DNA from: Candidatus Nanoarchaeia archaeon | GTDB taxonomy: Archaea > Nanobdellota > Nanobdellia > Woesearchaeales > GW2011-AR9 | DNA length: 64,000 nt | Assembly: GCA_035289385.1 (NCBI GenBank) | Contig: DATDXI010000066.1 | Location: 1,548 to 65,547, forward strand | Reading direction: 5' to 3' | The notes under the pieces: model-generated | What the model saw: only the letters and a program-made list of their open reading frames with translations | Database searches by the model: none | Told to the model about the DNA's origin: nothing | In this document: piece after piece, positions 1 to 64,000 of the stretch | Position numbering within the stretch: the stretch's first letter is position 1 | Layout: each line of letters begins with the position of its first letter | Position numbers and translations under genes: made by a program

Positions 1-539
1 ACAACAGGCTTGTCCAGATTGCCGGAAACTTACCGATCCAACAGGCTTTTGCTGTAGCAAACGAGTTAGTTGCCACGATGATCAAGGGGATTGTAGAGAC
101 CATCGCTGTACCTAGCTTGGTAAACCTGGACTATGCTGACGTTAAGGCAATCATGTCCAATGGCGGAGTAGCTGCTATCGGTGTTGGTTCAAGTGATACC
201 AATAATAGAGTAGAAGAAGCGGTTAAAGGAGCTTTATCTAATCCACTATTGGATATCAGCTATGAAGGCTCAACAGGTGCTTTGATCCACATTACTGGCG
301 GTCCAGATATGACGCTGGATGAAGTATCGAAGATCGGTGAATTGGTTACCGAGAGCCTGCATGATGACGCGAACGTTATCTGGGGAGCAAGAGTTTCCGA
401 TGAGATGAAAGGAAAGTTGACGGTTATGACCATCATAACTGGGGTAAACTCACCTTGGATCCTTGGAAAAGTTGACCAGAAACATGCTCAGCATAAGGCT
501 CGGGTCTTGAGCCAAGAGTTGGGAATAGAATTAGTCTAA
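1..539 (+). CDS. ftsZ: Cell division GTPase FtsZ, C-terminal part; the gene starts upstream of the window and reads in frame from nt 3
   Basis: The translation from nt 3 (NRLVQIAGNLPIQQAFAVANELV...GIVETIAVPSLVNLDYADVKAIM...GGPDMTLDEVSKIGELV) matches the FtsZ T7-loop and C-terminal domain (LINVDFADV motif). The reading frame is open back to the window edge. Confidence 0.8.
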   Translation, partial: NRLVQIAGNLPIQQAFAVANELVATMIKGIVETIAVPSLVNLDYADVKAIMSNGGVAAIGVGSSDTNNRVEEAVKGALSNPLLDISYEGSTGALIHITGGPDMTLDEVSKIGELVTESLHDDANVIWGARVSDEMKGKLTVMTIITGVNSPWILGKVDQKHAQHKARVLSQELGIELV

Positions 540-728
540 TTCCCATCATGTTCAGAATCTTGCCTTTGTCTTTTTCTGAACACCACCCCCCCGTTCATGA
601 ATAAGGCAAGATTTTCCTTTTTTTTTCTTTTTTTATGATCCATTTTATTCTTCATCAGTTATTTCTTAAGCATTTCCTCTCTTAAGCATCATAAAACATA
701 TAAGGTGGTTGTTTGTTTTTAGACATTT

Positions 729-1274
729 ATGGGTGTCCATGAAGTTTCTTTGAGGAAGATAGGAGGTTTACGCCCTTCTTTATTTACAGACATTACTAAT
801 GCTGATGTTGTAGCTTTTTTTGAACATTATCTTGCTAGAGAAGGGAATGAAATAGCTAGAAGATCGCCTCCCTTAGCCAGAGAAGCTTTTCTCTATGGGA
901 TGGCTTATGTTCCTGGAGCTACGTATCAAGGTGCTGATTCTCTTCCAGCATATCTGGCTGATGCTCAAATAGTAGCCATGGTTTCTGCTGCTGGGCAAGC
1001 GTATCTTCGCCGAGGATTGCCGGATGGCCAGCCGCTTGCCGACATGCTGTCTTCTTTAGGGTATCAGCGAGCAGAAGAAGTTCGTTTTCCTGAATTAGAT
1101 GGTGAGGTAGCAGAAACAGTTGAAGGATTGTGGCTGGTTTCTGGGGAAATGCGGAAGGCAGTTGGTGAAAGAGCATATTCTCCCAGAGATCCTTCTTTGC
1201 CGGAGATTGTCATTTTAGATAGGATTGTCATTCCTGGAAGAAGAGATCAGACGTTAAGGATTGTTGATGGATAA
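729..1274 (+). CDS. Hypothetical protein; GC-richer than its surroundings
   Basis: Long ORF of 181 aa that is Ala/Arg/Leu-rich. No recognisable motif. The track start may be a non-ATG codon. Confidence 0.35.
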   Translation: MGVHEVSLRKIGGLRPSLFTDITNADVVAFFEHYLAREGNEIARRSPPLAREAFLYGMAYVPGATYQGADSLPAYLADAQIVAMVSAAGQAYLRRGLPDGQPLADMLSSLGYQRAEEVRFPELDGEVAETVEGLWLVSGEMRKAVGERAYSPRDPSLPEIVILDRIVIPGRRDQTLRIVDG

Positions 1275-1288
1275 ACTTTCCAATCATT

Positions 1289-1873
1289 TTAAAGAAGAAA
1301 TTTTATCCTTTCCTGAAATTTCTGTGGATAGCACTCCACGTATTTTTTAAGACGCTGTTGGTCAAGATGTTTCAGCCATCCTTTTACCTCAACCTTATCG
1401 ATATTTTTTCTGAAATATAGTCTATCTAATACCGTCTTTTCCTTGTCAGAATAGGGCAATATCATCTCTCCAATCGTGTGGTATTCAACACCAAAAAACA
1501 GCTCTCGTGGTATCATTCGAAGCAGCACGTTCGTTCCCATCACTTTTCTTAATCCTCTCCGAACATGACGGGTGGTAAAGATGACAGGAATGGTCTCCTG
1601 CTCCCATAAGTTATGTCTGCTGAGGGCATCTTCCCCGCCGAGGTATGCTGGCTGAAAGCAGAAGACTGCCAGTGATGGATCATTGTGTGAAGTATAATAT
1701 CCTTTCATTAATCGATGGATCTTTCCTTTTTTGACAAGATTCCGCAGCACATGGCGGTCGTATTGCTTTACTTTTTTCTTGCTCTTCAAGAGCCTGCTGA
1801 TAGAAGAGGCCTGCACAACAGGGCTTTTGGCAAATAATTGTTCTATCTCTTTAAGGTATTTTGTCTTTCCCAT
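1289..1873 (-). CDS. AbiEi-like (COG5340-type) winged-helix protein, putative partner of the adjacent nucleotidyltransferase
   Basis: The N-terminus (SSISRLLKSKKKVKQYDRHVLRNLVKKGKIHRLMKGYYT) fits the AbiEi N-terminal wHTH pattern (L.RLvk.Gkl.Rv.rGvY). It lies immediately downstream (1-nt gap) of the DUF1814 gene on the same strand. Confidence 0.45.
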   Translation of the reverse strand: MGKTKYLKEIEQLFAKSPVVQASSISRLLKSKKKVKQYDRHVLRNLVKKGKIHRLMKGYYTSHNDPSLAVFCFQPAYLGGEDALSRHNLWEQETIPVIFTTRHVRRGLRKVMGTNVLLRMIPRELFFGVEYHTIGEMILPYSDKEKTVLDRLYFRKNIDKVEVKGWLKHLDQQRLKKYVECYPQKFQERIKFLL

Positions 1874-1874
1874 A

Positions 1875-2525
1875 CTATCCCTCTCGACAATACCTTTCGA
1901 TATACTCTTTCATCTTTTGGACGGAAGGAACAACTCCTTCCAGGATAAGGACTTGAAGCTCTTCTTCATCTGCAGGGGCTGGAAAATCATCCAATAGTCT
2001 TTTAAGAAAAGAAAGCACTCCTTTTCGGTCTTGCACAAATCTCAATAAAAAGAAGATATCATAAAGATCACGGATTTTCTTTCTGTTAAGGTAAGCATTT
2101 ACTTTTTCTTCCACGAATTGCTCTGGGGTCAGCGTAAGGACAGTAAGGTAATTTCCACTGATGGTTTCATATTCTTTTAGGCAGTTGTCTTTCTTCAGGA
2201 AAAGAGCCTCAAAGCGAACTTTCTGCCGCTGCAGCTGCAACGTCGAATAAATACTGTTGGCAGTAACTTTTTTCTTCTCTAGGATAAACCCTCTCTCCTT
2301 CAGCTTTTCCCAATAGCTGGCTATTTTTTGCTCATCTCGGGGCAGATAGACATCCAAGTCTTCAGAGAATCTTCCTCCTCCATAGCACCTCCAGATAGCT
2401 GTTCCTCCATGAAGAATGGCCGTAGGGAAAGTTATGTATAATTCCTCCACCAGAATATCTTGAGCTAAAGCTATCTCTTGATGGATATGCTTCTTCAGCT
2501 TTTGCCCTAACGCTATTTTTACCAT
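1875..2525 (-). CDS. AbiEii / DUF1814-family nucleotidyltransferase (type IV toxin-antitoxin / abortive-infection toxin family)
   Basis: Contains the diagnostic motif ILHGGTAIWRCYGGGRFSEDLDVYL, equivalent to the GGTAL..YG..RFSEDLD nucleotidyltransferase signature of DUF1814/AbiEii. Confidence 0.65.
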   Translation of the reverse strand: MVKIALGQKLKKHIHQEIALAQDILVEELYITFPTAILHGGTAIWRCYGGGRFSEDLDVYLPRDEQKIASYWEKLKERGFILEKKKVTANSIYSTLQLQRQKVRFEALFLKKDNCLKEYETISGNYLTVLTLTPEQFVEEKVNAYLNRKKIRDLYDIFFLLRFVQDRKGVLSFLKRLLDDFPAPADEEELQVLILEGVVPSVQKMKEYIERYCREG

Positions 2526-2593
2526 AATGCTATTTTTACCATTGTTATGCTTATGTATAACATTGGTTATTTAAATGTTTCGCTGGAATTTAA

Positions 2594-2626
2594 GTACGTA
2601 TTTAGTTCGGTTAAAATAGTGGGCAG
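2594..2626. repeat. Solo terminal-inverted-repeat fragment of the MITE-like family (GTACGTATTTAGTTCGGTTAAAATAGTGGGCAG)
   Basis: About 33 nt that are nearly identical to the reverse complement of the right ends of the elements at 33990-34173 and 42393-42559. The body of the element is absent. Confidence 0.5.
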
Positions 2627-2773
2627 TGTTAATATTTGACGATAGAACTATGGTCTTGTCTTAACCAAATAATCTTAAAACAGTGGATAATATGAAAAGC
2701 ATCTCCGTCACTTATACCCACTGCTCAGAGTGTAGTAAAATATTTAATGGTGTTATTGTTTTGGTAATAAAAA

Positions 2774-3091
2774 GTGGCAGAAACAAGAATCATTAAAGAG
2801 GTAAGTTACTTGGAATATAAAGAGCTTATTGACAAATTCAAAGGTAAGATTAAAGTTAATTCCCATACCTGCTTTAGATTAAATGAACAGCAATGAAAAG
2901 TATATAAAGATGAGGCTCTTGTAGAACCATTAACTGGAGAAAAACCAGCATTTATTGGAATTCAGAAAAACCAAAATTATGCAACATTTTTCAGTAATAA
3001 ACAGGGTTATCTTCGGTTAATGTTTAAGGTGACCAACACAAATATTGAAATAGTAACATTTTACCTGATTGACAACATACCAAAAATCTAA
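2774..3091 (+). pseudogene. DUF4258-like (putative toxin-like) gene interrupted by an in-frame TGA at 2894-2896
   Basis: The single frame reads (V)AETRIIKEVSYLEYKELIDKFKGKIKVNSHTCFRLNEQQ*KVYKDEALVEPLTGEKPAFIGIQKNQNYATFFSNKQGYLRLMFKVTNTNIEIVTFYLIDNIPKI. The C-terminal ...IVTFY pattern is typical of DUF4258. It lies directly upstream of a DUF2283 gene, which is the usual partner. Confidence 0.4.
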
Positions 3092-3092
3092 A

Positions 3093-3476
3093 ATGAAAAT
3101 AAGACAGCTTGATGCAAAAGGGAAGGGGGAAATGGATTATGATTATGCAAATGATATTTTATTCTTTAAAGTTAAAGAAAGAGAATATGATCATTCCATT
3201 GAATTAGAAGATGTTATTTTAGATATTGATAAAGAAAGATACATTACAGGAATCCAAATTTTTGGAGCATCAAAGATGTTTAATGTTGAGAAAGACGCTT
3301 TACGGAATGTTAAAAAATGGGAGTTTAAAGTGAGAACAGAAGGTAAGGTTGTCTATGTTCAGTTAATGTTTGAAATGTTACGAAGAAATCAAGTAGTAGA
3401 ACGTGGTCAAAACTTGGTGAGAGAAGCTTCATCTTTATTGACTGATTCTGAAGTTATGTGTGCAGCAACAGCATGA
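3093..3476 (+). CDS. DUF2283-family small protein; the track ORF starts at a TTG at 3069, but ATG 3093 is the probable start
   Basis: MKIRQLDAKGKGEMDYDYANDILFFKV...DIDKERYITGIQIFGAS matches the DUF2283 pattern (YD.e.D.l.i....G.I.GIEI..AS). Confidence 0.5.
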   Translation: MKIRQLDAKGKGEMDYDYANDILFFKVKEREYDHSIELEDVILDIDKERYITGIQIFGASKMFNVEKDALRNVKKWEFKVRTEGKVVYVQLMFEMLRRNQVVERGQNLVREASSLLTDSEVMCAATA

Positions 3477-3552
3477 TTTATTGCCTTCTTGGTCTATACC
3501 CATAGCTTGCTGCGACGGAGAGCTTAATTCCTTTCTGGAAGAAGAGATAAAA

Positions 3553-3921
3553 CTATTTCAAGTGTTGTGTTATATCTCCTACTACTTTATCAGAATCAAA
3601 TTCTCCTTTATCATAGAAACCATTTGCTCCATAACGAAGAGCATTCCTAACAACATCTGAACCTCCCGCGCTTACTAAATAGAATGGAACATTATTTCCT
3701 GATCCTCTAATTTTTTGGAGAGATTTTAATCCTGCACCTTTTTCTTCCATGTCATTATCACTGATAACTAAGGAATAATCCCCCTGTAAAACACGTTCTA
3801 CTAAGTCACTCCCAGTTTCAACTGCATCAACCTGCGCATCTGGAAAAGCATTTTTTACTAAACTAACATATGTTCCTCTCCAACTTGGATAGTCGTCAGC
3901 AACAATAACCTTCTTTACCAT
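3553..3921 (-). CDS. Stand-alone CheY-like response-regulator receiver domain protein
   Basis: Has the acidic pocket (VIVADDYPS ... LVISDNDMEE) plus a conserved downstream Lys/Ser pattern. The 122-aa length is typical of receiver domains. Confidence 0.65.
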   Translation of the reverse strand: MVKKVIVADDYPSWRGTYVSLVKNAFPDAQVDAVETGSDLVERVLQGDYSLVISDNDMEEKGAGLKSLQKIRGSGNNVPFYLVSAGGSDVVRNALRYGANGFYDKGEFDSDKVVGDITQHLK

Positions 3922-4026
3922 TTTCCATTGGATAAATAAGACTTATTTATATATCTTCCGCTTAATTGTAACTAAAAAGTAGTGTTTAATTTTCTAAGAT
4001 CTTACACAGGTTTCGTATTAGTCCCC

Positions 4027-4045
4027 CCGCAAAAACCTTTATATA
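4027..4045 (+). promoter_or_regulatory. Archaeal BRE/TATA-type promoter element CCGCAAAAACCTTTATATA upstream of proS
   Basis: The TTTATATA box ends about 23 nt before the proS ATG, consistent with a leaderless transcript. The identical 19-mer recurs before sppA at 60287-60305. Confidence 0.5.
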
Positions 4046-4067
4046 GGATAGTCCTATTCTTTATCTC

Positions 4068-5513
4068 ATGTCACAGAAGGACAATAAGGGGATAACCGTC
4101 AAGAAAGTGGATGATTTCTCTGAATGGTACACACAAGTTCTGCAGAAAGCAGAGCTGATCGATTATTCTCCTGTTTCTGGATGTTATATCTTAAGGCCTA
4201 GCGCTTACCACATCTGGGAGAATGTGCAGCAATTCTTTGACAAGCTGATCAAGGCTGATGGAGTGAAAAATGCCTATTTCCCGTTATTTATCCCTGAAAA
4301 TCTATTGACAAAAGAAAAACAGCACGTGGAAGGCTTTGCCCCAGAAGTAGCTTGGGTCACTCACGGTGGTAATACAGCATTGCAAGAACGATTAGCTGTC
4401 CGCCCTACCTCTGAAACGATCATGTATGACTCTTATGCCAAATGGATAAGGTCACACAAAGATTTGCCGTTACGCCTAAACCAATGGTGTAATGTGGTGA
4501 GATGGGAATTCAATCATCCCGTTCCTTTTCTGAGAAGCAGAGAATTTCTCTGGCAGGAAGGTCATACTTGTTTTGCCACACCGGAAGAAGCTCATGCTGA
4601 AGCAGAGAAGATATTAGGTTTCTACGAGCAAGTCTTTAGGGAATTGTATGCTATCCCTGTGTTAAAAGGTAAAAAATCCAATCAAGAAAAGTTTGCCGGG
4701 GCAGATTATACTTTGTCGGTAGAAGCATTCCTCCCTAACGGAAAAGCTATTCAAGGAGCAACATCCCATCACCTTGGCCAGAATTTCTCTAAAGCATTCA
4801 ATATCTCGTTTACCGATTCTCAAGGAAAAACAAGTTATGCTTACCAGAACTCTTGGGGTATCTCTACAAGGTCCATAGGAATAATGATTCTGATGCATGG
4901 GGATGATAAGGGTTTAGTGATTCCTCCAAGAATTGCCGAGAAGCAAGTGGTTATTGTTCCAATTTTATTTGATGACTCCAAGAAGAAAGTTCTGTCGGAA
5001 GTTCAAAAGATCAAAGATCATCTAGAAAAGCAAGGTCTTCGAGTTCATGTTGATGACCGCGAAGATTATTCTCCCGGCTGGAAGTTTAATGAGTGGGAAG
5101 TGAAAGGTGTTCCTATTAGAATTGAACTAGGTCCGAAAGATCTGGAGAAGAAGCAGGCTGTTGCTGTCCGAAGAGATACAGGAGAGAAGAAAGCGATTAG
5201 TCTTGCCAAGATCAGCAAGGATGTTCCATCTCTGCTGGATACTATCCAGAATGATCTGTTGCAAAAAGCAGAGAAGTTTTTGAAGAGTTCTATCGTTTCT
5301 GTTTCAACAGGAAAAGAAGCAGAGCTGGCATTCAAGCAGGGGAAACTTGTTTCTGCTTCATGGTGTGGTTCAAAAGAATGTGAAGAGTCGGTGAAGGAAA
5401 AGACTGGGGCAAAATCACTGAACAGCCCGCTGCTCCATGGAAAAGTTTCTGGAAATTGTTTTGCCTGCAAGAAGAAGGCTGTGGCACCGTTTTATCTTGG
5501 GAAGAGTTATTGA
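4068..5513 (+). CDS. proS: Prolyl-tRNA synthetase, archaeal/eukaryotic type
   Basis: Class II aaRS catalytic core (motifs around [60 protein letters not shown]) with the C-terminal zinc-binding domain characteristic of archaeal ProRS. Confidence 0.9.
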   Translation: [481 protein letters not shown]

Positions 5514-5538
5514 TTGTGGTCGGTGTTTATTCTTCTAC

Positions 5539-6513
5539 CTATTCTAATTCCCATTCTATGGCATTGGGCCAATACATCACTCCTTGAGCTCCCCACTCTG
5601 AATGATATGGATCTGCACCAAAAGCAAGATCACGAACAGTTTGCTGGCCATTGGCAATACTATCCTGGATATTGTCCTCAAGGGCAGTGATATTAAAATT
5701 AGCGGTTTCATAAGGTCCTCCCACACTTTCTGTACTTAAAATGCCGTGTACACTGACCAACTTTGTTTCTCCTTCTTCATCTAAGAGATGATTTGCATTG
5801 ACCTGAATTTCAGTTCCTTGCTCAGGGTTTCGCCAATAGGCGGCATGTCTCGCATAGCGGATCGCGCCTGCGGACATTTCCCGCCAGTCGTCGAAGTTAC
5901 AAGATAGGTGTTCAAGCGGAAAATTGGAAAAATAGATAGCATTTCCTGAAAAATCTCTCACATCAGATAAATTTCCCTCTTCCAGATATCTTTGTACCTG
6001 CTCTAGGTGATTGCCAGGGACGACTAAAAGGTCAGCATGATAACTTGGGCCTTCAGCGATCACTTCGTTCTGTTCTCCAAGTAACACATTGTTTTGTTGT
6101 CTATAATGTGCCAAAGCAGTTGCTTCCAGACTTCCACCGCCATTCAGGATATCAATTAAAGATACTTCACTTTGCAGACGTTCTGCCAATTGGGTTCCCA
6201 ATGTTTCGGCAGCGGTCACGAAATTACTGTAGCTTTCAGGACATTCCCCTGTGGAACGATCTTCTGGACAGAGGGCACGCAGCCGCTCAGCGGACTTCCC
6301 AAAAAATCCTAAACAGTCTTTAAGGGTGGAATTGACGCTCATCTGGGGATGGTTTAAGGGAGTGGGCGTGGAGATTTGGCGGTCGGAAGGTTGAGGGGCC
6401 GGGGCACTTGTCTCGGGCAAAGGAGGCGCATCATAACGATATAATTTGTCGTCACCACAGACGGCCAGGGCTAGGCCGATGAGTCCGACGTATATTTTGG
6501 TTCGAAGAGTCAT
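5539..6513 (-). CDS. Secreted or membrane-anchored hypothetical protein
   Basis: N-terminal hydrophobic segment (IYVGLIGLALAVCG) followed by a proline-rich linker. No catalytic motif recognised. Confidence 0.45.
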   Translation of the reverse strand: MTLRTKIYVGLIGLALAVCGDDKLYRYDAPPLPETSAPAPQPSDRQISTPTPLNHPQMSVNSTLKDCLGFFGKSAERLRALCPEDRSTGECPESYSNFVTAAETLGTQLAERLQSEVSLIDILNGGGSLEATALAHYRQQNNVLLGEQNEVIAEGPSYHADLLVVPGNHLEQVQRYLEEGNLSDVRDFSGNAIYFSNFPLEHLSCNFDDWREMSAGAIRYARHAAYWRNPEQGTEIQVNANHLLDEEGETKLVSVHGILSTESVGGPYETANFNITALEDNIQDSIANGQQTVRDLAFGADPYHSEWGAQGVMYWPNAIEWELE

Positions 6514-6652
6514 TGTTACTACTAATAGGTGGTTTATTTATAAATGTTTTGCTGCTTTTCAAGGAAAATGTTGCTTTTGATTGTTCGTATCGAGGGTTTA
6601 TCTCATTTGTCTAAAAGCAAATCTTATATAGCAGATTTTCTTCTGGGTAGGT

Positions 6653-7792
6653 ATGGTTGATAAAGAAATCATCGTCATCGGGGATATTGAGATAGGGGCA
6701 GGCAACCTTACGGATGATTTCATCAGTGACCAGGCCTTCTCTGATTTTATTCATACATTGACAAAGAGGGATCATCCTGTGGATGTTATTTTGAACGGGG
6801 ATACTTTTGATTTTCTGAAATGCCCTTATAAGGCTGGTGATTCGTATATCTATCCTCGCCATATCACTGTAGATATCTCGTTAAATAAACTAGGATTGAT
6901 GCATCATGCTCATAAAAAGTTCTTTGAGTCCTTAAAAAAATTTGTCAGAAAGCGGAATAATAATCTCTACTTTACCCTTGGTAATCATGATCAAGACTTA
7001 TTGTTTCATGAAGTTCGAGAAGATATCCGAAAACTGCTTGGCGGATCGAAACGGATCCATTTTCCTGGATTAAAATATCAGCAGCATGGGGTCTATGTGG
7101 AGCATGGGCATCAATATGATTTTCTGAGCAAGATCAATTTTCAGAAGCTTTTCTTGAATTATAAAGGGAAACCTATCTTGAATTTTCCCTGGACGGCATT
7201 TAGCTTAGTCAGCACGTTCATGGACATCAAAGAACAACATCCATTCATGGAGCGTATCACGCCCAGGCCGTTGCTGTTATCATTTAACAGCATGGTCTTA
7301 CGCAAGATCAGTTTTCGCTCTCTAGGCTATTTTTTAAAGACGGTCTTGTATTATCCGTTCCGCTATTATTCTGATCCTACCTACAACTTGCCGACAAAAC
7401 TGTTTGGCTTCTTTTATTATCGCGTGAAAAACAGACAATGGGATGAAGATGATATCATCAATGTCTTTAGGAGGAAGAAAAAAAAAGTGAAGCATCAAGT
7501 CTATGTTCTGGGCCATGTGCATAAGGTGCAGATGCTGGAGCAGAGGAAGAGAGTGATCATCCATCCAGGATCTTGGAGAGACGAATATGAATTGAATGCG
7601 GAGACGAGGATGCTCATGCCAAAAGATAAGTTTTATGTTCAAGTGTTGATTCATGATGATAGTCATTTAGAGTATAATCTCAACAGCTGGCCGATCAAGA
7701 GGAGCATCTTTTTGTTTGATGATGTTCGAAAGCATGAATTAGCGTATATCTATCTGGCTGCTCAGGAAGAAAAGTATGAGCCTCAATGGTGA
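6653..7792 (+). CDS. Calcineurin-like metallophosphoesterase
   Basis: Ordered metallophosphatase motifs GDIEIG...GDTFD...GNHD...GH.H...GH.H. Confidence 0.6.
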   Translation: MVDKEIIVIGDIEIGAGNLTDDFISDQAFSDFIHTLTKRDHPVDVILNGDTFDFLKCPYKAGDSYIYPRHITVDISLNKLGLMHHAHKKFFESLKKFVRKRNNNLYFTLGNHDQDLLFHEVREDIRKLLGGSKRIHFPGLKYQQHGVYVEHGHQYDFLSKINFQKLFLNYKGKPILNFPWTAFSLVSTFMDIKEQHPFMERITPRPLLLSFNSMVLRKISFRSLGYFLKTVLYYPFRYYSDPTYNLPTKLFGFFYYRVKNRQWDEDDIINVFRRKKKKVKHQVYVLGHVHKVQMLEQRKRVIIHPGSWRDEYELNAETRMLMPKDKFYVQVLIHDDSHLEYNLNSWPIKRSIFLFDDVRKHELAYIYLAAQEEKYEPQW

Positions 7793-7886
7793 GGTCTCTT
7801 TTATTTATATTCTGGATGTCGACCGTTGTACACTTATTTCTCATCAATAACATTTAAATATCTGTGCTTTCTCAACAAGTCAAGGG

Positions 7887-8594
7887 GTGTTATCTATTTT
7901 AAAAAAAGCCATGAAGAGGAAAGAGGAATCAGCGAAGACTACTTTTAAAGATACTCTTCTTCAAGACACTCCTCTTAAAAATACTTCTCTTCAAAATGTA
8001 ACTCCAGATGATCATTCCGGCATCGCCCTTGCCATCGCTGCCGTGCGGGAAAGTGATAGGAACAATCTAGAGCAACGAATTCATCTCTTTACGCTAGTGA
8101 AGGATAGTGTCCAAAAACCATCGGAACAGAAAGCTGATACTTCTCTTCCTAAACTCCCTAAACTAGCTGATGTTCTTGATGATGCAGATGATGCAGACTC
8201 TCTTCAAGATGATACCGATGATACTTTGGTGAATGTCCGCTATTCTTTCCATGATGAAGAATTGGCAAAGAATTTCTATAAGTCTGCTTCCATCGATTAT
8301 CTGAAGCTGTTTTACGGTGATACCGGAAAAGTTCCTCCACAATTTGCCCAGGACAATGACTATTTTACGGAATCGGTAGCAAGAGATACTGATTCAGAGA
8401 CGATCCAGACGCATGAGGCGGAGAAATCATTTATGTCCGTGCAATATGCCACGATGCTTGGCGCTCATACCGCTGTTCATTTTAAAGACAGGAATAAATT
8501 AGACATGTGGATCAAATTCAATAAGGACCTTTTTGGCATGTTTGAACATAGTGTTGCTTTAACAAGAGAAATTGATTATGCCAGGAGGGGTTGA
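7887..8594 (+). CDS. Hypothetical acidic protein
   Basis: ORF of 235 aa with a low-complexity D/T-rich middle. No family recognised. Confidence 0.35.
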   Translation: MLSILKKAMKRKEESAKTTFKDTLLQDTPLKNTSLQNVTPDDHSGIALAIAAVRESDRNNLEQRIHLFTLVKDSVQKPSEQKADTSLPKLPKLADVLDDADDADSLQDDTDDTLVNVRYSFHDEELAKNFYKSASIDYLKLFYGDTGKVPPQFAQDNDYFTESVARDTDSETIQTHEAEKSFMSVQYATMLGAHTAVHFKDRNKLDMWIKFNKDLFGMFEHSVALTREIDYARRG

Positions 8595-8677
8595 AAGGTG
8601 GCACAAAAGTATTTCTAAGAGTTTTCTTGCTGAAATGTCACCCATAACTTTTTATATCATTTAAGTATAACCTACTT

Positions 8678-11089
8678 ATGAAAAAAGAGGCTTTAATTCT
8701 AGCATCATCATTACTCCTCTTATCTCTTGCTGGCTGCTCCTTTCCACCATTTCAAGATAATAATGAAGGTGCTGGCTCTTCAGATCCATCTGTAGTAACT
8801 ATTGGCTATATCGGCTGTTCTAACACGAGAGAGACAGTAGAAGGCTATGCTCATCTTGGCGGCAAAAAGATGTGGGATTCTCAGCGAAGATATGGTTCCG
8901 GAACGATTTTAGATTGGTCGCAGAACGTAGAGGAAGGAAGCAAATATTGGGATGTTTTTGATGAGCTTTTAGAGAAATATCCTAACACCAATACTATCTG
9001 GTTTGAGCTTTGCATCATGGATGAAGATCGGGCAACAAGTTATGAGCACGCTGCTTTAATCCTTAGTGAAATTAGGAAACGGATTCCAGCAGTTACTATT
9101 TATGTCTCTCCATTAGCAGACTATACTGAGGGCATATGTGAAATAACGGGGACGTTTGGTTTAGAAAAAGGAAAAGAATTGGCTAAAGAGCTGGATGAAA
9201 AGAATGAAGATGTTCTTCCCGGACCAGTTTTAGGACCGATGACACCTAAAGATACGGCAAAAGATGGCTGTCATCTGAGCAGCCCTGATGGAAAAAGAAA
9301 ACTGGGAAATCAGATGCGGCTGTTCTTTGATGCAGAAGAATATTCTGCCGATGAAGCATCTATAGGCTATATCGGCTGTTCCAATACGATGCAGACTATT
9401 GCCGCTTACTGGTCGGGTGATTATGGAGGAAAAGGCGCTAATTCTGGTGATGATCTTCTGTGGACATTTTATGAGGATGAGATTCACGAATATGATAGTG
9501 GTGCCGTCGTGGATTGGTCAAGAGGAGCAGAAAATGGAAATACGTTTTGGGAAACATTTGATCGATATTTAGAAAATAACCCTAATACTAAAGCGATTTT
9601 CTGGCAGTTATGCGTTCGTAAAGAGGAACCAACACCTTATGAAGAAGCTCTTCCTGTCCTGGAAGCAATCCGGGAGAGGATACCGGGAGCTGTCATTTAT
9701 GTTTCTCCCTTGCCGCCGTATACGGATGGAGTATGTGAAATTACGGGTACGTTAGGCATTGAAAGGGCAGGCGCATTGGCAGAAGAGCTTATCGAGAGGA
9801 ATGAAGATGTTCTTCCTGGGCCAATGTTGGGGCCGATGACTCCTGAAGATACTGATGAAGATGGCTGTCATTTAAGTGAAGCGGGCATGCAAACCATCGG
9901 GAAGCAGATGCGAGATTTTTTTGGTGGACTGGAGAATAAGGCAATTAGTGACATAGAGAATGAAGTAGCAATTATAGTCGAAGAAGGCAGTGATGAGCAA
10001 AGCGATGAAGCTGTTCTTGAAGAACTGTCCCCTGAAGAGCAACTATGGAGTGATCGTATTGAAAAAGCCATGGCTGCTACCTCTTGTCCTGACGCGGCTC
10101 AACCAACATTTCCAGATTCTTATTATCTAGGTCCTTTAGTAGACACTCATCTCCATATCCCTTCGATTCCTGACTGGTCAGCCGAAGAGGATGTAGAAAT
10201 GCAAGGTCGAGTTCCGGAAGGCCGTTTTGGTGGTCCGCAAGCTCTTTTAGGATGGAACGTCAGGATGAGCGACATTGCCTGTACCTTAACATCTGAAGGA
10301 ACTCGCAACAATTTTGCCTTCTTTCCTGCCTATGAAGGAAAAATATTTCCTTATCAGCTAGAAATGTGGAACAGAACGATGGCGCAATATCCAGAGTTAT
10401 TCACACCATTCATCATGTCTTCCGGGGATGACAGCAATCCTCAGGGCTTTCCTACCGTTGATGCAGCAACATTGAGGGAAATGCTCTCTCTTTATCCAGG
10501 CTTATTTGAAGGGTATGGTGAGATAGGTCTTTATGCGCGAGAAAATGGCGGATCTCCAGAACTTCCTCCGGATTCTCTTATGCTGCAAGAGATCTATCCT
10601 CTCGTTCGGGAGAACAATCTTGTGGTCTATTTTCATCTAGGAGATGGGCATAAGGATACCTTTGAAAAAGTGCTGGAGCAGTATCCAGACATCACGTTTA
10701 TCTGGCATGGCGATCAGCTTTCTGTCGAAGAAGTTAAAGATGTTTTGCGGAAGCATCCTAATGCTAATTATGGAGTTGACGAATTTTTTGGCGGGGAACG
10801 AGAAATTTTTGAGCTGTATGTCGGGAAGAGCAAAGAAGAATATTTAGCATCTGCGAATAAGAATTTTGATAAGATCATCAATCAGGCCATAAATCATTGG
10901 GAATCCCTGATTGAGCAGTATCCTGATCAAGTCACCTGGGGCACGGACCGAGGAGATGCAGTATGGAATTATGATTCAGATGTTGGGCAGATGCAAGTGA
11001 AGATCGCCCGAGCATTCATCGGAAAACTGGATAAGGATGTTCAGGAAAAATTTGCGTATAAAAATGCGGAGCGCCTTGTTTCAGGCTAA
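8678..11089 (+). CDS. Lipoprotein with two tandem copies of an unknown ~190-aa domain fused to a C-terminal amidohydrolase-like (TIM-barrel metal hydrolase) domain
   Basis: Lipobox LSLAGCS. An internal duplication is visible directly: IGYIGCSNT...IYVSPL.DYTEGICEITGTFGLEKG...EDVLPGPVLGPMTPKDTAKDGCHLS is repeated as IGYIGCSNT...IYVSPLPPYTDGVCEITGTLGIERA...EDVLPGPMLGPMTPEDTDEDGCHLS. The C-terminal part has LVDTHLHIPS, GYGEIGLYARE, VVYFHLGDGH and WGTDRGD, reminiscent of amidohydrolase-fold metal ligands. Confidence 0.6.
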   Translation: MKKEALILASSLLLLSLAGCSFPPFQDNNEGAGSSDPSVVTIGYIGCSNTRETVEGYAHLGGKKMWDSQRRYGSGTILDWSQNVEEGSKYWDVFDELLEKYPNTNTIWFELCIMDEDRATSYEHAALILSEIRKRIPAVTIYVSPLADYTEGICEITGTFGLEKGKELAKELDEKNEDVLPGPVLGPMTPKDTAKDGCHLSSPDGKRKLGNQMRLFFDAEEYSADEASIGYIGCSNTMQTIAAYWSGDYGGKGANSGDDLLWTFYEDEIHEYDSGAVVDWSRGAENGNTFWETFDRYLENNPNTKAIFWQLCVRKEEPTPYEEALPVLEAIRERIPGAVIYVSPLPPYTDGVCEITGTLGIERAGALAEELIERNEDVLPGPMLGPMTPEDTDEDGCHLSEAGMQTIGKQMRDFFGGLENKAISDIENEVAIIVEEGSDEQSDEAVLEELSPEEQLWSDRIEKAMAATSCPDAAQPTFPDSYYLGPLVDTHLHIPSIPDWSAEEDVEMQGRVPEGRFGGPQALLGWNVRMSDIACTLTSEGTRNNFAFFPAYEGKIFPYQLEMWNRTMAQYPELFTPFIMSSGDDSNPQGFPTVDAATLREMLSLYPGLFEGYGEIGLYARENGGSPELPPDSLMLQEIYPLVRENNLVVYFHLGDGHKDTFEKVLEQYPDITFIWHGDQLSVEEVKDVLRKHPNANYGVDEFFGGEREIFELYVGKSKEEYLASANKNFDKIINQAINHWESLIEQYPDQVTWGTDRGDAVWNYDSDVGQMQVKIARAFIGKLDKDVQEKFAYKNAERLVSG

Positions 11090-11094
11090 GGTAG

Positions 11095-12099
11095 TTGTTG
11101 AGAATGAAAAATATCACTAAAAAAAAACAAGAACGTCCTCGTGCTTCTATTAAAGATCATCTCCTTCGAAGTGTTCCTATGGTTCAGCAGCAGGCTACGG
11201 TGAAGAGTGTTTTAAGCATGCTGGAGAAATTTGGCAAGAAGCATGACAGCGTTGATTGTATCTATGTTATAGACCCTTCCGGCTCATTCCTTGGTTTTTT
11301 TCATGTCAAAGAGTTGTTTCATCGCCCAAAAGATGCTCTTGTGTCATCATTTCTGACAAAAGGAACAGTTACTGCTCACTTGGAGATGGAGCTGGAGAAA
11401 GCTGCCCATCTGGCACTTCAGCATAACTTGATCCAAGTTCCTGTGGTGAAAGACAAGAAGTTGATAGGAGTTGTTTCTTCGCGGGAGATTTTGTCGACGA
11501 TCAACAGGTCACTTCGAAAAGATATCTTCCATTTTGCCGGTATCCACCATTCCCACCTTGATTTTCAGGACAGCATGGAGATCCCTTTTTTTAAATCAGT
11601 ACGGCATCGCCTGTCCTGGCTGATCGTCGGTTTTATCGGGGCGATGCTCATGGCAGTATACATAGGCTTGTTTGAAGAGACGCTCACTCATTATCTGATC
11701 ATCGCTTCTTTTGTCCCGGCTATCGTTTATATCAGTGATGCCCTGGGCACGCAATTCCAGACGATCTTTGTGAGGGACTTAGCGATTATGGGAAAAGAGC
11801 TGAATGTCCGGCTTTATTTCATTCGACATCTAGGGATAGGTTTGTTCATCGCTATGATCATTGGGCTGATCATGTTTTCTTCCATCTGGCTGATATGGAG
11901 ACAGCCAAGAATCGCATTTATTATCTCCTTAGCTGCTTTTATCACGCTGCTGATTACCAGCTTTACTTCATTGTTCGTTACCTTATTGATCCGGCGCTTC
12001 AAGTTTGATCCTGCTTTAGGCAGCGGTCCTATCGCTACGATCATCTCTGATATGACCTCCGTCATCATTTACTTTGTCATCGTGGTTTTGTTTATTTGA
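11095..12099 (+). CDS. mgtE: Mg2+ transporter MgtE-like (CBS pair plus C-terminal membrane domain)
   Basis: Has a CBS-pair region (IQVPVVKDKKLIGVVSSREIL) followed by five hydrophobic helices and an MgtE-like C-terminal tail. Confidence 0.65.
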   Translation: MLRMKNITKKKQERPRASIKDHLLRSVPMVQQQATVKSVLSMLEKFGKKHDSVDCIYVIDPSGSFLGFFHVKELFHRPKDALVSSFLTKGTVTAHLEMELEKAAHLALQHNLIQVPVVKDKKLIGVVSSREILSTINRSLRKDIFHFAGIHHSHLDFQDSMEIPFFKSVRHRLSWLIVGFIGAMLMAVYIGLFEETLTHYLIIASFVPAIVYISDALGTQFQTIFVRDLAIMGKELNVRLYFIRHLGIGLFIAMIIGLIMFSSIWLIWRQPRIAFIISLAAFITLLITSFTSLFVTLLIRRFKFDPALGSGPIATIISDMTSVIIYFVIVVLFI

Positions 12100-12183
12100 A
12101 AGAATGGGTTATATCTTGTCGTTTCGCTGTTTCTAAGGAGGAATGTTTTTAAGTTTGTGACTATTTACTTTCTTTGAAGAGGT

Positions 12184-12735
12184 ATGGAAGAGCAACGGCC
12201 AATGATAAAACCAGAAGAGATTAAAATAGAGATCATTAGTCCTAATTATAACATAGACACATTTCAGTCTTACGAAAAAGAACTGGTTGATTTCTTGAGA
12301 GAAGATGCGCTGGAAAACCAAAAACAAAGATTATCCATCACCTTTTTGTGGTTTTATAAAGATCAGTTAGTATCGTATATTTCTCTGCTGAATGATAAAG
12401 TAAACCTGGAAGGCGATTTGAAAGAATTCTTCAAAGAGAAGGGAATCCATTACAAATCTTTGCCTGCTTTGAAAATCGGCCGTCTTTGTGTTGATAACCG
12501 CTTTCTACAGAGAGGTTTAGGCAGATTAATGATACTTTTGGCAATCCAGATGGCAAATGAAATAAACCGGACAAAAGCGGGCTGTAGATTTATCACACTA
12601 GACGCCAAAAGAAATCCAGATCCTAAATTAGATTCTATCCATTTTTATAAGAAACAGGGATTCAAAGCGTTAAAAGAAAGGATAAAGGGAACAACACCAA
12701 TGTATGTCGATTTGAAACTCATCGAGGAAAGTTAA
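12184..12735 (+). CDS. GNAT-family N-acetyltransferase
   Basis: GNAT motif A region (LKIGRLCVDNRFLQRGLGRLMIL) and an acetyl-CoA-binding beta-bulge pattern. Confidence 0.65.
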   Translation: MEEQRPMIKPEEIKIEIISPNYNIDTFQSYEKELVDFLREDALENQKQRLSITFLWFYKDQLVSYISLLNDKVNLEGDLKEFFKEKGIHYKSLPALKIGRLCVDNRFLQRGLGRLMILLAIQMANEINRTKAGCRFITLDAKRNPDPKLDSIHFYKKQGFKALKERIKGTTPMYVDLKLIEES

Positions 12736-12942
12736 ATTTAACGTTCATGGCGTCATGCAGTAGCTTAATGCGTGCTTTGGACGGATTTCGCTGCTCTTCC
12801 AATACTTCTTGGATAAATCTTCGTGCATCTTCTCCTCTCAACGTAGGAGTTGCTCGGATTGGTTTTGCCATAGGGTTAGAAAAGGAGCCGTCTATTTAAA
12901 ATTAACTGGCTGTTTTTGATTTATTTGCATGGTGGTATGGTT

Positions 12943-13221
12943 TCACATATTTTTATGATATCTTCTAAATAAATAATGGATTATTCCTCCACCTATCGCA
13001 TATACTATTCCTTGAAGAAGAAAGGACAAGACCACACTTATTGATGGAAACAAAATAGACAAATAGGTGTAAATGGGAAAAAAAATGTAGAACAAAGTAC
13101 CAAAAAGAGGAATCCCTGTAAAAGCAAGAATAAACAGAAGCAGCCCGCCAAGAGATCCAACTAAAAAACCAATGAGCATCCCTTTAAGGTACTTCTGCCA
13201 GATATCTAAACTCCTCTTCAT
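12943..13221 (-). CDS. Small integral membrane protein
   Basis: 92 aa with three predicted TM helices. Function unknown. Confidence 0.4.
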   Translation of the reverse strand: MKRSLDIWQKYLKGMLIGFLVGSLGGLLLFILAFTGIPLFGTLFYIFFPIYTYLSILFPSISVVLSFLLQGIVYAIGGGIIHYLFRRYHKNM

Positions 13222-13368
13222 AAAGTTTAGTATCTTCTTTTCATTAATAAATGTTTGTTCGATGTAGCGCCACTAACTTCCCATCGCAAATTATTTAAAC
13301 CACCCTCTTCTTTGAAGGGAAAATAAGTAGTAAAGAATATTGAAAAGAAGTATTGAGGAGGGATATTT

Positions 13369-15375
13369 ATGATCGAAATCATTGCCATGGTTGTTAGTTT
13401 ATTAGCGTTAGCATACGCAGGTTATCTTTCTTGGACCATTTTAAAGGTAGAAACAGGTACTGAAAAGATGCAGGAAATCGCTGCAGCGATCAAGGAAGGG
13501 GCGATGGCGTTCATGGCCAGGCAATACAAAACGATCGCTATTTTTGCCGTGATCATTGCTGTCATCTTAGCCGTATTATTCCCTTGGCAGGTGGCTGCTG
13601 GATTTATCATCGGAGCGCTGCTCTCTGCGGCATCAGGATTTATCGGAATGAGCATCTCTGTTCGCGCAAATGTAAGAACGGCTCACATTGCCCGGAAAGG
13701 ATTGGCTGAAGCATTATCATTAGCATTCAAAGGCGGTTCTGTAACAGGAATGGCCGTTGTCGGTTTGGCTTTGCTTGCCGTAAGTGTTTCTTATGCTCTA
13801 TTTGATAAGAATCCTGCATTATTAGTTGGCCTAGGCTTTGGTGCTTCGTTAATATCTCTCTTTGCCAGAGTCGGTGGTGGCATTTACACCAAAGCTGCTG
13901 ACGTAGGCGCAGATCTTGTTGGTAAAGTAGAAGCTGGAATTCCTGAAGATGATCCTCGAAATCCGGCAACAATTGCAGATAATGTAGGAGATAACGTAGG
14001 AGATTGCGCGGGAATGGGTGCAGATTTATATGAAACGTATGTTGTTACCTTATTAGCGGCGATGCTTCTTGCTTTATTGCCTTCTGTTTCTTCAGCTTAC
14101 AACCAAGCGGTCGAATTTCCGTTGATGTTAGGTGCAGTGGCTATCATCAGTTCCATCATCGGCACGTTTTTTGTACGGCTAGGAAAGTCACAGAATATTA
14201 TGGCAGCATTGTATAAAGGCCTGATTGCTGCAGGAATCATTTCTGCTGCTGGTTTTCTGGCGGTAACTCTTTACACCAACAATCCTCTGAACCTTTTTTA
14301 TGCTACGCTTGTCGGATTATTTGTGACGTTAGGAATAAATGTCGTTACGGAATATTATACTAGCACAAAATATAAACCTGTCCAAAAGATTGCGGAAAGT
14401 TCGGTAACTGGAGCGGGGACAAACTTGATTTCCGGCTTAGCTTTCGGTTTACAGTCTACCATCATTCCTGTCCTTCTCATCTGTGCAGGTATTCTGGTAT
14501 CTTACTGGTTAGCGGGGATTTATGGAGTAGCTATTGCTGCCGTAGCCATGCTTTCTCTGACAGGCATGATCATCGCTTTAGATAGTTATGGGCCTATTAC
14601 CGATAATGCTGGGGGAATCGCAGAGATGTCTGATCTTCCTCATGATGTGCGAAAGACAACTGATGCGTTGGATGCGGTAGGAAATACGACGAAAGCAGTC
14701 ACAAAAGGATATGCTATCGGCTCTGCTGCCTTAGCTGCCTTAGCTTTATTTGCTGCCTTTATCCATGAAATTAATCTTGATGGGATGGCTGAACAGTTTA
14801 CCTTTTTGATTACTGATCCAGTAGTATTAATAGGATTGTTCATCGGCAGTTTGCTGCCGTTTGCCTTCTCTTCCCTCTGCATGACGGCAGTAGGAAGCGC
14901 TGCTCATGAGATAGTGGTAGAAGTACGGCGCCAGTTTAAGGAAATTAAGGGTTTGATGCAAGGCAAGGCAAAACCAGAATATGGGAAGTGTGTAGATATC
15001 GTCACTAAAGCAGCATTGCATCACATGATCTTGCCGGCTGTTATTGCCGTAGTTGCTCCTTTAGCTGTGGGTATGCTGCTGGGGATCAAAGCTCTAGGTG
15101 GCTTGCTCATTGGAGTTATTCTGTCAGGATTGTTATTGGCGCTGTTCATGTCCAATACGGGTGCTGCCTGGGATAATGCCAAGAAGTATATCGAGCAAGG
15201 CAATTTTGGCGGAAAAGGATCAGATGCGCATAAGGCAGCTGTTGTTGGGGATACGGTAGGGGATCCGTTCAAAGATACGGCCGGGCCAGCTCTGAATGCG
15301 CTGATCAAAGTTATCAATACCTTAGCTATCGTCTTTGCACCATTGTTTGTGGCGTATGGGCTGAGGTTGTTTTGA
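13369..15375 (+). CDS. hppA: Membrane-bound H+(or Na+)-translocating pyrophosphatase
   Basis: Multiple TM helices with H+-PPase signatures ([65 protein letters not shown]). Confidence 0.9.
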
Positions 15376-15603
15376 GTTATTTTTGAGAACGTTTTTTCTT
15401 CTCTTTTTTCGGTTAAACTTTTTTTGATGAAGAATAAGAAGCACTATTCCTATTTTTTGTAGCCGAAGATTTGATCATATTCTTTATGGTCGACGATGTT
15501 TAAGACAAAATCAATAATCTCAACTTCATTTGATTGGATCGTATAGATTAAGCGCCAATAATCGGAGAGATTTATACGCCAAAGATTAGTGATGCCATAC
15601 TTT

Positions 15604-15927
15604 TTAAGATGATAAAAATGCGTGAAACCGCTTTATTAACCACGTATTTTTAGCATGCAAAAATTTCGCCCTAAAGGGTGGGGTTTTACACCCAGCGAAA
15701 TTTTTTGCATAGTAATCAGGAATCAAACTCTTCTGGACCTGCTCTCCTGCGAAAGGATTTTGTTGAAGCCAGCCTTTCACTCGTTCAACAGAGCGAAAAA
15801 TAGATTGGTGAACAGAAGATGTCACTTCTCTTTGCAGCTCATCACCAACAATTCTATTTAACTCATCATATTCCTCTGCAGCTTCTTCAGACAGAATGAC
15901 TTTTATCTCTTTTCCTTTAAACTTCAT
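15604..15927 (-). CDS. RelE/ParE/YoeB-like toxin, apparently frameshifted near its 3' end
   Basis: N-terminal 75 aa are RelE-like (...NPFAGEQVQKSLIPDYYAK). The +1 frame downstream (15450-15640, no start codon) encodes a convincing RelE-fold C-terminus: YGITNLWRINLSDYWRLIYTIQSNEVEIIDFVLNIVDHKEY. Confidence 0.45.
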   Translation of the reverse strand: MKFKGKEIKVILSEEAAEEYDELNRIVGDELQREVTSSVHQSIFRSVERVKGWLQQNPFAGEQVQKSLIPDYYAKNFAGCKTPPFRAKFLHAKNTWLIKRFHAFLSS

Positions 15928-16181
15928 AATTCTGTTCCTCGAGCAATAGCTTCTCGCAGCTTTGGATGATCATTGTGAGTCCAAAGAATCCCCTTGTGCC
16001 CATCGATGATACATCCTTTTTCCTCAAGGTATTCTAGAATTACATTAAGAGTTTGGTGCATGACTTGGGTAGGAAGTCTCTTCTTTAGCTCTTCTCTACT
16101 TATCGTTGTTTCTGCTTCTTGGAGTATTTTCTCTACCATCAGCACTGTTTTCAGGTTTGGATAATGAAGTATTTGTTCCAT
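15924..16181 (-). CDS. Small protein upstream of the RelE-like gene and overlapping it by 4 bp; putative antitoxin
   Basis: 85 aa. The ATGA overlap with the downstream toxin-like gene indicates translational coupling. There is no strong family motif. Confidence 0.35.
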   Translation of the reverse strand: MEQILHYPNLKTVLMVEKILQEAETTISREELKKRLPTQVMHQTLNVILEYLEEKGCIIDGHKGILWTHNDHPKLREAIARGTEL

Positions 16182-16277
16182 TTTGTATAAACTTATCCTA
16201 TAAATAGTATAAGTATATATAAACCTTTTGTTGTTTTTCTGATGGTTTTTTGTTGGAATATTATGATTCTACTTTTT

Positions 16278-17231
16278 TTAATCCGGCACAATCGATAACG
16301 TCGGGAATTCCGTATAGCCAAAGTACTCGTATCCTTTGATTACATCACTAAATCTCTTTACTACTTCTTCCAAGACTTCCAATAAATGGCTCAAATCTCT
16401 TACAACAATCTCTGTCTCAAAATCTGCTCCGCCGATGGACTTATTGATCTGATAAAAATATTTGTGCTGCTTCAGATACTCAAATAACTCCTTATTTCTT
16501 TTCATGGAATTCAATAAAAAATCAACCCTATATCCTTGATAACCCATCTTTTGCAAGTTAGGATTTATTTTATAACCAACAATAATGTTTTCCTTTTCAA
16601 GCCGGATAATTCTTTTTCTTACTGTTTCAGATGAAACCTTCAATTGTTGGGCAATCTTTGTCAATGGTTTTCTGACGTCAATGGCATATAGCTGGATTAT
16701 TTGCTCATCCAATTCATCCACGTCAGCAAGTTGGCCGCTTCCATAAACTCTTTCAATAACTTCTGTCTTTCCGTCCATGAAAAATCTCTTGTTAAAATTA
16801 TGGACTGGCGCGTAGATGGCAATCTTACTCTCTGCAATTTTATCTTTATACCCTAACAGAACATCATTCCATAGTTGATGAAACTTATCTGTTGACTTTA
16901 CGCCCATAAAAAAAGCAAAATCCCATTTCCCATGAAGGACTGTTGTCGTCCAAACATTTTCTTTAATCTTTATTTTTTCATAAAATTCTTTTTTTTGTCC
17001 TTCCGTCATATTCTGCCATCTTAAGTACACACGAAAGGTAAAATACCCTAGCTTTGACATATCCACAATAGCACTACATCCCAGAATGATCTTCTCGTTT
17101 TCTAACCTATGGATGCGAAAATTAACAAACTCTTTTGATCGTTTAACCCTTTTGGCAATGGCTGAAACCGGTTGCGATGAATCTCGTTCCAGCTCAAAAA
17201 GGATCTTCTTATCAAATACATCTAGCTTCAT
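16278..17231 (-). CDS. Tandem-domain Lrp/AsnC-family transcriptional regulator (two HTH+RAM repeats)
   Basis: Two repeats, each with an N-terminal Lrp HTH (DVFDKKILFELERDSSQPVSAIAKRVKRSKEFVNFRIHRLENEKII; DELDEQIIQLYAIDVRKPLTKIAQQLKVSSETVRKRIIRLEKENIIV) followed by RAM-like domains. Confidence 0.75.
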   Translation of the reverse strand: MKLDVFDKKILFELERDSSQPVSAIAKRVKRSKEFVNFRIHRLENEKIILGCSAIVDMSKLGYFTFRVYLRWQNMTEGQKKEFYEKIKIKENVWTTTVLHGKWDFAFFMGVKSTDKFHQLWNDVLLGYKDKIAESKIAIYAPVHNFNKRFFMDGKTEVIERVYGSGQLADVDELDEQIIQLYAIDVRKPLTKIAQQLKVSSETVRKRIIRLEKENIIVGYKINPNLQKMGYQGYRVDFLLNSMKRNKELFEYLKQHKYFYQINKSIGGADFETEIVVRDLSHLLEVLEEVVKRFSDVIKGYEYFGYTEFPTLSIVPD

Positions 17232-17234
17232 TTA

Positions 17235-17726
17235 TTGCTTAAATCCAATAATATTTATAAATTTATTGTTAAAGATAAATATATTGGTAAAAATATTTAT
17301 ATATTGCTCTGTAGCTCCTGTGGAGTTATGACTAGCATCATTGATTACTTAACAACATTTGAATTAACAAATGATCGGGAGAGAGCTTTTTTTAGAACTA
17401 TTGCTTCTCTTCTTGCTTCAGCAGGAAGATCTGTTGTTGATGGTAGTGTAAACCTCTATCAAAAAACGCCGGCAACGGTAAAAGCTGGGATTGTTGCATC
17501 TGCGGTAACAGCAGGAGCTATTCTAGGATATCAAGCACTGACACAGACTACCTCTGATCGGGCTAAATCTGAGGGTACGACTATTTGTATAAATTATTCT
17601 GTCGAACGTGCTCCTCATGCAAGCCCTTTAGATGTTTCAGATTGTGTTACTCCGGAAAGATTAGCTGAGCTTTATCAAGATCCCTATGTAACAATTCGTA
17701 GTGGTAGGCATCCATTTGGTTTTTAA
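17235..17726 (+). CDS. Small hypothetical protein (possible start at ATG 17321)
   Basis: ORF only. Ala/Ser/Thr-rich and possibly secreted. Confidence 0.3.
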   Translation: MLKSNNIYKFIVKDKYIGKNIYILLCSSCGVMTSIIDYLTTFELTNDRERAFFRTIASLLASAGRSVVDGSVNLYQKTPATVKAGIVASAVTAGAILGYQALTQTTSDRAKSEGTTICINYSVERAPHASPLDVSDCVTPERLAELYQDPYVTIRSGRHPFGF

Positions 17727-17747
17727 TGAGGTACATCCAAAAATACT

Positions 17748-18107
17748 ATGATACAAAACAGCATGAGAAGATTAGGAATTGCAGCAATAGCGGCATTGTC
17801 ATTGTATGGTGCAGTCGACTTGGTTAGTACCGTTTATCGCCATCTAACTCCGTCTGAAGAAGCAAAGCCACAGGAGAGATACCAGCTCTTGTTAGGATAT
17901 TGCAATCCCGAATTAAATTCCTGTAGAAGTGCCATCCCCCAAATTACTCTGAGAAGAGAAAGTGATGCTCGAATGTTGTTGGATGTAACCTTTACCAATT
18001 ATTTTGGGAGTAATAGGCCTTATATTCATGCTGTATGGACTGATCCGGAATTATCTGACATGTTAGGTGGGGAATTATCTGTAGTTGTTACAGGAAGTCC
18101 GAGATGA
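17748..18107 (+). CDS. Small secreted hypothetical protein
   Basis: N-terminal signal-like segment (LGIAAIAALSLYGAV). 119 aa. Confidence 0.4.
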   Translation: MIQNSMRRLGIAAIAALSLYGAVDLVSTVYRHLTPSEEAKPQERYQLLLGYCNPELNSCRSAIPQITLRRESDARMLLDVTFTNYFGSNRPYIHAVWTDPELSDMLGGELSVVVTGSPR

Positions 18108-18145
18108 AGTATTGTAATCTTCCTTAATTTACGGAGAGACTATTT

Positions 18146-18300
18146 CTGCGCATTTTAGCATTAACTCATTTGATTAACCGCGCATTTTTACATTAGTTTA
18201 TTAAATATATTAAAATATGTAGGAATAAGCTTAAAATAGCTGAAAATTAACCGCGCATTTTGACATTTATACATTAAAAATAATGCGCATTTTGACAAAG
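18146..18300 (+). promoter_or_regulatory. Four direct copies of a GCGCATTTT(A/T/G)(A/G)CA motif upstream of the RelA/SpoT-domain gene
   Basis: The copies are ctGCGCATTTTAGCAtt (18146-18163), aaccGCGCATTTTTACAtt (18176-18194), aaccGCGCATTTTGACAtt (18249-18267) and aatGCGCATTTTGACAaa (18282-18299). They lie in a 220-bp AT-rich intergenic region ending 30 bp before the ATG. Confidence 0.5.
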
Positions 18301-18330
18301 TTTAAATAATAGATAGTTTTTTACTCACTT

Positions 18331-19398
18331 ATGAAAAAAGTTAATCCAAAAGTATTCTCAAAATCCCGGACAGATTTAGCTGGAGATATATTGTGTAATT
18401 CCCAGAGTTCAGAAGAGGAAAAAGATGAGGCTTTAGAGATATTGAGCAACTGGAGAGGTGCACATAGCTATCCCCTGCATGTTTTTAAACAGCGATTAAA
18501 AAATGTTTCTGAAAAAATAGATCCCTCTGCATTATCAGCACAGCGACTAAAACGTGTCCCTTCTATTATAAAGAAGCTTAACCGGGAATATGGCGGTAAA
18601 AAAGCCACGATGAAATTAACTCAAATGCAAGATATTGCTGGATGTAGGGCCGTTATGTCTAATGTATCATTGGCAAAAAAACTATATTTAGATCATTACA
18701 TAAAGGGTGATATAAAACATAAACGGGTAAATGAAAAAGATTATATCACTCATCCTAAGAAAGACGGGTATAGAAGTATTCATTTAATTTATAGATATCA
18801 TAGTGATAAAAAAGGAAGAATTAATTTCAATGGGTTATTGATTGAAGTCCAGATTAGATCTAAGTTGCAGCATATATGGGCTACAGCAATTGAAACTGTT
18901 GATTTTTTTACAAGACAAGCGATAAAATCAAATCAAGGTCAAGAAGATTGGGCAGATTTTTTTAGATTGGTAAGTTCTGCATTTGCTAAGTTTGAGGGGT
19001 GTCCAACAATACCAGAAACACCAACAGATGAAGAAGAACTCTACAAAATGATTAAGCAAAAAGAGATGGAGCTTCAGGTTAGAATAAAGATGAATCGTTG
19101 GGCAAAATCACTCAAGCTTTTTGATAATTTAAAAAATAAAAAGAATTTTCACTTTTTTCTATTGGAATTAGATACCATTCAAGAAAAACTAACTATCTCT
19201 GCATACTCCAAAAGACAAGAGCAAAAAGCTATCTTCGATTATGCAGCGGCTGAGAAAAAGATTTATGGCAGGGGAGAGTATGATGTTGTTCTAGTAGGTG
19301 CAGATACTGTTAAAGATTTGAAAAAAGCTTATCCCAATTACTTTCTTGATACTAAAGAATTCCTAATTAATCTTAATAAAGTTCTCAATAAACATTGA
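18331..19398 (+). CDS. RelA/SpoT-domain protein (small alarmone synthetase / toxSAS-like nucleotide pyrophosphokinase)
   Basis: Synthetase-domain signatures: MQDIAGCRAVMSNVSLAKKLY, KKDGYRSIHLIYRYHSD and LIEVQIRSKLQHIWATAIE, equivalent to the DIAG.R, GYRSLH and EVQIRT..QH.WA motifs of RelA/SpoT synthetase domains. The protein has about 155 extra C-terminal residues and no hydrolase domain. Confidence 0.75.
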   Translation: MKKVNPKVFSKSRTDLAGDILCNSQSSEEEKDEALEILSNWRGAHSYPLHVFKQRLKNVSEKIDPSALSAQRLKRVPSIIKKLNREYGGKKATMKLTQMQDIAGCRAVMSNVSLAKKLYLDHYIKGDIKHKRVNEKDYITHPKKDGYRSIHLIYRYHSDKKGRINFNGLLIEVQIRSKLQHIWATAIETVDFFTRQAIKSNQGQEDWADFFRLVSSAFAKFEGCPTIPETPTDEEELYKMIKQKEMELQVRIKMNRWAKSLKLFDNLKNKKNFHFFLLELDTIQEKLTISAYSKRQEQKAIFDYAAAEKKIYGRGEYDVVLVGADTVKDLKKAYPNYFLDTKEFLINLNKVLNKH

Positions 19399-19436
19399 GT
19401 TCTAATTATACTTATCTAATTAATCCCGTCGTAGAT

Positions 19437-20420
19437 TCATTTCCCAACTTTCAGCATCTCTTGATACGCCGGCATCCACGTTTCATAGATCATGATCAAG
19501 TGCTCGTAATTTCTTATGACGTGGGGAAAATGCATTCGGAGATCATTAATTATCTTGTTAAAATGCTGATAACTTTCTACGGCAAATTCAAATTCAACTT
19601 CCCAAGGGGCTAAGCTTCGGATGTAATAGAGGGAGTTAGGATGCCTTTTCATCCATTCAAATAATGCTCGTTCATCTTTCTCTGATAATGTCCTAAAATA
19701 AATAATAGCTTTAAAAAATTCTAATCCTAATTTATTTAAGTCAACTGCTATCCTATAGCTCAATATAATCTCTTTCTCCTCTAATTTTCTAATTCTTCCC
19801 CGAACTATCTCAATAGTTGAACTAACTTTTCGGGCTAATTCAGCAAGAGGAACTCTGGCATCATTGGCTAAGATGTTCAATATTTTAGAATCTACATCAT
19901 CTATAGTATTATGGACAACATCTCCTCCAAAAACAATATATTGGCCATCTTTTGAATCGGTGAAGAATTTTTTGGTATATTGTCTCGTATCTACCATCGT
20001 TCCAAGGATTTTACTTACAATAAGATGCTGCCATCTTGAAAGCAAATAATTTATTTTAGTGAAATAATCAGGTATATTTTTGGATAAAATAGCAAAAACA
20101 ACATCAAAAGCGCCGTCTGAAATCCCCATCCAATAAATGTCTGGATTTTTTTTTAGCTCTTCAAAGAACTTCTCTCGTTCTTCAGGAATATTTTCTAGCT
20201 TTAGATATACTTTAAACATGTAATATCCTAATTTGTTGGGGTTTATCGAGGTGATGAATTTCTCGATGATGCCTCTTTTTTGCAATTGTTGAATCCTATA
20301 TTTTACTGATTCTCGGGATTTATTTACTTTCTTGGCTAGGGCAATGTTGGAAATGCGGCAGTTCTTATCAAGTTCTGCCAATATTTTTCTATCCGTTAAA
20401 TCTAGGTTATATTTCTCCAT
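19437..20420 (-). CDS. Tandem-domain Lrp/AsnC-family transcriptional regulator, paralog of 16278-17231
   Basis: LTDRKILAELDKNCRISNIALAKKVNKSRESVKYRIQQLQKRGII plus RAM, then a second HTH DVDSKILNILANDARVPLAELARKVSSTIEIVRGRIRKLEEKEII plus RAM. Confidence 0.75.
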   Translation of the reverse strand: MEKYNLDLTDRKILAELDKNCRISNIALAKKVNKSRESVKYRIQQLQKRGIIEKFITSINPNKLGYYMFKVYLKLENIPEEREKFFEELKKNPDIYWMGISDGAFDVVFAILSKNIPDYFTKINYLLSRWQHLIVSKILGTMVDTRQYTKKFFTDSKDGQYIVFGGDVVHNTIDDVDSKILNILANDARVPLAELARKVSSTIEIVRGRIRKLEEKEIILSYRIAVDLNKLGLEFFKAIIYFRTLSEKDERALFEWMKRHPNSLYYIRSLAPWEVEFEFAVESYQHFNKIINDLRMHFPHVIRNYEHLIMIYETWMPAYQEMLKVGK

Positions 20421-20506
20421 TTTTGTCCAAAAGTTGTATTTTTATATAAATCTTTCTATAAAACGGTTAAAATTATAAAATAAGTTTATTATACTTGTAG
20501 TCACTA

Positions 20507-21904
20507 TTGGGTAGTATGAAAATTGATTTGATTCAGCCAAGACACAATTATGCACCCAAAGAAGGAATAGGGCATATCTATATGCCCACTTCTTTGTTAA
20601 CCGTAGGAGCAAGACTAGTCAATGCAGGAGTTGATGTCACATTTCATGATGAGAATATAACCCCTGCACAAATCTCCTCTGATTATGTTGGCTCTAATCT
20701 GTTGGGAGCGCCATATATTCCTGAAGTGATACAATTACAAGATCGGATTAGGAAGGAAGCTGGAGAAAAAACATTTTTTGTTGGTGGGCAAGTTGTTTCC
20801 GGATTAACTTCCGATCAATTGCAACGACTATTTGGAGATTCAACACATACGGGAAATGATGATTCTACATTAGCAAGAGTTCTGGGTATAGGTCAAAGAG
20901 CATTGGTTTCTCCAGAGAAAACTTCACTTATTCCTGCCTATGAACTGTTAGGAGATGCGGCAATGAAAGAATATCTTTCCAGAGAATTTTCTTTGTATGT
21001 TTCCCAAGGATGTGAAAAAGCCTGCAGTTTTTGCGGAGCGGACAGAACAACAAAAAATCCATTGACGGGGAAAACCAGGAAGGTCAGCGAGCGTTATAGA
21101 GATATTGGCATCATCCAGGATGATTTGAAGTATTTGGTAAATACGGCAGATTCATTTGGCATAGATCATTTAGATATGTATATGTCTAATTTAGATGTAT
21201 TCCAGACGCCTGGCCAATTGCTCCGATTCGCTTATGCTGTACAGGAAGTTCAGCAGGCTAATCCCAGTGTTAAGATCAATCTTCGTGGTTTAGCGACAGT
21301 GGAGCATTTCTTAAAAACGAGAAAAGGCATGCCAAAAAGTATTGAAGAGCTCGTCAAAGCCGGCTTCTATACTGTTGGCTTTGGTGTTGATGGCTGGGGC
21401 AAAGAGGAATGGGCTGCCTTGAGAAAAGGGCATAATACTGAAGAAGGCTGTTTGGAAGCAATCAGGTCTACAAGAGAGGATTTTGGCATCACTCCAGAAA
21501 TATTAATGGTATTTGGCAATCCCAGAACAACTAAAGAAAAGACCATCAGGGCAGCATTCGAAGTGACTGAAATGGTCGTTGAAGAGTATGGCGCAGTTCC
21601 AAGGCCGCATGTTTCTAAGGATTTTATTCCGGGAAATGAAGGCTGGATGGCTTTGGAATATGCTGCTGCCATAGAAGATTTACTGCAGCATCCGGAATCA
21701 TTTCAATCCCTTGATTTTACGGCGCTTCCTTCTCCGTCAACGCATCCTGATGAAACAGTGAGGGCATTAGCCACAGAATACTTTTTGAAGATGTGCGAAC
21801 TACCTGGGAACACAACGCTGCATGTCCAGCCAATAACTCCAGACATGACTCCTGAGCAAGTGGAAGCAGTGCGGCAATTTAACCAAGGAAGATATGACCG
21901 GTAG
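20507..21904 (+). CDS. Radical SAM protein with N-terminal B12-binding-like domain (class-B-like)
   Basis: The CX3CX2C motif SQGCEKACSFCGA lies about 170 aa into the protein. The N-terminal 150 aa are Rossmann-like. Confidence 0.65.
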   Translation: MGSMKIDLIQPRHNYAPKEGIGHIYMPTSLLTVGARLVNAGVDVTFHDENITPAQISSDYVGSNLLGAPYIPEVIQLQDRIRKEAGEKTFFVGGQVVSGLTSDQLQRLFGDSTHTGNDDSTLARVLGIGQRALVSPEKTSLIPAYELLGDAAMKEYLSREFSLYVSQGCEKACSFCGADRTTKNPLTGKTRKVSERYRDIGIIQDDLKYLVNTADSFGIDHLDMYMSNLDVFQTPGQLLRFAYAVQEVQQANPSVKINLRGLATVEHFLKTRKGMPKSIEELVKAGFYTVGFGVDGWGKEEWAALRKGHNTEEGCLEAIRSTREDFGITPEILMVFGNPRTTKEKTIRAAFEVTEMVVEEYGAVPRPHVSKDFIPGNEGWMALEYAAAIEDLLQHPESFQSLDFTALPSPSTHPDETVRALATEYFLKMCELPGNTTLHVQPITPDMTPEQVEAVRQFNQGRYDR

Positions 21905-22044
21905 TTTTCTTGCATCGAAAATGCTGTTACTGACATCTTTTTACTTTCTTGACCATTGATAATTCCCTGCGTAGCATATTATTTTTTGGAGAAGTTCCGT
22001 AGTTCAAGGTATGGAATTATTGAGGTAGATTTATAAGTTTCAGA

Positions 22045-22467
22045 TTGTTTCCTTTAGTCATGGAAAAAGAGATAAAATATCCTACTGTAGAGCAAATCAT
22101 AGAGTACAACGTCTTGGCTATTACATTGATAAAAGTAAAAAAAGCTGATTGTCCACAAGTCCTCAGCCATGCAAGGATAGAGCTCATTATTAAGAATTGT
22201 AAAGAGCTGGATGAAAATTTATATGATAAAGCAGTGTGCTTGTTGAAGGGAATAATTCAATTACACCCATTTGCGAGCGGAAACAGAAGAACGGCGTTTG
22301 TTGTTGCAAAGGAATTCTTGAAAGAAAACGGAGGAAAGTTTAATATAGACGATGACCCTAAACAAGCTAAGGTAATGTTAGGGATACGCGAAAAATATTA
22401 TACTGATAAGGAAATTAAGGAGTGGATTCAACATGGAAAAATCAAAGAGTTCAAAAGATTTGAATGA
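22045..22467 (+). CDS. Doc/Fic-family toxin-like protein
   Basis: The motif HPFASGNRRTAFVVAKEFL matches the Doc variant of the Fic motif (H.F.(D/N)(A/G)N(K/R)RTA). The 140-aa size is typical of Doc. Confidence 0.6.
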   Translation: MFPLVMEKEIKYPTVEQIIEYNVLAITLIKVKKADCPQVLSHARIELIIKNCKELDENLYDKAVCLLKGIIQLHPFASGNRRTAFVVAKEFLKENGGKFNIDDDPKQAKVMLGIREKYYTDKEIKEWIQHGKIKEFKRFE

Positions 22468-22717
22468 GAAACAAAAGTATAAGATTGTAGTAGAAGAAAT
22501 AAATAAGTTTAATGATCTTATCAAAGGGCATAGAAAAATTCTGGAAGCTATCGGTAGTTTGTAAATTATTTATCACTATAGGATTTTGATCTTTGCATCA
22601 CCCTGGTCGGTGCACAATCATCTTGTTGATCTATGTACTAAACTGTAAACTATTCCTGATGAACCATGTGTTTGTCTTTTAATGAGATGAGTAAATTTTT
22701 ATAATTTTGTTGTTCTT

Positions 22718-23173
22718 CTACTTCACATTCATAAACTCAAATTCAGAATAGCGATGAGGTTTAGCGATCTTATACCCTAATGCCAGCATCTTTGCTTCAT
22801 AGCCGTAAAATTTTCCTTCCTGAACTGCCGTGCAGCGTGGAGAAAGTTTCACTTCTTTTTTTTCTCGATCCAAGAAGATAGGATAATCCCCACAGACTTT
22901 TGGCCTGTTAGGATTCTTATAGATGGAACATTTCCAGTCTTTTAAAGAAGGGCAGGGCTTATCATGCTTTCCCATGAATAAGGAATATTGGTCATCTCCT
23001 ATTTTTGTCACTTCTGCCGTTTCTTTTCCTTTGGTGACTGCCTGGAGTTCAACTGTGTTTAGGGGAAGAAAGCCTTTATGGCAGCAAAGAGCATGGCATT
23101 CTTCATAGCAGAATCTGCTGATAGAATTTCTGGCTTCTGCGGTTAGTTTTATATCTTGATCTGCCTGGGACAT
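22718..23173 (-). CDS. YkgJ/UPF0153-like cysteine-cluster (CxxCxxxCC) protein
   Basis: CYEECHALCCHKGF and additional conserved Cys residues. A paralog sits at 47977-48624. Confidence 0.5.
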   Translation of the reverse strand: MSQADQDIKLTAEARNSISRFCYEECHALCCHKGFLPLNTVELQAVTKGKETAEVTKIGDDQYSLFMGKHDKPCPSLKDWKCSIYKNPNRPKVCGDYPIFLDREKKEVKLSPRCTAVQEGKFYGYEAKMLALGYKIAKPHRYSEFEFMNVK

Positions 23174-23263
23174 GATGATATACTCGCCCAGAGAAGAGTT
23201 AATAAACGTATCTGAAAGAAATGCCAGTATAGAAATCTATTTATAATCTAGCCAGCTTGAATA

Positions 23264-23818
23264 TTGAAGATGATTCTCTCTGATAGAACAATACAGGAAT
23301 TTATTGAAAGAGGAAAGATAAAAATCCTTCCTTCAGTAGATACAAAGAATATTCGGCCAACCGGCATTAGGCTGCATCTTGGTGATGAACTGTTGATTCC
23401 TTTACCTTCACAAACTATCGATCTCTCTGCTTCTCCTGAAATACAATACAACAAAATAAATATCCATAAAGAGTGGTATATCCTTCAACCGGGAGAATTT
23501 GTTCTAGGTACAACAAAAGAGAGCATTCATTTAGCAGAGGGCATTGTTGGAAAGCTTGATGGAAGAAGCACGTTTGCGAGACTGGGCTTACTGATCCATT
23601 GTTCATCTGATACTGTTGATGGGAACCATGAGCATCCCAGAGCCATCGTATTAGAAATGAAGAATATCGGGAATTTGAATCTCAAAGTGAAATCAGGTAT
23701 TCCCATCGCCATGATCCTCTTTCATACATTAACAGAACCAATCCAGCAAAAAAGCCAAGCGCAATATGCCCATCAGACGGGTGTTCAACCGGCAAATTTA
23801 AGTGGTCAACTCAAATAA
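23264..23818 (+). CDS. dcd: dCTP deaminase (dUTPase superfamily), housekeeping type
   Basis: MILSDRTIQEFIERGKIKILP ... VLGTTKESIHL ... GKLDGRSTFARLGLLIHCSSDTVD shows the dCTP deaminase/dUTPase fold motifs. Confidence 0.8.
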   Translation: MKMILSDRTIQEFIERGKIKILPSVDTKNIRPTGIRLHLGDELLIPLPSQTIDLSASPEIQYNKINIHKEWYILQPGEFVLGTTKESIHLAEGIVGKLDGRSTFARLGLLIHCSSDTVDGNHEHPRAIVLEMKNIGNLNLKVKSGIPIAMILFHTLTEPIQQKSQAQYAHQTGVQPANLSGQLK

Positions 23819-25040
23819 ATGCATCTCTTTTCAGATCCTTTTCATGAACATCCAACGCATAAAATACAAAGACATTGAACAGCTTCCTCAGTTTCTCGGT
23901 AAAGCCAATTTCAAACAGCACTTTCAAGGCTCTTCTCCTGCTCCGTTTATCGGCCGGTTTGGCTATCCTAAAGTGAATATCGGCTTTCTCTCTCCCCAAT
24001 TATCGGGAGATACATCCTATTACGATGCCCCCAAAGATTGGAGTCAACAAAACGCTTCCATCACCAATATCGCTTCCTTAAGATATGGCTTAGTTAATTC
24101 CAGAACGCAAAATAGCGTGAAAGATCTTTCCAACTCTAGCAGGTTTTTAGAGATCATCCAAGAAGTGGGCATGGCTTCAAAGCCAGTTGAATTAGAAGTC
24201 AGCTTGAACAAGGTGCCTCGGCTTGATGTAAAGATGGAAAAGGAAGTTGCTCCCTTTGGTCCTGCTTCAGGATTACAAAAAGCGAGAATTACGGCTAATG
24301 CCAAGGTAGATTCTCGTGTGGAGAGAGTTGTCTCTGATACGGACTTAAAAGCAGCTCCAGGAATCATTAGCTTATATCAAAAAGGATTTACGGAACATTT
24401 TCTGGCAAAATTGCTCTCTGTCGGCAATACAGGATTGAAGGAAAACCGAAAGTTAGTTCCGACGAGATGGTCAATAACAGCCGTTGATGATACGCTGGGG
24501 AAAACCATGATCAAGGAAATAAAAGATTATCCTCTTGGTGATTATCAAGCCTATTTTGGCGGATCATGGGGGAACTATTATCTTATCCTCTGTTTCCCTC
24601 AAGTTTGGGAATATGAATTGTTTGAGTCCTACGTTAACTATCAGATCAACCCTTGGAGCAAAAAAGGATATTTCTATTCTACGGACTATGAGAGTTATGA
24701 AGGAAGAAAAACATATGCTGAAGAGACGGCAGGGGGATATTATGCTAACCGTTTAGCCGTTGTAGAAAAATTGAAGGAGATCAAGCGCCAAAGTTCCGTT
24801 TTAACGCTACGTTTTATCACGTCCGAATATAACATTCCGTTGGGTGTATGGGTCTGTCGGGAAGCGAGCAGAAAATCGTTAGCAGAAAAGCCGCTCACGT
24901 TTTCTTCCCAAGAACTGATGCTGAGTTATGCTCAAGCCCTTATCCAGAAGAAGTTTGGCTTTGACCTTACCATATTATTGAAAGAATCAAAGCTGTTAAG
25001 GGAGAAGAAGGAACAGAAGAGGTTGGGAGAATATTGTTAA
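23802..25040 (+). CDS. Conserved hypothetical protein (possibly archaeal COG1602/Nre-like; family assignment unverified)
   Basis: Long ORF of 412 aa. The real start is probably M14 (MNIQRIKY...), overlapping the dcd stop. Confidence 0.45.
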   Translation: MVNSNKCISFQILFMNIQRIKYKDIEQLPQFLGKANFKQHFQGSSPAPFIGRFGYPKVNIGFLSPQLSGDTSYYDAPKDWSQQNASITNIASLRYGLVNSRTQNSVKDLSNSSRFLEIIQEVGMASKPVELEVSLNKVPRLDVKMEKEVAPFGPASGLQKARITANAKVDSRVERVVSDTDLKAAPGIISLYQKGFTEHFLAKLLSVGNTGLKENRKLVPTRWSITAVDDTLGKTMIKEIKDYPLGDYQAYFGGSWGNYYLILCFPQVWEYELFESYVNYQINPWSKKGYFYSTDYESYEGRKTYAEETAGGYYANRLAVVEKLKEIKRQSSVLTLRFITSEYNIPLGVWVCREASRKSLAEKPLTFSSQELMLSYAQALIQKKFGFDLTILLKESKLLREKKEQKRLGEYC

Positions 25041-25337
25041 GGATTTTCTAATGACTAAAATCCTTCTAAAACTTAAAATATCTAATCAGCGAATCGAATC
25101 ATGTTAGCAATTTTCATGGCCGGCAGTTACTATTTTTCCAGAATGAAGAAACTTTATATACTAAACTAGTTTATCACTTTTTGCTTTTATGGGGGTACCA
25201 TGGCAGCAGTGGGAGGTGGAGTTCAGATGAATATTGATAGGGAATTTGAGGATTTTGTGAGGAAGAATTATAAAAAACTTACTCAGGCTGAGCGAAAGAT
25301 TTGTGAGCAGTTAGGCTTAAGTGTTCCTTGTTAAGTG

Positions 25338-25652
25338 TTAATGGCTGTCATCGTGATCATGGTGTTGATCGTGATGGGCTTTGCTTTTTTCTTTTCCATC
25401 TTTTCTTTTAAAAATCCAGGCAGCGATGATGATAGCAGCTCCAAGAATAAGTGAAGGGATGATATAATTGCTGTCTTTAACGATAACTTGTTCAGGATAC
25501 TGATGGCATTCATTATCGCTGCCACAATAGCTATCGTCAGAGCAGTCTGCGTTTTTATTACATTCCCGTGAGGCAAGATTGACTAGAAATAATCCTAAGA
25601 GAATAATCACGAGGATGACGGCAATAAGCCCTATGCTTCCTTTTTTGTCCAT
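25338..25652 (-). CDS. Small membrane protein with Cys-rich ectodomain and His-rich tail
   Basis: TM helix (IGLIAVILVIILLGLFLVNL), then CNKNADCSDDSYCGSDNECH, a second TM helix, and a C-terminal HHDQHHDHDDSH. Confidence 0.45.
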   Translation of the reverse strand: MDKKGSIGLIAVILVIILLGLFLVNLASRECNKNADCSDDSYCGSDNECHQYPEQVIVKDSNYIIPSLILGAAIIIAAWIFKRKDGKEKSKAHHDQHHDHDDSH

Positions 25653-25781
25653 GAATTATGCTGGATAGGGGCTATTTTTAAATTTTCTGGAGTTTAAGCT
25701 CATTTATTGGTGCGGCTTACCTCTTAACTTAATACGCCCTAACCAGAAACATTTATATGTCCAAAGCTATTCATTCCAGGC

Positions 25782-26183
25782 ATGAAGAAGCTGTATGAGA
25801 TGTCCTGGTGGCAGAAGATCTTCAAAAAAGAGGTTAAGAAGAAAAGAGAGGATGCCTTAAGCAGTATTACTGCCGTCCGGGAATTCTTAGCTGAAGTGCC
25901 AGATCAGCTTAAAGCGATGAAGCCTTTACTCTTGCAGCTTGAGGAATTAGAAAAAGAGCGTCTTGTTGCCAAGCCCAGTATTGTTAAGCTGAATCTTGAA
26001 GCTCAAAGCGACGTCTTTGAGAAGTTGCTGGATAGGTATGAATTTTTCCAGGATGATGTGGATATCAATGGGTTAAGGATCAAGCAATTGTCTCGTGACT
26101 TTCTAGAGCATGCTAAGAAGGCTGGATTGAAAGAGCTCGTTCAGGAGAAACTTAAAACACAGAAATGGAAATGGGGATGGTAG
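25782..26183 (+). CDS. Hypothetical coiled-coil protein
   Basis: ORF only, 133 aa. Confidence 0.35.
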   Translation: MKKLYEMSWWQKIFKKEVKKKREDALSSITAVREFLAEVPDQLKAMKPLLLQLEELEKERLVAKPSIVKLNLEAQSDVFEKLLDRYEFFQDDVDINGLRIKQLSRDFLEHAKKAGLKELVQEKLKTQKWKWGW

Positions 26184-26205
26184 GAACATATTCTACCTTC
26201 ACATT

Positions 26206-26769
26206 CTACCCAATAAAAATCTTATGCTTATCTTTGCCTTCCAATTCTAGCAAGATTCTTTTAACGACAACCTGTTTGGGGTTGGGTAGTAATTTTACTC
26301 TGGTTTTCAAATCTTCAAAGCTCTCAAAGGGCTTCTCTTTTCTTGCTTCTAAGATTTCCCACATGTGCTTCTTCCCCAGTCCTGGAAGTAATTCTAGCTG
26401 GTGCATCCTCATAGTTAATGGCTGAGCTTTGTTAAAAAAATCGAGGAATCTCTGCTCATTCTTATCAATTTCGGTTTCCAAGGCATGGGGCAATTCGCTT
26501 CTAGCCGTAGAGGTCAGCTTATCTAAGGGTATCCTTCCTTTGATATGGTGGATCTCATCCCGCTTCCCTTCGCCGATATATACTTCAGCATATGGTTGAA
26601 GGTGCACTCCTTTCTTAGGAACCAATTCTAGCAGCGTGAGATGTGTTGTTCCTAAAGCTTGCGCTATCGACGTCTTCATGCTTCCCGTTTCAAAAGCATA
26701 GCCATGCTCTAAGTAATCGAGGATGATCGCTTGCTCTTCACGGACTTGCCTCTGCTGAAAGTGTTCCAT
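26206..26769 (-). CDS. COG1491/DUF655-type helix-hairpin-helix nucleic-acid-binding protein
   Basis: HhH motif LELLPGLGKKHMWEILEARKEKPFESFEDL. It sits in the position typical for this family next to rpoF and L21e in archaea. Confidence 0.55.
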   Translation of the reverse strand: MEHFQQRQVREEQAIILDYLEHGYAFETGSMKTSIAQALGTTHLTLLELVPKKGVHLQPYAEVYIGEGKRDEIHHIKGRIPLDKLTSTARSELPHALETEIDKNEQRFLDFFNKAQPLTMRMHQLELLPGLGKKHMWEILEARKEKPFESFEDLKTRVKLLPNPKQVVVKRILLELEGKDKHKIFIG

Positions 26770-26878
26770 TTTAGTGGATTAATAAGTTTAAGTTTATTAA
26801 GATTATGGTTGTTGAAGCGGAGAAGATTTGCTTTGGTGGAGAGAATTTGCTTTTGTGCTGTCTAAATCATAAAAAGAC

Positions 26879-27226
26879 TTAAGAAATTTTTGGCAAAGCA
26901 TCCATTACTTCTTGCAATCGTCGTTGATAATAATCGCTGCGAACGTGGCTGCCATAGGTGGTAATAACACTTAACGCGAGTGGAAGGTCTTGTCCTTTTA
27001 CCGCTAAGGCTGCGGCACTAACGATTAATGCTTGATAGAATTCGAGGTGACGCCGCTCAGGGGGATATGCTGCTAGGGCAGTTTTCTCCTTTTCCGCAGC
27101 TTGAGCATATAACTCTCGTGCAGCTCTGGGATTAGTATGAAGCTCTCGTTCTGCTCTCAGCGCTAAATCCTCGGATTCTTCATGATTCTTTCCCCATAAG
27201 CCCTGACTGTTTAATTGGCCAAACAT
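26879..27226 (-). CDS. Hypothetical protein
   Basis: ORF only, 115 aa. Confidence 0.35.
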   Translation of the reverse strand: MFGQLNSQGLWGKNHEESEDLALRAERELHTNPRAARELYAQAAEKEKTALAAYPPERRHLEFYQALIVSAAALAVKGQDLPLALSVITTYGSHVRSDYYQRRLQEVMDALPKIS

Positions 27227-27280
27227 AGTTCTTTCACCTCATCTTCATTCCTAACCTCGTAACAACCTCAGAAAAAAACG

Positions 27281-27625
27281 TTAAACAAAATCTTTAACTA
27301 CGCCTACAATTGCTTCCTGATCTTTCTTGGGCAAGCTTAAGGGGTATGCCTGTAAGACGATCTTTAAATCATTGGCAGTTGTGGGCAAGAAATTGATGAT
27401 ATTGGCGATATGCTCTCCTTTCAATCTTGTCAAGTCCAGAGCAACTAATTTTTTGTGTAAATCTTTCTGCTTGCTGGCAGATAAGGTTACAAATGCATCT
27501 AAGTATTCTTTTGCTTTGTTGGACAGAAAATTCATCTCTTTGTCACGCTGTTCGATATGTCCTATAGCTTCTTTTACTTCAACCAGCGATAACGTTTTCT
27601 CTTCAACGAATAGTGGATTTGCCAT
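27281..27625 (-). CDS. rpoF: DNA-directed RNA polymerase subunit F (Rpo4/Rpb4-like)
   Basis: Size, position immediately downstream of L21e, and the Rpb4-like HRDC pattern (LSLVEVKEAIGHIEQRDKEMNFLSNKAKEYLDAF). Confidence 0.65.
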   Translation of the reverse strand: MANPLFVEEKTLSLVEVKEAIGHIEQRDKEMNFLSNKAKEYLDAFVTLSASKQKDLHKKLVALDLTRLKGEHIANIINFLPTTANDLKIVLQAYPLSLPKKDQEAIVGVVKDFV

Positions 27626-27626
27626 A

Positions 27627-27917
27627 TTATAATCTCTTTAAGTGGATAGGATGGACACAGACCGTCTTTTGCTTGTCGCCATCTTTGATCTGCACTTCAT
27701 AACATTCGCCTTTCTTGCCTTTAACAACGCCAGACAAGCCATGAAACCGTGAATGGAAACGCCCTTTAGTGACTCTGGGGCTTATTTTTAAGCCAACAGT
27801 CTCTCCTGAATTGAACACCTGAAAATACTTGCTGAGAGAGAGCTTGCCTTTTTCCCGAAGGCTTAACTTGAACTTATATCGGGTTTTCCTCTGCGTCGTA
27901 CCGATTCTTTTTACCAT
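27627..27917 (-). CDS. rpl21e: Ribosomal protein L21e
   Basis: MVKRIGTTQRKTRYKFKLSLREKGKLSLSKYFQVFNSGETVGLKI...GKKGECYEVQIKDGDKQKTVCVHPIHLKRL is the canonical L21e. Confidence 0.85.
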   Translation of the reverse strand: MVKRIGTTQRKTRYKFKLSLREKGKLSLSKYFQVFNSGETVGLKISPRVTKGRFHSRFHGLSGVVKGKKGECYEVQIKDGDKQKTVCVHPIHLKRL

Positions 27918-27992
27918 ATTTACGCTTATGTTCAGCGATTGTTTATAAATCTTTTGGGGGTGTCTTTGGGTAGCTGCCTTATAGCTGTATCC

Positions 27993-28703
27993 CTAAAATT
28001 CAGCAAGGCTTTTCTGCCGTTTCTTGATGGATATTATTTCGCTTATCTTCAGAAAATCCTGTTTCATCTGCTCGAACAGCTCTGGATTTCGGCCAGAGTA
28101 TAAATACGATGCCGGATGAATGACTGGTATGACTTTACTACCATTCTGATAATCAAATACTTTTCCCCGGAGAGAGCTTATGCCTTTCTTTCCCAAGATA
28201 CGCTCGGTAGCAAAATTTCCGATGGTGACGATCACTTTTGGCTGCATGATTTTTAGTAATTGATCCAACCGCTCACGGCAGTTATTGACTTCTTCTGCTG
28301 TCGGATTGCGATTATCTTCCGGCCGGCAGAGAATAGTGTTGGTGATGAAGATGTCTTCTCGTGCCAAGTTGATGGTAGCGAGCAATTGGTCCAATATTTT
28401 TCCAGACATGCCGCAGAAGGGGATGCCTTTCTGGTCTTCTGATTTCCCTGGAGCTTCCCCTATCAGCAAGACATCTGCCTTTTCGTTGCCAACACCGAAA
28501 ACAACTTGTGTCCTTGACTTGCATAATTCTGGACAGCGCTGGCAATGAAGGTATTCTTGTTTCAATGCTGGAATAGATGGGGCGGCCATACCATGAAAAA
28601 ACAGACGGGATTTATTAAATTTGGGATGGTAAAAACAGAGGTTGATTTTAGGATGGTGAATAAGAGGAATTTCTCTGGCAAACAATTTTAAATAAACCCT
28701 CAA
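27993..28703 (-). CDS. Uracil-DNA glycosylase, family 4 (real start probably the internal Met at about 28589)
   Basis: CQRCPELCKSRTQVVFGVGNEKADVLLIGEAPG...GIPFCGMSGKILD...HPA shows the family-4 UDG motifs (GEAPG, Fe-S Cys). Confidence 0.8.
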   Translation of the reverse strand: MRVYLKLFAREIPLIHHPKINLCFYHPKFNKSRLFFHGMAAPSIPALKQEYLHCQRCPELCKSRTQVVFGVGNEKADVLLIGEAPGKSEDQKGIPFCGMSGKILDQLLATINLAREDIFITNTILCRPEDNRNPTAEEVNNCRERLDQLLKIMQPKVIVTIGNFATERILGKKGISSLRGKVFDYQNGSKVIPVIHPASYLYSGRNPELFEQMKQDFLKISEIISIKKRQKSLAEF

Positions 28704-28714
28704 ACAAGAGCATC

Positions 28715-29314
28715 ATGTGGCAAGAGATAAAAACTGGCAATGAACGAGTTATCGTTTATCAATTACAAGATTATTTTCCAGAAGGTGTATCTCGTGCAGG
28801 ATTTTCTTGTAGGATGTTTGGTTCTCGTGATGTTGATAATCAAACTCCAATTTGGATGCAAAGAAGCAATCCGGCAAAATTAGATGCCATCGTTGATCAT
28901 GAAGAAATAAAGTATAGGGTGGGAGTTGAGTTTTATCATAGAAATTTATTGGAGCGGGAAGCATTAGCTGAACAACAGAGGTTTCTTAGGCAGGGGTATG
29001 TTCTGGGAGAACGTCCTCCGGAAGATGATATATCCTTCACAGCTCGCAATCTGAGGGAGATCATTGACAACATCCAGCTGGCTCGTGATAGTTATTGGCT
29101 TCGCTTTCTGCCATGCCAGCGAACTCAAAGACGAGGTGCTAGAGAATCCAGAGCCGATCGCCCACTGGAGAATAAAGAGATAGAGCTTCTTCTTCCTTCC
29201 ATCAGAGCAATTATTAAAACTTTGGAAGGTGTTCCATTACGAGAGCCGTTTAGCTCTCCAGCGTATTATTTAGGATTAGTCACTTCTTTGATGGATAAGC
29301 ATGGGCTTGAATGA
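28715..29314 (+). CDS. Hypothetical protein
   Basis: ORF only, 199 aa. Confidence 0.35.
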   Translation: MWQEIKTGNERVIVYQLQDYFPEGVSRAGFSCRMFGSRDVDNQTPIWMQRSNPAKLDAIVDHEEIKYRVGVEFYHRNLLEREALAEQQRFLRQGYVLGERPPEDDISFTARNLREIIDNIQLARDSYWLRFLPCQRTQRRGARESRADRPLENKEIELLLPSIRAIIKTLEGVPLREPFSSPAYYLGLVTSLMDKHGLE

Positions 29315-29373
29315 AAGAAGCATCAGCTTTCAAGCATTAAATTGTCCTATACCTGATTTTTTAGGATTCTCTT

Positions 29374-30084
29374 TTATGATTTTCTTAAAGAATAATCAAC
29401 TGCGCATTGGACTATTATTTCCGTAGTATCAAATAATTTCACGTCGGTATGAGTCTGGTTGATGGCTAGTGGTATCTCTGTACAGCCCATGACGATGGCT
29501 TCCGCCCCTTGGTTCACATAATCTCTGGCAATATCTTTTAACAAAATAATATCTTCCGTTTTCTGATTCCCTCCCATAACCCGTTCAATAACATGATTTA
29601 ATATTTTTTGCTGTTCACTATTTGGTGAAATTAGTTTGAGATTAGAATCAGCAAAGCGCTTTTGATACAGCTTCAGCTTGTTGGTGCTTTCAGAGGAGAA
29701 AAGCCCCACTTTTTTATATCCATATTTCAGAACTCTTTTTTTTGTTTCCTCAATGATATTAAATATAGGAACGTTAACTGCTGACTGCATCTCTGGATAA
29801 TACGAATGAACAGTGTTACAGGCGATAATGATGAGATCAGACCCAGCTGATTCTAATTTTCTTACACCATCTATCAATTGCTTTTTAACAAGCTCTTCAT
29901 CGACTATCCCCGTTTCATCAAAACCAGCGAGAGGTAAGCTATAAATAATGATCGGTGGGTAATCCACATCTTGTACGGCACCATACTTCTGTTGGGCATA
30001 TTTTATTATTTTTGCATACAGATTAGATGACGCAACAGGGCCCATGCCACCTAATACTCCTATTGTTTTCTTTTTAGTAGCCAT
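29374..30084 (-). CDS. Aspartate/glutamate racemase family protein (likely aspartate racemase)
   Basis: IGVLGGMGPVASSNLY ... IACNTVH ... GCTEIPLA: the two catalytic-Cys regions of Asp/Glu racemases. Confidence 0.75.
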   Translation of the reverse strand: MATKKKTIGVLGGMGPVASSNLYAKIIKYAQQKYGAVQDVDYPPIIIYSLPLAGFDETGIVDEELVKKQLIDGVRKLESAGSDLIIIACNTVHSYYPEMQSAVNVPIFNIIEETKKRVLKYGYKKVGLFSSESTNKLKLYQKRFADSNLKLISPNSEQQKILNHVIERVMGGNQKTEDIILLKDIARDYVNQGAEAIVMGCTEIPLAINQTHTDVKLFDTTEIIVQCAVDYSLRKS

Positions 30085-30157
30085 ATTTCTGCTATATTGT
30101 AAAGAAATTTATAAATTATCTTCTCTTAAATAAGCAAGTTAGAATATACTTTATATC

Positions 30158-31060
30158 CTACACCTTCTTAAAAGTATAACACGTTTTCTTTTCTAAGTTC
30201 CACAGCTGTTTCCAGCCGGTATCACCAACTAAGAAATCGATCTCTTTAACTCCCAGAGAAAGCGCTTTCTTGATCATCTCTGCTACAAGAACTTTACCGA
30301 GATTTTTATGAGCAAGATTATAGCCGCTATTCATGACGTAACAGACGTTCTTGTAGACAGCAGAAAAGATAACACCTTCAACCATCCCATCGATCTCTAT
30401 ATTTAGTGTCACCAGCATCTTCTTCTGATGAAGATATTTAGCAAGATTACTTACTCGCTCCCGGAAAACAGGGTCGTGGTAATCTGACTCTGTGCCGAAA
30501 CGCTCAACATTGAAGTCAAACAGCTTTTCCAGATGGTCGAGCGGTGAAAAAGAGATCTGATACTTCAGGTCCAGCATCTTTTTTAAGTCATATAATAAGT
30601 TCTTCCTATGTTTCTTGGAAAAGCCCTGCAGGTGCTGGTGGAAGTCTGTTGTCAAAAGAACGTATCGAAAATCCTGTTCAGGAAAATATTTTTTAGCTTC
30701 CGGATACATCATCAGCACTTTCTCGACAGTATCGCCGTTGAGGTCATAGAGCATCGTTCCCTGTGGAATCTTTTCAAGGAATAATGGAAATTCTTCTAAA
30801 GGGAACCAGAAGGAAAAATTTTCTACAAAGGTGCTGCCAAAAAAAGTATATCTTTTTTCATGAGGCTCATAGCTTAACGGCAGGAAGCCATTGCTGCTGT
30901 AGATAAAATAAGGCTGCGCATCTTTCTCTTGAAGGAGCAGGGCAACATCCCATAGTTCCCAAAGTTTTCCCCCTGGAGAATATTTTTTCCACAGCTTTTT
31001 TCCCAGAGCTAAGCTTTTGCTTACTTTTATCGTGTCTGCTGTTTTGGCAACCATCTTCAC
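30158..31060 (-). CDS. FemAB-like / BioF2-like GNAT-fold (Acetyltransf_6) protein
   Basis: C-terminal region LGVKEIDFLVGDTGWKQLWNLEKKTCY fits the BioF2-like acetyltransferase (FemAB-related) family end motif (G..YK..W). Confidence 0.5.
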   Translation of the reverse strand: MKMVAKTADTIKVSKSLALGKKLWKKYSPGGKLWELWDVALLLQEKDAQPYFIYSSNGFLPLSYEPHEKRYTFFGSTFVENFSFWFPLEEFPLFLEKIPQGTMLYDLNGDTVEKVLMMYPEAKKYFPEQDFRYVLLTTDFHQHLQGFSKKHRKNLLYDLKKMLDLKYQISFSPLDHLEKLFDFNVERFGTESDYHDPVFRERVSNLAKYLHQKKMLVTLNIEIDGMVEGVIFSAVYKNVCYVMNSGYNLAHKNLGKVLVAEMIKKALSLGVKEIDFLVGDTGWKQLWNLEKKTCYTFKKV

Positions 31061-31113
31061 CTATTGATCATCCGCTTAGAATTATCTTCGAGAATCACAC
31101 TTCTATTCCTTTT

Positions 31114-32469
31114 TCAATTCTCTCGTAGAAATCCCCACGTATGAAGCTTATCGCTGTCTTCAACCCAGCGCTCACCTATGTCATCCCTATAATACATGTG
31201 GGGGATATTGATGAGCTTGATGCGGTTATAGGCCTGCTGCCGAGCTTGAGCCATGGATTGACCACAGCCACAGACGACTAAGGCTACACCGGTGTTTCCC
31301 GTGATGATCCATTCGCCGTTCTGCAGCTTGATATCTTCAAAGTGCACTCCTTCAACCGGCTTTTTGAAATAGACGATAGAATCTTTAGACTTTACTTCAA
31401 ATGTTTCCGGGTCGTTGAAGGGGTAGGGTGGAACAACAATCCTTATTCCTACCTGAAACCCTGCTTTGACTTTCAGCTGAGGTTTTTTTCCTTGCGCTAA
31501 TTCCCATAAGAAATCTCCCATAGGCGTGATCATCCCTTCCTGCTGGATAAATACACAGGGGTAGCCGAACCTGCTCGTAAATTCTAAGGGGTAGATGCCT
31601 TTGCTGTTGACGATGCAGTTTAAGTCAATATAACCACAGTAGCCTTCCGTCGCTAGTGTCGCTTCCATCTTTTTTAGCGTCTGGTTGAATAACCTGTTGG
31701 GCTCTGACCAAAACATCGATGTTCCCATCTCTCCGGTAGAAGGCCCTAAATTTCCGGGAAGAAGTTTTTTGTGCTCAAAGTTGATGTTGATAGGGGAAAT
31801 GAACTCTTTTCCGTTAAAGAAAACTCCTACGGCTATTTCGACACCAGAAATCTTTTTCTGCAGCTGGAACTCGGGAATCTTTTTTGACCAGGCTTTGCGG
31901 TAATCGTTCATGACTTGGATGACATCACGGCCATCCTCCTCTTCGCCAATGAATAACAAGCCTTTCAAGTTTGCTGCTTCACCACATGGCTTTAAGACGT
32001 ATTTTCCAGGATGCTCCTGCACAAAAGCAATGGCTTCTTCAAAATTGTCAAATGTTTTTGAGGGCAAGATGGGTATGCCATGGCGTTTCAATTCCTGCTG
32101 GCCAAAGTCTCGGTCATCTTCCAGCCGATCAGTATATGGAGACCCTCCCACGACTAATTTTCCGGCCTTCCTCAGCTTTTCAGCTTTTTCTCCCATCCCT
32201 AAAGTATCATCAAAGACAATGACATCAGCCCAGTCTACTTCTGCTTCCCAGTCATCGATGATATCTAAGAAGCCTTGTCCAACTTCCTTCCTTTCCGGGC
32301 TTTTGATGTAGAACTTTACTTCATGGCCTTCTAATTTTATCCGCCAGGCCGTATCAGGGATAAGGCTGTCATAGGTGACAAAAAGAAATTTTTTAGGGTC
32401 TTTGGTGGTTTCGTGGTGGATATCTTCTATCACCACTTTTGCCTTTCCGTTTGTTTGCGATTCAACCAT
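31114..32469 (-). CDS. PurD-like ATP-grasp ligase (phosphoribosylamine-glycine ligase homolog, divergent)
   Basis: Three-domain PurD layout with LGPSTGEMGTSMF (compare the PurD signature GPNTGGMGAY) and C-terminal YYRDDIG (PurD YRxDIG). Confidence 0.6.
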   Translation of the reverse strand: MVESQTNGKAKVVIEDIHHETTKDPKKFLFVTYDSLIPDTAWRIKLEGHEVKFYIKSPERKEVGQGFLDIIDDWEAEVDWADVIVFDDTLGMGEKAEKLRKAGKLVVGGSPYTDRLEDDRDFGQQELKRHGIPILPSKTFDNFEEAIAFVQEHPGKYVLKPCGEAANLKGLLFIGEEEDGRDVIQVMNDYRKAWSKKIPEFQLQKKISGVEIAVGVFFNGKEFISPININFEHKKLLPGNLGPSTGEMGTSMFWSEPNRLFNQTLKKMEATLATEGYCGYIDLNCIVNSKGIYPLEFTSRFGYPCVFIQQEGMITPMGDFLWELAQGKKPQLKVKAGFQVGIRIVVPPYPFNDPETFEVKSKDSIVYFKKPVEGVHFEDIKLQNGEWIITGNTGVALVVCGCGQSMAQARQQAYNRIKLINIPHMYYRDDIGERWVEDSDKLHTWGFLREN

Positions 32470-32563
32470 TCGATCGTTCAGTGTTGGAGTAAAGAGCTAC
32501 CATTTAAACTTTTCTAGTTCTGGAGGCGTAGTTACTTTTAGCCTTTTGAAAAATTTTCGTTGT

Positions 32564-32785
32564 TTATCTCCCTCGGCTGGTCATCTCGACGTACTTACAC
32601 TTGCCGCAGACAAACCTGTTGCTATGGTTTGCTAAGAACATTCCTGGCCCGCATTTTGGGCACGTCCTGTTTTTCCGCTGGATAGATTCCCCGGAAATAG
32701 AATATAACTGATGCAATTGCTTACTTGGTTTTTTAGATGGTGCTGCCCCCTTTTTTCCTTTATCATCTTTTTTAACTGCTGCCAT
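32564..32785 (-). CDS. rps27ae: Ribosomal protein S27ae (ubiquitin-less, C4 zinc ribbon)
   Basis: Lys-rich N-terminus then CPKCGPGMFLANHSNRFVCGKCKY. Confidence 0.8.
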   Translation of the reverse strand: MAAVKKDDKGKKGAAPSKKPSKQLHQLYSISGESIQRKNRTCPKCGPGMFLANHSNRFVCGKCKYVEMTSRGR

Positions 32786-32807
32786 TGTTTACTGATTCCT
32801 CCTTCTC

Positions 32808-33134
32808 TTAGCTGGAAGATGCTGCCGCTTTTTCCTCAGCTGCTTTCTTTGCCGCTTCTTCAGCTTGCTTGCGGATATGTTTTGTCGATACTTCTCCTTT
32901 CTTTCTAGCTTCTGGAGAATGATACGTATAGGCTAAAAAGGAAGCCCTTTGCTCGCTGAAATGGGTAGCGATCGTCTTGATCGCCACGACGGATGGATCA
33001 ACTTTCAGCTCTTTTGCCAATAAAGAAACAACATCATTGTTGGTGGGAGTCGACCCGTCGAATTCTAATGATCCTTCTACCTTTCTGCGGTCTAATAACG
33101 GATTTTCAACCTTGCTGGTAATCGTTAATTTCAT
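32808..33134 (-). CDS. rps24e: Ribosomal protein S24e
   Basis: MKLTITSKVENPLLDRRKVEGSLEFDGSTP...FLAYTYHSPEARKK is the canonical S24e. Confidence 0.85.
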   Translation of the reverse strand: MKLTITSKVENPLLDRRKVEGSLEFDGSTPTNNDVVSLLAKELKVDPSVVAIKTIATHFSEQRASFLAYTYHSPEARKKGEVSTKHIRKQAEEAAKKAAEEKAAASSS

Positions 33135-33168
33135 AGTGGTATAACCTCATTTTGCCTTTTGGAAGGCA

Positions 33169-33357
33169 CTATCTTACTTTTATGGCGTATTCCCCTTTCG
33201 TTTTAAGATTTACTTTTTCTGCAATCAGAGAATGTTGAGCATCATGGATGAATATTCTTCCCTGCCAGCTGGTGGAGAAGCTGTCGCTGCCACAGGAGGG
33301 GCAGGCTGGTCCTTCAACGAGCATCTTACAGCGTTTGCATGATTTTTTTTTAGCCAT
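33169..33357 (-). CDS. spt4: Transcription elongation factor Spt4 / RNA polymerase subunit E''
   Basis: Zn ribbon CKRCKMLVEGPACPSCGS followed by the Spt4 NGN-binding tail. Confidence 0.8.
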   Translation of the reverse strand: MAKKKSCKRCKMLVEGPACPSCGSDSFSTSWQGRIFIHDAQHSLIAEKVNLKTKGEYAIKVR

Positions 33358-33376
33358 AGTAAATATTAATTATAAC

Positions 33377-33943
33377 CTATTCTGTTTTTTCCTCTTTCTT
33401 GCTTTCTTTTGGCTGCTGCTCTTCAAGCCATTCTAATTTTCCTAAGCCTTCCTGTCTCATCGTCAACCCGATACGAGGGTTATTCATATCTTTATAAGAT
33501 ACTGCGATGATCCTAGCTTTGCATTTGTCTCCTACTTTTATGCTTTGATTAGATTTTTTTCCTTGCAGCACTTTTTCTTTACTAAAGGAAACGAAATCAT
33601 CCATGCTCTGAGAGATATGAACCATCCCTTCGGTTCCGCCGATATCCATAAATGCTCCGAAATCAGTGATATCCTTGATCTTGCCGTACACTAATTCGTT
33701 GAGTTCCGGCTTGAAGGTCAATAGTTCAAATTCCGTCTCATAGAATCCTGCTCCATCCCCTGGCACGATGACTCCTTCTTTGACATCACCTACGTCAATA
33801 ACATTTACGACAAAACCCAGCTCTTTTGAGATGTACTGGTCGTAGGTAGACTTGATATTAGCGAGAACAGCTTCCTTTTTTGTCAGGTTGAACATATTAG
33901 GGGGTACACGGATAAAATCCTTGACTTTGACCTTGTAGAACAT
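33377..33943 (-). CDS. rpoE: DNA-directed RNA polymerase subunit E' (Rpo7) with S1 domain
   Basis: MFYKVKVKDFIRVPP...GFYETEFELLTFKPELNELVYGKIKDITDFGAFMDIG...GMVHISQ is the Rpb7/E' fold plus an S1 domain. Confidence 0.85.
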   Translation of the reverse strand: MFYKVKVKDFIRVPPNMFNLTKKEAVLANIKSTYDQYISKELGFVVNVIDVGDVKEGVIVPGDGAGFYETEFELLTFKPELNELVYGKIKDITDFGAFMDIGGTEGMVHISQSMDDFVSFSKEKVLQGKKSNQSIKVGDKCKARIIAVSYKDMNNPRIGLTMRQEGLGKLEWLEEQQPKESKKEEKTE

Positions 33944-33989
33944 TTTAAGCTTAATTTAAGCAGGGTATTTATAAATATTGCGGTTTGGA

Positions 33990-34173
33990 GTACGTATTTA
34001 GTTCAATAAAGAAAATAGTGGCAGGTCGGAAAATCTAGCCTGACTTTCTTGATAAGCAATGATTGAGCTTTGATTTTAAGCTAAAAGTCAGGCAACTAAA
34101 CAGGTCTTACGAAGCTCTCAATATATTTTCCCTCTTGACCTTGCCACTATTTTTAACCGAACTAAATACGTAC
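33990..34173. mobile_element. MITE-like element copy A (184 bp) with 15-bp TIR GTACGTATTTAGTTC and candidate 8-bp TSD GGTTTGGA
   Basis: The left end is GTACGTATTTAGTTCAATAAAGAAAATAGTGGCAGGTC. The right end is GACCTTGCCACTATTTTTAACCGAACTAAATACGTAC, which is its reverse complement apart from a few mismatches. The flanking GGTTTGGA occurs at 33982-33989 and 34174-34181. The interior contains the inverted repeat AGCCTGACTTT/AAAGTCAGGC. Confidence 0.6.
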
Positions 34174-34230
34174 GGTTTGGATCGCTGGGTTTCCCTTAAG
34201 CTATGGTCTTAGGAGTTATACTTGCCCGAT

Positions 34231-34752
34231 TTAACTGCTTCTTATCCCTCCCAGAATGATGCTCCTTACTATTCTCCACAGATAGTCTTGGTCTGTTTTG
34301 AGGGGATCAACATCCCAAGAGTTGAGATATTCTTCGAGATGTCTGATATGGCTTTCAAAGTTAGGGGTGGTATGGTGGGCATACTGTACTCCCATCAGCC
34401 CAGGCTTTTGCTGAAGCGCTCTTTCCATGATTGCAGGTGGGTATCTCAACCATTCTTTTTCAGTCTGTGGACGAATCCCCACCGGTTTAATATCTCCTCT
34501 TGCTAAATTATAGAATTGTGGGAGTTCATCGATCCAGTATCTCCTAAGAAATTTACCCATGGGTGTTATTCTTGGATCTGATAATGGATGCCCATGGGAA
34601 TCAAAACCATCAACTAATTCGACAAGCCTTTGGTCAGCATCTCTGTCCATCGTTCTAAATTTATAGATATCAATAGGTCTTCCATCTTCTCCTAAACATT
34701 TCTTTACATATATGATGTCCCCAACCATCGTATCGCCGTTCAGTTTCCGCAA
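34231..34752 (-). CDS. Bacterial sugar transferase (Bac_transf / polyprenyl-phosphate hexose-1-phosphate transferase) catalytic domain, no TM segment
   Basis: IDIYKFRTMDRDADQ and KFLRRYWIDELPQFYNLARGDIKPVGIRP match the Bac_transf signature (YKFRSM...LR.s.lDELPQl.NVl.G.MSlVGPRP). Confidence 0.6.
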   Translation of the reverse strand: MRKLNGDTMVGDIIYVKKCLGEDGRPIDIYKFRTMDRDADQRLVELVDGFDSHGHPLSDPRITPMGKFLRRYWIDELPQFYNLARGDIKPVGIRPQTEKEWLRYPPAIMERALQQKPGLMGVQYAHHTTPNFESHIRHLEEYLNSWDVDPLKTDQDYLWRIVRSIILGGIRSS

Positions 34753-34784
34753 TCTTTATAATTCATTCCCTTCTTGCCAAAAAA

Positions 34785-35120
34785 ATGAAGCATCTTCCAG
34801 AGAAATTGGCGCTGGCAACCCTCCTTTTAGATGATGATGTGGATAATTTGCCAGCTGCCCGGAGAAACTTTCGAAGATATGGTGTTTCTATCTCTCCTGA
34901 GGAGATGGGATCGATCTGCCAGGTGGCTGCTCCTTTGTTCTTTCAGATGAAAGGTCAGGATGACCCTCTTTCTACCAATTATCAGCTGATCTTTTTGGAT
35001 ATGGCCAGATCATACTTGCAGAGGGATATCTATCTTTTTCATACTGCCTGTGAGCACTATCTTGCTGCATTCTTTGAAGAAGCTTCTGGAGAGCAGCAAG
35101 AAACAATCCACTACCACTGA
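34785..35120 (+). CDS. Hypothetical protein
   Basis: ORF only, 111 aa. Weak. Confidence 0.25.
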   Translation: MKHLPEKLALATLLLDDDVDNLPAARRNFRRYGVSISPEEMGSICQVAAPLFFQMKGQDDPLSTNYQLIFLDMARSYLQRDIYLFHTACEHYLAAFFEEASGEQQETIHYH

Positions 35121-35172
35121 GAATTTATTGTTCTTTCGTCTATTCTTCTGTCGACTTCACTACAACTAAAAT

Positions 35173-36132
35173 TCATTCTGCTGTTGCTCTGCTTTTCAGC
35201 CGAATCTTATTCGTATTCCCGTAAGGAACTTTTTCGATGATGCCTTTAGCTTCCAGATTCCTCAATTTTCGGGATAATTTTACTTTGGAAATGCCTGTAT
35301 GCAGAACTAACTGTTTCTGCCAAAGTTCTCCTTTCTGCAAGAGGACTTCAACAATCGCTTTCTCTTCTTCAAATAGATTTCTGGTGACGTCAGAAACATT
35401 TGGAGCGTCTTTTTTCTGGTGGCGATATTCTTTTTTATCTTCATCCTCTTTATCTTTTGTATTGTCTTTATCGTCCGCTTTTCTTTTTTTTCGTTTACCA
35501 GTAAGATAAAAAATTCCCAGAATGATGATACCCACAGCCATCATTATTCCGATCGTTTTCCAATACTCGCCGATCTCTCTTGGCGTGTTGTAAATGACTA
35601 ACAATGCCTCGCCAGCAGATACGTTCTGCCACTCTATCGACAATGATTTTCCGTCCGTGGTTATTTCTCCATGAGGAATGACCGAGCGCTGGGGAGAATT
35701 TGTACTGTATTTCAATGTTGCAGATTCAGGAAGGTGAGCAGTGATGGTATTCTCTCGCGTATTGACGTTATAATTTACGATGAAAAAAGAATCTTTTGTT
35801 TTCTCTACATATGCCTTGGTGATATATTTTATGCTGACAGTATTAAATAATGGCCCGGAGATGATGACGTTCTTATATAGATTGAGGTCAATCACTTGGA
35901 ATTCTAAACCATTTACTTCGATGGCAGTGGCATCACTTGGTAGAACTAATGTTAATTCAGAGGTGAAATAGCCTAAGTCATACTTTTCCTCAACGATGAC
36001 TTTATCTGCAACGATAGTATATTCAGCGCTGTAGCTTTCTGCATCAAGGCTGAGAACACTTGGTGATAATATAATCAGCAGGATGATAACGAGAGGCAGC
36101 CTTCTATCCATGATTCTTCTTAAGAGTGACAA
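35173..36132 (-). CDS. Membrane-anchored transcriptional regulator: extracytoplasmic domain, one TM helix, cytoplasmic winged-helix (MarR/TrmB-like) domain
   Basis: Signal/TM at the N-terminus, TM helix IGIMMAVGIIILGIFYLTG, a K/D/E-rich linker, then LFEEEKAIVEVLLQKGELWQKQLVLHTGISKVKLSRKLRNLEAKGIIEKV (wHTH). Confidence 0.5.
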   Translation of the reverse strand: MSLLRRIMDRRLPLVIILLIILSPSVLSLDAESYSAEYTIVADKVIVEEKYDLGYFTSELTLVLPSDATAIEVNGLEFQVIDLNLYKNVIISGPLFNTVSIKYITKAYVEKTKDSFFIVNYNVNTRENTITAHLPESATLKYSTNSPQRSVIPHGEITTDGKSLSIEWQNVSAGEALLVIYNTPREIGEYWKTIGIMMAVGIIILGIFYLTGKRKKRKADDKDNTKDKEDEDKKEYRHQKKDAPNVSDVTRNLFEEEKAIVEVLLQKGELWQKQLVLHTGISKVKLSRKLRNLEAKGIIEKVPYGNTNKIRLKSRATAE

Positions 36133-36163
36133 ACTATATTAACTTTTTGGCGGTATTTTTCAT

Positions 36164-36754
36164 TCAAGCATCTTTGCTCTTGCTGATCTCTTCTTCAACA
36201 CTCTTCCGCACATCTTCTTCTGTAGGGAAAGCTTGTTCAGGATCGTTATAAGAGCGCAGCAGCATCTTTATTTTAGCTGTCAAATAAGCAGCATCTTCCA
36301 CCGCTTCGTTACGATAGCTTGCTTCTTGAGGAAAGACATACAGCAGCTTATTGATCGCTCCTTTCAAGAAAAAGATCACAGGACTCATGCCCCAACGGCC
36401 TTCCCATTCAGTCATAAACCAGGCATCCATAAAAATAAAAACATCTCCTTGCTGGAAGCGTTTTGGTCCTCCTGGAACTTGCCGGACAACATTTTTGACA
36501 TTTTTGAAATGGATCCTCAGCTTGATCATCAAGGTAACATAATTGGTTTTTTCCTTGTAGGGGCGCAGCTCGACGTAAACATCATACCCCTCATCAGTAA
36601 CTGTATCTTCTGCTCTCTTCTCGCGCTTATGGTATTTTTTATCCTGAAGAGCTTTGTTGATTAAGTGAAACACTTCCTCGATGACAAAGTAGCCGTGATG
36701 CTCGATCTCTCGGTTATTGACAACCAGATTTCGCTCATAGTGGGTTTCTAGCAT
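36164..36754 (-). CDS. Hypothetical protein, paralog of 36765-37277
   Basis: Shared blocks with the neighbour (ELRPYKEK vs IFRPWKSV; DAWFMTEWEGRWGMSPVIFFL vs DGYVLADRNNQWTKKPFTWFF). Confidence 0.45.
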   Translation of the reverse strand: MLETHYERNLVVNNREIEHHGYFVIEEVFHLINKALQDKKYHKREKRAEDTVTDEGYDVYVELRPYKEKTNYVTLMIKLRIHFKNVKNVVRQVPGGPKRFQQGDVFIFMDAWFMTEWEGRWGMSPVIFFLKGAINKLLYVFPQEASYRNEAVEDAAYLTAKIKMLLRSYNDPEQAFPTEEDVRKSVEEEISKSKDA

Positions 36755-36764
36755 TGTGCTTTCC

Positions 36765-37277
36765 TCAGGATTGGTAGGTGTACTTGAATGTATTGAGATA
36801 TGTTTTCAGCCGGCTATGGAGATCTTCCACATCTCCGGTGATCCAAGCTTCCATCTTCTGGTAATGGTCTTTGAAAAAATATTTATGGGCAACAATAGTA
36901 AAGAACCAGGTGAAGGGCTTCTTTGTCCATTGGTTATTCCTATCTGCCAAGACATAGCCGTCAAACAAGATGGTCAATTTGCCTTGGTTTAATCGTAACG
37001 TTTGCCCGTCATGCTCTACTTCCACATCTTTAACATCGATCATATTTACTTTAATGTGCATGATGATCTTATAATAGTCAGAAACACTTTTCCAGGGACG
37101 GAAGATCTGATGGATCTGCTTTCCTTCCGGGGTGACTCGCTCCATATTCATCTCTTCGTGCCAGTCCCAGTGCTTGGTGAAGAACCAGGAAGCGATGATG
37201 TTGTAGATCTCCGCAGCATTAAATAAGCCTTCATATCCCAGCTTCAAGTGGTCAACGACGAGGAATTTTTCGGACAT
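36765..37277 (-). CDS. Hypothetical protein, paralog of 36164-36754
   Basis: See the paralog at 36164-36754. A tandem duplication. Confidence 0.45.
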   Translation of the reverse strand: MSEKFLVVDHLKLGYEGLFNAAEIYNIIASWFFTKHWDWHEEMNMERVTPEGKQIHQIFRPWKSVSDYYKIIMHIKVNMIDVKDVEVEHDGQTLRLNQGKLTILFDGYVLADRNNQWTKKPFTWFFTIVAHKYFFKDHYQKMEAWITGDVEDLHSRLKTYLNTFKYTYQS

Positions 37278-37480
37278 CTTTTATTTCTCCCTTTTTTGCT
37301 GTGTTGTTTTCTCTGTGAATTTTAGTTGTCCCTTTTCTTGGGGATAGAGCTGCTGTTCAAACTTCTTTTTTCCGAAAAATATCCAATATAACGTCAAATT
37401 AGCGATGACTATCAAAAACAAGACTAATGCTGTTTCCATACGGAGAGATAGAGCAGAATTACTTATAAATTATTCGTTAC

Positions 37481-38746
37481 CTACCGGAGAAGGTGTGTTC
37501 TTCGTCCATACGTTTCTAGAATCGTTTTTTCTTGTTCGGGATCCATTTCATAACGGCCTTTCTCTACTTTTCTGACACCTATTCTCTGCATAAATCCAGT
37601 AAATGATCCTAAGGGGATGTCATATGTTGATGTGATTTCTGTGAACGTCCAGACTTTAGCAAGGGTGCCTGATCCGTTTCCTTCTGAAGATACATTATCT
37701 GCTAGGTTATCTGAGGGAGAGTTTTTCACTATTTTTTTTTTCCCCAGACCTAAGCGGTTGATCCTATCGTAAAGGCTCTTTTTGCTAATGCCAAGGCGCT
37801 TGGCGGCCATATTTTTATTCCCTTTGGTATTTGCCAAAGCGGTGAGAATACATGAACGCTCAGTCTCTTTCAAAATGTCGTAGATGGTTCTTTCCTGTCT
37901 TCTTTCGGTTGTTTCTGTAGTTTGAGATAAAGATGTCCAATCATAATTGATGTCCTCTGCCTGAATTTCACCTGCTCCTCGTAGGATGATAGCTCTCTCC
38001 ACGACATTCTCCAAATCTCTTACATTGCCACCCCAGTCATAGAGCTTCAGCTTTTCCTGTGCTGCTGGAGAGATGCCCGTTACTTCTATTCCATGATCCT
38101 GGGCATATCTTTCTATAATATATCTAGCTATCAGGGGGACATCATCAATCCTGGCGCGCAAGGGAGGAAGTTCTAGAGGAAAAGCATTGAGGCGATAAAA
38201 TAGGTCTTGCCGAAAAGTTCCTTTACTCATTTCGTCTTCAAGATTGCGGTTTGTCGCGGCGAGAATTCTTACATTGACAGGAACAGGGGTATTGCTTCCT
38301 ACCGGGAAAACTACGCGCTGCTGAATCACTTGAAGCAGCTTTGCCTGTAAATGGGGGGACATTTCTCCAATTTCATCAAGAAGGATAGTCCCTCCTTCAG
38401 CAGCTTGAAAATATCCCTTGTAGTCTTTTATTGCGCCAGTAAATGATCCTTTAGCGTGACCAAAAAGCTGAGATTCTAAAACTCCTTCCGCAATTCCTGG
38501 ACAATTTACGGTAAAGAATGGTTTTGCTCCACGGCCATTTCTGTTGTTGTAATGAAGAGCAGCAGCAACCAATCCTTTTCCCGTTCCTGTCTCACCGGTA
38601 ATCAAAACGTTGGTTGGCATGTCCACAAGGCGATTGATAAAACCATAGAGTTGCAGCATTTCAGGAGTTTGACCAACAATAGGCCCTTGGCCATGTTCTA
38701 TCATATATCGGCCAGTCTCTGGAGAATAATGTCTTATTTCTGCCAT
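37481..38746 (-). CDS. Sigma-54-interaction-domain AAA+ transcriptional activator (bacterial enhancer-binding-protein type) with Fis-type HTH and ~85-aa C-terminal extension; no N-terminal sensor domain
   Basis: Walker A GETGTGKGLVAAALH, the GAFTGA-equivalent loop GHAKGSFTGAIKD, Walker B GGTILLDEIGEM, an arginine-finger region RILAATNRNLEDEMSKGTFRQDLFYRLN, and an HTH block ILTALANTKGNKNMAAKRLGISKKSLYDRI. Confidence 0.75.
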   Translation of the reverse strand: MAEIRHYSPETGRYMIEHGQGPIVGQTPEMLQLYGFINRLVDMPTNVLITGETGTGKGLVAAALHYNNRNGRGAKPFFTVNCPGIAEGVLESQLFGHAKGSFTGAIKDYKGYFQAAEGGTILLDEIGEMSPHLQAKLLQVIQQRVVFPVGSNTPVPVNVRILAATNRNLEDEMSKGTFRQDLFYRLNAFPLELPPLRARIDDVPLIARYIIERYAQDHGIEVTGISPAAQEKLKLYDWGGNVRDLENVVERAIILRGAGEIQAEDINYDWTSLSQTTETTERRQERTIYDILKETERSCILTALANTKGNKNMAAKRLGISKKSLYDRINRLGLGKKKIVKNSPSDNLADNVSSEGNGSGTLAKVWTFTEITSTYDIPLGSFTGFMQRIGVRKVEKGRYEMDPEQEKTILETYGRRTHLLR

Positions 38747-38790
38747 CTTATAGCTAGAAAATCACTCATTTATAAATGTGATTGCAACAA

Positions 38791-39011
38791 GTATGTATTA
38801 AGTTCTACAACAAAAATAGTGGCAGGTCGGAAAATTCAGCGAGACTTAATGTAAGAAGTAGCTTGATGAGTGATAGTTTAAGCAAATGGTCTCGCAACTA
38901 GCCTTGTTTTACAAAGTTCTTAATGAATTTTCCCTCTTGACGTTGACCTGAGCGAGCAAGAAGCGAGCTCTTGCATTTCAGACCACTATTTTGACCGAAC
39001 TTAATACATAC
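38791..39011. mobile_element. MITE-like element copy B (221 bp) with perfect 15-bp TIR GTATGTATTAAGTTC and 8-bp TSD TGCAACAA
   Basis: The left end GTATGTATTAAGTTC (38791-38805) and the right end GAACTTAATACATAC (38997-39011) are exact reverse complements. TGCAACAA flanks the element at 38783-38790 and 39012-39019. The interior is homologous to copies A and C (AAAATAGTGGCAGGTCGGAAAAT ... GCAACTAGCCTTGTTTTACAAAG ... TTTTCCCTCTTGAC). Confidence 0.65.
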
Positions 39012-39157
39012 TGCAACAATCTTGTCGGAGAAGGAAATGAAGTTTGCATTCTCTTTTCATCACTAAAACATTAAGGATAATCCTACCTATTCTACCACCA
39101 AAAACTTTAATAAGCATTTGGCAATTACTGAGGTAGTATAGGGGGTCGGCATAAAAG

Positions 39158-39793
39158 ATGGTGAAAAACTTTTTCAAAGTTTTACTGAAGAAACTTTCTA
39201 TGAATCCTTTCGCTAAGAAAAGCCATGTTAAGCTAGGTCTCTATGGTCCGCCGAACGGGGGAAAAAGTACCTTAGCCAACCGGATCTGCCAGGACTGGCT
39301 GGGAGAAGAGATGTCCTCCGTTTCTCATGTTGCTCACGAAACGAGAGAAATAACGATCAAAGAGCAAGTGAACATCAAAAATAAGAAGGGCAAAGAATTG
39401 ACCTTTTCTGTCGTTGATACTCCAGGTATAGCTACAAAAATAGATTATGAAGAGTTCCTTAAGAAAGGGCTGAAAAAAGCGGATGCTAAAAAGCGGGCCA
39501 AGGAAGCTACCAAAGGAGTCATTGAATCTATCAAGTGGCTTGATGAGATGGATTCTGTCGTCGTTGTCCTTGATGCTACGAAAGACCCCTATTCCCAAGT
39601 CAATATCACCATCATCGGCAATTTACAGGCAAGAGATATTCCCGTATTGATCGCGGCAAATAAAGTGGATCTAAAAAAAGCAAATATCGAAGCGATCCAG
39701 GCAGCATTTCCCCAATATAAGATTGTGGGCATCTCCGCAAAGTATGGGAAAAACATCGAAGAGTTCTATGAACAGCTATTCCAGCTGAACTAG
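39158..39793 (+). CDS. Small P-loop GTPase (archaeal, TRAFAC class)
   Basis: G1 GLYGPPNGGKST, G3 VVDTPGIA, G4 ANKVDL. The likely start is M15 (MNPFAKK...). Confidence 0.7.
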   Translation: MVKNFFKVLLKKLSMNPFAKKSHVKLGLYGPPNGGKSTLANRICQDWLGEEMSSVSHVAHETREITIKEQVNIKNKKGKELTFSVVDTPGIATKIDYEEFLKKGLKKADAKKRAKEATKGVIESIKWLDEMDSVVVVLDATKDPYSQVNITIIGNLQARDIPVLIAANKVDLKKANIEAIQAAFPQYKIVGISAKYGKNIEEFYEQLFQLN

Positions 39794-39895
39794 AACTATC
39801 CTGCCTTGGCCATAAGAAAAGCTGCTAAAAAGGTGCAAGCGCAAAAACATTTAAAAACATAGAAACTATCCCTCAACCTAAAAAGAAGTGAAACC

Positions 39896-40300
39896 ATGGT
39901 TACTTTCCAATTTATACCGTATCAGGAAGTGGAAAATCTAGGTTCAGCTAAACGTGTCAATAAGCTGCTGAACATCGTCAAGGAAGATAAGATTGTCATC
40001 ATGGAAGGCCGGCTGACCAAGCAAGAAGAGGCAGATCTTATTGAAATAACGATGGAAGAGATTTCTCCCAAATTTAAGGGGATAGAATTAAGTGTTGTTT
40101 ACCCTGACAAGAAAGACCAACGCCCGATGCAGAAGATGAAAGGTGTTTTTGCCAATATGCTTCTGGGAGATAGGATGGGGCTGACCATCATCGGCCCGGC
40201 TTCTGTCGTCAAGAAGATCGAAAACAATCCCGATCGGATTGAGCTGTTTATGAACGAGGGGAACGCTCCTAGATTTAGAAAAAGAAGGCGTAACCATTAA
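39896..40300 (+). CDS. Conserved archaeal small protein (DUF2073-like; assignment tentative)
   Basis: 134 aa, immediately downstream of the GTPase. Confidence 0.35.
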   Translation: MVTFQFIPYQEVENLGSAKRVNKLLNIVKEDKIVIMEGRLTKQEEADLIEITMEEISPKFKGIELSVVYPDKKDQRPMQKMKGVFANMLLGDRMGLTIIGPASVVKKIENNPDRIELFMNEGNAPRFRKRRRNH

Positions 40301-40302
40301 CG

Positions 40303-40698
40303 ATGCCACACCAATGCGTGCGATGCAGTACTCTTTATCCCGATGGCTCACAGGAGATTCTGCGCGGCTGTACTTGTGGAGCAAGATTGTTTTTCTACAT
40401 CAAGAAGAAAGCTCTTGAGGAAGGGAAAGAGCTCATCAACAATTTGACGGATGAAGAGAAAAAGAATATTGAGAAAGATGTTGCAGAGATCGTCAACATC
40501 AAGCAGGAAGATCCTGATGCTCCCGTTATTCTGGATATTGAAGCCATTCGTGTCTTAAAGCCAGGGAAATATGAATTAGACCTAGTTCATCTGTTCAAGA
40601 AAGATCCCTTGATCATCAAGTTAGAGGAAGGGAAATATATCATTGACTTGCCGCAATTATTTAAGAAAGAAGATGATAAGGGCAAGAAAGGGAATTAG
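40303..40698 (+). CDS. Zn-ribbon protein (C4: CVRC...CTCG), DUF2072-like; tentative
   Basis: MPHQCVRCSTLYPDGSQEILRGCTCGARLFFY. Third gene of a GTPase triad. Confidence 0.4.
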   Translation: MPHQCVRCSTLYPDGSQEILRGCTCGARLFFYIKKKALEEGKELINNLTDEEKKNIEKDVAEIVNIKQEDPDAPVILDIEAIRVLKPGKYELDLVHLFKKDPLIIKLEEGKYIIDLPQLFKKEDDKGKKGN

Positions 40699-40739
40699 TC
40701 TTTACTGATTTTTTCGGTTGTTTTTTTTTGCTTCTCTGC

Positions 40740-41252
40740 TCACATCTTGCTTTTCTGTGCTTTATCGGAGATGATGGCAGAATGGCCGGAAGGGTCTTCG
40801 ATGATGATCTTTAATTTCTCCCTGCCAAGAATAACGTTATTTAATTTCTTGATCATGTTTTTTGCTTTTTTCTTTGCTGGCTCTTCATCTTCAGCGTCAG
40901 CGGCAGATTGAATTATCTTTTTTACTCGCTCAATCAACCCTTCAACGTTGGTGATGTATCCTTCGGAGACTGGGCCTGGCTCAATGGTGATAATATGAGG
41001 AATCTTTAATGTCGCTTCTCCCGATTTCACGATCTTGATGCTCATGTCTTCTTCAGCTTCAACTTCAAAGGTATATTTGCAGGGGTCTTTCGTCTCTGCC
41101 GGCTCGACGTCAGATCTTCTATAGCCGCAGCCTTCACATTCTGCGCATAAGACAAAAACTCGGCCAAAGTGAGGGATATCTACTTCTTCTTCTCGTAACG
41201 TCAGCTTCTTCTCTTCACAAAAAGCGCAAGGCTGGTTTTTTATTTCTGCCAT
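40740..41252 (-). CDS. ZPR1-like zinc-finger protein
   Basis: CAFCEEKKLTLREEEVDIPHFGRVFVLCAECEGCGYR shows the ZPR1-type C4 finger with its characteristic IP(H/F)F element. Confidence 0.55.
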   Translation of the reverse strand: MAEIKNQPCAFCEEKKLTLREEEVDIPHFGRVFVLCAECEGCGYRRSDVEPAETKDPCKYTFEVEAEEDMSIKIVKSGEATLKIPHIITIEPGPVSEGYITNVEGLIERVKKIIQSAADAEDEEPAKKKAKNMIKKLNNVILGREKLKIIIEDPSGHSAIISDKAQKSKM

Positions 41253-41377
41253 GGACCAGAAAAAGCGGAACTGATTTTTAAAGCTTTCTGAGCTTGAGGA
41301 TGCTGGAAAAAGAGCAGGCTAGAAGTTGCCGATAAAGAGGAAATTTTTATAAATGGTGGTCAAATAATCCTTGAAGT

Positions 41378-41485
41378 GCACCGGTAGTATAGTGGTTAGT
41401 ATGTCGGCCTTCCATATAGGAAGTGTCTTTTGAGGCTCTTCTGCGAAGGGAGCCGATCACCCGGGTTCGAATCCCGGCCGGTGCA
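41378..41485 (+). tRNA. tRNA-Gly (anticodon UCC) with a 36-nt intron after position 37/38
   Basis: Acceptor GCACCGG/CCGGTGC, D arm GTAT-AGTGGTTA-GTAT, anticodon stem TCGGC/GCCGA and loop CT-TCC-A, T arm CCGGG-TTCGAAT-CCCGG, discriminator A, no encoded CCA. The intron is 41415-41450 and contains GGAAG complementary to the anticodon-loop CTTCC (bulge-helix-bulge style). Confidence 0.7.
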
Positions 41486-41488
41486 TAG

Positions 41489-41505
41489 TTTCTTTTTTTC
41501 TTTTC
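41489..41505 (+). terminator. T-rich tract (archaeal-type terminator) after tRNA-Gly
   Basis: TTTCTTTTTTTCTTTTC lies immediately 3' of the tRNA. Confidence 0.35.
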
Positions 41506-41648
41506 AATAAATCTTTTATATTCGCAATAATTCCTTTTCTCATCCAACCATATTCGAAAGAAGAAGTTAGGCTTGTGAAATCCGCGTGGTTAGCGCTAAG
41601 CTGTAAAACTTGTCTCGAAAGTTTTGGTTGGAGGATTTTCTTACTTGG

Positions 41649-42311
41649 TCAAACCATCGATTCCTGCTGTCCCGGCGGCTTATATGCTAGAGCAGAATCC
41701 TTTTCCCAAGCGCGGCGCAGCACTTTATTATGGGTGAATAATCGCCAATACCTAAATCGCTCTAATTCCTGATGGCTGATCCTGTTCAAGTCTCCGAATC
41801 TTCGTACTTGCAACATCCTTTCGACGATAGAATGAGCGTGCTGTTCTGATAATAGACCAACAGATTCTTCATTTCCTGAAGAGTACTGTTCGCCAGATGA
41901 CGTATGCTGTTCCGAAGCTGATTGATGGGATTTTTCTAATGTCGTGCCATAGCCCCACATCTTTTGGTAGTCAATGGCCGATACCTGCTGAGCGTGCTGG
42001 AAATAAGCTATCTTTTCAATGAGACGGCTGTATTTCACACCTGCTTGTTCTTGCTCTTTCTTTTGCAGCGTTTCATCGGAAGCTGATAATAGAGATTTTT
42101 TCTTTTCGGGAGTTCTGGCTGTCAAAGGCTTTTCTTCCTTTAATTGCTGGATAGCCAGAAATAATTCTTCATTGAATGACGTGTAGCGCTGCAGATCTAA
42201 TCTGGTCCTCTCTTTGTCTGGAGAGCGGGAACTTTTTTGTTTTGCACCTTTTTTTTGGTGATAGAAGGTAGAAACATCCATCATCCCGGCAACGATCCTA
42301 TCCAATTCCAT
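41649..42311 (-). CDS. Hypothetical protein with Ser/Glu/Gln-rich low-complexity regions
   Basis: ORF only, 220 aa. Confidence 0.35.
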   Translation of the reverse strand: MELDRIVAGMMDVSTFYHQKKGAKQKSSRSPDKERTRLDLQRYTSFNEELFLAIQQLKEEKPLTARTPEKKKSLLSASDETLQKKEQEQAGVKYSRLIEKIAYFQHAQQVSAIDYQKMWGYGTTLEKSHQSASEQHTSSGEQYSSGNEESVGLLSEQHAHSIVERMLQVRRFGDLNRISHQELERFRYWRLFTHNKVLRRAWEKDSALAYKPPGQQESMV

Positions 42312-42392
42312 ATGAAGAGAGAAAGAAAAACTCCTTTTATATTTTGTGGGTCAAGGAATCAGACCAAGAATAAAAAAATATTTATTTTTTAT

Positions 42393-42559
42393 AACGAAAA
42401 TAGTGGCAGGTCGTAAAATCCAGCAAGGCTTACTCTGAAAGTGAATGTATTCCCATAAGTTTTAAGTGGAAAGCCTTGCAACTAGACTTGTCTTACGACG
42501 CTTTTAATGGATTTTACCTCTGGACCTTGCCACTATTTTTAACCGAACTAAATACGTAC
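42393..42559. mobile_element. MITE-like element copy C (left end truncated)
   Basis: GAAAATAGTGGCAGGTCGTAAAATCCAGCAAGGCTT ... GGAAAGCCTTGCAACTAGACTTGTCTTACGACG ... TTTTACCTCTGGACCTTGCCACTATTTTTAACCGAACTAAATACGTAC. The right TIR is intact. The outer 15 nt of the left TIR are missing. Confidence 0.55.
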
Positions 42560-42571
42560 ATAATAAAATTA

Positions 42572-42858
42572 TTAGGGGCATGCCCTCGGTCGAATATACT
42601 TGGCTACTGCAGCTGAACCCTAACGGCTTCTCGGACCTGCGCTCCTCTGAACATGGACAGTACAGGTTATGGCTGCTTTCTTCCGAATCTGACCAGATTC
42701 CCAGCATCGCCATCCCAAAGGACAGATCGTCAGCAAAGACGCCAGGACTGCAATAACCCCGTAAACCCTTCCTCAGGCTTCGGCTCCGTGTAAAGTCCGT
42801 TCACGGTGACAACGCAGGACTAGCGCGCCAGCCTAGCTTACCCTAATCTCTAGCTTGA
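42572..42858 (-). ncRNA. ffs: Signal recognition particle RNA (7S/SRP RNA); boundaries approximate
   Basis: GC-rich (about 55%) 290-bp non-coding stretch in a roughly 40% GC genome. The minus strand reads GGUCAGAUUCGGAAGAAAGCAGCCAUAACCUG. This matches the universally conserved SRP RNA helix-8 (domain IV) motif CAGGUCCGGAAGGAAGCAGCC, including the GGAA tetraloop and the AGCAGCC asymmetric loop. The 3' end has a GGGCAUGCCC hairpin. Confidence 0.65.
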
Positions 42859-42919
42859 TTCCTGCAAACTTATATAAAATTTTGGGTAAAAGTTGTTCTT
42901 TGTGGTTTTTTGTTTTTTT

Positions 42920-43570
42920 TCAGAATTGTTGTATCTTCTTGATCGTCAATTCTTTGAAATCACTTATGATCATGTCACAACGTGAAAGGTTTTGGTCATC
43001 ATTAAAGCCATTTCTGATCCCAATACATCTCATCCCGGCATTTTTGGCAGCAAGAACTCCGTTATGGGAATCTTCAATAGCTAAGCATTCTTTGGGATTT
43101 TTCTTTAATTTTTTTGCCGTGTAAAGATAAATCTCCGGGCTAGGCTTTCCTTTGCCGCCAGAATCTTCCGCGCTGATGATCAGCGTGAAAAATTTGCTGA
43201 TATCAATCCGTTCGAGCAGCCAATCAATCCAATGCCGTGGAGATGATGAAGCCATGGCAATGGTGTATTTTTCTTGGTTCAACCGCTGGAGAAGGTCGAT
43301 GCTGTTGGGTAATAGTTGTGTTTTCTTTTGGTAAATAGCAAGGGCTAATTGGTCATAGCCTTTCAAAAACTCTTTTTTGCTCACTTTCATCTTGAATTCT
43401 GAGACTAAATATTGGTAGAGGTTATCAACGTTCATCCCAATGATCTTTCTCTCGTGCTTGCTGTTCCAAGTGGGGATAAGCTTTTTTAAGAACGGCATTT
43501 CATCTTTCTGCCAGTACAATTCTGAATCTATCAAGACTCCGTCAAGGTCAAAGATGATGGTCGTTATCAT
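42920..43570 (-). CDS. HAD-superfamily hydrolase (beta-phosphoglucomutase/phosphatase-like); the track ORF is extended to 43705, but Met46 is the likely real start
   Basis: Motif I IIFDLDGVLIDSE, motif II SSSPR region, motif III/IV K...EDSHNGVLAAKNAGM. Confidence 0.65.
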   Translation of the reverse strand: MITTIIFDLDGVLIDSELYWQKDEMPFLKKLIPTWNSKHERKIIGMNVDNLYQYLVSEFKMKVSKKEFLKGYDQLALAIYQKKTQLLPNSIDLLQRLNQEKYTIAMASSSPRHWIDWLLERIDISKFFTLIISAEDSGGKGKPSPEIYLYTAKKLKKNPKECLAIEDSHNGVLAAKNAGMRCIGIRNGFNDDQNLSRCDMIISDFKELTIKKIQQF

Positions 43571-43688
43571 AGAGGTGATTACTTCTTTGAGGGATATAAA
43601 TGTTTTGAATTGTTGCTTTGCTTTGAAACATATTTCTGTCAAACCTCTGCCAAACATTTTTATAGAGTCCACAGAATTCTTCAAGAAC

Positions 43689-46028
43689 ATGGTGGAATTG
43701 ATCATTACCGAGAAACCTTCTTCAGCAAAAAAAGTAGCGGAAGCTTTAGCGGAAGGGAAGCTTGACCAGAAACGGTCAAAACAGTCTTCCTATTATGAGT
43801 TGACTCATGGGGGGAAAAAAATTATCGTCACCTCTGCCGTCGGGCATTTGTATGGATTGGTTGAAGATAAAAGAAATGGTTGGAATTATCCGGTGTTTGA
43901 CATCCGCTGGGAATCATCTGACAAGTCATCCAAGGATCTAAAGTATGTTAAAGATTATATTGATACCATTACTTCCTTAGCAAAAAAATGCGATGAGTTT
44001 ACGGTAGCGACGGACTATGATGTAGAGGGAGAAGTCATAGGGTTAAATGTCGTTCGCTATACGTGCAGCCAGAAAGATGCCAACAGGATGAAGTTTTCCA
44101 CTCTTACCAAGGGAGATCTCATTGAAGCTTATGACCAGAAAATGCATCATCTGGACTGGGGGCAGGCATTTGCCGGGGAGACAAGGCATAAATTAGATTG
44201 GTTTTATGGGATCAACTTAAGCCGTGCGTTAACTGCTTCCGTGAAAGCAGCAGGCAGCTTTAAAGTGATGTCTGCTGGAAGAGTGCAAGGGCCGGCATTA
44301 AAATTGTTGGTGGATAGAGAGCGGGAAATTCAAGCATTTACGCCGGAACCCTATTGGGAAATTTATCTTGATGGTGATTATAAAAATCACGCTGTGGAAG
44401 CGAAACACATCAGCGATAAGATTACAGATAAGACAGAAGCGGAACGCATTTTGCAAGTTGTCAAAGGGAAGAAAGAAGCGGCAGTTAGCAAGGTCAGCAG
44501 GACGATACGGAATCAAGCTCCTCCGTATCCTTTTGATTTAACCACCTTACAATCAGAATCATATGCCCAGTTTAAATTCACGCCAAAAGAGACATTAGAA
44601 ATTGCCCAAAGTTTGTATCTTGCGGGAGTCACTTCTTATCCCCGTACCAGCAGCCAGAAACTTGATCCAAAATTAGGCTTTAAAAAAATATTTACCGATT
44701 TAGCAAAACAGAGCATCTATGAAAAGATGTGCAAGGAATTGCTGAAACTTCCCAAACTTCAGCCGAATGATGGGAAAAAGACGGACCCGGCACATCCGGC
44801 CATCTATCCCACTGGCCTTATGCCACAAGCTCTTAAACCGAGAGAACAAAAGCTCTATGATCTTATCGTCAAGAGGTTTATGGCAACGTTTGCGGAGCCT
44901 GCTGTTCGGGAGACGATGGAAGTTATTCTTGCTGTCAATAAGGAAGAATTTATTGCTAAAGGGACGAGAACGATTAAAGAAAACTGGCATGTGTTCTATA
45001 AGCCCTATGTGAGGCTGGATGAAATAACATTGCCGGACATGAAGGAGGGCGAGCAAGTCACTGTTAAAGATATCCGGAAGGAAGACAAGGAGACGCAGCC
45101 TCCCAATCGCTTTAACCAGTCATCGATCATCAAAGAGCTTGAGAAAAGAAATCTGGGGACGAAAGCGACGAGGGCTGATATTCTTGATAGGCTATTCCAG
45201 CGAGGTTATATTGAAGGTGTGCAGATCAAAGTTATGAAGCTGGGGATGGAGACCATCGCCGTATTAGAGAAATATGCTCCGACTATCGTTGATGAGAAAC
45301 TTACTGCCGATATAGAAGGAGAGCTGGAGAAGATTAGAGAAGGGAAACAGAAGCCGGAAGCGGTCTTAGGAAGGGCTAAAGATATTTTGACCGACTTATT
45401 GCAAGACTTTAAGAAAAAAGAAAAAGTTATCGGGAAGGATATTCTCCAGTCCGTTCGTGAAACTCAGGATGAGCAGAACCATATCGGTGAATGCCCGAAA
45501 TGTAAAGGGAGATTGATGATCAAATTTGGGAAGTTTGGGAAATTTATCGCCTGTGACGGTTATCCTGCTTGTAAGGAGACATTTAAGATCCCTTCTACTG
45601 GGATGATCAAGAATTCTGAAAAAAAATGTGAAGCCTGTACGTATCCGATGATCAAGGTCATTCAGAAAGGGAAACGGCCACAGGAATTATGTATCAATCC
45701 TGCCTGTAAGAGCAAGATCCAGGCAACGAAAGCAGAAGCAAAATCGGACAAGAAATGCCCTAATTGCGGGAAGGAGATGCTCTTGCGAAAATCATTTTAT
45801 GGCCAGTTCTGGGGCTGTAGCGGCTTTCCCAAGTGTAAGACGATTGAGAACATCGCCTCATCAGGGATGGAAAAGAAGCCTGTGGAGAAGAGCGGGGATA
45901 CGTCGCTTGATAAGGCTGCTAATGTTGTATCTAAAGTTCCTGTTGATGATTCTTCTAAGGCTTTAGTGGATGATATTCAGAAGGTTTCTAAGAAAGCTGC
46001 TGGAAAGAAGAGTAGTTTGAAGAAGTAA
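43689..46028 (+). CDS. topA: DNA topoisomerase I (type IA) with C-terminal zinc-ribbon repeats; start placed at Met84 of the track ORF
   Basis: Toprim start MVELIITEKPSSAKKVAEAL, an active-site Tyr region (GVTSYPRTSSQKL) and C4 Zn ribbons (CPKCKGRL...CDGYPAC; CPNCGKEM...CSGFPKC). Confidence 0.85.
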   Translation: MVELIITEKPSSAKKVAEALAEGKLDQKRSKQSSYYELTHGGKKIIVTSAVGHLYGLVEDKRNGWNYPVFDIRWESSDKSSKDLKYVKDYIDTITSLAKKCDEFTVATDYDVEGEVIGLNVVRYTCSQKDANRMKFSTLTKGDLIEAYDQKMHHLDWGQAFAGETRHKLDWFYGINLSRALTASVKAAGSFKVMSAGRVQGPALKLLVDREREIQAFTPEPYWEIYLDGDYKNHAVEAKHISDKITDKTEAERILQVVKGKKEAAVSKVSRTIRNQAPPYPFDLTTLQSESYAQFKFTPKETLEIAQSLYLAGVTSYPRTSSQKLDPKLGFKKIFTDLAKQSIYEKMCKELLKLPKLQPNDGKKTDPAHPAIYPTGLMPQALKPREQKLYDLIVKRFMATFAEPAVRETMEVILAVNKEEFIAKGTRTIKENWHVFYKPYVRLDEITLPDMKEGEQVTVKDIRKEDKETQPPNRFNQSSIIKELEKRNLGTKATRADILDRLFQRGYIEGVQIKVMKLGMETIAVLEKYAPTIVDEKLTADIEGELEKIREGKQKPEAVLGRAKDILTDLLQDFKKKEKVIGKDILQSVRETQDEQNHIGECPKCKGRLMIKFGKFGKFIACDGYPACKETFKIPSTGMIKNSEKKCEACTYPMIKVIQKGKRPQELCINPACKSKIQATKAEAKSDKKCPNCGKEMLLRKSFYGQFWGCSGFPKCKTIENIASSGMEKKPVEKSGDTSLDKAANVVSKVPVDDSSKALVDDIQKVSKKAAGKKSSLKK

Positions 46029-46272
46029 TTTGTGAAGACGTAATTTTCTGAAGAAGTATTCTGTCCTTTATTCTGTGAAAATATGTACCTTATTCTGTAA
46101 AAAATCTGCCTTAAAGCATCTTCCTTTCATCTTGTTTCACCTTGTTTCAAGGATGAATTAAATATAACCCTCTCTTCTAGATCCTTAGAAGTTTGGCGGA
46201 TATCTGGTGAAGAGATTGCCGATTATCGTGAAGATATTATCCGGATATCAACAATAGCAATGCAGAGATGCG

Positions 46273-47466
46273 TTGGGAGGAACGACAATGAAAAAAATGA
46301 TAGGCTTGTTCATGGCCATGTTGGTGGTGATGAGTTTTCCGCTGGCATTCGCTGAAGAACAAGATGTGGATGCTGCCCTTGAGGCAGCTGTGAATGCAGA
46401 TGTAAGTGTAGATGGAGATGGAAGTGATAGTGGTGAAGAGACTGATGGCAGTACGGATGATCCGTCAACAGATGACGGGTCTGATGCAGGGTCTTCAGAT
46501 GGCTCCACTGGTGATGGAACGGCAGATGGAGAAGGAGATGAAACAGAAGATGGCAGCACTGATGGCGAAGATTCCAGTGACTCCGATGAGTCTACTGAGG
46601 ACGGATCTGCTGACAGTGATGATTCAGCGGATGATGCTGAAGATTCAGGAGCAGATGACGCAACTGATGATGGTGCAGCTTCTGATGACGGCAATGCTAC
46701 CGATGATGCCACAGAAGATGATGCTGGAGTGACGCCAGACAGTCCATTATGGGGAATCGAGCGAGCATTGGAAAGAATCGATTTGGCTTTAACCTTAAAT
46801 AAATCAAAAAAGGCCAAGAAAGGGTTAGCGCATGCTCGTGAAAGGTTAGCTGAAGTGCAGTTGATGATCGCTGCTAAGAAAGCTCAGCATGCCGAAAAAG
46901 CTCAGCAAGCCCATGATGAAGATTTAGCTGGTGTTGAAGAAGCTGTTGATGACTTGGAAAGCGACGGGAACTCTGATGTAGCCGAAGAAGCGCTGGGTGA
47001 AGTGTCTGAAATTAGGGCGAATCTTGCTGCCCATGCGGCAAAAGTTGCTGAAGTCAAAGATAGAATCCTTGCTAAGCAGAGAGCAAAGATGACCCCAGAG
47101 CAGATTGCTCATCTGGAAAAAGTCTTTGGAAAGATAAAAGCTAAGGCTGTAGAAAGTGAGCAGAAAGCTTCTGCAAAGCGCGAGAAGGTAAAAACGAAGC
47201 TCAAAGCTTTAGGCGAGCTGACAGATGAGCAAGTTGATGAGCTTGTCCAGAAGGTCGAGAAACGAACAAAATCCCAAAAGGACGGCAAAGAAGTTGAAGT
47301 CCGAGAGCGTTCCAAGGTTGATGTGAAAGATGGAAAAGCTGAAGTGAAGCAAGAGATCCGGGCAAAAGTAAAAGCTGACCTTGGTGAAGGGAAAGTAACG
47401 GGTAAAGCGACAGGCTCTGGCTCCGCTGGATCGAAAGGCGGGTCGGGAAAATCTGGCCGAGATTAA
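46273..47466 (+). CDS. Secreted highly acidic low-complexity protein (D/S/E/G/T-rich) with Lys/Glu-rich coiled-coil tail
   Basis: Signal peptide MKKMIGLFMAMLVVMSFPLAFA, about 130 aa of D/S/T/G repeats, then a helical K/E/A-rich region. Confidence 0.5.
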   Translation: MGGTTMKKMIGLFMAMLVVMSFPLAFAEEQDVDAALEAAVNADVSVDGDGSDSGEETDGSTDDPSTDDGSDAGSSDGSTGDGTADGEGDETEDGSTDGEDSSDSDESTEDGSADSDDSADDAEDSGADDATDDGAASDDGNATDDATEDDAGVTPDSPLWGIERALERIDLALTLNKSKKAKKGLAHARERLAEVQLMIAAKKAQHAEKAQQAHDEDLAGVEEAVDDLESDGNSDVAEEALGEVSEIRANLAAHAAKVAEVKDRILAKQRAKMTPEQIAHLEKVFGKIKAKAVESEQKASAKREKVKTKLKALGELTDEQVDELVQKVEKRTKSQKDGKEVEVRERSKVDVKDGKAEVKQEIRAKVKADLGEGKVTGKATGSGSAGSKGGSGKSGRD

Positions 47467-47475
47467 GCCAACACG

Positions 47476-47510
47476 TTTTTTTTCTTTTTTTTCATATTTT
47501 TTTTTGGTTG
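47476..47510 (+). terminator. Long T-tract after the acidic protein gene
   Basis: TTTTTTTTCTTTTTTTTCATATTTTTTTTTGG begins 10 nt after the stop. Confidence 0.35.
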
Positions 47511-47618
47511 TTCTCTCTGTTGTTCTCTGAGGTTGTCCAGTTAAATGGTTCTCTTTTTGTATTTGGCCTCTTTCCTGAAAAATGAGAGCATAATCTATTT
47601 AAATGGGTTAAGCTGTGA

Positions 47619-47969
47619 ATGGTTATGGATATTGAACTGCAAGAATTTGCTATGCCGGCTGTCAAGGTTGTCTTAACAGATAATGGGAAGGAAATCGGCC
47701 GGGGCTTTCTTTATATCATGAAAAATGAGCTTCATCAACAGCCGGGTAAGCAGTCTTTGGTGGGCTATATTGAAGATGTTTTTCTGGATGAGGAATATCG
47801 AAAGCAGCAATTAGGAAAAAAGATTGTTGAGAAAATCATTGATGAAGCAAAGAAAAGAGGCTGTTATAAGCTGATCGGAACATCACGGTATGGCCGGGAT
47901 AAATTACATGCCTATTATGAAAGCATGGGATTTAAGGATCACGGCAAGGAATTTAGGTTAGATCTGTAG
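47619..47969 (+). CDS. Small GNAT-family acetyltransferase
   Basis: VFLDEEYRKQQLGKKIVEKIIDEAKKRG is a GNAT motif A. Confidence 0.55.
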   Translation: MVMDIELQEFAMPAVKVVLTDNGKEIGRGFLYIMKNELHQQPGKQSLVGYIEDVFLDEEYRKQQLGKKIVEKIIDEAKKRGCYKLIGTSRYGRDKLHAYYESMGFKDHGKEFRLDL

Positions 47970-47976
47970 ATCATTT

Positions 47977-48624
47977 TTATTGAGATAATTTATCATTAGA
48001 CAATTTGTCAAAATCATGATATAATCTCTGCATGAATTCTTCTAGACTCTCCTCCTGATTCTCTTCGTTATTTCCCCTTTTATTTTCAAAATGGTAAAAG
48101 ACCTTCTTGAAGAGCTGCTGGAAGTTTTTTTCTGCTACTCTTGGATGCTCTTTTAACTTGATGATAAATGTATTCCAATCTTCTGTTAGTTGATTGAAGG
48201 GAGTGACTCCTTGCTCTTCCGCCCATTCGGCAAATGATTGTTTTTTATTGCTCTCAAACCCTGGGCTTGGGAAATTTGATAGTAAATAATGGATCTTTTC
48301 ATCATTATAGAATCTGCCTACTGGAAATAGCCGACATCGGATCGGCCGGAATTTATAGATGGTGCAGAGATTTTCCTTGTCTTTAAACTTGCAGCCAAAG
48401 CGGTTATGCAATAGGCAGCGGACGATATGGGTTTCGTCGATAGTAAAGAGGGAGTACTTCTGGTGAAATTCTTCGGTGGAGAGATGAAGATTGTCGCAGA
48501 TCAGCTTGATGTCAAAAGGATAAAGGCCGATCATCGTGCTGTCACAGCACTTTCCACATTTGGTGCATTTAAACTTGAATTTGTTATGTGCTTCCTTCGC
48601 TTCGAGAGGTAAGGGCAGTTCCAT
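47977..48624 (-). CDS. YkgJ/UPF0153-like cysteine-cluster protein
   Basis: CTKCGKCCDS...C..LH..C.F (the CxxCxxCC family). Confidence 0.55.
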   Translation of the reverse strand: MELPLPLEAKEAHNKFKFKCTKCGKCCDSTMIGLYPFDIKLICDNLHLSTEEFHQKYSLFTIDETHIVRCLLHNRFGCKFKDKENLCTIYKFRPIRCRLFPVGRFYNDEKIHYLLSNFPSPGFESNKKQSFAEWAEEQGVTPFNQLTEDWNTFIIKLKEHPRVAEKNFQQLFKKVFYHFENKRGNNEENQEESLEEFMQRLYHDFDKLSNDKLSQ

Positions 48625-48668
48625 GATGTGTTAAATATTCTTTTTTATTTTTTTTGTCGATATGAACT

Positions 48669-49439
48669 CTATTTTTTCTCTTTCTTCACTTTCCACAACT
48701 TTAGCATCTCCTCTTCCATGAAATGCATCTTGGCCGGGAAAATCAAGCAATAGGGTGGCTGACCAAAATCGATGGTTTTTATCTCTGCCAATTTTCCAAC
48801 TTTGATGATGTTATCACTGCCGATCCTAGCGCAGCCTACGACGAGAAGATTATCATGGATGACTCCTTCCTGTTTCACTTTTTCGATCTCTTCCAAACGT
48901 TCAATCGCTTCTTTTATCGTCATGAACTTATTTTTTTCTGGGTGAAGATCCAGCAGACAGAGCGTATGCATGTTCAGCAATGAATTTTCCCTCATGACCA
49001 TATAGGGCGTCTCCAGATGAGGCACATAATCTTTGAACGGAATAGATATTGTCTTGCCATATTTGTAGATCTCTAATCCTACCCTGCCCACAGCAGTGAT
49101 GATGGAAGCGTTGTTGATGATCTCTACATCCACGCCTTTTTCTTTTGCCAAGCGGAACAATTCTACGTGTGTCGTGGCAGAAAATGGATCGCCGATGACT
49201 AAGAAAGCAACATCTTTTTTTTGTGCTTCCTCAACAATCTTTTCTGCTCCCTGTTCGGCAGTTTCTCTGTTGGCGAGAGTTATCTTTTTGAGGTAGAACC
49301 GTTCCAGGTCTTCATAAGAGCATTGCAGTTTAGAAGTATAATTCTCCAGATAGATCTTGTCACATTTTCTGACAGCTTCCAGACCTTTGACGGTGATATC
49401 TTTTTCATTTCCTAAGCCGAGACCGATGATATAGAGCAT
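48669..49439 (-). CDS. dph5: Diphthine synthase (diphthamide biosynthesis methyltransferase)
   Basis: MLYIIGLGLGNEKDITVKGLEAVRKCDKIYLENYTS and a tetrapyrrole-methylase fold. Confidence 0.85.
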   Translation of the reverse strand: MLYIIGLGLGNEKDITVKGLEAVRKCDKIYLENYTSKLQCSYEDLERFYLKKITLANRETAEQGAEKIVEEAQKKDVAFLVIGDPFSATTHVELFRLAKEKGVDVEIINNASIITAVGRVGLEIYKYGKTISIPFKDYVPHLETPYMVMRENSLLNMHTLCLLDLHPEKNKFMTIKEAIERLEEIEKVKQEGVIHDNLLVVGCARIGSDNIIKVGKLAEIKTIDFGQPPYCLIFPAKMHFMEEEMLKLWKVKKEKK

Positions 49440-49528
49440 GATTCACTCTTTTATTCTTGTTCATATAAACCTTTGTGTACAGTAATGAGTTACCATCTGT
49501 AATGAATAGGGTTAAATCCCCTTAATCT

Positions 49529-51202
49529 TTAAATCACCTTGACCATATACGGTCCTTCTTTTTCATATCCCAGCTTTCTATAATATTCTTTGACGCCAAC
49601 ACCAGAAATGACAATCATCTTTTTCTTGCCCTGAGATAGAGCAATCTCTTCTGCTTTCTGCATCAGCTTCTTGCCCCAGCCTTTATGCTGCACTAAACCT
49701 TCTTCTCCTATAGCTGTTGCTGTGCCATAAACATGCAGTTCTCGGATCAAGGCAGAACCTTCCACTATTTCTGGACGGAGATATTCTTTAGGAAAGCGTA
49801 GCCGACAGAAGCCGATCAGCAGGTCTTGGCTCTTCTCTTCAGCAGAAATAAAAAATTCTTTTCCTCCGGAAGCAAGGTACTCTTGCACGCTGATAGTGAT
49901 GCTGTTCCATTGGATGTCTTTGCCTTTGGGTTCCCGGCAGCGGATACATCGACAATGGATCTTCTGTGTTTCAAACATATGTTGGCGTAAATTGGTTCTA
50001 TCAACACCAGCTTCCCAGTATTTGGTGGGAACATCTCTCTGGACTCTTTGAATTCGGCAATATTCTGGAACAGATTGTTTCCATTCTGCTATCCTTGATG
50101 ATGCTTCTTCGGTGGTGATAGGTACAAACAGCCCTTTCTTCCATTGGTGGTAGAGTGCCGTTCCCGGACCGACCATGCAGGGATACATCTTGATCATATC
50201 GGGCTTATATCCTTCGTCAGTAAACAACTCTTTCATGCCATGGAGATCCCTAGTTCTGTCTGTCAATGGCAAACCCGGCATGTAATGAATATTTATTTTC
50301 AATCCTAGATCTCTTAAAATTTGAATAGATCTTTTTGAATCAGCAGAATCATGGCCACGATGAACTTCTTTAAGGACATCATCATATACTGACTGGATGC
50401 CCAGCTCTACTCTGGTGCAGCCTTGACGCAACATCTCATTGCCATGCTCTAAGAAACCCCAGTCGGGCTTTGTCTCGATGCATAAGGCTACACATCGCAC
50501 ATTTGCCGTTTCATTCTTGAGCTGTTCCTGCTCTAATGTTGTCTGCGTGGCATGTTTTACCAGTAATGCTTTCTGCTTGATCTTTGTTTCCCTTTCTTGA
50601 TCATGCATCTCTCCGGGAAGCTCAAAAAATTCTTTGAATTTCAGATAATCAAAATCTCCTTGATGGAAGAAAAGATCAGAAAAATCATTCATCGCCTTGA
50701 ACGTATCGTAGATAAATTGCTCTTGGTATGTTTTCTCTGTTGCCGTAAATGTTCCCCCCATGACAATAATTTCCACTTTATCAAAGGCCTGGCCGAGCAA
50801 GACATATTGCTGCAGTCGGTTAAAAACTTGTAGGTAAGCATCATAATCATTTCGCATTCCCCTCATTGTTGCTGGTTCATGACCAGTATATGACTGAGGA
50901 ACATCTCCCCAGGGGCTATTTAATCCGCCGGGGCAGAAGGTACATTTTCCATGAGGGCATTTGTCTGGCTTGGTCATCAGCGCTACGGGGGCGACACCAG
51001 AGATGGTTCTTGTCGGTTTTGTAAGAAGTTTTTTTCGTAATACGGCCATCTCCTGCTCGGGAGCATGCATCAAGACATCGATGTTTGTAGGAATTCTCTT
51101 GAGCCTGTGCTTCAATGCAGCAGCTCTTTTTACTTTAGCCCATTCTTTTTCCTGATAGGTGTTCTGCCGTACTTCCTGCAAGAGCTCTTCATAAAATGCC
51201 AT
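49529..51202 (-). CDS. elp3: Elongator complex protein 3 homolog (radical SAM + GNAT tRNA modification enzyme)
   Basis: CPHGKCTFCPGG radical SAM cluster motif with a C-terminal GNAT (HKGWGKKLMQKAEEIA). Confidence 0.85.
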   Translation of the reverse strand: MAFYEELLQEVRQNTYQEKEWAKVKRAAALKHRLKRIPTNIDVLMHAPEQEMAVLRKKLLTKPTRTISGVAPVALMTKPDKCPHGKCTFCPGGLNSPWGDVPQSYTGHEPATMRGMRNDYDAYLQVFNRLQQYVLLGQAFDKVEIIVMGGTFTATEKTYQEQFIYDTFKAMNDFSDLFFHQGDFDYLKFKEFFELPGEMHDQERETKIKQKALLVKHATQTTLEQEQLKNETANVRCVALCIETKPDWGFLEHGNEMLRQGCTRVELGIQSVYDDVLKEVHRGHDSADSKRSIQILRDLGLKINIHYMPGLPLTDRTRDLHGMKELFTDEGYKPDMIKMYPCMVGPGTALYHQWKKGLFVPITTEEASSRIAEWKQSVPEYCRIQRVQRDVPTKYWEAGVDRTNLRQHMFETQKIHCRCIRCREPKGKDIQWNSITISVQEYLASGGKEFFISAEEKSQDLLIGFCRLRFPKEYLRPEIVEGSALIRELHVYGTATAIGEEGLVQHKGWGKKLMQKAEEIALSQGKKKMIVISGVGVKEYYRKLGYEKEGPYMVKVI

Positions 51203-51361
51203 ATCTTTGCCTATTTCAAGCCTCTTTTTTAAGACTTTCTTGAGAAATGTGATCGTTATTTTTGTCTTTGTAGTGATGGATAGCGCTCAATATCTGTATT
51301 TCCCTCTACCTCTCATTTTTTGCCGTAAGATTTATAAATACTTAACGATAGTTAATCTCTT

Positions 51362-51958
51362 ATGGTCATGGCAAAACAAGTATCAAAAACCGTTCAATTA
51401 AAGGAAGTTGAGCAAGCTATTACAGAAGAGACTACCATAGGAGATGTCGTCAAGAATTATCCAGAAGTAGTTGACACGTTGTTAAGCTTCGGCGTGCATT
51501 GCGTCGGCTGCCATGTTTCGGAATGGGAAGCTTTAGGTGATGGTTTACGCGGTCACGGCATGGAGGAAGAAGAAGTACAAAGTGCTATTGCAACCTTAAA
51601 TAAAGTAGTTGAAGAGCATAAGTCGGAGAGTAAGCAAGGGAATAATTTCACTTTTACCGGATTAGCATTACAAAAAATAAAAGAAGTGCTGAAGAAAGAG
51701 AAGAAAGCAGGGTTGAGGATAAAAGTGGAGCATGGTGGCTGTGCTGGATTTAGTTATGGGTTTAGCCTTACCAGCACTCCAAAAGAGGATGAGCAGGTCG
51801 TGGAAGAAGCTGGCGTGAAAGTCTTTGTCAGCCCGTTCTCGTTAGAGAAGATGAAAGGATCGACGATCGATTATGTTGATGGCTTGCAGGGTGCTGGATT
51901 TAAAGTAAGTAATCCTAATGCGAAGAGGAGCTGCGGCTGTGGCAATAGTTTCGGGTAG
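51362..51958 (+). CDS. Fusion of a DUF1858-type redox/disulfide domain with an IscA/HesB-type Fe-S cluster insertion domain
   Basis: N-terminal TIGDVVKNYPEVVDTLLSFGVHCVGCHVS (DUF1858). C-terminal LRIKVEHGGCAGFSYGF...CGCGNSF (A-type carrier signature). Confidence 0.6.
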   Translation: MVMAKQVSKTVQLKEVEQAITEETTIGDVVKNYPEVVDTLLSFGVHCVGCHVSEWEALGDGLRGHGMEEEEVQSAIATLNKVVEEHKSESKQGNNFTFTGLALQKIKEVLKKEKKAGLRIKVEHGGCAGFSYGFSLTSTPKEDEQVVEEAGVKVFVSPFSLEKMKGSTIDYVDGLQGAGFKVSNPNAKRSCGCGNSFG

Positions 51959-51973
51959 TGTTCTGGAGATTTC

Positions 51974-52633
51974 ATGCAAGATAAAGATTTAGATGCTATT
52001 GTTTTTTTAGTTGAACATGGTCATGAGCTTGCGTTAGAAGGAGATCTTCATGTCAAAGAACTGTTGGCATTATTGGATTATGGGCTGAATGGATCTGCTG
52101 ATGGCACTTCTGAAAAACTATCAATAGCTCTTCGCCAGCATGTCGTTATGAGCAGTTATCAGTATTCTCCGACACCATATGATCAAGAAGTAGCCCAGAT
52201 GCTTCTTCAACAAGCTGAGCCAGATCTTCAAGCATATCTTCGGCGTCTTCCTCCTGTTATTCGTGATGCTGAAGAGGTTTTTGGTGATACTATTGTGGAT
52301 AATGCCTTTCTGCATAGAGCTTATATGGGAATGGTAGAAGTGGTGATCGCGGAGACGCAAGAGGAGATTCTTCATTATCAGCGAAAGATCGCTGCAGCTG
52401 GAGATATTTTAGAAACAGACCTTTTAGATACACATAGAATTTATCGTCGTATGAAAGCAAGGGGAGAAGATCCTAATGCTCCAGAAGATCGGCCTTGGCA
52501 GGAAATCATGCAAGAATTTTTACAGGTTGAGGAAGAACGCTTGCCGGCGCTGCGTCTTTACCGTGAAGAATTGATGAAAGGATTAGATCGGGGAGAATAC
52601 GTTTTAAGGTTGCCGGCTGTACGAGGGGTTTAG
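51974..52633 (+). CDS. Hypothetical protein
   Basis: ORF only, 219 aa. Confidence 0.3.
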   Translation: MQDKDLDAIVFLVEHGHELALEGDLHVKELLALLDYGLNGSADGTSEKLSIALRQHVVMSSYQYSPTPYDQEVAQMLLQQAEPDLQAYLRRLPPVIRDAEEVFGDTIVDNAFLHRAYMGMVEVVIAETQEEILHYQRKIAAAGDILETDLLDTHRIYRRMKARGEDPNAPEDRPWQEIMQEFLQVEEERLPALRLYREELMKGLDRGEYVLRLPAVRGV

Positions 52634-52729
52634 GTGGTTAATCCTATTGCCTTTAGCAAGAGATGCATCAGCAACTTTTTTCTTTTCAAACCAAAAAATA
52701 TTTATACTTCTGAGTAGTTACTATATTTT

Positions 52730-53056
52730 ATGGGTCTTTACCATCATTTAAGGGCAGCTGCAGTTTATGCAGCACTAACTATTCCTATTTGGGTTCCTCT
52801 AGCAGTAGGTGGAGTAAAAGTAGCCCAGTCAGAAAGAATAGATGGATATAGTGTCCGTCAAGCGAATATTGGCCGTTGTGATGATGATGGATTGACTTGC
52901 ACCTATTGGAGTGATAGCAATGGTGATGGGCAGTTTGATACAAAACAAAGAGCAATATTAATGCCACCGGCAAGAAGCCCTTCACTTATTGTTGATGTGC
53001 CGTTTAGAGAAGAAGATAGAAGATTAACAGACAGTTTAGTTGCACGGTTGAAGTAA
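52730..53056 (+). CDS. Small secreted hypothetical protein
   Basis: N-terminal hydrophobic stretch. 108 aa. Confidence 0.3.
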   Translation: MGLYHHLRAAAVYAALTIPIWVPLAVGGVKVAQSERIDGYSVRQANIGRCDDDGLTCTYWSDSNGDGQFDTKQRAILMPPARSPSLIVDVPFREEDRRLTDSLVARLK

Positions 53057-53169
53057 ATTTTTCTTCTAGAATTTCTCTTTGCCTCATTTATGGCAGTATT
53101 ATCCTACTTAACTTTCTTTAGCCTCTTCCATCAAAATATATATAAAAGCAATAAGATTTTCTGCCTTAA

Positions 53170-54921
53170 ATGAAATATCATGACCTTAAACAGAAATACT
53201 TGGATTATTTTAAGAGAAAACAGCACGTCATCATCGAATCAGCTCCTTTAATCCCGGAGAATGATCCTACCGTCTTATTCACTACGGCAGGGATGCATCC
53301 TCTCGTTCCGTATTTAGTGGGGGAGAAGCATCCTCTCGGCAAACGATTAGTTGATGTTCAGAAATGTATCAGGACTGGAGACATCGATGAAGTTGGTGAT
53401 ACGACTCACCATACGTTCTTTGAGATGCTGGGAAATTGGAGTTTGGGTGATTATTTTAAAAAAGAAGCTATCCCATACACATTTGAATTTTTAACAAAAG
53501 TTCTTAAGCTTCCTATCGATAAGTTAGGTGTTTCCTGCTTTAAAGGAGATACATCTGCTCCGAAAGATGAAGAAGCAGCCAAGACCTGGCTGTCATTAGG
53601 CATCCCAAAAGAAAGGATAGCCTATTTAGGGAAAGAAGATAATTGGTGGGGGCCAGCCGGTGAAACTGGACCTTGCGGTCCTTGCACGGAAATTTATTTC
53701 TGGACTTCAGATGTGCCAGCGCCAAAAGCATTTGACGTGAATGACAAGAGATGGGTGGAAATTGGCAATGATGTATTGATGGAATATGAAAAGCATAAGG
53801 ATGGTACGTTTACCCCCTTGAAGCAGAAGAATATCGATTTTGGTGGGGGAGTAGAAAGGACGTTAGCTGTCTTGAATGGCTTGGATGATAATTACCTTAC
53901 TGAAGTCTTTTTGCCGATAATAAAAAGTATAGAAAAGATGACAAAACGAAAATATGCTGATAACAAGCGGCTGATGAGGATCGTTGCTGACCATATCAGG
54001 GCAGCAGTCTTTATCTTAGGCGATGAAAAAGGTGTTGTTCCTTCCAATCTTGACCAAGGATATATTTTACGAAGATTTATCCGAAGATCAATCAGGAATC
54101 TGAAGACGTTAGGACTGTCCATTGAGAATATTGATCTCACTCCTTTAGCAGATGTGGTGATCAAGATTTATAAGGATGATTATCCTCTGTTGGTAGAGAA
54201 ACAGCATTTTATCAAAGAAGAGCTGCATAAAGAGCAGGAAAAATTTAAGCTGACGTTAGAGAAAGGCTTGAAAGAATTTGCCAAGATGTCTGATAAAAAT
54301 ATCTCTGCCCCAGATGCTTTCTTATTATTCCAAAGTTATGGCTTCCCTTTAGAGATGACCCAAGAATTAGCGCAAGAGAAAGGCCTTACTGTTGATGCTG
54401 TCGGTTTCCGTCGAGAGTTTGAGAAGCATCAGGAATTATCCCGAGTAGGGGCGGAACAGAAATTTAAAGGCGGCTTGTCAGATGCGTCGGAAGAAACCAA
54501 GAGACTGCATACGGCAACTCATTTGTTGAATGAAGCGCTGCGAAAAGTCATCTCTCCTGATATTCGACAGAGGGGATCAAATATCACCCCGGAACGATTG
54601 AGGTTTGATTTTAATTTTGACAGGAAATTAACTCCTGAAGAAGTCAAGGCAGTGGAAGAGGAAGTGAATAGTGTTATTGCCAGAAAGCTGAATGTTATCC
54701 GAAAAGAAATGCTGTTAGAGGAAGCGGAAAAATTAGGCGCTCAGAAAGAGTTTGGGCATAAGTATCCTCCGAAAGTTTCCGTCTATTTTGTGGGTGATTA
54801 TTCAAAAGAGTTCTGTGGTGGCCCGCACGTTTCCAACACTTCAGAATTGGGGCATTTCAAGATCGTTAAAGAAGAGTCATCTGCTGCCGGAATTAGAAGG
54901 ATAAAGGCGGTGTTGGGGTAG
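53170..54921 (+). CDS. alaS: Alanyl-tRNA synthetase, bacterial-type catalytic core plus editing domain, lacking C-Ala domain (583 aa)
   Basis: LFTTAGMHPLVPYL and HHTFFEMLGNWSLGDYFK are the bacterial AlaRS motifs. The editing-site motifs HTATHLLNEAL and CGGPHV are present. The protein ends right after the editing domain. Confidence 0.8.
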   Translation: MKYHDLKQKYLDYFKRKQHVIIESAPLIPENDPTVLFTTAGMHPLVPYLVGEKHPLGKRLVDVQKCIRTGDIDEVGDTTHHTFFEMLGNWSLGDYFKKEAIPYTFEFLTKVLKLPIDKLGVSCFKGDTSAPKDEEAAKTWLSLGIPKERIAYLGKEDNWWGPAGETGPCGPCTEIYFWTSDVPAPKAFDVNDKRWVEIGNDVLMEYEKHKDGTFTPLKQKNIDFGGGVERTLAVLNGLDDNYLTEVFLPIIKSIEKMTKRKYADNKRLMRIVADHIRAAVFILGDEKGVVPSNLDQGYILRRFIRRSIRNLKTLGLSIENIDLTPLADVVIKIYKDDYPLLVEKQHFIKEELHKEQEKFKLTLEKGLKEFAKMSDKNISAPDAFLLFQSYGFPLEMTQELAQEKGLTVDAVGFRREFEKHQELSRVGAEQKFKGGLSDASEETKRLHTATHLLNEALRKVISPDIRQRGSNITPERLRFDFNFDRKLTPEEVKAVEEEVNSVIARKLNVIRKEMLLEEAEKLGAQKEFGHKYPPKVSVYFVGDYSKEFCGGPHVSNTSELGHFKIVKEESSAAGIRRIKAVLG

Positions 54922-54944
54922 AGAGAGTTTCTGAAAGTTTTTGA

Positions 54945-55859
54945 GTGAACCAGCAAAGGCTTAAAAAGGCTGAAATACTTCTTCTCTCTATGTTAAATGC
55001 AAGTCTTAAAAAAAGGTTGATAGCAGCTCAAGTGAGTGAAATTACGGAGCATTATATCTACAAGCGCTTATCGGAAAAGATCCATGACCCTCAGAATAAG
55101 AAAATTCTTCATGAAATTGCTGAAGATGAATTAAAACATTACAATCTCTGGAAGAAATATACTCAGCAAGAGCCCAAGCCAAACAGAAAGAAGATGTGGT
55201 GGTACTATCTTATGGCCAGGATCTTTGGCTTGACGTTTGGCGTAAAGCTGATGGAGAAAGGAGAGAGAAAAGCTCAGGTTCATTATAATCGATTGACGGG
55301 AATCCTTGCTGAAGCCAAGCTCGTCATCAAAGACGAAGAAAGGCATGAGCAGTCGCTGATCAATCTGTTAGAAGAAGAGAAATTGTCCTATATCGGCTCT
55401 GTCGTTTTGGGATTGAATGATGCTTTGGTTGAATTAACCGGCGCTTTAGCTGGATTTACTCTGGCTTTGCAAAACACTCAACTGATTGCAGTAGTTGGAT
55501 TGATCACAGGGTTTGCTGCTTCATTGTCGATGGCCGCTTCTGAGTATCTGTCGAAGAAAGCCGATGATGGAGGCAAACAACCGTTGACGTCATCGATCTA
55601 TACAGGAATTGCTTACATCTTTACCGTCTTATTATTAGTCTTCCCTTATTTTGTCCTTAGCAATGTTTATTATGCACTGAGCTGGACGATAGGGAATGCG
55701 ATAGTTATCATTTTCTTATTCACTTTTTATGTGTCTATCGCCAGAGGATATTCATTTCGCAAAAAATTTTGGGAGATGATCATCATCAGCTTAGGAGTTG
55801 CTGCACTAAGCTTTGGTATAGGGTATCTTATCAGGACATTTTTAGGGGTTGATGTTTAG
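54945..55859 (+). CDS. Ferritin/rubrerythrin-like domain fused to VIT1/CCC1-family Fe/Mn transporter
   Basis: N-terminal EITEHYIY...HEIAEDELKHY (diiron-like E/H ligands). C-terminal GSVVLGLNDALVELTGALAGF...SMAASEYLS is the VIT1 signature. Confidence 0.7.
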   Translation: MNQQRLKKAEILLLSMLNASLKKRLIAAQVSEITEHYIYKRLSEKIHDPQNKKILHEIAEDELKHYNLWKKYTQQEPKPNRKKMWWYYLMARIFGLTFGVKLMEKGERKAQVHYNRLTGILAEAKLVIKDEERHEQSLINLLEEEKLSYIGSVVLGLNDALVELTGALAGFTLALQNTQLIAVVGLITGFAASLSMAASEYLSKKADDGGKQPLTSSIYTGIAYIFTVLLLVFPYFVLSNVYYALSWTIGNAIVIIFLFTFYVSIARGYSFRKKFWEMIIISLGVAALSFGIGYLIRTFLGVDV

Positions 55860-55929
55860 ATAGATATGTTTTTTAATAGGGAAGAGGATAACTACTATAT
55901 TATGATTATATCATGATTGGAACTATACC

Positions 55930-56367
55930 ATGACAGGAAAACGAACATTTATCGATCATACTGCTGATATCCTATTTGAAGCGCAAGGCAGCACCATCGA
56001 AGAATTATTTGAGCAATGCGGCTTAGCCGTAGAGGAAACTCAGGTTGAGCTATCTACCGTCAAGCCGGCTATCAAGAAAGTCTTTCATCTGGAGAATGCA
56101 AAAGTAGATGCCTTATTGTTTGATTTTCTGGATGATCTGCTCTTTTACAAAGATGCGGAGCAATTACTTTTTTCCAAATTTGTATTGAAATTAGATAAGC
56201 CGCAAGGAAATTCTCCTAATTTTCGTTTAGAAGTGCAGGCTTACGGCCAGAAGATTGATGTGAAGAAGCATGGGCTGAAGGTTGATATCAAAGCCATCAC
56301 CATGCATATGTTTGAAGTTAAGAAAACTGCTAAGGGATGGAAAGCAAAAGTGTTGGTGGATATTTAA
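55930..56367 (+). CDS. Archease
   Basis: The FIDHTADILFEA start and 145-aa size are typical of archease. Confidence 0.8.
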   Translation: MTGKRTFIDHTADILFEAQGSTIEELFEQCGLAVEETQVELSTVKPAIKKVFHLENAKVDALLFDFLDDLLFYKDAEQLLFSKFVLKLDKPQGNSPNFRLEVQAYGQKIDVKKHGLKVDIKAITMHMFEVKKTAKGWKAKVLVDI

Positions 56368-56652
56368 TTGGGAATAGATTTTTATATTCTATAGTCCTTC
56401 TTTCCTTATGGTCTATTACAGTTCGTCAATGCCGAAGTATCAGGGTTCTGCAGGGGGAAGTTCAACGTATGCGGGATCTTCCGCCTATGTCGTAAAATCT
56501 AATTCTGTCTGCTGCGGGTCATTCAGTAGAGGACAGAGATGTAGGGGTTGTCCGGGAGGATGATTCTTATGTTAAAGAACTCGAGGATATAGTGTCACTC
56601 TCAAGTTGTAAAAAACAAAAGGTTTATAAATAGCAGTTCTTTATCATATCTT

Positions 56653-57624
56653 ATGACTATAGACCTGCGTTTTGACCCTGAGTATGGAAATCTGACTAGG
56701 GGTGTTAGTGAATTTCAGGAAGAGTTAGCAAGAAGGAACCATATTGGTCCTAGCTTGGTTAGGCCTACTAATGGCGCAACTGGTGCATTAAGTGCCATAT
56801 TTTCGGCAACAAGAATTCGGGATGCTCATCAGGGGAAAAAATCTGTTGCGCTCTTGGCTTCTCCAGAATATTTTGATGCATTTCGCATGCTGAAGATGTA
56901 TGGATTTGATATTACAACTGCCGCAAATGGGATGATGAGATATCCTACATCCGAGATCATTGAACAGCTAGGTAGCAAGAAGCCAACTCTATTCTACGTT
57001 TCTGTACCCAATAATCCTACGGGGATTCTTCTTTCCGATACGGAGTTAGATCAGATTATCAATGAAGCTCCAGTTGAAACACGGATGGTTTTGGATAGGA
57101 CTTTAGTCCATCCAGAGCAATATTGCGAGACTTCTTCTTTAAGAGAAAAATTTGGAGACCGAGATATTATTATTGTTGACTCATTTTCAAAATCGTTGGG
57201 GGTTGTAAGTGATAGAGTGGGTTATTTTGTTGGCTTTCAGCCAGAAACAGTAGAAGCTGTCCATCCTTACGCTCATGCGCCGAGCAGTTTAGCTATGGCG
57301 AAGGTGAGAGGTTTGTTAGACGATGATGGTATTGAGCAAGAAGTTGAGACAGTAGTTAAGAAAGTTAGAGAATCAGATACTATTTTAAGACAATGGAATA
57401 AAGAGCAGCCAAAAGCAACGTATCATCCATCACTTTCTAATTTTGCAGTTATTGAATTATCTGGAATAAGTGGAGATGAATGCAGAGAAAGATTAGAAGA
57501 GCAAGGAATCCTTGTGCGTTCAGGTAGCCAGTTGTATATGTCTGCTGATGTTATTAGAATAGACATGGGACAACCAAAAGTATTGCCTGAAGTTCTTGAA
57601 AAATTAGATAAGATTCTTGCATAA
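56653..57624 (+). CDS. Class I/II PLP-dependent aminotransferase family protein (short; HisC/CobD-like)
   Basis: PNNPTG and the SFSKSLG PLP-lysine motif. Confidence 0.55.
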   Translation: MTIDLRFDPEYGNLTRGVSEFQEELARRNHIGPSLVRPTNGATGALSAIFSATRIRDAHQGKKSVALLASPEYFDAFRMLKMYGFDITTAANGMMRYPTSEIIEQLGSKKPTLFYVSVPNNPTGILLSDTELDQIINEAPVETRMVLDRTLVHPEQYCETSSLREKFGDRDIIIVDSFSKSLGVVSDRVGYFVGFQPETVEAVHPYAHAPSSLAMAKVRGLLDDDGIEQEVETVVKKVRESDTILRQWNKEQPKATYHPSLSNFAVIELSGISGDECRERLEEQGILVRSGSQLYMSADVIRIDMGQPKVLPEVLEKLDKILA

Positions 57625-57678
57625 ATTGTTGTTGTCTTGCTTTGGAGATGAGTTTTGCTGTTAAAACTAGATTTGTAT

Positions 57679-58146
57679 CTAATACAATGGTCCTTGTTCT
57701 GGAGAATATTTTTGATGTTGTGGATTTCCAGGATGATAACCCCCAGATATATTTGGTGATACATAACTTCCACCGTTAGCTCTGGAATAAAGGCTGAGAG
57801 CATCCGTTGCAACGAAATAAGATACATTGTTTCTCCTTCCCGAACTGGTATAATCTCCCGTCAATAGTTCTAATGGGCTTCTGCCTGACGGACGGTAGAG
57901 ATCTTTCTGCTTGTCTAAACCATGAGCTTCTCTTGCTGCCTGATAGCCCGTCATTGCCGACAGCTGATGGGCATGATCCATGTAAAGAGGATGCATCTGT
58001 TTTCTTTCTTCCGGCATCGTTGGGCGTTTTGTTGCAAATTCTCTTCCTAATTGGAAAAAAATTGCTCTAGATGCATCAAATTCATGCTGTCCAAAAGAGC
58101 CTTCTGGGTGTTTAGCAATTCCTTGGTAGGGGTGTGTTTCGATCAT
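57679..58146 (-). CDS. Hypothetical protein
   Basis: ORF only, 155 aa. It overlaps the alternative ORF 57423-57827. Confidence 0.3.
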   Translation of the reverse strand: MIETHPYQGIAKHPEGSFGQHEFDASRAIFFQLGREFATKRPTMPEERKQMHPLYMDHAHQLSAMTGYQAAREAHGLDKQKDLYRPSGRSPLELLTGDYTSSGRRNNVSYFVATDALSLYSRANGGSYVSPNISGGYHPGNPQHQKYSPEQGPLY

Positions 58147-58304
58147 GGTAAATCTGCGACAGTTTTGTCAGTTGTTGAGATAGATGTTTTGCCAGGCTTT
58201 AACTGTTTTGTGGCAAAGTGAGACAAAAATGTCATGATTCTTAAAAACCACTTGTAAGTGACAAATAACAAAATATTTATAAACATACTGATTTTTCTTA
58301 GTAT

Positions 58305-59270
58305 ATGGTTCAAGAAGCGATTGCTCAGATAAGGGAACGGTATCAAGGGACTCCATTAGTGGCAGTCATAGGCGGTGCTTCTCAACATTCGGCAAGAGAA
58401 GCCTATGAGCTTGGCAGAGCAACAAGAGAAGCGATGGCTCATATTGGTGGGGTATCATTTACGGTCGGCTTTCCTTCCTGGTGTGTTGATTTTTATCGTG
58501 GTGTAAAAGATTACGCTCGAGATACCCTCAATAGGGCATTTGGTGAAGCTTTACGTGGAAAATTAACCCAGGGAGGAGATGGTAGGGATTTATTTTTCTT
58601 GCTCTTGCCTCAAGATTTTCAGGAGGCTCTTCGTGAACGAGTGTCTATTTACCGAGGCTTACATCACTTGAATGGTAATACTTCGCTGAGCTATGAGATT
58701 GCTGGAGCGACGATGAAGGAGACGATGGCTGCTGTTATTCCAGAAGTTGCTGATCTTGTCGTGCTTCATAATGGAAATGAAAGGTTAGCTGCCTACGCAT
58801 CTCGTCTGGTCGCTGCTGGGAGAAGGGTATTTCCTATCATTACCTCTGGTGGCTCGTCAGAATTACTGGCAAAGTATGCTAGAGATCAAGCAAATCCTCG
58901 GGAAGTGGCGGAGTTAGCAAGATCTGGCGTTATTCTTGATCCTGAACAGAAAGAGTTGGTTCATCCAGTCTACGATGCAGCCAGGCTTCGCTATGCTTTA
59001 GCGAATGCTTTGGGGCTAACACCTGCTGATGAACTTCTAGATTCAAGGTTACTTCCTCCGGAACTGCCTGGATCTTTGGAACAAGTTCCATCGAAGCTGG
59101 TGAAGGTAGATGAAGAGCAAGCTGCTACTACTTTGCCAAAGGAAGACGTTTCATTAAGAGATCTCATTGATAGAAGTATTGATGAAACGTTGTCTGATTC
59201 TGAATCTGCTGCTCTGGCAGAGGCAGTCATGCAGAGCATTATGAGACATGGTAAACGCGATCTGAAATAG
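58305..59270 (+). CDS. Hypothetical protein, GC-richer than neighbours (Rossmann-like N-terminus)
   Basis: VAVIGGASQHSAREAYELGRATREAMAHIGG ... PIITSGGSSELL. No confident family assignment. Confidence 0.4.
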   Translation: MVQEAIAQIRERYQGTPLVAVIGGASQHSAREAYELGRATREAMAHIGGVSFTVGFPSWCVDFYRGVKDYARDTLNRAFGEALRGKLTQGGDGRDLFFLLLPQDFQEALRERVSIYRGLHHLNGNTSLSYEIAGATMKETMAAVIPEVADLVVLHNGNERLAAYASRLVAAGRRVFPIITSGGSSELLAKYARDQANPREVAELARSGVILDPEQKELVHPVYDAARLRYALANALGLTPADELLDSRLLPPELPGSLEQVPSKLVKVDEEQAATTLPKEDVSLRDLIDRSIDETLSDSESAALAEAVMQSIMRHGKRDLK

Positions 59271-59289
59271 TTCTGATTGAAGAAAAAAA

Positions 59290-59521
59290 GTAGCGGAGGA
59301 TGGATTCCCCCGCCAGTTACCCTAGGCGAGTCGTATGTCTGAGGGATATTCTGCCGAAATCCCTCTTATTGGAAAGGAAATGTCTGCTGTTATTTCCTTC
59401 AATAATTCTGGAGAGTTTAATAAATGAATAATAAAAAATAGCGGAGGATGGATTCCCACGCCAGTTACACTAGGCAAGTCGTATGTCTGAGGGATATTCT
59501 GCTGAAATCCCTCTTATTAGA
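59290..59521. repeat. Two tandem ~85-bp direct repeats, each beginning with a copy of the 3'-terminal 17 nt of the adjacent initiator tRNA gene (att-like)
   Basis: GTAGCGGAGGATGGATTCCCCCGCCAGTTACCCTAGGCGAGTCGTATGTCTGAGGGATATTCTGCCGAAATCCCTCTTATTGG (59290-59373) and TAGCGGAGGATGGATTCCCACGCCAGTTACACTAGGCAAGTCGTATGTCTGAGGGATATTCTGCTGAAATCCCTCTTATTAG (59439-59521). A third GTAGCGGAGGATGGATT copy is the tRNA 3' end itself (59602-59618). Confidence 0.55.
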
Positions 59522-59602
59522 AATACAGAAACTAAATATTTTTAAGAAGAATACCTAGATTTTCAGAAGTATACCATTTTCAGGATGAATAGATAAAAAA
59601 AG

Positions 59603-59677
59603 TAGCGGAGGATGGATTTGAACCATCGATCTCAGGGTTATGAGCCCTGCGGGTACTCCTAGCTTCCCTACTCCGCT
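59603..59677 (-). tRNA. Initiator tRNA-Met (anticodon CAU)
   Basis: The minus-strand sequence reads AGCGGAG-UA-GGGAAGCUAGGAGUACCC-G-CAGGG-CUCAUAA-CCCUG-AGAUC-GAUGG-UUCAAAU-CCAUC-CUCCGCU-A. It has an A1:U72 pair and three consecutive G:C pairs in the anticodon stem, the archaeal/eukaryal initiator hallmarks. There is no encoded CCA. Confidence 0.7.
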
Positions 59678-59838
59678 ATGGTAATACTAAGAAAGATTAG
59701 CCCGTATTTAAAAACATTTGGTTTTATTCCCGTCTGGGTTAATACCCAACAGCTCTGCTGCGGTTGGGAGTTTCATTCTAGGACAACCGGCCCAGCTCAC
59801 TTTCTAAGTGATAGTCTCAAAATCACTCTCTTTTCGGA

Positions 59839-60183
59839 TTGTGCCGGACAACCACTATTTATTTAAAGTACAAATCACTTCTAAATAAAATGTCAGAACT
59901 TCAAAGTAATTCTACTCGAGAAAATTCAAGATTTAGGAATATTCCCCTTGGAATTTTTGAGCTTGTTGGGGGTTCTAGTTCAGTATTTGTTGGTGCATAT
60001 GTTGTAAATTTAGCGCGTAATGCTCCGATCCTAGAAAAATCATTTGAACCGGCACAATTGATTACTTATAGTATTGGCACTGCTGGTGTAATAGTTGCAG
60101 TAACTGGTCTTGTTGCAATTGTGAATGGAGTTAGAGATATAGTGGGTGAATATATTACCTCACAAAAATATCAAACAGATTAA
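59839..60183 (+). CDS. Small membrane protein
   Basis: Two hydrophobic helices. 114 aa. Confidence 0.3.
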   Translation: MCRTTTIYLKYKSLLNKMSELQSNSTRENSRFRNIPLGIFELVGGSSSVFVGAYVVNLARNAPILEKSFEPAQLITYSIGTAGVIVAVTGLVAIVNGVRDIVGEYITSQKYQTD

Positions 60184-60286
60184 GAAAAATCAAATACCCT
60201 TTAAGTCATGCGTTGTAAATACTATTAAAAATTTTCTGCCCCGATTTCTCAATTACTATTGAGAGTTTCCTAAACTTTATTCTCCA

Positions 60287-60305
60287 CCGCAAAAACCTTT
60301 ATATA
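60287..60305 (+). promoter_or_regulatory. BRE/TATA promoter element CCGCAAAAACCTTTATATA upstream of sppA (identical to the proS promoter 19-mer)
   Basis: Exact 19/19 match to 4027-4045. The TATA box ends 23 nt before the ATG. Confidence 0.45.
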
Positions 60306-60327
60306 CTTCTCTTCTTTCGTTGAATCC

Positions 60328-61242
60328 ATGAAAAAGGTGGTACTATCGAGGAGAACAGCTATTTTGCTCACCCTCGGAGCGGTGTTGTTCGTCTTGTTTT
60401 TCCTGCTGCCTATTTCCTTATCTCTGTTTTCCTCTAGCAGTTTTGGAAATGTTGCTTTGATCCCTATTGAAGGGGCTATCACTACAACAAGCGATACTTC
60501 ATTTGGGCAAACATCCGTCTCGTCAGCAGATATCGTTCAATTCATTGAAGATGCGGAAGCTGACCAAACTATTGATGCAATTGTGTTAGAGATCAATTCT
60601 CCCGGCGGTACTCCTGTTGCTTCTGATGAGATAGCACAAGCGGTCAAGAAAGCACAGAAGCCAGTCATCGCTGTCATAAAAGATATCGGCGCTTCAGGTG
60701 GCTATTGGGTAGCTTCTGCCACGGATTATATTTTTGCCAACCGCATGTCGATCACGGGAAGTATCGTTGTAATATCTTCCTATCTAGAATTCAGCGGCTT
60801 ATTGGACAAGTATGATGTTCGTTATGAGCGCCTTGTTTCCGGTGAGAATAAAGATATCGGCAGTCCCTTCAACAAATTAAATGAACAGCAGAGAGAACTG
60901 ATGCAGGGCAAGATTGATACTCTGCATGAGTTTTTTGTGGAGGAAGTCGCTCTGAATCGAGATATTCCATTAGAAGATGTTCGATCCATGGCTACAGGTG
61001 AAATATTTTTAGGATCGGAAGCATTGCAGCTTGGGCTGATCGATGAACTAGGAAATCTAGATGATGCCAAATCCTATCTTCAAGATACTTTTGGCTTAGC
61101 CTCTGTTGACTTCATCCCTTATGTCAAAGAAACTGGCTTTTTTGAATCATTGATGGGATTAGCGAGCAGCTTTTCCTTTACGATAGGTGAAGGCCTTGGT
61201 ACTATACTAGTAAAAAGAGATCAAAATCTATTTATGATATGA
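60328..61242 (+). CDS. sppA: Signal peptide peptidase SppA (peptidase S49)
   Basis: LEINSPGGTPVASDEI...IGASGGYWVASATDYIFAN...TGSIVV shows the S49 ClpP-fold serine/lysine dyad regions. There is an N-terminal TM anchor. Confidence 0.8.
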   Translation: MKKVVLSRRTAILLTLGAVLFVLFFLLPISLSLFSSSSFGNVALIPIEGAITTTSDTSFGQTSVSSADIVQFIEDAEADQTIDAIVLEINSPGGTPVASDEIAQAVKKAQKPVIAVIKDIGASGGYWVASATDYIFANRMSITGSIVVISSYLEFSGLLDKYDVRYERLVSGENKDIGSPFNKLNEQQRELMQGKIDTLHEFFVEEVALNRDIPLEDVRSMATGEIFLGSEALQLGLIDELGNLDDAKSYLQDTFGLASVDFIPYVKETGFFESLMGLASSFSFTIGEGLGTILVKRDQNLFMI

Positions 61243-61346
61243 CTCATGATACACCAATTACCATCCCCAAAAAAGTGAAATAAAGTAATGAAATAATAAA
61301 TCCAAATAATGAATCAAGATAATTCAATGAGGTTCCAATCACTACC

Positions 61347-64000
61347 ATGAAAACGAGAGGATTGATAGTACTGATGCTTATTGCAGTTCTTATTATCTCT
61401 ATGAGTTCCATCGCTGTCCTAGAGCAGACGAATGACCAAGGCAAGATCGAAGTTATTATCCTTCTTCATGATCATCCTGTCAAGAGCATTTCATCTGCTA
61501 CGGTAGCGTCAGATGATGGTCATGCGGAGAAACAAGAGCGCTTAGAGCATAGGAAAGAGATGGTCCAGGATGCGCAGGAACGTTTTATTGCCAAAAGCAT
61601 GAAGCAGGGAAAAGGAGCAAAGAAAGCAGATGCAAAAATATCAGAGCAAGATCTTCCTTCACTAGAAGTGGAGCAGCAATTTACCTATATCAATGGCTTG
61701 AGTGCAAAAGTAGCGGCAGATGATGTAGAAAGATTACGCAACGATCCAGAGGTGCGTGGTGTTTTCATCCCGATAGAATATCATATCCTACCAGAAGAGG
61801 TGCCTTCTGATACTCTTGGTGATGCTGCTGATGGCCCGATCAGTATTACTCTCTCCACCAGTGTTCCCAGCATTGGTGCGACGCAAGTGAAGAATACGTA
61901 TGGCCTTACTGGGCAGAATGTTACCGTAGCAGTCATCGATACAGGAATAGATTATACTCATGATGATTTAGGAAATTGTACTGCCGTTGGTGGAAGTTGC
62001 AGGATACAAGGTGGTTACGATTATGTGAATAGTGATACGGACCCGAAAGATGATCATGGCCACGGTACCCATGTAGCTGGAATCGTTGGAGCGAATGGTT
62101 CTCTGGTGGGAGTTGCTCCTGATGTTACCTTTTTAGCGTATAAAGTATGTAATTCAGCAGGCTCTTGTCCATCTGAAGCGAATATTATTGCAGCGGTTGA
62201 TGCTGCCATCGGCAATTCTAGTGATGTCATCAGCATGTCTATAGGTGGAGAGAAGAATCCTAACAATGGCTTAAGCGCGTTGAGTGCAGCGTTAAGCGAT
62301 GCCGTTGCTCAGGGAGTAGTGGTAGTAGTTGCTGCCGGCAACAATGGACCGAGTACAGGCTGTGTCTCTTCTCCCGGAGATGCTGTAGATATTATAACGG
62401 TTGGAAATTCTAATGATCAAGGCACGACGGATGTCTCTGATGATACGATTGTTTCCAGCAGCTGTTCCGGACCAAGCGCTTTTGGCAGATTAGATCCTGA
62501 TCTCGTTGCTCCAGGAAATTCTATCACCTCTACCTGGCTGAATGATGCAACGAATACTATCAGTGGAACATCCATGGCCACTCCTCATGTTTCAGGAGCT
62601 GCTGCGTTATTGTTGGAATATAATTCTACGTTAACTCCAGCTGTGGTCCGGGGAATGTTAATGCATACTGCTTCAACCATCAATGAGCATCTCTTTGAGC
62701 AAGGTTCTGGCATCGTTAATGTTACAAAAGCGATAGAATATAATTTGACGGTGAATGTTTCGGGGTCAGATAGATGGGAAACGACAGCTGCTAAAGGCGA
62801 GCTGCTTTCAAAGAATATAACGGTGAAGAATACAAATGATTTTGCGGTGAATATCACTATCTTTGCAGATGATCTTACCACTCTGGAAGGGGATTTCAGC
62901 ATGGGCAATTCTTCATATACGTTTCCTGCCATCATCGTTCCTGCAAATTCTGAAACAACTGTCCAGCTGAATTATTCTGTCCCAGCGAATGCCAACGCTT
63001 CTATTTATGGCTCTACCTTAGATATTCGCTCAAATAGGTCGCACTTCCTTCGGGTTCCCGTCGTTATTTCTGTTCAGCAATCGCTGAGCGGGACGATCCA
63101 GGGGATAGTGGATAAGAAACGGTCATCTTGCTCCAATAGCGCATGCGGCGACAAAGTGATGTATTATTTTTCTGTTGGAGGAACTAAACAAGTAAATCTG
63201 TCTTGGATAAGTACCAACAATGATCTGGATCTTTACATCTATAATTCCAGCGGGACACAGATAGCTGTTTCTGGGCAAGGGACGACGGAGATAGAAAATG
63301 TCACGCTCAATTCAACGTATAGCCAGTTCTGGGTCATGGTCCACTCCTTCACATTAGCTAGCGATAGCAGTGACTTTTTGTATAATCTTACCTTAGCAAC
63401 AACTCAGCAGGCTGCTACCATCACTCTTACTGCTCCCCAGAATAGCTCGTACCATCGCAGCAGTTTTAATCTGAACCTCAGCATTAGCGATGCCAATACC
63501 ATCTCTGAATCTAATTATACTATCACTAATTCTTCTGCAAGAGTCGTGCAGAGTGTGGTGAACGAGACGGTTTCTGCAACTTCGTTAACATGGACGGATC
63601 TGGTGAATGTTTCCAATTCTACGTTTACTGATGGGAATTATACGCTGACTGTTTTTGTCAATGATTCAGAGAATAATTATACGGAACAATCCTTCCTGTT
63701 CGTTGTTGATAAGACTGGGCCAGCACTTTCTGATATCCTTCTTGCACCAACAACCGTGTATAATAATAACACCGTTTCATTCCGGATTAACGTGACGGAC
63801 AGCTATCTGAACACTTCTGCAATCTTCCTTCAATCAAACTTTACTGGGTCGATGGTAAATTATTCTCTTGTCTTTGAATCCGGCGATAGGTACAATTATT
63901 CAGTGGGAGGAACAGCAAACTTCAGCAACCAGGAAAATGTTTCTTACCAAGTTTATGTTGTAGACCAGGCAGGAAACATCAATAGTTCTGGCACATTTTC
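61347..64000 (+). CDS. Secreted subtilisin-like serine protease (peptidase S8) with long C-terminal extension; 3' end beyond the window, so it is absent from the ORF track
   Basis: Open frame from ATG 61347 to the window end. Signal peptide MKTRGLIVLMLIAVLIISMSS. Catalytic triad motifs VAVIDTGID (Asp), DHGHGTHVAGIVGA (His) and GTSMATPHVSGAAALL (Ser). The antisense ORFs 62054-62266 and 62585-62935 are shadows. Confidence 0.85.
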   Translation, partial: MKTRGLIVLMLIAVLIISMSSIAVLEQTNDQGKIEVIILLHDHPVKSISSATVASDDGHAEKQERLEHRKEMVQDAQERFIAKSMKQGKGAKKADAKISEQDLPSLEVEQQFTYINGLSAKVAADDVERLRNDPEVRGVFIPIEYHILPEEVPSDTLGDAADGPISITLSTSVPSIGATQVKNTYGLTGQNVTVAVIDTGIDYTHDDLGNCTAVGGSCRIQGGYDYVNSDTDPKDDHGHGTHVAGIVGANGSLVGVAPDVTFLAYKVCNSAGSCPSEANIIAAVDAAIGNSSDVISMSIGGEKNPNNGLSALSAALSDAVAQGVVVVVAAGNNGPSTGCVSSPGDAVDIITVGNSNDQGTTDVSDDTIVSSSCSGPSAFGRLDPDLVAPGNSITSTWLNDATNTISGTSMATPHVSGAAALLLEYNSTLTPAVVRGMLMHTASTINEHLFEQGSGIVNVTKAIEYNLTVNVSGSDRWETTAAKGELLSKNITVKNTNDFAVNITIFADDLTTLEGDFSMGNSSYTFPAIIVPANSETTVQLNYSVPANANASIYGSTLDIRSNRSHFLRVPVVISVQQSLSGTIQGIVDKKRSSCSNSACGDKVMYYFSVGGTKQVNLSWISTNNDLDLYIYNSSGTQIAVSGQGTTEIENVTLNSTYSQFWVMVHSFTLASDSSDFLYNLTLATTQQAATITLTAPQNSSYHRSSFNLNLSISDANTISESNYTITNSSARVVQSVVNETVSATSLTWTDLVNVSNSTFTDGNYTLTVFVNDSENNYTEQSFLFVVDKTGPALSDILLAPTTVYNNNTVSFRINVTDSYLNTSAIFLQSNFTGSMVNYSLVFESGDRYNYSVGGTANFSNQENVSYQVYVVDQAGNINSSGTF

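Follow-up and report, generated by a model that had tools for sequence, protein, structure and literature searches.

Two tandem units downstream of an initiator-type tRNA-Met (tRNA-iMet) gene are not decaying scars of integration. Judged from their sequence, they are most likely attachment-type (att-type) junction modules kept under selection, each of which may be a small RNA gene or a terminator unit. The best overall explanation, held with somewhat less than even confidence, is that attR-type junctions are now selected and that each forms a small transcription unit. Partial tRNA copies beside tRNA genes are routinely annotated as footprints of mobile elements and receive no further attention. 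In this very compact genome, such a footprint behaves as if it were functional: it is preserved almost base for base between lineages that are saturating at synonymous sites, occurs in one or two copies, and is laid out like a small transcription unit. The analysis covered a 64-kb stretch of DNA, referred to as the window, and its relatives in genome and metagenome collections.

Anatomy of the repeat units

The tRNA-Met(CAT) gene was located at 59602/3-59677 on the minus strand (ARAGORN; Rfam RF00005, 61.4 bits). It has an A1:U72 pair and a GGG/CCC anticodon stem, a combination consistent with an initiator tRNA, and it is identical at 76/76 positions in the sister lineage L011. The host is an ultra-small DPANN archaeon. 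The TATA-like motif of the tRNA scores 7.0 with a promoter weight matrix learned from 41 gene upstream regions within the 64-kb window, and its region is conserved in L011.

The 17-mer GTAGCGGAGGATGGATT is the reverse complement of the tRNA 3′ end, from T-loop position 58 to the discriminator A73, plus one base. It occurs exactly at 59290-59306 and 59602-59618, and matches to it were found in 0/100 shuffled sequences. An earlier note on this DNA had placed further copies at 59290 and 59439; the first is exact, whereas the second begins at 59438 and has one mismatch (A for the first G), with an exact 16-mer from 59439. The note’s direct repeat of about 85 bp and 92% identity is present and measures 91 nt at 93% identity, with a spacing of 148 nt, and its hairpin GAGGGAT-N10-ATCCCTC recurs in both units with a loop of N11. 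Both extra copies of the tRNA tail lie downstream of the intact gene in direct orientation. In each unit, a 69-nt arm is fused, at tRNA position 57/58, with a copy of the 16-17 nt that end tRNA-iMet; oligo-T follows, and the identity with the tRNA end continues past the gene end into this oligo-T (Table 1).

Table 1. Features of the tRNA-iMet locus in window coordinates.
Feature	Position	Strand	Remarks
Initiator-type tRNA-Met(CAT) gene	59602..59677	-	last 17 nt (59602-59618) are the repeated core
TATA-like promoter motif of the tRNA, TTTTAAATAC	59704..59713	-	ends 26 nt before the tRNA 5′ end
Oligo-T (7 T) directly 3′ of the tRNA	59595..59601	-	presumed terminator, from sequence reading
Spacer 2	59524..59594	.	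AT-rich, 25% G+C
TATA-like motif in spacer 2	59538-59547	-	24 nt before hairpin 1 of unit 2
Unit 2	59433..59523	-	arm 59523-59455; core copy 59454-59438 (16/17); oligo-T 59438-59433
Hairpin 1 (GAGGGAT-N11-ATCCCTC), unit 2	59489-59513		
Hairpin 3, unit 2	59439-59463		arm G-run pairs with core; one internal mismatch
Spacer 1	59376..59432	.	28% G+C; hairpin GGAAAT-N10-ATTTCC at 59376-59397
TATA-like motif in spacer 1	59416-59425	-	50 nt before hairpin 1 of unit 1
Unit 1	59285..59375	-	arm 59375-59307; core copy 59306-59290 (17/17); oligo-T 59289-59283
Hairpin 1 (GAGGGAT-N11-ATCCCTC), unit 1	59341-59365		
Hairpin 3, unit 1	59291-59315		10 bp, 5-nt loop, then T7; fits a terminator-like pattern
orf321	58305..59270	+	convergent neighbour; stop codon 12 nt from unit 1 oligo-T; context, outside the repeat

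The arm aligns with the tRNA body no better than shuffled sequences do (local alignment, p = 0.23-0.28), and the Rfam tRNA covariance model finds no match in the units even at E ≤ 10. A degenerate tRNA pseudogene was rejected on these two grounds. Spacers 1 and 2 are unrelated (p = 0.88), whereas spacer 2 has a homologue in the L011 spacer (p = 0.0003), with a 35-nt indel. The array is therefore not a plain tandem duplication with a 148-bp period, since orthologous spacers still align while the two spacers of the window do not. The target-site duplication of a transposon or casposon was also rejected, as inspection and a repeat search found no terminal inverted repeats inside a duplicated target; what follows each core (TTTTTTTATC...) and the arm end (...CTGGCGGGGG) are not reverse complements. 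Several further candidates were set aside by eye against consensus features, namely a C/D-box or H/ACA guide RNA, a retroviral-type primer-binding site, an integron attC, an archaeal ORB, and a dif site. The units lack a RUGAUGA/CUGA pair beside a guide, a TGG that would complement CCA, and R''/R' core sites.

Just 131 and 147 nt separate the cores, and no gene lies inside these intervals. A single ORF of at least 50 aa overlaps the array (59322-59477, on the minus strand with a TTG start); it covers the unit 1 arm, spacer 1, and the unit 2 core, and the variable sites of the units are not of a synonymous type. A small protein was rejected: all six variable sites are non-synonymous in the only open frames, and they show no codon periodicity.

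Distribution and conservation in relatives

Ten metagenome contigs from the same population have an identical locus; this population occurs in Rifle-type aquifer samples (ERZ4903072, ERZ27254752/67, SRR3989342/44, JGI 3300025317). The comparison with relatives that the earlier note had proposed shows one unit in the sister lineage (L011, L032, and L034) versus two in the window lineage. L041, an outgroup with the same synteny, has no unit; its tRNA-iMet gene is inverted and contains introns after position 37/38 and in the T arm (~53/54). L045 has no unit in the 91 nt after its orf321 homologue, and 16 GTDB species with the same tRNA 3′ 22-mer likewise gave none. Among the relatives compared, none has the same arrangement with zero units. 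Homologues of the flanking SppA gene at 60% identity have no tRNA nearby, and a homologue search with orf155 returned the L011 lineage only. The arm/spacer junction is common to L011 and unit 2, and the structure is therefore older than the split of both lineages.

Either window unit shares 64/69 arm sites (92.8%) with the L011 unit, without indels. Four-fold degenerate sites of the same two lineages are 63.5% identical (n = 441), that is, 36.5% differ, so about 25 arm differences would be expected where 5/69 are seen (P = 2e-8 in this single species pair; P = 0.003 under an assumed neutral difference rate of 0.20). No gaps occur across the 91-nt unit, whereas other intergenic alignments have 20-44 gap columns, and other intergenic DNA of the window and L011 shows ~80-84% identity and numerous indels. 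Nucleotide identity is only 69.8% in orf321, whose end lies 12 nt from the array, so the conserved block is sharply bounded. In the alignment of three units from two lineages, 3/6 variable arm sites carry three different bases (P = 0.0016 under equal rates), and the units are equidistant, with 5-6 differences per pair. The units are nearly unchanged while neutral sites have diverged by ~36%, which therefore points to selection on nearly every arm base. Selection that acts on the units in situ is judged probable.

These data bear directly on the interpretation of the earlier note, in which two related elements inserted serially into tRNA-iMet and were then almost wholly deleted, leaving two inert attR junctions that drift. 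The junction anatomy, the tandem layout, and the copy number of two versus one fit such scars, as do the similar extra tRNA-tail copies in L015 and L017. Additionally, tandem att re-use and att repeats of 8-26 bp are documented for archaeal elements (PMC6563490). However, scars should diverge at the neutral rate and collect indels, and the arms have done neither, with strong rate heterogeneity among their sites. The structure also predates the split of both lineages, and scars would require two independent deletions that left 131 and 147 nt, together with the retention of both remnants by a compact genome. The earlier note had held that syntenic repeats in relatives without mobile DNA would speak against it, and this is the situation in the one close relative available. 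Thus, the att-like anatomy in that note stands, with the tandem layout, the differing copy number, and the absence from outgroups on its side, whereas its description as a scar does not agree with the conserved arm or with the lack of an element; scars are very improbable.

Origin at the tRNA gene and search for an element

The units have the traits of att-type junctions, namely a non-tRNA arm joined within the T-loop, tandem copies, and a direct repeat of the tRNA 3′ part. Copy number differs between the sister lineages, and the unit is absent from the outgroups. From this anatomy alone, an origin by site-specific recombination is somewhat favored. DNA with an attP that matched the tRNA 3′ end would have recombined in a tyrosine-recombinase-like manner to give attR-type junctions, with a putative crossover at the start of the identity block (AATCCAT). 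Two units are present, and the site would therefore have been used twice. The arm would supply the inverted repeat GGCGGGGGA / TCCTCCGCT, similar to those that flank the crossover at core-type recombinase sites.

An inverted repeat does straddle the left edge of the identity block (TGGCGGGGGA-ATCCA-TCCTCCGCTA). This repeat, which coincides with hairpin 3, exceeds what arms of genome composition give (p < 2e-4 for unit 1; ~0.008 for unit 2 and L011), whereas shuffles of its own G-rich arm give only p = 0.017 and 0.20. The tRNA side of attB offers no good symmetric partner for a core site, as GATGGTTCA and GGCGGGGGA match at 4/9 positions (by eye), and the similarity of the hairpin 1 half-sites to the core is not significant.

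Two other DPANN genomes have comparable modules. In L015, an additional copy of this tRNA tail shares the left boundary and is joined to an unrelated arm. L017 has two arm-plus-att modules that are 95% identical to each other, with arms unrelated to those of the window units; the tRNA part of the first is only a truncated segment, and 3.6 kb that include a DDE transposase lie between the copies of a 44-bp repeat.

The search that the earlier note had suggested, through viral, phage, plasmid, genome, and metagenome data, returned no element, integrase, or attP. Seven pattern scans of IMG/VR, which included the L015 and L017 arms, found no element with the arm; the sole matches were three identical chance matches of an 18-mer within a coding region. 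INPHARED phages and PLSDB plasmids contained no unit or attP with the arm, and a GTDB scan with the junction 19-mer gave no match elsewhere. No further unit was found by BLAST of the 64-kb window or by a covariance model run over 26 loci. In the contigs retrieved via the tRNA from genomes and metagenomes, no element lies beside the tRNA; the metagenome scan used the tRNA as query, and DPANN mobile elements are poorly sampled.

The window itself agrees with the earlier note in having no visible integrase, as none occurs among the 38 ORFs scanned with Pfam; the flanking ORFs encode SLOG-like, SppA, and housekeeping proteins. The note had also singled out the neighboring gene, orf321, as compositionally distinct. 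It is modestly richer in G+C (46.0% vs 40.8% for the window; top 2.7% of equal-sized windows). Searches with orf321 itself gave no Pfam, PHROG, or PDB match, and a single-sequence AlphaFold model reached a pLDDT of 35. Its remote homologues match PF18306/PF03641, and by these sequence matches orf321 is a fast-evolving, divergent SLOG/LOG-like protein and not an integrase. The gene occupies the same place in L011 (65.6% aa identity) and L041. A hidden integrase or element cargo was therefore rejected for orf321.

The conservation of the units has a second possible source outside host function. The arm and core could remain close to the attP of an unsampled circulating element, with the units as remnants of small non-autonomous elements in an accretion array that still recombines with it; selection would then act on the element, not on the host. 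Such re-templating would yield high similarity without a host function. It would also account for the 10-bp inverted repeat that surrounds the opening bases of the identity block, for constraint at nearly every arm position, as in a protein-bound attP arm, and for the gain or loss of exactly one unit between lineages. The window and L011 lineages both occur in sample ERZ4903072, and DPANN viruses that encode tyrosine integrases exist (bioRxiv 10.1101/2025.02.15.638363). However, no such element was found in IMG/VR, INPHARED, or PLSDB or beside the tRNA in the retrieved contigs, and no integrase is present among the tested ORFs of the 64-kb window. Recent re-templating also predicts pairwise near-identity, whereas the three units are equidistant, and ordinary substitutions and indels account for the evolution of the spacer beside the arm. 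Re-templated att sites are thus unlikely. As a caveat to the preferred reading, the high similarity of the units could result from such an unsampled element, shared by two lineages that co-occur, through repeated re-templating. If an unsampled element does maintain the units, the arm sequence is a ready probe for this element and its integrase.

An origin without any mobile element has also been considered. The tail could have been copied during break repair or illegitimate recombination at the T-loop, for instance after cleavage by a homing endonuclease, or the units could be relics of an intron-containing or split tRNA-iMet or working 3′-fragment genes. The syntenic outgroup L041 lends this some substance with its tRNA-iMet introns and a LAGLIDADG-like ORF that abuts the tRNA 3′ end (Pfam E = 0.0018, below the curated cut-off). 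The units also have the layout of a 3′-fragment gene, with a promoter-like motif, a leader, a 3′ exon, and oligo-T. Two resemblances were noticed post hoc: the hairpin 1 stem (AGGG/CCCU, then AGA) has the same sequence as the anticodon stem of the initiator plus the beginning of its variable loop, and the end of the arm, GGTAACTGGCG, is similar to that of the T-arm intron in L041, GGTGACTGCCG. Neither is significant (p = 0.25 for hairpin 1; p = 0.04-0.9 for the L041 intron), and homology of the arm to the L041 introns was rejected. Against such an origin, the tRNA covariance model misses the units, the adjoining tRNA-iMet is intact and intron-less, so a 3′ fragment is not needed, and no complementary 5′ fragment or trailer occurs within the 64-kb window. 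Additionally, the arm folds on itself and on the exon, leaving no free leader. A non-mobile origin is accordingly improbable.

Possible functions and comparison with known systems

On the preferred reading of selected attR-type junctions, each unit would be a small transcription unit on the tRNA strand, with a TATA-like motif 24-50 nt upstream. Promoter-like motifs precede all three units (two in the window and one in L011) with scores of 7.0-7.6, as high as the tRNA promoter, and a shuffled AT-rich spacer gives such a match by chance in 21-27% of cases each. Their distances are 24, 34, and 50 nt, and the motifs are not orthologous. The predicted RNA of ~80-110 nt would carry one hairpin on its 5′ side (GAGGGAU...AUCCCUC), and on its 3′ side a second hairpin would pair the arm G-run with the tRNA-derived tail. 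The oligo-U would then end transcription and shield the convergent orf321 from antisense read-through.

Folding predictions favor the tRNA strand. The minus-strand z-scores are -3.0 and -2.2 versus -0.55 and -1.8 on the plus strand, and the best structure has two hairpins, the second of which pairs the arm with the tRNA tail, followed by oligo-U. Hairpin 3 of unit 1 contains two non-Watson-Crick pairs, which are G-U on the minus strand only. Among three sequences, one compensatory pair is seen (A-U to C-G, columns 50/65), and the three sites with three states all fall in predicted loops. In the G-run, a G-to-T change breaks a hairpin 3 pair in 2/3 units and is uncompensated. A search of Rfam 15 over 59250-59620 gave chance-level matches only (E ≥ 0.26, at least 42 bits below the gathering score). 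From these models, an RNA function on the minus strand is a tentative proposal.

The 3′ hairpin is predicted to imitate an acceptor stem, with 7 bp that include a genuine 3′ acceptor strand, a discriminator A, and a trailer. This mimic may act as terminator and stabilizer, and tRNA-processing enzymes (RNase P, tRNase Z, or the CCA-adding enzyme) might dock on it. A more specific proposal, and a somewhat doubtful one, is that an attachment-site junction was domesticated, so that a conserved gene for a small RNA, present once or twice, arose from the fusion of arm and tRNA tail; its 3′ end would mimic an acceptor stem and consist of the genuine initiator-tRNA tail.

The units might instead work as DNA without an RNA of their own. 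A cis element built from two palindromes and the copied tRNA terminator could be a protein site or a bidirectional terminator or insulator between orf321 and the tRNA. The two dyad-symmetric sites within 70 nt suit this role, as do the position between convergent genes in both lineages, with the orf321 stop 12 nt from the oligo-T, and conservation that is uniform over stems and linkers, as expected for sequence-specific protein contacts. The hairpin and T-run also fit a terminator-like pattern. However, archaeal termination is generally thought to require only oligo-T, and 69 conserved bases look like far more than a terminator would need. The G-U pairs give the minus strand a clearly better fold, the window lineage keeps two full copies of which only one abuts orf321, and no candidate binding protein is known. 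A purely DNA-level role has little probability.

If the preferred reading of selected junctions is correct, the locus would be a concrete case of mobile-element junctions recruited as non-coding RNAs or cis elements and would add to the scant knowledge of mobile DNA and small RNAs in Woesearchaeota/DPANN. Domestication as proposed above would mark a route from tRNA integration scars to new non-coding RNAs in genome-reduced DPANN archaea.

In eukaryotic 3′ ends of the MALAT1/mascRNA type, a tRNA-like minihelix recruits tRNA-processing enzymes. The predicted 3′ hairpin of the units similarly mimics an acceptor stem, and recognition by RNase P, tRNase Z, or the CCA-adding enzyme is possible in principle. 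However, its helix has only 9-10 bp and no T arm, and we know of no archaeal precedent for RNA 3′ ends of this kind.

Nanoarchaeum equitans and Caldivirga maquilingensis have split tRNAs whose 3′ fragments are separately transcribed genes. The units share with these a DPANN context and the order of promoter-like motif, leader, tRNA 3′ segment, and oligo-T. The syntenic relative L041 has a T-arm intron in tRNA-iMet itself, which is relevant to this likeness. In contrast to split tRNAs, the locus has an intact tRNA-iMet, the tRNA fragment is limited to positions 58-73, the 69-nt leader folds on itself, and no partner 5′ fragment lies within the window. Known tRNA splits lie in or 5′ of the anticodon loop (e.g., 37/38) and are not known from the T-loop.

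Streptococcal CIMEs and ICE accretion arrays consist of a decayed element between two att sites, lack recombination genes, and arise from repeated use of one site; CIME copy number shifts by recombination between att copies. The units resemble them in the array layout of a single re-used attachment site. However, CIMEs are bacterial, kilobases long, and gene-bearing, whereas the “elements” here would be only ~130-150 nt.

Close anatomical parallels are archaeal elements that use tyrosine recombinases (SSV-type, pNOB8-type, and thaumarchaeal iMGEs), which likewise produce a direct repeat of the tRNA 3′ part and leave the tRNA intact. In these archaeal integrative elements, as in the units, identity extends to and past the gene 3′ end, and sites are re-used in tandem. 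Thaumarchaeal att repeats measure 8-69 bp, with a median of 17 bp, and the 17-24 bp of the units fall inside this range (PMC6563490). Core-type sites also have an inverted repeat around the presumed crossover (PMC8371274). Unlike archaeal integrative elements, the units enclose nothing (131/147 nt, no ORFs), have no integrase and no known matching element, and would place the crossover at the 3′ edge of the T-loop rather than in the symmetric loop itself. They differ, finally, in a junction that is conserved well above the neutral expectation.

Anatomy of the repeats

The window belongs to a DPANN archaeon. Its tRNA-Met(CAT) gene, which we take to be the archaeal initiator from its A1:U72 pair and GGG/CCC anticodon stem, is accompanied by two direct repeats. 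The 17-mer GTAGCGGAGGATGGATT, the reverse complement of the last 17 nt of tRNA-iMet (T-loop position 58 to A73 plus one base), occurs at 59290 (17/17) and 59438 (16/17), with zero matches in shuffles. Both repeats contain the hairpin GAGGGAT-N11-ATCCCTC. The earlier note described these tRNA-tail repeats and their hairpin, and both are confirmed; its strand, an overlooked mismatch and its loop length (now N11) are corrected.

Along the tRNA strand, the tRNA and its T7 are followed by a 71-nt AT-rich spacer, then unit 2, a 57-nt AT-rich spacer and unit 1. Each unit consists of a 69-nt arm, a core that copies the tRNA tail, and a T-run (T7 in unit 1). Only 12 nt separate unit 1 from the stop codon of the convergent gene orf321. 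Identity among the three core copies extends through the T-run and then loosely for ~10 nt further. Because the two spacers are unrelated to each other (p = 0.88), the array is not simply a duplicated 148-bp period; the copied block is arm, core and T-run.

The arm is not a diverged tRNA: shuffled sequences align locally to the tRNA body just as well (p about 0.25), and at E <= 10 the arm is not matched by the Rfam tRNA model. Coding is rejected because 6/6 variable sites are non-synonymous in the sole frames open through the arm, and a transposon or casposon because the units have no terminal inverted repeats.

Coordinates of the features in the window and in related loci
Feature	Locus	Position	Strand	Remarks
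tRNA-Met(CAT)	window	59602/3-59677	minus	ARAGORN and Rfam
Direct repeats (units 1 and 2)	window	59285-59375; 59433-59523		91 nt, 93% identical, spacing 148 nt
orf321	window	58305-59270	plus
orf155	window	57679-58146
Class I/II aminotransferase	window	56653-57624		archease/orf155 interval
Segment missing from L011	window	59732-60270		~540 bp
orf97	window	59890-60183		97 aa
SppA	window	60328-61242		100% identical to an NCBI protein labelled 'Candidatus Nanoarchaeia archaeon'; next-closest NCBI relatives named Woesearchaeota
Archaeal SRP RNA	window	42575-42843
Sigma-54-interaction-domain AAA+ activator with Fis-type HTH	window	37481-38746
RelA/SpoT-domain protein	window	18331-19398		low-GC stretch (33-35% G+C)
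Fic-domain fragment	window	22045-22467		low-GC stretch (33-35% G+C)
Single unit	L011	9683-9775
Haem-oxygenase-like gene	L011	7162-7845
tRNA-iMet and 233-aa LAGLIDADG-like ORF	L041 (JGI Ga0637471_0006190)	3833-4678		ORF adjoins tRNA 3' end
Region with the extra tail copy	L015 (JAZDMZ010000052.1)	1985-2116
tRNA-iMet and two arms	L017 (CP060218.1)	3077-6721

Distribution and conservation among relatives

The 620-nt intergenic region is 100% identical in 10 metagenome contigs of the same population. A sister lineage (L011, equivalent to L032 and L034) has the gene order of the window and an SppA that is 92% identical in amino acids. It carries a single unit, then a shorter spacer and a tRNA identical to the window's. 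The L011 unit and window unit 2 have their arm/spacer junction in common, together with the adjoining ~20 nt of spacer (spacer homology p = 0.0003), and the other L011 flank matches that of unit 1. The lineages thus differ by exactly one unit plus spacer, and the common junction makes the structure older than their split.

L041, a more distant syntenic locus found via its orf321 homologue, contains VIT1, archease, two small ORFs, orf335, tRNA-iMet, a 233-aa ORF and SppA, and no unit. Its tRNA-iMet lies on the opposite strand, with introns after 37/38 and in the T arm. The 233-aa ORF has the motifs LAGDGY and LADTDF and matches Pfam LAGLIDADG_3 at E = 0.0018, below the curated cut-off. In this arrangement, an intron may shield the tRNA from an adjacent homing endonuclease. 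The contig of another orf321 homologue (L045) has no unit in the 91 nt past the stop codon. The unit occurs in 0/16 GTDB species having the tRNA-iMet 3' 22-mer in common, and a covariance model from the three units found no additional member among 26 loci.

Five orthologous genes compared between the window and L011 are 63.5% identical at four-fold degenerate sites (n = 441). Intergenic DNA elsewhere is about 80-84% identical where alignable, with many indels, and orf321, which ends next to unit 1, is 69.8% identical in nucleotides. The L011 arm differs from that of either window unit at 5 positions, with zero indels. Under the four-fold rate, five or fewer differences have a probability of 2e-8; assumed neutral difference rates of 0.20 and 0.16 raise it to 0.003 and 0.026. 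With 5/69 differences and zero indels, the units are not changing in the manner of dead DNA, and the description of them as scars is not upheld; truly inert scars are very improbable.

The three units are equidistant (5-6 differences per pair), and both window units are conserved to an equal degree. Half of the variable arm sites (3/6) are three-state amid 63 invariant sites (P = 0.0016 under equal rates), which indicates that most arm positions are constrained and a few are free. Conservation begins and ends with the unit, which makes a regional recombination tract unlikely. As judged from three unit sequences in two lineages, purifying selection probably acts on the modules in situ. An improbable alternative, which would also keep the arms alike, is that an unsampled element circulating in both co-occurring lineages re-templates them. 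The arm, the arm-core junction, and the core plus T-run had no match in INPHARED phages, PLSDB plasmids or GTDB genomes, and in IMG/VR just three identical chance 18-mer matches inside a coding region.

The flanking genes are housekeeping or lineage-specific (AlaRS, VIT1, archease, aminotransferase, orf155, orf321, orf97, SppA and a giant surface protein), and neighbour genes had no match in PHROGs. The neighbouring orf321 is indeed somewhat GC-richer than the window (46.0% vs 40.8%). However, its remote homologues match PF18306 and PF03641 and it occupies an equivalent position in relatives; by these matches it is a very divergent SLOG/LOG-like protein, not an integrase. It is 65.6% identical in amino acids to the L011 copy, whereas its slower-evolving neighbours are 90-94% identical. 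The adjoining orf155 has no homologue detectable beyond the window and L011 lineages. The segment missing from L011 lies between the tRNA and SppA promoters and holds orf97, which has no match in Pfam or PHROG, and ~125 nt of GC-richer non-coding DNA. It has no clear target duplication and no Rfam match. As aligned, the intergenic region around tRNA-iMet is indel-prone, and gene turnover around the locus is high. In L011, a haem-oxygenase-like gene stands in place of the aminotransferase, and TrmB instead of AlaRS lies upstream of VIT1. Elsewhere, the window has three bacterial-type regulators, the AAA+, RelA/SpoT and Fic entries of the table.

Predicted fold and transcription

On the tRNA strand, the unit is predicted to fold into hairpin 1 (7-bp stem plus 3-bp extension), a weak 4-bp middle helix and hairpin 3 (UGGCGGGGGA-AUCCA-UCCUCCGCUA), in which the arm G-run pairs with the tRNA-derived tail. 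Downstream are A, one base that is C in unit 1 and U in the other two units (unit 2 and L011), and oligo-U. Hairpin 3 is improbable against arms of genome composition (p < 2e-4 and about 0.008) and less so against shuffles of its own G-rich arm (0.017 and 0.20). All three-state sites fall in predicted loops, columns 50/65 carry a single compensatory change (A-U to C-G) among the three units, and one G-to-T change disrupts a hairpin 3 pair in 2/3 units. The units have no match in Rfam. Likenesses of hairpin 1 to the initiator anticodon stem and of the arm end to the L041 T-arm intron were noticed post hoc and are not significant.

A promoter matrix was learned from 41 gene upstream regions of the window. 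In most window genes, its consensus, ATTTATAAAT, stops 20-23 nt short of the start codon (about 21 nt before ATG), which suggests mostly leaderless mRNAs. The tRNA-iMet promoter scores 7.0, and motifs upstream of hairpin 1 score 7.1 (unit 2, at 24 nt), 7.6 (unit 1, 50 nt) and 7.4 (L011, 34 nt). A chance match in the AT-rich spacers is expected in 21-27%, so these motifs are compatible with transcription and not proof of it.

The unit may tentatively be modelled as a small transcription unit read from the minus strand. An acceptor-stem-like hairpin plus oligo-U would form the end of the RNA and would also stop antisense read-through into orf321. The fuller model, in which the att junction has been domesticated and yields a tRNA-tailed small RNA, is somewhat doubtful. 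Hairpin 3 plus T7 is terminator-like by simple scan, as a DNA-level protein-binding or terminator element could be. Such an element is quite unlikely; fold z-scores are -3.0 and -2.2 on the minus strand vs -0.55 and -1.8 on the plus strand, and the two non-Watson-Crick pairs of unit 1 hairpin 3 are G-U solely on the minus strand.

Origin and relation to known systems

The att origin suggested in the earlier note stands on anatomical grounds; no element, integrase or attP was found in the window ORFs or in the databases searched. Its remark that no integrase is visible is borne out by a Pfam scan (recombinases in 0/38 window ORFs). Site-specific recombination of the tyrosine-recombinase type at the tRNA, used twice, is modestly favoured by the T-loop chimeric junction, the identity past the gene end and the inverted repeat where the identity block begins. 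The same direction is indicated by the tandem arrangement, by the 2/1/0 distribution in relatives and by two independent cases.

These cases are the 2/16 GTDB species with the tRNA 3' 22-mer that have other extra tail copies. In L015, an Aenigmatarchaeota MAG, a 17-nt tail copy lies 100 nt downstream of an intron-rich, poorly modelled tRNA-like gene. The copy has the left boundary of the window (AATCC...) and an unrelated arm. The L015 spacer also includes GATTTGAACC, the reverse complement of a T-arm sequence. The other case is the complete Woesearchaeota genome L017, where two ~111-nt arms with 95% identity lie downstream of tRNA-iMet. Each arm is joined to a tRNA segment beginning at the anticodon loop, and one pair makes up 44-bp direct repeats that are 3.57 kb apart and flank HIT protein, DDE transposase and LD-carboxypeptidase genes; Pfam recognised no integrase. 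The architecture is that of the window (tRNA, arm plus att, arm plus att), but the crossover point and arm differ. The tRNA-iMet 3' end is therefore a recurrent DPANN recombination target with differing partners. Such a sporadic pattern is what mobile-element integration produces (PMC6563490, PMC8371274). An origin outside mobile elements, such as repair of a break at a homing-endonuclease site or the relic of a tRNA that was split or contained introns, would suit the endonuclease-like ORF of L041 and sits poorly with an arm unlike tRNA; it is rather unlikely.

About nine unrelated DPANN MAGs (L013, L016, L018, L020-L022, L024, L025, L027) carry the motif (A)CAC[TC]AA[AT]TCT[TC]GGAC ~55-125 nt downstream of tRNA-iMet. 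Most of those examined have a tRNA-Lys/Lys/Phe cluster ~1.4 kb off on the other strand. The motif could be a small RNA or regulatory site.

The unit behaves like the attR junction of a tRNA-targeting integrative element and probably started as one. However, two defining traits of that family were not seen: there is no element or integrase between the window repeats, and the searches turned up no attP partner for the unit. A relic of such an element should decay neutrally, from which the unit deviates. The layout also resembles that of a split-tRNA 3'-fragment gene, but no partner was found in the window, and the unit has no need for one. Cis-mobilizable element accretion arrays have a similar tandem layout, whereas the window array is one-tenth to one-hundredth their size.
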